IMG/VR virus record: IMGVR_UViG_3300045988_160359
Coordinates: 117,570-181,569 of that record
Direction: 5' to 3' (one strand)
DNA: 64,000 nucleotides
Source: a virus
Positions 1 to 64,000 of the stretch are shown here, piece after piece. Position numbers and translations under genes: made by a program. Positions within the stretch are counted from its first letter, which is position 1. Every line of letters begins with the position of its first letter. The notes beneath the pieces were generated by a model. That model ran no database searches. It saw only the letters and a program-made list of their open reading frames with translations, and was not told where the DNA came from.

Positions 1-228
1 TCGCACACGAGGATTAATATAATTTTCTCCAAGTAATTTCATTATATATTGTTCTAATTCAGCCTTTTCCTTATTCTCTTCTGGAGGTTTAACAATTTCT
101 TCTTCAGAAGTGACACCAGCACATTGAGGATGAGCATAACGACGAGTTCCAACTTGAACATATGGAAATTTATCTCTATCGAAAATCTATCCACAATAAA
201 AACATTTTACTTTATGTGCTATTTTCAA
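1..228 (-). CDS. Cys-rich zinc-finger-like protein, N-terminal portion; the gene runs off the window start. Putative TTG start at 226-228, in-frame TAG at 187-189
   Basis: Minus-frame translation gives M/L-KIAHKVKCFYCG[TAG]IFDRDKFPYVQVGTRRYAHPQCAGVTSEEEIVKPPEENKEKAELEQYIMKLLGENYINPRVR... continuing past position 1. RBS AAAGGAG lies upstream. The start codon is uncertain. Confidence 0.4.
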
Positions 229-235
229 TCACTCC

Positions 236-287
236 TTTCAATATTTCCTTATATAAATATTATATCATAAAAATGGATAAAAATCAA
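236..287 (-). promoter_or_regulatory. Sigma70-like promoter (TTGATT -35, 17-nt spacer, TGATATAAT extended -10) driving the partial gene at 1-228
   Basis: Minus strand reads TTGATTtttatccatttttatgaTATAATatttatataaggaaatattgAAAGGAG. It belongs to the promoter family repeated through the window. Confidence 0.5.
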
Positions 288-315
288 CCTGAGGCGGATT
301 TGAGTTCGCCTCAGG
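288..315 (-). terminator. Intrinsic terminator hairpin (CCTGAGGCG/CGCCTCAGG, 10-nt loop) after the AAA_24 ATPase gene
   Basis: Perfect 9-bp inverted repeat, followed on the minus strand by the T-rich TTGATTTTTAT that also forms the next -35. Confidence 0.6.
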
Positions 316-325
316 TCAATATTAA

Positions 326-1336
326 TTATTCAGTAATGGTTTTTGCTTCAATTGTTGGCATCAAATCTTCTTTGATTTCAGTTACAATCAAATCAATTAA
401 TTCAGCCTGATCAATTGTCGCATCATTAACTTTCTTACCCTTACCCAAATATTTATCAACAATCTGAGTAACACGGGGAGTGTAATATGCCTGATTCTTA
501 GCCATTAAAGTACCAACCAAATCCTGGAACTCTTCACGTAGAGCATCATAATCATAAGTTTTTGCGATAGATACTACATCACGAGCATCAGTAACAAATT
601 TATTATCATGCATTCCCGCTTCTTTATCAATAGCCTTATTCAGAGCATTTACCAAATTCTCATAAGTAAATTCAATTACAGGCTCAATATAACGGAAACG
701 ACATCCAGTCTCAGCACTGTTATCAGGAGAGCGTAGAACCAAACGAACCTTAGCCTCACCATTTTCAGTATACTTCTCAGCATAGGCATAAATATCAGCC
801 ATATCCTTAGCGATATTATTATAAGAACTAGGACAAGTAGGAATAATCTGATTATATTCAACACCAGCCTTAGTCTTAAATGTCTTATCCTTACTATGAG
901 AAATAAATACTACAGCATATCCCAGCTGAGTAATAGTGCGGAATACTTCCTCAAATTCCTTTTTCACCATATTCCAACCCTGTCCATAAGGAATACCAGA
1001 CAGAGCATCGACGCCATTCTGAGAGCAAATATACTTTTCACAGAGAGCACCGGCGATATCAACCGTATCAACGGCGATAGACTTAAATCTCTCTTTTACT
1101 TCTGGCTTTTTTAATTCGCGGAGAGTTTGCTTCATTTCACCCCAAGTGGTAATATCCTGAGCGATAACACCAGGCAAAGCATTATAACCACGCTCAAATG
1201 CCAGAATTAGAGGGGATGGCATATGAGAAGCAAATGTGGTTTTACCACTTTTCTCAGCGCCATAAACATATGTAATGTAACCAGACAGGTCACGACTAAC
1301 CTTATGAGGCTGTAGAGCCATCAAATCAATACCCAT
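326..1336 (-). CDS. AAA_24 family (Sak4-like) RecA-fold ATPase, probably a recombination/annealing helper
   Basis: 336-aa ORF with Walker A YGAEKSGKTTFA and overall AAA_24-like layout. True TAA stop at 326-328. RBS AAGGAG before the ATG at 1336. Confidence 0.6.
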   Translation of the reverse strand: MGIDLMALQPHKVSRDLSGYITYVYGAEKSGKTTFASHMPSPLILAFERGYNALPGVIAQDITTWGEMKQTLRELKKPEVKERFKSIAVDTVDIAGALCEKYICSQNGVDALSGIPYGQGWNMVKKEFEEVFRTITQLGYAVVFISHSKDKTFKTKAGVEYNQIIPTCPSSYNNIAKDMADIYAYAEKYTENGEAKVRLVLRSPDNSAETGCRFRYIEPVIEFTYENLVNALNKAIDKEAGMHDNKFVTDARDVVSIAKTYDYDALREEFQDLVGTLMAKNQAYYTPRVTQIVDKYLGKGKKVNDATIDQAELIDLIVTEIKEDLMPTIEAKTITE

Positions 1337-1487
1337 TATTTTTTCTCCTTAATATTTTTATTTTGTTCAAATGATTTTAAAACTTCATCTAATAATTTCT
1401 AGTCAATATAAAATTCATCATCATAATAAAGGGGCATTTCTGAACGATGGCCCCGAATTGGGGCCTCGTTATCTAAATGGCTCATTA

Positions 1488-2426
1488 TTAAAAATTAAAT
1501 TCTGCCTTAGAAGAAGCTGCAGCCGCTGGAGTAGTCTGGCCCTTAGAAGCCTTATACTCATCACGACGCTGTTTCATAGTTGCCAAATAAGTTTCACGAT
1601 TCGCAATCGCTGTAGTCAATTCAGAAGCAAGAATAGTATCTTCACTATCCCACTCATAAGGCTCTTTAGCTGCACCAGTAATTACGAAATCCTTACGAGT
1701 ACTCTGGACTTCACGCACAGAATCTTCACCAAACGCAGACTCTTCACGAATTTCACGCTTAATAACCTCAGATACCTGACGGCCCCAAACCTTAGTAAAT
1801 ACAGGATTAGAAGCAGTAGCACCCAAATCCTCAAAATAAGCCATGGCGCCAGCATTAGTAGCAGTAAACTCAACAGGCAAAATTTCATTACGGAAGTTAA
1901 ATACAACACCCTTAACGACTACCTTCTCAGGAGTCTTACGCTCATCATCGGCGTCAATATGAGTTACCTGAGTAATAACCATATCACACTTAAATGTATT
2001 GCGCTGAGTTTCATCTTCAGTAAGAACATTGGTAGTATGAACGAATCCACCCTCATTAGTTTTTACACTAACAAGCTCTTCCTTACCATTACGATCGGTA
2101 TAGAACTCATTCAAACCAATAGCAGAGTCAACACGAAGTTTAGCAGCCTTATCAGCGCCATCCTGCATATATGTTCCCACTACACCATCAATAATATTCT
2201 GAAGCAAAGAGTAGGTCGCATTCACACCACCCTTTGAAGTCTTCTCAGTCACATAAGTAAAATGAACAGGAACAATATTAGTCATAGCATCATCAGTTGC
2301 AATACTAATAGTTCCAGAAATAAAATTAGTTCCGGGAGCTTTAGAGTTAGGACCAGTTACCTTAGCCTCTAGAGCATGCTCGTATAGAATTCCTTCAATG
2401 TGAGTCTCATTCTTTACTTTCATCAT
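1488..2426 (-). CDS. Hypothetical protein, possibly the DNA-binding partner of the upstream ATPase
   Basis: 312-aa uninterrupted ORF in an operon with the AAA_24 gene. No confident motif. Ala/Ser/Lys-rich C-terminal tail. Confidence 0.45.
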   Translation of the reverse strand: MMKVKNETHIEGILYEHALEAKVTGPNSKAPGTNFISGTISIATDDAMTNIVPVHFTYVTEKTSKGGVNATYSLLQNIIDGVVGTYMQDGADKAAKLRVDSAIGLNEFYTDRNGKEELVSVKTNEGGFVHTTNVLTEDETQRNTFKCDMVITQVTHIDADDERKTPEKVVVKGVVFNFRNEILPVEFTATNAGAMAYFEDLGATASNPVFTKVWGRQVSEVIKREIREESAFGEDSVREVQSTRKDFVITGAAKEPYEWDSEDTILASELTTAIANRETYLATMKQRRDEYKASKGQTTPAAAASSKAEFNF

Positions 2427-2445
2427 AATATTATATTCTCCTTAA

Positions 2446-2805
2446 TTAATCAACAATTTCAAAATTCTTACCTTTATCTGTTAATACATAAATTACGGGG
2501 TCTTGACCCACCTTTTCTACAAACCCATCAGAAACAAGTTTTCTGAAAGCGCCAGATACTGCTCTAGATGAAATTACCAATCCTTCGGCCACTTCACGAG
2601 CTTTAACCATTGGCATTTCTGGATGTTCCCGCATCCACAGAATAATTTTTTTACCATTTTCTGTAAATGTTGGCTTTTCAATCTCTTCAGTTTTTCTAAA
2701 CGATTCCCAATAAAAGTGAGCATCTTCATTCATTTCTACTGGATTATTTTTTGTAGCTTCAATCAATGTCTCAACATATTTAATAAATTCAATTTTTTTA
2801 CTCAT
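2446..2805 (-). CDS. Winged-helix (MarR-like) DNA-binding protein
   Basis: 119 aa. ISSRAVSGAFRKLVSDGFVEKV resembles a wHTH recognition helix and wing. Confidence 0.5.
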   Translation of the reverse strand: MSKKIEFIKYVETLIEATKNNPVEMNEDAHFYWESFRKTEEIEKPTFTENGKKIILWMREHPEMPMVKAREVAEGLVISSRAVSGAFRKLVSDGFVEKVGQDPVIYVLTDKGKNFEIVD

Positions 2806-2879
2806 AATTAATTTTAATTAACTCACTTTCTCTTACTTTATATAAATATTATATCATTTTTTTTAAATAAAATCAAGAA
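2806..2879 (-). promoter_or_regulatory. Conserved phage promoter/leader module
   Basis: Plus strand ctttatataaatattatatcatttttttt...aaatcaag is the reverse complement of TTGATT-N17-TATAAT plus the shared leader. Confidence 0.5.
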
Positions 2880-3527
2880 TTAGTTAATTAATAGTTCCTG
2901 AGCATAAGGCAAAGTTTCTATCCATCTACAAAACGCTCGCCACTCAGGTAAACGATGATCTTTTCGTTGCATATAAATATTTCTTAAACAACGATAATTA
3001 GTAGTCATTCGCGCTGTTAGAGTAAATCCAGCAGGATTAGAATAAAGAATTTCAAGATATTTTCTTTTGGCAATATCATTTAATAGTTCACGTTGTGTAG
3101 AATCTTTTACATCTTCTAAACTTTGAATTATATTATTATAACCCTTAACTTTTTCTTTCATAATCTCAATAATGCGTTCATCAACGTATTCATTGTATTG
3201 ATTATCTAAATTAAACTTAGTAATACGATGCATTGTAGATTGAGAACTTACAAATTCAAGAAATCTATATCGTTCAGCTTCAACCCAAGCCTTATTACTA
3301 AATGTTAAATCAAAATTAACACGAATACCAGTCATAAATTGAGCATGAGCTCCATTACCAGTTTTCGTTGCATTTACCAAATTTTGGCAACGAGCCAAAT
3401 CTTTTTCAGTAATATCTCTATCAGGAATAATAGTTCTCATTGGGTATCCAGAAGCTAGAATACTTTTTTCCAAATCATAAATATCTACATTACTTACAAT
3501 ATTTTTATAATCCATTTCAATCCTCAT
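2880..3527 (-). CDS. Hypothetical protein
   Basis: 215-aa ORF, no confident domain call. Confidence 0.45.
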   Translation of the reverse strand: MRIEMDYKNIVSNVDIYDLEKSILASGYPMRTIIPDRDITEKDLARCQNLVNATKTGNGAHAQFMTGIRVNFDLTFSNKAWVEAERYRFLEFVSSQSTMHRITKFNLDNQYNEYVDERIIEIMKEKVKGYNNIIQSLEDVKDSTQRELLNDIAKRKYLEILYSNPAGFTLTARMTTNYRCLRNIYMQRKDHRLPEWRAFCRWIETLPYAQELLIN

Positions 3528-3792
3528 TACTTAGAGTATAGCCACTCAAATTATGGCCGAGAGATTTAACGAAACAATCAAGTTCATCAACAAACACCAT
3601 ACTGCCTTTTTGATAATTTCCATTTACATAATCATAATATGAAATAAAATTAATTCCAATAATTCCATATCTTTCTGCTTTAATTCTCATAGCATCAGGA
3701 TTAGAACAAGCAATAATAGCATTTTCCTCTTTGGCCAGTAGCATCAATCTACTTGTTTTTCCAGTTCCACGTTTATCAATTATTCTATACAT
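3517..3792 (-). CDS. Small P-loop protein (Walker A GTGKTS)
   Basis: 91 aa with DKRGTGKTSRLM. TGA stop at 3517. Its start overlaps the upstream gene stop in a TAATG coupling. Confidence 0.45.
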   Translation of the reverse strand: MYRIIDKRGTGKTSRLMLLAKEENAIIACSNPDAMRIKAERYGIIGINFISYYDYVNGNYQKGSMVFVDELDCFVKSLGHNLSGYTLSNED

Positions 3793-4760
3793 TATTTTAT
3801 ACTATACCCAAATTCTTTGGCTTTAAAAAAATCTTGCCAATAGTCTTCGCGTTCATCTAATTTTGAACGCTCACATTCTTCTATTACTTCAAATGAAAAA
3901 TTCTCTACACCAATAGCTTTCATAGCTGGGTAGAGTTTATTCTTAGTAACTGGATCAGCACCTAATCCACGTTTAATATGTTGTTTCCAACGTTCAGCCA
4001 AATTTGCCGCTTGACCTACATAGCACATCTAATTAGTTAAATTGGTAATTTTATAAATCCCAGTATGAGTTCCAGAACCAATTACACGACCAATTAAATC
4101 TGTAGTAGGTTTTTCATAATAACATTTCCAAATAACTTTATTAAGAGGCTCAGGATTCCGTAAATGTTTTTCAACTTCGCGCAATTCTTTAATTTCATCT
4201 AAATCTTCTTTTGGAATTGTTAATTTATAAAAATCACTTTGAGAGCGAATTTCTTCGGCTCTTTTACTCGCTTCAACAGAAGCATTTACTTTTTCAGATT
4301 GTTCTTTAATTGCTAAATCTAATTCTTTTAATTCAATTCTCTTTTGATTAATTAAATCAGAAATAGATTGAGCGCAATCAGCCATCATTTCTTTATAATC
4401 ATTCTAATACTATTCAGTTTGAGTAGTATAATAATTACTAGCATTTTCTAATGATTTGTCTAAATTAGTCTATGCTATTTCCATATTTTTTTGATAAAAT
4501 ATATCGGCTGATTCTTTAGCTTGCTGCTCTAGCGAAAAAATACTAGATTGAACTTCGTCTCTCTTCGCTTGAAGCGAAGCTAATTCAATCTGTAATTGTT
4601 TAGTCTCACCCTCTAGTCGCCATTTTTCACCAATTAAATTATTATTTAATCGTTCAATATCTAAATTATACTCTTGTGTTTTTTTAATTTTAGGCTAGAG
4701 TATAAAATAAACAACAACTCCACCAAGAATGAGTGATAATATACAAAATAGATAGAGCAT
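3792..4760 (-). CDS. Membrane-anchored coiled-coil protein with a C-terminal GIY-YIG nuclease domain; 5 in-frame TAG codons (4695, 4470, 4410, 4404, 4029)
   Basis: ATG at 4758-4760. N-terminal TM helix MLYLFCILSLILGGVVVYFIL, then coiled coil. The GIY-YIG motif TGIYKITNLTN[TAG]MCYVGQAANLAERWKQH spans a TAG. No TAA/TGA in frame until the TAA at 3792. Confidence 0.6.
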
Positions 4761-4770
4761 ATAAAATTAA

Positions 4771-4794
4771 AAGGGGTAGAAAAATCTACCCCTT
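4771..4794 (-). terminator. Intrinsic terminator (AAGGGGTAG/CTACCCCTT) after the 4810-5079 gene
   Basis: 9-bp perfect stem followed on the minus strand by TTTTAATTTTAT. Confidence 0.6.
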
Positions 4795-4809
4795 ATTTTA
4801 TATTATTAA

Positions 4810-5079
4810 TTACTCAGCATCAGGAGCATCGGGGTCGAAGCTCATGCCAGCAGGAGTTAGAGACAGGAACTTAACCTGCTTATGAGTACCATCCTCCAAC
4901 TCAATCTCAGCGGGAGTGCGGATACCCAAACCCTTGCGCTGAATAGCGGAAGTGAAAATACCATCAACAGAACGCTTCTCAAAACCCAGAGCGTCAGCCA
5001 CATCAGCAGCAGTCACGTTCTGACCATTGATCTCCTTTAAATAATTTAGAACCTTCTTAGAATTCTCTTTCATAGCCAT
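4810..5079 (-). CDS. Small HTH DNA-binding protein
   Basis: 89 aa. NVTAADVADALGFEKRSVDGIFT looks like a helix-turn-helix. Confidence 0.45.
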   Translation of the reverse strand: MAMKENSKKVLNYLKEINGQNVTAADVADALGFEKRSVDGIFTSAIQRKGLGIRTPAEIELEDGTHKQVKFLSLTPAGMSFDPDAPDAE

Positions 5080-5099
5080 AATAATAAATTCTCCTTAAA

Positions 5100-5158
5100 A
5101 TTAAATAATTATTTTTTTTAATTTGTGTAAATATTATATCAAAAAATTTTTTCTTTGT
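5100..5158 (-). promoter_or_regulatory. Conserved phage promoter (TTGACA-like -35, TGATATAAT -10)
   Basis: Plus strand ...gtgtaaatattatatcaaaaaattttttctttgtcaag is the reverse complement of TTGACAaagaaaaaattttTGATATAAT. Confidence 0.5.
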
Positions 5159-5352
5159 CAAGAATACGTCGCAAGAAGTTCCTGAACCATCTCGTCGATG
5201 ATTGTAATATCATCAAGACTATCAACATGGCTCGATAGAGTCATAATTTCCATTTGAGCCCGTTGGATTTCATCTTGATTATCACTTGTCTAAACAATAT
5301 GCTCCGCTTGAGCAATTTTTTTTGCGAGATTTTTTAGTTCTTTACGCTTCAT
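5159..5352 (-). CDS. Small hypothetical protein (64 aa) with one in-frame TAG at 5290-5292
   Basis: Translates as MKRKELKNLAKKIAQAEHIV[TAG]TSDNQDEIQRAQMEIMTLSSHVDSLDDITIIDEMVQELLATYS* and ends at a TGA. Confidence 0.3.
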
Positions 5353-5410
5353 TTAAAAATTTTCATCCTTAATTTTTACAATCATATTATATACAATTTT
5401 TTTCGGAAAG

Positions 5411-6622
5411 TCAAAATATAGTATCTATTAGGCAGTCTTCAAAATTTTTATCATCCCTGAAACATTTAAAGAACCCATGTCGTAGTGTATGTTCAGTATT
5501 ATTTTTTTCCATACACTGAATTGAAACAACACGATTGAGATACTTATCAGGATTTTTTGCAAAATCAGCTTTCAAATCATCAGTTAGTCCAGATGATACT
5601 GTTCCAATTTCTACAATTTTACCCTCATTATCCAAGGCTCCAAGTCGCATAGATGTCTTCCATCCATAAAAATAGGGTTTGGTAACTGGCATATAATATC
5701 TCTCATTATCATCTATTAGTTGAAGTCCCTAATTTGCATTACTATGATTTTGAGTGTATTTATAATAATAATTACCATTTAATAATTGAGGATTAACCCA
5801 GCCAGCAAAACAATGGTCTTCTTCGAAACAATCATAAAAACTTGGTTCTTTTACTTCCCAATATTGCCAACTCTGAATTTCTTTGCCATCATAATATTTA
5901 GTTGCATCCTCAAACCCAATACAAATGCAATCAATAAAATCCATTTTTTTAATTTTAACTGAAGACCAAGCCGGACGTTTATCTGGCACATAAACAGCGT
6001 CTTTCTTCTTAAGAACGACCCCTTCTTCACCTTTATCCAATGCGGAGGCTGTAAATTCTTGGATATTGGAAGTGTGTGCTTCAGCCAATTCTAAAAAATG
6101 ATATTGAGATAAATTAAATTTATCCCAGATTGCCTTAAGAACCTGATAGCGTGTCCAAGCACCCTTATCTTGTAAATCGACTCCATTATATCTAATTACA
6201 TCATGGAGATAATAATGAATTAGACCGGACGACTGCTGACGTGTAATCGCTTCAGGAGCTAAACATCCCATAATTTTAGTCACATCTTTAGACGTTTTAC
6301 CTGGATAATAGATTTCTCCGATTAAGATAGTTCCAGAAGGAAGACAATTTAATGCTACTGCAATATGAGGAACATTATCAAGTTTTTCAGTTAGAATGCC
6401 AGTGTTTGCGCTTATATTGCGACTAAATAAATAGCTATGATGTTCAGTTTTTTCAAATTGATACCAATAACCATCTTTCTTTAATTCTGCAAAATAATTG
6501 CCACTATTACAAACTTGCGGAAACATATTCTCTTTCCCGTCTGGAAGTTTCCAGATTTTCATCGCCTGAATACATTGCGCTTCAGGGGCAAATTTATCAA
6601 TTAATTCTTGTGAAAAACTCAT
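5411..6622 (-). CDS. lig: ATP-dependent DNA ligase (T7-like) with in-frame TAG at 5729-5731 joining the NTase and OB domains
   Basis: Motif I AELKKDGYWYQ (KxDG), motif EGVVLKKKD, SSVKIKK. The track ORFs 5729-6622 and 5411-5692 share one frame with only a TAG between them, and the OB-fold-like C-terminus continues. Confidence 0.8.
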
Positions 6623-6709
6623 TATTTTCTCCTTCTTTTATCTTATATACATATTATATAATTTTTTTTCTAAAAAAACAAGTTAAGGAGCCTAAACTCC
6701 TCAACTTAA

Positions 6710-9091
6710 TTATACTTTAGTGATTGATTTAATGCGACTATTACGAATTAATTGATTACCAACAGATAAACGACTTTGTAGAGGAATATCCTTTGCAGAT
6801 ACGCAAATTGTTGATTTATCTCCAACAATCAATACATTATCTTCATCAGCAACTAATGTTGCTCCAACAATATCACCACTTATATTGCTAGCCTTATATC
6901 CCGCAATACCTTTACCAGCACGCTTCTGAGCAGGGAATTCAGTCAAACTAACTTTTTTACCACTACCACTTTCGGTGAAAATGGCTAGAGTATCCGTATT
7001 ATGACGAATCGGCAATGCGCTAACAATTTCATCGCCTTCATTAAGACCAATGCCTTTTACGCCGTAAGACGCACGAGAAGTAGGTCCAATTTCATTAGAA
7101 TTAAATCTAATAACATTACCCTTTTTAGTAATTAATAGAAGCTCTTCATCTTTGATCAGAGAAACTAAAGCGAGTTTATCTCCCTCTTTAATTGAGACAG
7201 CGGCAATACCAGTTTTCTTTTTAGTTTTTACATATTCTTCCAAGGGAGTCTTTTTAACTAAACCATTTTTGCTTACAAACAATACAAATTTAGCATCAGT
7301 ATCCCTATAAATTGAATACATTGTAGCAGGCTCTTCATTAGGCATCATGTTCACTAATGCGCGAATTGATAGACCCTGTGATGTATTTGTTCCTACTGGA
7401 ATATCATTAACCAATAGACGATACATTAAACCTTTATTAGAAAAAATCATAAGAGAATCAATAGTATTGGTTCGCAATACACAGGAAGTAATATCATCTT
7501 GTGATTTTATACCTTTACCATTTTTCTTCTGGGTGCGGAATGATGCGGTAGGAATACGTTTAATAGTTCCACCTTCTGTCATTACTACAACGCATTTTTC
7601 AGGCTCAACTTCGGCAATTTCCTCGTCTTCTTTTGGAGTTGCTTCAATTTGAGTAATAACAGTTCTGCGTTCATCACCATATTTATTTTTAATCTCAATA
7701 AAAATTTTTCTTAATTCATCTGTTGGGTCTTTAAGAATTAATGCTAATTTATTAAATTCTGCTACTAATTCTTCTTTTTCAGTATTAATTTGTACCTTCT
7801 CTAATTTTGCCAAACGTGCTAATTTCATATCAAGAATAGCTTTAGCTTGAGCTTCAGAAAGATTATATTTTTCTACTAATGAAATTTTAGCAGCAGCAGA
7901 AGATTCAGATTGTTTAATTAATTTAATTACATTATCAATATCTTCTAATGCGATTAACAATCCTTCTAAAATATGAATTTTAGAAGCAATTTTATCAGAA
8001 TCATATTTGGTTTTACGAAGTAAAACATCTTTTTGATGGTCAATATAAATCTCAATTAATTCTTTAAGATTCAATAATTTAGGCTTTTTATTAACCAGAG
8101 CCACTTGATTAAAACTATATGTATCTTCAAGTCGAGTTAATTTATATAATTTATTAATAATAGGATTGATTGCAGTTCCTTTTGCTAATTCAATAACAAA
8201 ACGAACACCATCTTTATTACTTTCATCTCGAACTGCTACAATACCATCAAGTTTACCTGCTTCACATAATTTATCAACTTCAATAATTAAATCATCTTTT
8301 GATACTTTATATGGCATTGAAGTAAATACAATAGTATCATAACCATTTTTGCTTTCAATAGTATAATCAGCCCTTACGCGAGCGCGGCCTTTACCAGTTA
8401 TATAGGCACTACGTAATTCGTCTTTATTAATTAGCGTTGCTCCAGTAGGGAAATCTGGCCCTTTAACGTATTGGAGCAAATCATCAATAGAACAATCAGG
8501 CTTATCTAAGTCGCAAATAATAGCATCCATAATTTCAGTTAAATTATGAGGAGCAAATGAACAAGCCATAGCAACCGCAATACCAGTAGTGCCATTTACC
8601 ATCAAATGAGGGATGCGGCCAGGTAAATATACTGGTTCGTCTTCTACATCAGTATAAGCAAGTTGCCAATCAACTGTATTTTTTTTAATGTCTGCCAGCA
8701 TTTCTTCTCCAATAGGAGATAGTTTACATTCTGTATAACGATAAGCTGCTTCTTGTGCGCCATCACGAGAACCATTATTTCCATGAAATGCAATAGGAGG
8801 ATAGCGCATCGTCCAAGGTTGGCTTAAAATACACAATGCTCCATAAATAGAACTATCACCATGAGGATGAAAACGACCCATCGTATCACCTACTGGTTGC
8901 GCGCACTTAACGAATTTTTTATTATATGCGTATCCTTTATCAAACATATCATATAAAATTCGTCTTGCTACTGGTTTTAATCCATCTTCAGCAGAAGGAA
9001 TTGCACGGTCTGTAATTACACTAACACTATAATCTAAAAATGATTGTTCAACTTCATGAATAATTGGTGTTTGAATAATATTATTTTCCAA
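6710..9091 (-). CDS. Type IIA DNA topoisomerase subunit A (GyrA/ParC-like)
   Basis: 793 aa. RAIPSAEDGLKPVARRILYDMF and AAYRYTECKL are GyrA/ParC N-terminal hallmarks, including the catalytic Tyr region. Confidence 0.85.
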   Translation of the reverse strand: MENNIIQTPIIHEVEQSFLDYSVSVITDRAIPSAEDGLKPVARRILYDMFDKGYAYNKKFVKCAQPVGDTMGRFHPHGDSSIYGALCILSQPWTMRYPPIAFHGNNGSRDGAQEAAYRYTECKLSPIGEEMLADIKKNTVDWQLAYTDVEDEPVYLPGRIPHLMVNGTTGIAVAMACSFAPHNLTEIMDAIICDLDKPDCSIDDLLQYVKGPDFPTGATLINKDELRSAYITGKGRARVRADYTIESKNGYDTIVFTSMPYKVSKDDLIIEVDKLCEAGKLDGIVAVRDESNKDGVRFVIELAKGTAINPIINKLYKLTRLEDTYSFNQVALVNKKPKLLNLKELIEIYIDHQKDVLLRKTKYDSDKIASKIHILEGLLIALEDIDNVIKLIKQSESSAAAKISLVEKYNLSEAQAKAILDMKLARLAKLEKVQINTEKEELVAEFNKLALILKDPTDELRKIFIEIKNKYGDERRTVITQIEATPKEDEEIAEVEPEKCVVVMTEGGTIKRIPTASFRTQKKNGKGIKSQDDITSCVLRTNTIDSLMIFSNKGLMYRLLVNDIPVGTNTSQGLSIRALVNMMPNEEPATMYSIYRDTDAKFVLFVSKNGLVKKTPLEEYVKTKKKTGIAAVSIKEGDKLALVSLIKDEELLLITKKGNVIRFNSNEIGPTSRASYGVKGIGLNEGDEIVSALPIRHNTDTLAIFTESGSGKKVSLTEFPAQKRAGKGIAGYKASNISGDIVGATLVADEDNVLIVGDKSTICVSAKDIPLQSRLSVGNQLIRNSRIKSITKV

Positions 9092-9536
9092 TTGTAGCTT
9101 CCTCCTCTCCAGTAGCCAATCTATCAGCTAATTCATTCCATTTATGTCCTGAATGTCCTGAAATTTTTCTTAAATCCATTTTTAACCCAATATGATATAA
9201 ACGATCAAATGCTTTAAATAAATCAACATTTTCTGGAGCTTTGTTGTCTGTTTTCTTTATCCAATTAAATGTTTTCCAATTCCACATCCAAGTATTAATT
9301 GCATTAACACAATATGCAGAATCACTATACACAATTGGATTATATTTACCATATTCAGAAAATGCATATAAAATAGCTTTTAATTCTTCACGATTATTTG
9401 TTGTAGTAGTTTCACAATCTTTACGATATGTGGCTATTAATTCATCATCTTTGGTAATTACAACCCCAAATCCTCCTGAGCTATTTTTTGTACCATTTCC
9501 TCGACAAGAACCATCAGTATAAATAATATAACTCAT
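9081..9536 (-). CDS. rnhA: Ribonuclease HI
   Basis: 151 aa with YTDGSC...NNREEL...SGHSGHKWNELADRLA, the RNase H catalytic motifs. Confidence 0.85.
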   Translation of the reverse strand: MSYIIYTDGSCRGNGTKNSSGGFGVVITKDDELIATYRKDCETTTTNNREELKAILYAFSEYGKYNPIVYSDSAYCVNAINTWMWNWKTFNWIKKTDNKAPENVDLFKAFDRLYHIGLKMDLRKISGHSGHKWNELADRLATGEEEATIGK

Positions 9537-9763
9537 AGGACACCTCTTAAAAATGGATTTTGGTCGTGGTCAGAGAATATTGTGAACTCTTTAACAAAAT
9601 AATTATTAATTACATTTACTGTATTATTTGGAAATAGTTTATTTAATGCCTAATGAATTTCACGTGCTTCATCTACATTAACATCTTCACCTAAATGAGC
9701 AACAATAATATCACCAGGATATAAATTAACTACATTAACTTTAATATTCTCACACATCGACAT
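9533..9763 (-). CDS. Small hypothetical protein (76 aa) coupled between the topoisomerase B and RNase H genes; in-frame TAG at 9650-9652
   Basis: Its ATG sits inside the 3' end of the upstream gene and its TGA overlaps the rnhA ATG (ATGA). It exactly fills an otherwise non-coding gap. Confidence 0.35.
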
Positions 9764-11645
9764 TAGCCCTTTCTGCATATTTCTCAATAAATGCCTTACG
9801 AGGACCGACTGCTTCACCCATTAAACTAATAAATGTGGTTGCTACTTGTTCTGCATCTTCCATAGTAATTTGCTTTAAAGTACGAGTTTCTGGATTCATA
9901 ACAGTTTCTTCCATCTCATGAACGTCCATTTCACCAAGACCTTTCATTCGTCCTAATTCAAATTGACGATTCATTGAACTGCGAAATTCTGTTAATGCTC
10001 GTTCATCTTTTAAATATTTAATATTAGTGCCCCAAGTAGCTTTAAATAATGGAGGCACGGCAGTATAAATATAGCCTTTTCCCAGAAGCTCAGGCGCAAA
10101 TTTCCAAATAAATGTTAAAAATAAGACACGAATATGACTACCATCAACATCAGCATCTGCGGTAATAATAATTTTGCCATAACGCAATTTAGATTCATCA
10201 ACAATAACTTTGCCATTTTGAACTTCCAATCCAAATGCATCAATCATAGCACTAATTTCATTATTACTTAATGCTTTATGTAAATCTGCTTTTAAGGTAT
10301 TAATAATCTTACCTTTTAAGGGTAAAACTGCCTGTGTATTACGATTTCGAGCATTTTTTGCGGGGCCTTCAGCAGATTTACCCTCAACGATAAATACTTC
10401 ACAATTTTTTCTATCTTTACTATTGGCATCGCTTAGAATACCGGGAAGCATAGCACGCTTTTTTGTATCAGCTTTACGGACTGTCTCTTTAGCTTTCTTT
10501 GCTTTTTCTCTTGCGGCTCGTGCCAATAATGCTTTATCAACAATAGCTTTAGCATCTTTTTCATTTGACATTAGCCAAACTTTTAAATCTTTAGAAACAA
10601 GACGTTGAACCATTGTGCGTGCTTCGCTGCTTGATAGAACATCTTTAGTCTGGCCTGAAAATACTGGGTCTGGCATAATGAATGAGAGAACTAAAGTTAA
10701 TCCCTCTTTCAATTCTTCGCCAGTAATATTAGCATCTTTATCTTTTAAGAGCCCTTTTTCACGAGCATAATCATTAATTGATGTTGTTAAGGCTGTTCTA
10801 AACCCAGTCAAATGAGTTCCGCCACTATTAGGGATAGAATTGGTATAGAGTTTATAAGTATCGCTATAAGTATCATTATATTGAAGTGCAATTTTTACAC
10901 CAATTCTATCTTCTGTATTTTCAGTATAAAATACAGAAGTAAGAGTAGTTTTTTTATTATTTAAATCTTTAATATAATCTAAAATACCATTCTTGGAGCT
11001 AATAGTTTCTTCTGGTTTATCTTCAAATTTTAATGTAAAGAGCATTCCAGGAGACAAATAAGCTAATTCCTGAATTTGTTTTCTTAGCGCATCATAATCA
11101 AGTTTTATACCTTCCTTGAAAATAGTTGCATCTGGACGGAATTTTACCCAAGTTCCTGTATTTTTATCACTATATTTTTCTTCTTTATAGTTAATTAATT
11201 TACCACATTTAAATGAAGCAGTAGCTTTTTTTTCATCTCTAAATGAAACAACTTGAAATTGTTCAGATAATGCGTTAGTTGCCTTTGCACCGACGCCATT
11301 CATACCACCAGATGTATTATATCCAGTTTTTCCATTACTATCGAATTTAGCACCAGTGTGTAGTTTCGTATAAACATTTACTAATGTTTCACTACCATCT
11401 TTTGCTTTACCGAATGGAACACCACGACCATTATCTTTAACTTCAATATCACCGTCTTTATTAACAGTAATATTACATTCAGTACAATGACCATTTAAAT
11501 ATTCATCGACAGCATTGGAAATAATTTCAAGGGTAATATGTCTTACGCCATCAGGTCCAACTGAACCAATATACATACCTGGTCTAAGTCGGATAGCTTC
11601 AATGCCTTCAAGCGTTTTTATGTCTTTTACGCCATAATCAGACAT
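9750..11645 (-). CDS. Type IIA DNA topoisomerase subunit B (GyrB/ParE-like, about 630 aa)
   Basis: GHKL ATPase region GVRHITLEIISNAVDE and Toprim EGKSAEG / PLKGKIINT. TGA stop at 9750. Confidence 0.85.
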   Translation of the reverse strand: MSDYGVKDIKTLEGIEAIRLRPGMYIGSVGPDGVRHITLEIISNAVDEYLNGHCTECNITVNKDGDIEVKDNGRGVPFGKAKDGSETLVNVYTKLHTGAKFDSNGKTGYNTSGGMNGVGAKATNALSEQFQVVSFRDEKKATASFKCGKLINYKEEKYSDKNTGTWVKFRPDATIFKEGIKLDYDALRKQIQELAYLSPGMLFTLKFEDKPEETISSKNGILDYIKDLNNKKTTLTSVFYTENTEDRIGVKIALQYNDTYSDTYKLYTNSIPNSGGTHLTGFRTALTTSINDYAREKGLLKDKDANITGEELKEGLTLVLSFIMPDPVFSGQTKDVLSSSEARTMVQRLVSKDLKVWLMSNEKDAKAIVDKALLARAAREKAKKAKETVRKADTKKRAMLPGILSDANSKDRKNCEVFIVEGKSAEGPAKNARNRNTQAVLPLKGKIINTLKADLHKALSNNEISAMIDAFGLEVQNGKVIVDESKLRYGKIIITADADVDGSHIRVLFLTFIWKFAPELLGKGYIYTAVPPLFKATWGTNIKYLKDERALTEFRSSMNRQFELGRMKGLGEMDVHEMEETVMNPETRTLKQITMEDAEQVATTFISLMGEAVGPRKAFIEKYAERANVDV

Positions 11646-11649
11646 TTAT

Positions 11650-11725
11650 TAAATCTCCTTCCAATTATTTCTTTTTTATACTTTTTCTTTATATATTTAT
11701 ATTATATCAAAAATTTTTAGAATTG
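11650..11725 (-). promoter_or_regulatory. Conserved phage promoter (TTGACA-17-TGATATAAT)
   Basis: Minus strand reads cgatttcTTGACAattctaaaaattttTGATATAATataaatatataaag. Confidence 0.55.
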
Positions 11726-12784
11726 TCAAGAAATCGTGGCTAAAATTGGTTGAATTTTCTTTAAGTCATCGAGCGAGGTGTTCGCGAATGAAATCCGCGC
11801 ATAACCAGGCATATTATAATTCTCTCCAGAGAGAATATAAATATTATGTTCTGCCAATTCTTTAAATGTTTTGTCAAAATCCTTTACAGGGACACAAAAA
11901 TACAATCCCGCGTCAGGAGCCTTCCAACCGCATGATTCCGCCAAATAATCTCTACGCGTCTTATAATCAATAATTCTATTATCAATAATATTATCCCAAT
12001 TATATTCAACTGCCTTTTGGATAAGAGAATTAGGAGGTCCAATAGTATTAGATTTAATATAAATCATTTTAGATGCAATCATACTATTACCACAAATTGC
12101 GTATCCAAAACGCCAACCGGTTAGAGAATACTTTTTAGAAAAACTTTTAATTACAATAGTGTTAGGCCACATTTGGGCTGACATATAACTGGTTTTTTCT
12201 TTATCATAAATAAAATCTTCATAAACTTCATCTACAATAAGATAAAAATTATTTTCTTCAGCCATATCTGCAAGACGTCGAATGGTAGACGGGTCATAAA
12301 TTTTTCCTGTTGGATTATTCGGATTATTCAGCACAATCGCTCGCGTATTCGGATTGACAAAATTAGAAATTTTTTGTAAAATTTTAGTGAAGTCAGATAA
12401 ATCAATATATCTAACCATACTACCAGAATTACGAATCATATCTGTATAACATGACCAAGTGGGGCCACATACAATATATTCGTTTTTTTCAGTATCTTTT
12501 TTAGTTGCTTGAATAGCAAGATTGATAAGTTCTTTAGCACCATTCCCAATAATAACACAAGTTGGATGACTTGGATAAATTTTTTGACGTAGACTTTGAT
12601 ACCCTGCTACTGGACTATAATTATGAATACCCTTATTCATAGCATATGATAATCCACCTATAATTCGAGGCGGGACTGGATAATTAGGGTCGCCAGTAGC
12701 TAAATTATAAACAGTTTCACCATGTTCTATTCTGGTTTTAATAATTAAATCAATTTCAGAAGGTGTAAAACTCATAAAAATCAT
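11726..12784 (-). CDS. Class I/II PLP-dependent aminotransferase
   Basis: 352 aa with the PLP-lysine region SFSKKYSLTGWRFGY and the aminotransferase fold pattern (NPNNPTG). Confidence 0.7.
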   Translation of the reverse strand: MIFMSFTPSEIDLIIKTRIEHGETVYNLATGDPNYPVPPRIIGGLSYAMNKGIHNYSPVAGYQSLRQKIYPSHPTCVIIGNGAKELINLAIQATKKDTEKNEYIVCGPTWSCYTDMIRNSGSMVRYIDLSDFTKILQKISNFVNPNTRAIVLNNPNNPTGKIYDPSTIRRLADMAEENNFYLIVDEVYEDFIYDKEKTSYMSAQMWPNTIVIKSFSKKYSLTGWRFGYAICGNSMIASKMIYIKSNTIGPPNSLIQKAVEYNWDNIIDNRIIDYKTRRDYLAESCGWKAPDAGLYFCVPVKDFDKTFKELAEHNIYILSGENYNMPGYARISFANTSLDDLKKIQPILATIS

Positions 12785-12848
12785 ACTCCTTTATTAATTT
12801 AATTATATTATAACAAATAAATTAAGAAATAGCAAATAAAAAAAATAA

Positions 12849-12874
12849 GGGTTAGCGAATTAATTCGCTAACCC
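12849..12874 (-). terminator. Intrinsic terminator; perfect 13-bp palindrome GGGTTAGCGAATT/AATTCGCTAACCC flanked by an A/T run
   Basis: Perfect inverted repeat. The minus strand has TTATTTTTTTTATTT just after it. Confidence 0.7.
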
Positions 12875-12884
12875 TGTAAATAGA

Positions 12885-13256
12885 TTATCCAACTGGATCT
12901 TGAGAATTTCCAGAAAATTCATTAATTATATCATCGGTTGAAACATCTTGATGAGGATAGGTTGTATTAGCATAAGCATTATCGATACTTCGTATAATAC
13001 TTTCAAATTTAACACCATCCTTTGTATTTTCTAACGCGGCTTTTTTATAATAAAATACTTGACTCACACCATAAGCACTCCAAGGGAATGCTGCCATAGC
13101 GGTAAGCCAAGGTAATTCACCAAAATACTATTTTATTACACAATAAAATGCCAATACAATAAAACATATGGTAGTTATCCATATTAATATAGATTCTTGT
13201 ATTAGTAAGGTTTTTGAAAATTCTTTTTTCTTCTAACGCATATCTTTTTTAGCCAT
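12885..13256 (-). CDS. Holin-like small membrane protein (about 124 aa) immediately downstream of the endolysin; in-frame TAGs at 13233 and 13128
   Basis: Translates as MAKKDMR[TAG]KKKEFSKTLLIQESILIWITTICFIVLAFYCVIK[TAG]YFGELPWLTAMAAFPW..., with a TM helix. Starts 2 nt after the endolysin stop. Confidence 0.45.
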
Positions 13257-13258
13257 AA

Positions 13259-15097
13259 TTATTTCTTAGTTGTATAGGCAAGATTAATCCATCCGGCACC
13301 ACTTTTTAGCTTACCGAATCCATTTTTCTCTTCAACTATAGTATAAGCACCCTTATTTAAAACCATTACTATTTTACTAGTATTATTTGGTTGAGCGCGG
13401 ACATTTAATTTTTCAACATTAACACGAACTATATATGGGGTAAATGGTTTGGCTGGAATATAAACTATTTTACCTTCAGCATCAAATACTTTATAATCTC
13501 CACCCAATTTATCGCAAGCATTCTTAGCATTTTCTAATGAACTATATGCTCCCATTTGAGTTTTACTATCGGTCCAAGTTTTACGGATACGATATAATTG
13601 AACTTTAGTGGTAGATGAATTAGGAGTATTTGATGGAATAGATGAAGAAGTAGCATTCATCAATTTAGCCACATCAGCACGAACTGTTGCCATTGATTTA
13701 CCAAATTTAGGGAACCAATGGTTAATATCACCATGATTTGATCCTAAACCTAGAGTATTACTATCAGCGTGGCAGAGAATTGTAGGAACATTCATCCCTT
13801 TAAAATTAACTGTGCTATTTGGGTCAATATTATATTTTTTACACAAATAGGCTGTTAATTGGCAGGCTTCTTCATATACTTGCTTTAAATAGGTTTCATT
13901 AGTTAGACCATCTTCACAAATTTCGAATTGAATCCAACCATCATTACAAGAGCCTTTTGGTCCACTACCACAGCCCCAAGGGCGATAATCCCAAGGCATT
14001 GTTTGAACACATCCAACAGTACCATCAGCCATTTTACCCACCCAAGCATTTAATCCAGCTTGACGAGTAATGTGATTCCAGTCATTTTTATTTACATTTT
14101 TGCCTAATCTTGCTATTGCTTCGTTATAACCAGAATCGCCTTCATAGGGCTAAACATAACGTTTTAGCCAAGTATTATTAGCACCAGTGCTATGCCATAA
14201 AACTCCTTTAATCTGCATTTTACTTGTGCCTTTATAACAAGTGCTATTTTTCTACATACAAACAAATGGAGGGTTGCTATCTGTATATTTTAATTTACTG
14301 GTCATTGTGGGCTGTGATGCTTTTTTCAATGCAGTTTGAATTGCTGATAAAGTAGCTGGTCCAGCAATTCCATCAACAGTTAAGCCATTTTTAGACTAGA
14401 AAGAGCGAACTGCTGCTTCAGTTCCAGAACCAAAATCTCCATCAGCTCCCGCAGAACCACATGAATAACCCAGAGAAATTAAATTATTTTGTAAAGCGCG
14501 CACAGCGTCATTTCTATCTCCACGTTTAAGTAAAGCGGTTGTAGAAGTTGCAGAAGTATCACGTTCATATGATGGTGGCATAGTTTTTAAAGTCCAATAT
14601 GCTGGGCGTCCATAACCACGAATGTTTCCAGCACCAACGATTAAAGTTCTACGTTTAACACTATCACTATAATTGCCTTCAATAGTAGTAATTACATTAT
14701 TATTTACTCGTTCTACAATACCAACGTGATCAGCAGAACCATCATTGGGTTGACTAGATTTATCCCAATTATAAAAAATATAATCACCAGGTTCAGGAAT
14801 TTTAGTTCCATTTTCTTCCCATTTACTAATAGGATGATTTTTGAATAATTGAACATGTTTTTCGCATCCTACTTCTGTTGGAATAATATCTGTTAATCCA
14901 GCTTTAATCGCTATAGCAGACGCAAATCCAGAACACCAAGAGTCAGTATATTTTAATGTATAACTACGAGCTAATGGTTTATGAGAATTGTATAAATCTA
15001 CAATTTTTTTATGACTACCATCAGATTCTTTGCATCCAATATATGACTGTGCTAAATAAACGACGTATTCACGCCAAGCTTTTTCAATAGCAGTCAT
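13259..15097 (-). CDS. Multidomain endolysin (CHAP peptidase, PG_binding_1, Amidase_2, SH3-like), 612 aa, with 3 in-frame TAGs (14396, 14252, 14150)
   Basis: CHAP motifs WCSGFASA...DHVGIV. PG_binding_1 LKRGDRNDAVRALQNNLISLGY...GTEAAVRSF[TAG]SKNGLTVDGIAGPATLSAIQ. Amidase_2 MQIKGVLWHSTGANN...HWFPKFGKS. One continuous frame ending at TAA 13259. Confidence 0.8.
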
Positions 15098-15134
15098 TTA
15101 ATCATTCCTCTCTTTAAAAAATTATATATAAAAA

Positions 15135-15158
15135 GAGACGCTCCGAAGAGCGCCTCTA
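15135..15158 (-). terminator. Probable terminator hairpin (CGCTC-cgaa-GAGCG) with a T-run on the minus strand
   Basis: Short GC stem with a tetraloop followed by tctcttttta on the minus strand, between the PhoH and endolysin genes. Confidence 0.4.
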
Positions 15159-15171
15159 AATTGGCTTATTA

Positions 15172-16422
15172 CATTTTTTGAGCAATTTCTGCAATTTTAC
15201 TACGATGAATTGTTTTTAATTCTACTTCACCATATACATCGCTACCTCTAAATATCTTAGATGCTCTACGCATACCATTATTTGCGCCAGCAAAATGCAC
15301 ATCATCAACCTAGGTCTAAGCATCGCCATCAATGATACAAATGCTGTCTTCACCAATACGCTGTAAAGCTAATTTCATTAGAGTAATGTCAAGATTTTGA
15401 GCTTCTGAAATATAAATGCCAGCATTCATACCAGTAGTATCATAACCTCTAATATCTGACATAGGTAATAGAATTAATTTTTCGCGATTCATTAATTCTT
15501 CAACGGCAATTCTATCTCCTAATTTACTAATTAATAGATTACCGATTTGAGAATCAAGAAGTTTTTCATCTCGACTGCCGGGATAAAAACCTAATTTAGC
15601 AGAATTTTTAGTTGCTACAGTATTACAGAAAATAATAACTTTATCAATTTGGCCCCGGTCAAGCATATGAAGTAAAAATCCAAGAGCGAGATAAGTTTTA
15701 CCTGTTCCTGCTGGACCTTTTAACATAGTAATTCTATTATTTACTAAGCTATCACAGGCAAGCTATTGATAAGCATCTCCTTTGATTGGTTTGACTTCAC
15801 CGAACCATCGTGAATTAAATGATTTATAGTCTAAATGTCGATAATATTCGCCATTCCAACATAAACGATCGACGATTTCTCCCTCTGTATTTTTAACAAG
15901 GATATATTCACCAATTTGAAGATTCCATTCATTTTCACTTGGATTTGTATAAAAATCACCCATACAATCATCAGACATAGTAATTTCTTTATACCCAGTA
16001 TAGTCATCAGGCTTATCCTCTTCTAACGATTGAATATTAGAAGTAAATACTCGTGCGATACTTTTTAAAGCTAAGTCATTAGTAATAAATACTATTTTTT
16101 CTTCTGGAAATAATCGCACACATTCCAAATAACAACTCAGAATTTTTGTATCGTTAGTTAGTTCAAAATCTCTTTGTGTTATATTTTGAGCATATGTATT
16201 TTGGTAATTAATAATTAAATATTGACCAAAATGCTCATCTAAATCGTGGAGAAGTTGACGAGCTGAAAATTTTACATTATCATCTTTATTAGTTGATATT
16301 TTTATATTTTCTAATTCTTGTAATGTAATTGAAGAAATAATAAAATCTTTTGGTTCATCAAACAAATTCCCCGCTTTCAGAAGCAGGCTACAGGTATCAT
16401 AGAATTGTCTTGTTTTTATCAT
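15172..16422 (-). CDS. phoH: PIN-domain + PhoH-like ATPase fusion (PhoH2-like), about 416 aa, with 3 in-frame TAGs (15763, 15316, 15310)
   Basis: N-terminal PIN (FYDTCSLL...ITLQELENIK), Walker A GPAGTGKT, and the conserved motif GDA[TAG]T[TAG]VDD aligning to PhoH GD-x-x-Q-x-DL. Track ORFs 15763-16422 and 15316-15726 share one frame. TAA stop at 15172. Confidence 0.75.
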
Positions 16423-16538
16423 TCAGTATCTTCCTCTTCTGTTTTAGATTCTTCTTCCTTTTCTTCAACAGTAAAACCAATTTTTTTAACTATTGTAGTA
16501 GGATTAGAAAGGGCCTTAATGCGAGCCTCACTCTCTGA
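16419..16538 (-). CDS. Small acidic hypothetical protein (about 39 aa) coupled (ATGA) to the PhoH2 start
   Basis: Translates as MSESEARIKALSNPTTIVKKIGFTVEEKEEESKTEEEDTE*. Could extend upstream through two TAGs. Confidence 0.25.
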   Translation of the reverse strand, partial: SESEARIKALSNPTTIVKKIGFTVEEKEEESKTEEEDTE

Positions 16539-16713
16539 CATTTTTTCAGCCTAAGTTTGTTTAACACATTCGAGCTAAGTTAAAAATACTTTGAGTAAGC
16601 CATCTAAACAAGGGATAATATAATCGGAAAAAATTATGCCAGCGAGAAAAACTAATAAATATTTAATAGTATTCACCCTTCCGTTTCTAAATTTAAATTT
16701 TTAGATACGAATA

Positions 16714-17142
16714 TTAATTTGAATTGTCCGGTGTCTCATTCTTTAGACGAATGCGTTTATATAATTTATCTTTTTCTTTGATATAGCCGTGTAAATACTA
16801 TTGTTCATTAGTAATAGCCCGTTTACACATCATTAAATCTTCTTCAAGATTTTTAATTTCAGAATTTAATCGTTTTGAAAAATAATTAGGGGTATCACTT
16901 TCCCAAACTGCTAATGTTGATTTAAGATGATTTAATGCTTCTAATTTTGGTAAAATTTCACAATTTTTTACAAATTTTAAATATTTTTGATGAGCACGAG
17001 ATTCGGCAATAAAACAACCCGTTTTTTCACTCATAAAATCTTCATCATCTGGATGACAATGAGCCTATCCTACAAAGTAATGGTCTTTATATTCAATTAC
17101 ACATAGTGTTTGACCATTATCATATTCAAAAGAAGTTTTCAT
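16714..17142 (-). CDS. Hypothetical protein (about 142 aa) with in-frame TAGs at 17065 and 16798
   Basis: RBS TAAGGAG-N6-ATG at 17140-17142. The 78-aa track ORF extends in frame on both sides through TAGs to a TAA at 16714. Confidence 0.45.
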
Positions 17143-17149
17143 ATGATTC

Positions 17150-17200
17150 TCCTTATATTATTATTTATATTTATATTATATCAAAAAATATAGGAAAATG
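17150..17200 (-). promoter_or_regulatory. Promoter module (conserved family)
   Basis: A/T-rich TATAAT-like element plus TTGAT motif upstream of the 16714-17142 gene. Confidence 0.4.
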
Positions 17201-17316
17201 CAAATAGTCGCTATTTGGTTAAAAAATTGCTATAGGCGCGAAGAATCGAAATTACCGCCGAAGTCGGGAACAAATAAAAAAAATGGGAGAGAAATTAATC
17301 TCTCCCATTAGATATA

Positions 17317-18345
17317 TTAAATTGATATCCAATTGTCAACGTCAAATTTTTCAGGGTCTAAATATTTTTTATCAGTAAATTCATGAACAAATTCTCCACC
17401 TTTAACAAATTCAGTTAAATCAGTGGCATGGAATGGTTCACTACCAGCTCCAACAGTGCGGAATGAACCGCCATTAATTTCAGCTTTTATAGTAGCAATA
17501 GATAATTCATCATTTTCCATAGGATTCCCTTCGAAAAATGGACATTCAGCAATTAATTGACCATTATTAATAATTACATTAATAGGTTGTTTAGTAGAAT
17601 GTTGGGCAATAGCAACTGCTACACCTTTTGAAGTCGGACCACTGCCATTTTTTACCATGCATTCATTGGCAAAACCATAGGCTTCAGCAATACCACCATT
17701 CATAGTAAAATCTCCGCTACGAATTTCAATAGCTGAACGCCCACGAATTACTCCATCATTGAAGGTCATTCTACTATTGAATTGAGGTTGATAATAACCA
17801 CAATTATCTTCTCCAGTAATGATACTTGATGCTTCAATTAAACCACCATTAATAATACATTCAGTATTTCCGCGTCCAGCGTTAGAACCATTACCACTAA
17901 TACCATAACATTGACCAACAATATGTCCACCATTAACAATTAATCTAGCGGGTTTAGAACTATCGTTATCAGTCTTATCAACTGTTAAAACAATGCCGCA
18001 ATATACACAGCCACCAGGACTTACTCCAAAAATTTCACCTTCGCCATTAATAGTTAGAGTTCCACCATGATGGACAGCTAATAGACCAGAATTAAAATTC
18101 CAATTGGGTTTTGCGGTTAATGACTTTCCGTTTAAATTAAGTGTGATATCTTGTCCATCGCCAATTACAACTTGAGCACTCATAACTTCATTACCAATTA
18201 GAGTAATAGTAGATGGAGTAATTCCGCAAGCAATAACCGCTTCATTTAAATTAGCATATCTTTTGCCATTTACTTCTGCAACGTATGCATTAGCATCGAC
18301 GATATTATAAATCTATCCTTTGATTTTAATTTTAGAAATATTCAT
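17317..18345 (-). CDS. Gly/Asn-rich beta-helix-like protein (possible tail fibre/receptor-binding or structural protein), about 342 aa, in-frame TAG at 18313
   Basis: RBS GAGGAGG-N7-ATG at 18343-18345. Repetitive G/N/I-rich sequence typical of a parallel beta-helix. Confidence 0.45.
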
Positions 18346-18349
18346 ATTA

Positions 18350-18871
18350 GCCCTCCTCTACTGTATCAATCAAATCATCAGGCAATACCAAGGTATCTCC
18401 TTCAACCTTAACATCACTTAATTTTTCTACTTTTTCATTAGCTGTAGCTAACTCTGATTTAGTTGTATTAAGTTCAGTTTCTTTATTATTTAAATTCGCT
18501 TGTAAGGTAGTAATTTGAGTTTCTTTTTTAGCTAATGTATTTTTCTGCTCTTGGATTGTAGTAGTTAGTTCATTAATCTACTTAGTTGCTTTAGTTTCTT
18601 TTGCTTGATATTCAGCAACTTGAGTTTCTAGTTCAGCAATACGGGCTTCTGCTTCAGCATTACTTCCACTTCCACCAGCACTTACTAATTTCATTTTTTT
18701 CCAAGCGCGACTCCCACCTGATAAAATATAACTATTACCAGTAGCAATAATATACGCAGTAGAACCAGGTGCATCGAGGACTGATAAATTATTTACTTCT
18801 TTTTCTTCATCAAGAACATATTCTGTCAATCCATATGTAGTGTGTCCACTTTTTGACATTATATTTACCAT
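18350..18871 (-). CDS. Coiled-coil protein (about 173 aa) with in-frame TAG at 18578
   Basis: The C-terminal continuation after the TAG is a heptad-rich coiled coil (INELTTTIQEQKNTLAKKETQITTLQANL...) ending at TAA 18347-18349. Confidence 0.45.
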
Positions 18872-18955
18872 ACTAATGCCTCCTTTATTTTTATATCTAT
18901 TAAATCTAAAAAAATCACGGATGCGATTAGTTGATTATACCCAAGAGCATAAAAA

Positions 18956-18983
18956 TAGACCGCTGAAATTAATCAGCGGTCTA
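18956..18983 (-). terminator. Intrinsic terminator (TAGACCGCTGA/TCAGCGGTCTA, 11-bp stem)
   Basis: Perfect inverted repeat directly after the 18989 stop, followed on the minus strand by TTTTTATG. Confidence 0.7.
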
Positions 18984-18988
18984 TAAAA

Positions 18989-64000: not shown

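What the first reader, a model, noticed from the sequence alone, without database searches (positions are those of the whole stretch)
13259..15097. UAG is read as a sense codon throughout this genome (likely UAG=Gln, code-15-like)
Every gap behind a TAG-terminated track ORF that I translated by hand continues in frame as sensible protein, often inside conserved domains:
- The endolysin reads CHAP-PG_binding-Amidase_2-SH3 through 3 TAGs; one TAG falls at the invariant Gln after AVRSF in PG_binding_1.
- PhoH carries two TAGs in GDA[TAG]T[TAG]VDD, aligning with the family motif GD-x-x-Q-x-DL.
- The GIY-YIG motif, the DNA ligase OB domain, the SHMT C-terminus, the SDF symporter N-terminus and a papain-like peptidase are likewise bridged by TAG.
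- All verified true stops are TAA or TGA.
Several lysis and metabolic genes would be truncated under the standard code, so the annotation has to be redone under a recoded table.
Basis: partly seen in the sequence, partly recalled or inferred. Interest (0 to 1): 0.75.

Follow-up and report, generated by a model that had tools for sequence, protein, structure and literature searches.

The report
Phage reads TAG as glutamine
This stretch of a roughly 196-kb gut phage genome uses the stop codon TAG as a glutamine codon in about 40% of its genes and carries its own TAG-reading tRNA, which is a real feature but an already well-described kind of phage genetic-code change.

Summary
Window 13259..15097 (-) is one 612-aa endolysin (CHAP, PG_binding_1, Amidase_2, weak SH3) read through three in-frame TAGs and ended by TAA.

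The effect is window-wide and specific to TAG:
- ORFs that end in TAG are followed by a long same-frame ORF in 62% of cases. The figure is 11-13% for TAA and TGA.
- Coding density rises from 0.66 to 0.78 when TAG is read as sense, and falls to 0.64 when TGA is read as sense.

The amino acid is glutamine:
- TAG sits on the invariant Q of the PhoH motif and of PG_binding_1.
- In related phages, 12 of 20 comparable TAG positions carry CAA or CAG.
- Gln scores 78 by BLOSUM62; the next best residue scores 7.

A phage tRNA with anticodon CUA lies at 39667..39740 in a tRNA array of about 30 genes.

"Throughout the genome" is overstated. Only 25 of 64 genes contain TAG. It is enriched in the lysis cassette and a YcaO/radical-SAM cluster, and absent from 4.5 kb-scale blocks of RNA-repair genes and CAG-preferring genes.

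This is the known code-15 recoding of gut phages. Public protein catalogues already translate this lineage with TAG=Q.

The most unusual thing found is a side observation: the phage's only canonical tRNA-Gln gene is split by a conserved, structured ~120-nt insert of unknown class.

The parts
13259..15097 (-). Endolysin gene, 612 aa: CHAP, PG_binding_1, Amidase_2 and a weak SH3_3. In-frame TAG at nt 14396-14398, 14252-14254 and 14150-14152. Ends in TAA.
   Evidence: TAG234 aligns to Q in 5 of 5 PDB PG_binding_1 homologs. Relatives carry CAA or CAG at codons 234 and 316.
15169..16422 (-). PIN-PhoH gene, 417 aa. In-frame TAG at nt 15763-15765 (aa 220), 15316-15318 (aa 369) and 15310-15312 (aa 371).
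   Evidence: Residue 371 is Q in 120 of 120 homologs. It is CAG in the sister clade, which has no in-frame TAG, and Q in PDB 3B85.
12885..13256 (-). Membrane protein directly downstream of the endolysin (holin-like by position, not by any family match). TAG at aa 8 and 43.
   Evidence: TAG43 is kept in the recoded relatives L005 and L009-L011, and is CAA in L003 and L007.
16419..16676 (-). Small membrane protein upstream of PhoH. TAG at aa 34 and 42.
   Evidence: All relatives have TGG (Trp) at aa 34 and TAC, TGT or TGC at aa 42. Both TAGs are private to the window strain.
39667..39740 (-). tRNA with anticodon CUA (amber suppressor). Class I, U1.U72 mismatch, G73, CCA encoded.
   Evidence: Rfam tRNA, 55 bits. 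It is identical or differs by 1 nt in five related IMG/VR contigs. Its acceptor-end features match tRNA-Gln in a 386-tRNA reference set.
40653..40849 (-). tRNA-Gln(UUG)-type gene interrupted in the anticodon loop by a structured insert of 119-121 nt.
   Evidence: One search finds 12 compensatory base pairs and none broken. In one search, the 11 best matches of the in-silico spliced product are all tRNA-Gln(UUG).
36237..50922 (-). tRNA array: 28 genes found by ARAGORN plus 2 more found by Rfam.
3792..4760 (-). GIY-YIG nuclease gene with 5 in-frame TAG.
5411..6622 (-). ATP-dependent DNA ligase gene with TAG at aa 298.
24415..25638 (-). Serine hydroxymethyltransferase gene with TAG at aa 58 and 340.
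   Evidence: Codon 340 is CAG in the 96%-identical relatives.
43203..44006 (-). Papain-like peptidase (Peptidase_C1) gene with TAG at aa 24 and 140.
44295..45470 (-). Sodium:dicarboxylate symporter gene with TAG at codon 3, downstream of a strong ribosome-binding site.
51837..59190 (-). YcaO, two radical-SAM genes and neighbouring genes. This is the most TAG-rich block: 25 TAG among 90 Gln-type codons.
   Evidence: One search gives p=1.3e-5.
18989..24337 (-). TAG-free block: flotillin-like protein, phosphoesterase, kinase and RNA ligase.
25884..35561 (-). TAG-free block: RlaP, cREC_REC, major-vault-protein-like and DUF2828/DUF7788 genes.

Best explanation
The window is part of a roughly 196-kb tailed-phage genome from human gut metagenomes in which UAG is decoded as glutamine (genetic code 15).

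Shown:
- In-frame TAGs sit inside intact, conserved genes.
- Only TAA and TGA terminate genes.
- TAG positions correspond to Gln in homologs.
- The phage encodes a canonical-looking tRNA with anticodon CUA.

Inferred:
- After infection the phage tRNA(CUA) is transcribed, charged with Gln by the host system, and competes with host release factor 1.
- Genes that contain TAG can then be made in full only once the suppressor has accumulated. These include the endolysin and its two flanking membrane proteins, PhoH, a homing-type GIY-YIG nuclease, metabolic genes and a YcaO/radical-SAM cluster.
- TAG-free genes are translatable from the start. These include the small-ORF block upstream of the window, gyrase, DnaB, the SSB-like and AAA_24 proteins, and the RNA-repair/vault module.
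- Recoding therefore also acts as a timing gate on late and lysis functions, as proposed for other recoded phages.
For: TAG is sense, and specifically TAG:
- The same-frame continuation statistic separates TAG from TAA and TGA.
- Coding density and gene length improve only with TAG as sense.
- Pfam domains run across TAGs in at least 7 families.

TAG is Gln:
- PhoH aa 371 is Q in 120 of 120 homologs. It is CAG in four syntenic loci of a sister clade with no in-frame TAG.
- Endolysin aa 234 aligns to Q in 5 of 5 solved PG_binding_1 homologs.
- Of 20 window TAG positions with a non-TAG codon in a relative, 12 have CAA or CAG. CAA is two mutations away from TAG.
- Summed BLOSUM62 is Q 78, E 7, K -3.
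- Q accounts for 14 of 28 aligned residues in close lineages, against a 3% background (p=1e-14).

Suppressor tRNA:
- It is found and is conserved in relatives.
- The combination of U at position 1, G73 and a 71-nt length occurs only in tRNA-Gln among the isotypes of a 386-tRNA reference set. The U1.U72 mismatch itself is seen only in the suppressor copies.
- Once the anticodon arm is excluded, the nearest non-suppressor tRNA is a tRNA-Gln(CUG) whose anticodon loop differs only at G36 to A.

Mosaic distribution:
- TAG is over-represented in the lysis cassette (7 of 27, p=0.03) and in the YcaO block (25 of 90, p=1e-5).
- There is no TAG in six CAG-preferring genes (0 of 101, p=6e-6) or in the two TAG-free blocks (0 of 143, p=4e-8).
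- About 20 small ORFs upstream of the window carry 1 TAG in total.

Precedent:
- The same phenomenon, mechanism and lysis bias are described for gut phages, including clades of about 200 kb (bioRxiv 10.1101/2021.08.26.457843).
- TAG=Gln has peptide-level support in crAss-like phages (abstract of PMC9523058, seen).
- Public catalogues already translate this lineage with TAG=Q.
Against: - The charging identity of the tRNA(CUA) is not established. Position 1-72 is a U.U mismatch rather than U-A, positions 2-3 are C-G pairs, and the anticodon arm is one base away from Clostridia tRNA-Lys(CUU).
- Three or four TAG positions align to Trp, Tyr or Cys in relatives. These are the small membrane protein at aa 34 and 42, and GyrA codon 3, which is probably upstream of the true start.
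- TAG is not confined to late genes. The RecJ-like protein (5), PIF1 (3), ligase (1), SHMT (2) and PhoH (3) carry it too, so a clean early/late switch is not shown.
- No release factor or Gln-tRNA synthetase gene was seen in the window or within 10 kb on either side.
- The seven YcaO TAGs fall in variable columns. Q is the top residue at only two of them.
- There are no expression or peptide data.
Confidence: 0.9

Rival explanations
1. TAG is a sense codon but is decoded as an amino acid other than Gln (Trp, Tyr or Lys), because the suppressor tRNA derives from, or is charged like, another isoacceptor.
For: - The anticodon stem-loop CCUGA-CUCUAAA-UCAGG is one base away from that of Clostridia tRNA-Lys(CUU).
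- TGG aligns to TAG at aa 34 of the small membrane protein in all relatives, and TAC, TGT or TGC aligns at aa 42.
- Related phages carry structurally different tRNA(CUA) genes in the same slot, one of them with a long variable arm.
Against: - The BLOSUM sum for Q is 78, against W -3 in close lineages and K -3 overall.
- The invariant-Q columns of PhoH and PG_binding_1 are occupied by TAG.
- All 63 reference tRNA-Lys have G1-C72 or G1-U72 and A73, unlike this tRNA.
- The tRNA is class I, which excludes bacterial Tyr, Leu and Ser types.
Confidence: 0.05
2. The TAGs are genuine stops. The genes would then be pseudogenes, split genes or assembly errors, or would depend only on rare leaky read-through.
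For: Under code 11 the fragments are still individually open ORFs. The two TAGs in the small membrane protein are private to this strain and hit a conserved Trp, so they could be inactivating.
Against: - Only TAG shows same-frame continuation; TAA and TGA do not.
- The same TAG positions are conserved in independent assemblies at 80-97% protein identity.
- TAG exchanges with CAA and CAG between strains.
- Essential-looking domains are bridged without frameshifts.
- A dedicated tRNA(CUA) is present.
Confidence: 0.03
3. UAG encodes pyrrolysine. ARAGORN labels the tRNA 'tRNA-Pyl'.
For: Only the automatic ARAGORN label, which it applies to any CUA anticodon.
Against: - The tRNA has a normal D-loop with GG, a TTCGAAT T-loop and two bases between the acceptor and D stems. 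By established knowledge these are not tRNA-Pyl features.
- No Pyl synthesis or PylRS domains appear among the roughly 60 proteins scanned.
- TAG aligns to Gln.
Confidence: 0.005

Closest known systems
Stop-codon-recoded gut phages using code 15, as surveyed by Borges et al. (bioRxiv 10.1101/2021.08.26.457843): Lak, crAss-like, Garnet, Amethyst, Jade, Sapphire and Agate clades
   Same: - A low-GC gut phage with in-frame TAG that aligns to Gln.
- A phage-encoded TAG suppressor tRNA.
- TAA and TGA as the only terminators.
- TAG concentrated in lysis genes and a homing-type nuclease, with other modules TAG-free.
- Close relatives that have no in-frame TAG and rarely use TAG as a stop: 1 of 25 and 0 of 23 genes.
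   Different: - I could not place this lineage in any of their named clades, because no terminase lies in the window.
- No RF2 or aaRS 'code-change module' was seen in the 84 kb examined.
- Several replication genes (RecJ-like, PIF1, ligase) also carry TAG.
crAss-like phages with experimentally supported TAG=Gln (PMC9523058)
   Same: The same reassignment, and a suppressor tRNA is present.
   Different: - A different phage group and probably a different host phylum. The CHAP/Amidase_2/SH3 endolysin architecture suggests a Gram-positive host on general knowledge, and the tRNA-Gln exons are closest to Lachnospiraceae.
- There is no peptide evidence here.
E. coli supE (glnV) amber suppressor, i.e. 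tRNA-Gln with anticodon CUA
   Same: An anticodon loop of the form CU-CUA-A; the tRNA-Gln link itself comes from the comparison with a tRNA-Gln(CUG) loop that differs only at position 36 (G to A). G73 and a weak 1-72 position, which are GlnRS identity elements by established knowledge.
   Different: - The body sequence is not that of any tRNA-Gln seen here: best 69% outside the anticodon arm.
- Position 1-72 is a U.U mismatch and positions 2-3 are C-G pairs.
- Charging was not tested.
Theta (HDV-like) ribozymes next to suppressor tRNAs in recoded gut phages (PMC10879173)
   Same: A recoded gut phage with a tRNA array, an RNA ligase gene, and a small self-cleaving ribozyme candidate in the array: a twister-P1-like element at 46504..46555, E=1.7e-10.
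   Different: - No HDV-like match was found anywhere in the array at E<=2.
- The suppressor tRNA encodes its own CCA, unlike 95% of theta-associated tRNAs.

Membership tests
Code-15 (TAG=Gln) recoded phage | In-frame TAG inside otherwise intact conserved genes, with gene fragmentation relieved only when TAG is read as sense | tested here: met
Code-15 (TAG=Gln) recoded phage | TAG positions correspond to glutamine in homologs | tested here: met
   One search gives Q 78 against a next-best 7, with p=1e-14.
Code-15 (TAG=Gln) recoded phage | TAA and TGA keep their stop function | tested here: met
   Reading TGA as sense lowers coding density to 0.64. There is no same-frame continuation after TAA or TGA. 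47 genes end in TAA and 16 in TGA.
Code-15 (TAG=Gln) recoded phage | Phage-encoded suppressor tRNA with anticodon CUA | tested here: met
   39667..39740 (-).; conserved in relatives.
Code-15 (TAG=Gln) recoded phage | The suppressor tRNA is charged with Gln | not testable with these tools
   U1, G73 and the 71-nt length are Gln-like, but the anticodon arm is Lys/Arg-like. Charging needs an experiment.
Code-15 (TAG=Gln) recoded phage | Peptides with Gln at TAG | not testable with these tools
   There are no proteomic data.
Code-15 (TAG=Gln) recoded phage | Accessory code-change genes such as RF2 or an aaRS (frequent but not obligatory) | tested here: not met
   None among the Pfam hits of the window genes or in the 10-kb flanks. 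About 110 kb of the genome was not examined.
Code-15 (TAG=Gln) recoded phage | Uneven use of TAG: lysis and late genes recoded, a subset of genes compatible with the standard code | tested here: met
   Expression timing itself was not tested.
Pyrrolysine decoding of UAG | tRNA-Pyl architecture and pyl genes | tested here: not met
   A canonical cloverleaf with GG in the D-loop and a TTCGA T-loop. No Pyl-related domains in the scanned proteins.
Code 4 (TGA=Trp) | In-frame TGA within genes, with better gene calls when TGA is read as sense | tested here: not met
Group I intron in a tRNA anticodon loop (considered for the insert in tRNA-Gln at 40653..40849) | A match to the group I core, a terminal G at the intron 3' end, and a length of about 200 nt or more | tested here: not met
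   No Rfam intron or ribozyme match at E<=5. The insert is 119-121 nt. Both possible 3' ends are C or U, not G.

The most novel reading that the evidence does not exclude
The code change may be controlled at the tRNA level in a way not yet described.

- The phage's only canonical tRNA-Gln gene (40653..40849) is split in its anticodon loop by a conserved, covarying ~120-nt structured RNA. This RNA matches no known intron or ribozyme family.
- It lies 0.9 kb upstream of the suppressor tRNA.
- In related phages the same slot holds three unrelated tRNA(CUA) genes.
- The genome also carries a full RNA-repair kit: RNA ligase, kinase, phosphoesterases, RlaP and cREC_REC.

If the insert is a new kind of tRNA intron that is removed by self-cleavage or by phage enzymes and then resealed by the phage ligase, it would gate the supply of normal Gln-tRNA relative to the suppressor. 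It might alternatively shield the tRNA from host anticodon nucleases.
Probability: 0.15. Interest if true: 0.75.

Novelty: new member of a known kind. Interest (0 to 1): 0.3.

Why it matters
For annotation, it matters in practice. Under the standard code the endolysin, PhoH, SHMT, a transporter and a whole YcaO/radical-SAM cluster are cut into fragments. For biology, it adds one more jumbo-phage lineage, probably infecting Clostridia, to the list of code-15 phages. It shows the same lysis-gene bias and the same close kinship with relatives that lack in-frame TAG, which supports the view that recoding arises easily and serves as a timing gate. It does not change what is known about recoding. 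The split tRNA-Gln gene beside the suppressor is the part that could lead somewhere new.

Tried and rejected
1. Nucleotide search of the endolysin gene against GenBank phage records found no match. A protein search with the vault-like gene reached only distant huge phages, LR756500/501/503, at 41-42% identity.

2. I first argued that the tRNA array covers 19 amino acids and that the suppressor fills the empty Gln slot. I withdrew this when the Rfam tRNA model found a split tRNA-Gln gene that ARAGORN had missed.

3. I searched bacterial genomes for tRNAs that share the suppressor's anticodon stem, hoping for tRNA-Gln. The hits were Arg(ACG) 65, Lys 58 and Gln 1, so the anticodon arm says nothing in favour of Gln.

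4. The residue tally at the seven YcaO TAG positions in 120 homologs is weak. Q tops only two columns.

5. Raw stop-to-stop ORF coverage is not discriminating. Removing TAA inflates it most, simply because TAA is the commonest triplet in AT-rich DNA. I replaced this measure.

6. A first pattern search for split tRNA-Gln genes returned only tandem tRNA-Gln pairs, which are false positives.

7. Theta/HDV-like ribozymes next to the suppressor: none found.

8. ARAGORN in intron mode parsed the split gene as 'tRNA-Arg(tcg)' with an odd extra arm. I rejected this in favour of the Rfam alignment and the exon matches to tRNA-Gln.

9. GyrA codon 3 (TAG) is probably upstream of the real start, judging by the N-termini of relatives, so it was not counted as evidence.
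Full report
**What is there**

The window is 34% G+C and every gene lies on the minus strand. Read from 15097 down to 13259, the flagged region is one open frame of 612 codons. It has TAG at codons 234, 282 and 316, and its first TAA is at 13259-13261. With the TAGs masked as X, Pfam finds four domains:
- CHAP at residues 53-142.
- A complete PG_binding_1 at 196-253, running across TAG234.
- Amidase_2 at 293-444, running across TAG316.
- A sub-threshold SH3_3 at 564-607.

**Is it more than chance, and is it specific to TAG?**

I took ORFs of at least 80 aa under the standard code and asked how long the same frame stays open after the stop.

| Stop that ends the ORF | n | Median next same-frame ORF (codons) | Share at least 50 codons |
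|---|---|---|---|
| TAG | 26 | 73 | 62% |
| TAA | 66 | 10 | 11% |
| TGA | 30 | 6.5 | 13% |

A simple gene caller scored on codon usage gives the following.

| Reading | Coding density | Genes | Mean length (aa) |
|---|---|---|---|
| Code 11 | 0.661 | 74 | 190 |
| TAG as sense | 0.781 | 67 | 248 |
| TGA as sense | 0.641 | 68 | 201 |

The raw ORF-coverage figure is not informative, because removing the very common TAA inflates every frame.

Pfam matches run across TAGs in several more genes:
- PIN-PhoH: match 218-411, TAGs 220, 369 and 371.
- GIY-YIG: match 234-314, TAG244.
- SHMT: match 4-389, E=5.5e-140, TAGs 58 and 340.
- Peptidase_C1: match 38-218, TAG140.
- YcaO.
- The SDF symporter, whose gene starts AAGGAG-N7-ATG AAG TAG. 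It would lose 42 residues of its first membrane segment under code 11.

**Which amino acid?**

Three lines agree on glutamine.

1. Conserved columns.
   - PhoH residue 371 is Q in 120 of 120 database homologs.
   - The 67%-identical sister clade has no in-frame TAG in this gene and has CAG at that codon.
   - PDB 3B85 has Q there too.
   - Endolysin TAG234 aligns to Q in five of five solved PG_binding_1 proteins.

2. Codon-level comparison with syntenic loci from related phages at 62-97% protein identity.
   - Of 20 window TAG positions that have a non-TAG codon in at least one relative, 12 show CAA or CAG.
   - CAA is two mutations away from TAG, so this is not mutational neighbourhood.
   - TAGs in the relatives mostly align to window CAA or CAG.

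3. Scoring.
   - Summed BLOSUM62 over all aligned residues is 78 for Q, 7 for E and -3 for K.
   - In the close lineages Q is 14 of 28 aligned residues, against a 3% background (p=1e-14).

The exceptions are few:
- His at PhoH 369.
- Ile and Thr at two variable sites.
- Trp or Tyr/Cys at three sites. Two are private to the window strain, in a small membrane protein. One is probably outside the real GyrA coding region.

The seven YcaO TAGs lie in variable columns and add little.

**Mechanism visible in the window**

A tRNA array at 36237..50922 holds 28 ARAGORN tRNAs and two more found by the Rfam model. One, at 39667..39740 (-), has anticodon CUA.

Its features:
- An ordinary class I cloverleaf scoring 55 bits, with GG in the D-loop, a TTCGAAT T-loop, an encoded CCA, a U1.U72 mismatch and G73.
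- ARAGORN's 'tRNA-Pyl' label is only a naming convention. Nothing else suggests pyrrolysine.
- It is identical or differs by one base in five related IMG/VR contigs.
- It is not a recent copy of any other tRNA in the window; the best match is 69%.

Evidence on charging identity is mixed:
- In a reference set of 386 tRNAs taken from the fetched loci, the combination of U at position 1, G73 and a 71-72-nt length is found only in tRNA-Gln. Asn shares U1-A72 and G73 but is longer. The U1.U72 mismatch itself is seen only in the suppressor copies. All tRNA-Lys have G1 and A73.
- Excluding the anticodon arm, the nearest non-suppressor tRNA is a tRNA-Gln(CUG) whose anticodon loop differs only at position 36.
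- Against this, the anticodon arm itself is typical of Arg(ACG) and Lys tRNAs.

Charging with Gln is therefore inferred from the codon evidence, not shown from the tRNA.

No release factor or aminoacyl-tRNA synthetase was found among the window proteins scanned or among the annotated genes within 10 kb on either side. About 110 kb of the genome was not seen.

**How evenly is TAG used?**

It is not used 'throughout'. After dropping three false ORFs that overlap tRNA genes, 25 of 64 genes contain TAG. TAG makes up 59 of 526 Gln-type codons, or 11%.

TAG is enriched in:
- The lysis neighbourhood, meaning the endolysin plus two flanking membrane proteins: 7 of 27, p=0.03.
- The YcaO/radical-SAM block: 25 of 90, p=1.3e-5.

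The GIY-YIG nuclease also has five TAGs.

TAG is absent from:
- Two long blocks, 18989..24337 and 25884..35561: 0 of 143, p=4e-8.
- Six genes that strongly prefer CAG over CAA: AAA_24, the YorF-like protein, flotillin-like protein, RNA ligase, vault-like protein and DUF2828. Together these have 0 of 101, p=6e-6.

Outside the window, in 100%-matching relatives:
- A run of about 20 small ORFs has a single TAG.
- DnaB has none.
- The RecJ-like protein has five and PIF1 has three.

The pattern fits a timing gate on lysis and other late or accessory functions. It is not a clean early/late split, and timing was not measured.

**Relatives and what is already known**

- The phage belongs to a group of contigs of roughly 160-200 kb from human gut metagenomes.
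- A sister clade at about 67% protein identity and 38-41% G+C keeps the same gene order. It has no in-frame TAG in 48 called genes and almost never uses TAG as a terminator: 1 of 25 and 0 of 23.
- An 82%-identical lineage has CAA or CAG at most of the window's TAG positions in the loci examined.
- Low G+C, rare TAG stops, acquisition of a suppressor tRNA and TAGs appearing in lysis genes is the path described by Borges et al. for gut phages, including clades of about 200 kb.
- TAG=Gln has metaproteomic support in crAss-like phages (abstract of PMC9523058, seen).
- Public protein catalogues already hold full-length translations of this lineage. The PhoH gene of locus L009 translated with TAG=Q is exactly protein P0020, and no other substitution reproduces it.

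The finding is therefore real and correctly interpreted, but it is a new member of a known kind.

**What I did not expect**

The Rfam tRNA model found a tRNA gene at 40653..40849 (-) that is interrupted after CAGGA-CUU(U) by 119-121 nt.

- With the insert removed in silico, its 11 best matches among the 386 reference tRNAs are all tRNA-Gln(UUG). The closest come from Lachnospiraceae genomes at 82-84% identity.
- The split gene, including the insert, is present in every related contig found.
- It occurs in two sequence types that differ by many compensatory changes. RNAalifold predicts a closing helix at the exon junction and three internal hairpins. Twelve pairs change on both sides and none is broken.
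- The insert matches no Rfam intron or ribozyme at E<=5.
- It is far shorter than known bacterial tRNA group I introns and does not end in G.
- Both possible junctions give a Gln anticodon, UUG or CUG.
- I found no description of such an element in the literature searches I ran.

The gene order tRNA-Val, split tRNA-Gln, tRNA(CUA), tRNA-Tyr is conserved. In the second lineage, however, the suppressor slot holds two other, unrelated tRNA(CUA) genes, one with a long extra arm. That lineage is also TAG-recoded.

The same genome carries an RNA ligase, a kinase, phosphoesterases, RlaP and cREC_REC. It also has a twister-like ribozyme candidate in the array.

Whether the insert is spliced, and by what, cannot be decided with these tools. 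I report it as the most novel reading the data allow, with low probability.

**Verdict**

| Item | Verdict |
|---|---|
| Observation | Confirmed |
| Interpretation | Supported, with 'throughout the genome' and 'annotation has to be redone' toned down |
| Best explanation | Code-15 recoding driven by a phage suppressor tRNA (confidence 0.9) |
| Novelty | New member of a known kind |
| Interest | 0.3 |

Noticed in passing
window 40653..40849 (-): A tRNA-Gln(UUG)-type gene is split in the anticodon loop by a 119-121-nt structured insert. The insert has 12 compensatory base pairs between two phage lineages, matches no Rfam intron or ribozyme, and is too short for a group I intron. It was found only in this group of 160-200 kb gut phages.
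   Followed up: partly
L145:7965-8054, L149:6282-6354 and their relatives, versus window 39667..39740: The slot between the split tRNA-Gln and tRNA-Tyr holds three unrelated tRNA(CUA) genes in related TAG-recoded phages. One has a long variable arm. This suggests repeated replacement of the suppressor, and possibly different charging.
   Followed up: partly
window 16419..16676 (-), codons 34 and 42: Two TAGs nine codons apart are private to this strain. They replace a Trp conserved in all relatives (TGG) and a Tyr/Cys (TAC, TGT or TGC) in a small membrane protein beside the lysis genes. They are either tolerated Gln substitutions or a knock-down of this gene.
   Followed up: partly
window 51837..59190 (-): A RiPP-like cluster in a phage. 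It contains a YcaO (592 aa), two radical-SAM proteins (477 and 508 aa), unannotated genes, and a 151-aa protein with a Ser/Gly/Asn/Phe-rich tail (58735..59190) that could be a precursor peptide. It has the highest TAG density in the window and atypical codon usage. YcaO homologs sit on many contigs of about 180-200 kb.
   Followed up: partly
window 21208..35561 (-) and 44157..44262 (-): An RNA-repair and ribonucleoprotein module free of TAG: AAA_33 kinase, RNA ligase, RlaP nucleotidyltransferase, two phosphoesterases, cREC_REC, a major-vault-protein-like protein (829 aa) and a DUF2828/DUF7788 protein. There is also a sub-threshold Y-RNA-like (YrlA) match next to tRNA-Ile (37.9 bits, E=2.4e-5).
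   Followed up: no
window 46504..46555 (-): A twister-P1-like ribozyme candidate just upstream of tRNA-Ser(GCU) in the tRNA array. It scores 49.4 bits, below Rfam's gathering score of 67.2, with E=1.7e-10 in the local search. One stem is truncated.
   Followed up: partly
window 47458..47527 (-) and 41028..41103 (-): Two degenerate tRNA-like elements that ARAGORN missed, at 35.8 and 24.3 bits. The first has a CAU anticodon and a poorly paired acceptor stem.
   Followed up: no
window-wide, e.g. 326..2426, 18989..20377, 22925..24337, 30753..34942: There are two codon-usage classes. Six genes use CAG almost exclusively for Gln (92 CAG, 9 CAA), have the highest codon-usage scores and contain no TAG. 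Most other genes prefer CAA, and these are the ones that carry TAG.
   Followed up: partly
L001-L004 (sister clade loci): Syntenic relatives at about 67% protein identity and 38-41% G+C have no in-frame TAG and use TAG as a terminator in 1 of 48 genes. They look like the state that precedes recoding.
   Followed up: partly
window 54499..55639 (-): My gene caller left this stretch empty. The public annotation of an identical relative (L155) places two genes here, of 284 and 99 aa, with 5 and 3 in-frame TAGs.
   Followed up: no
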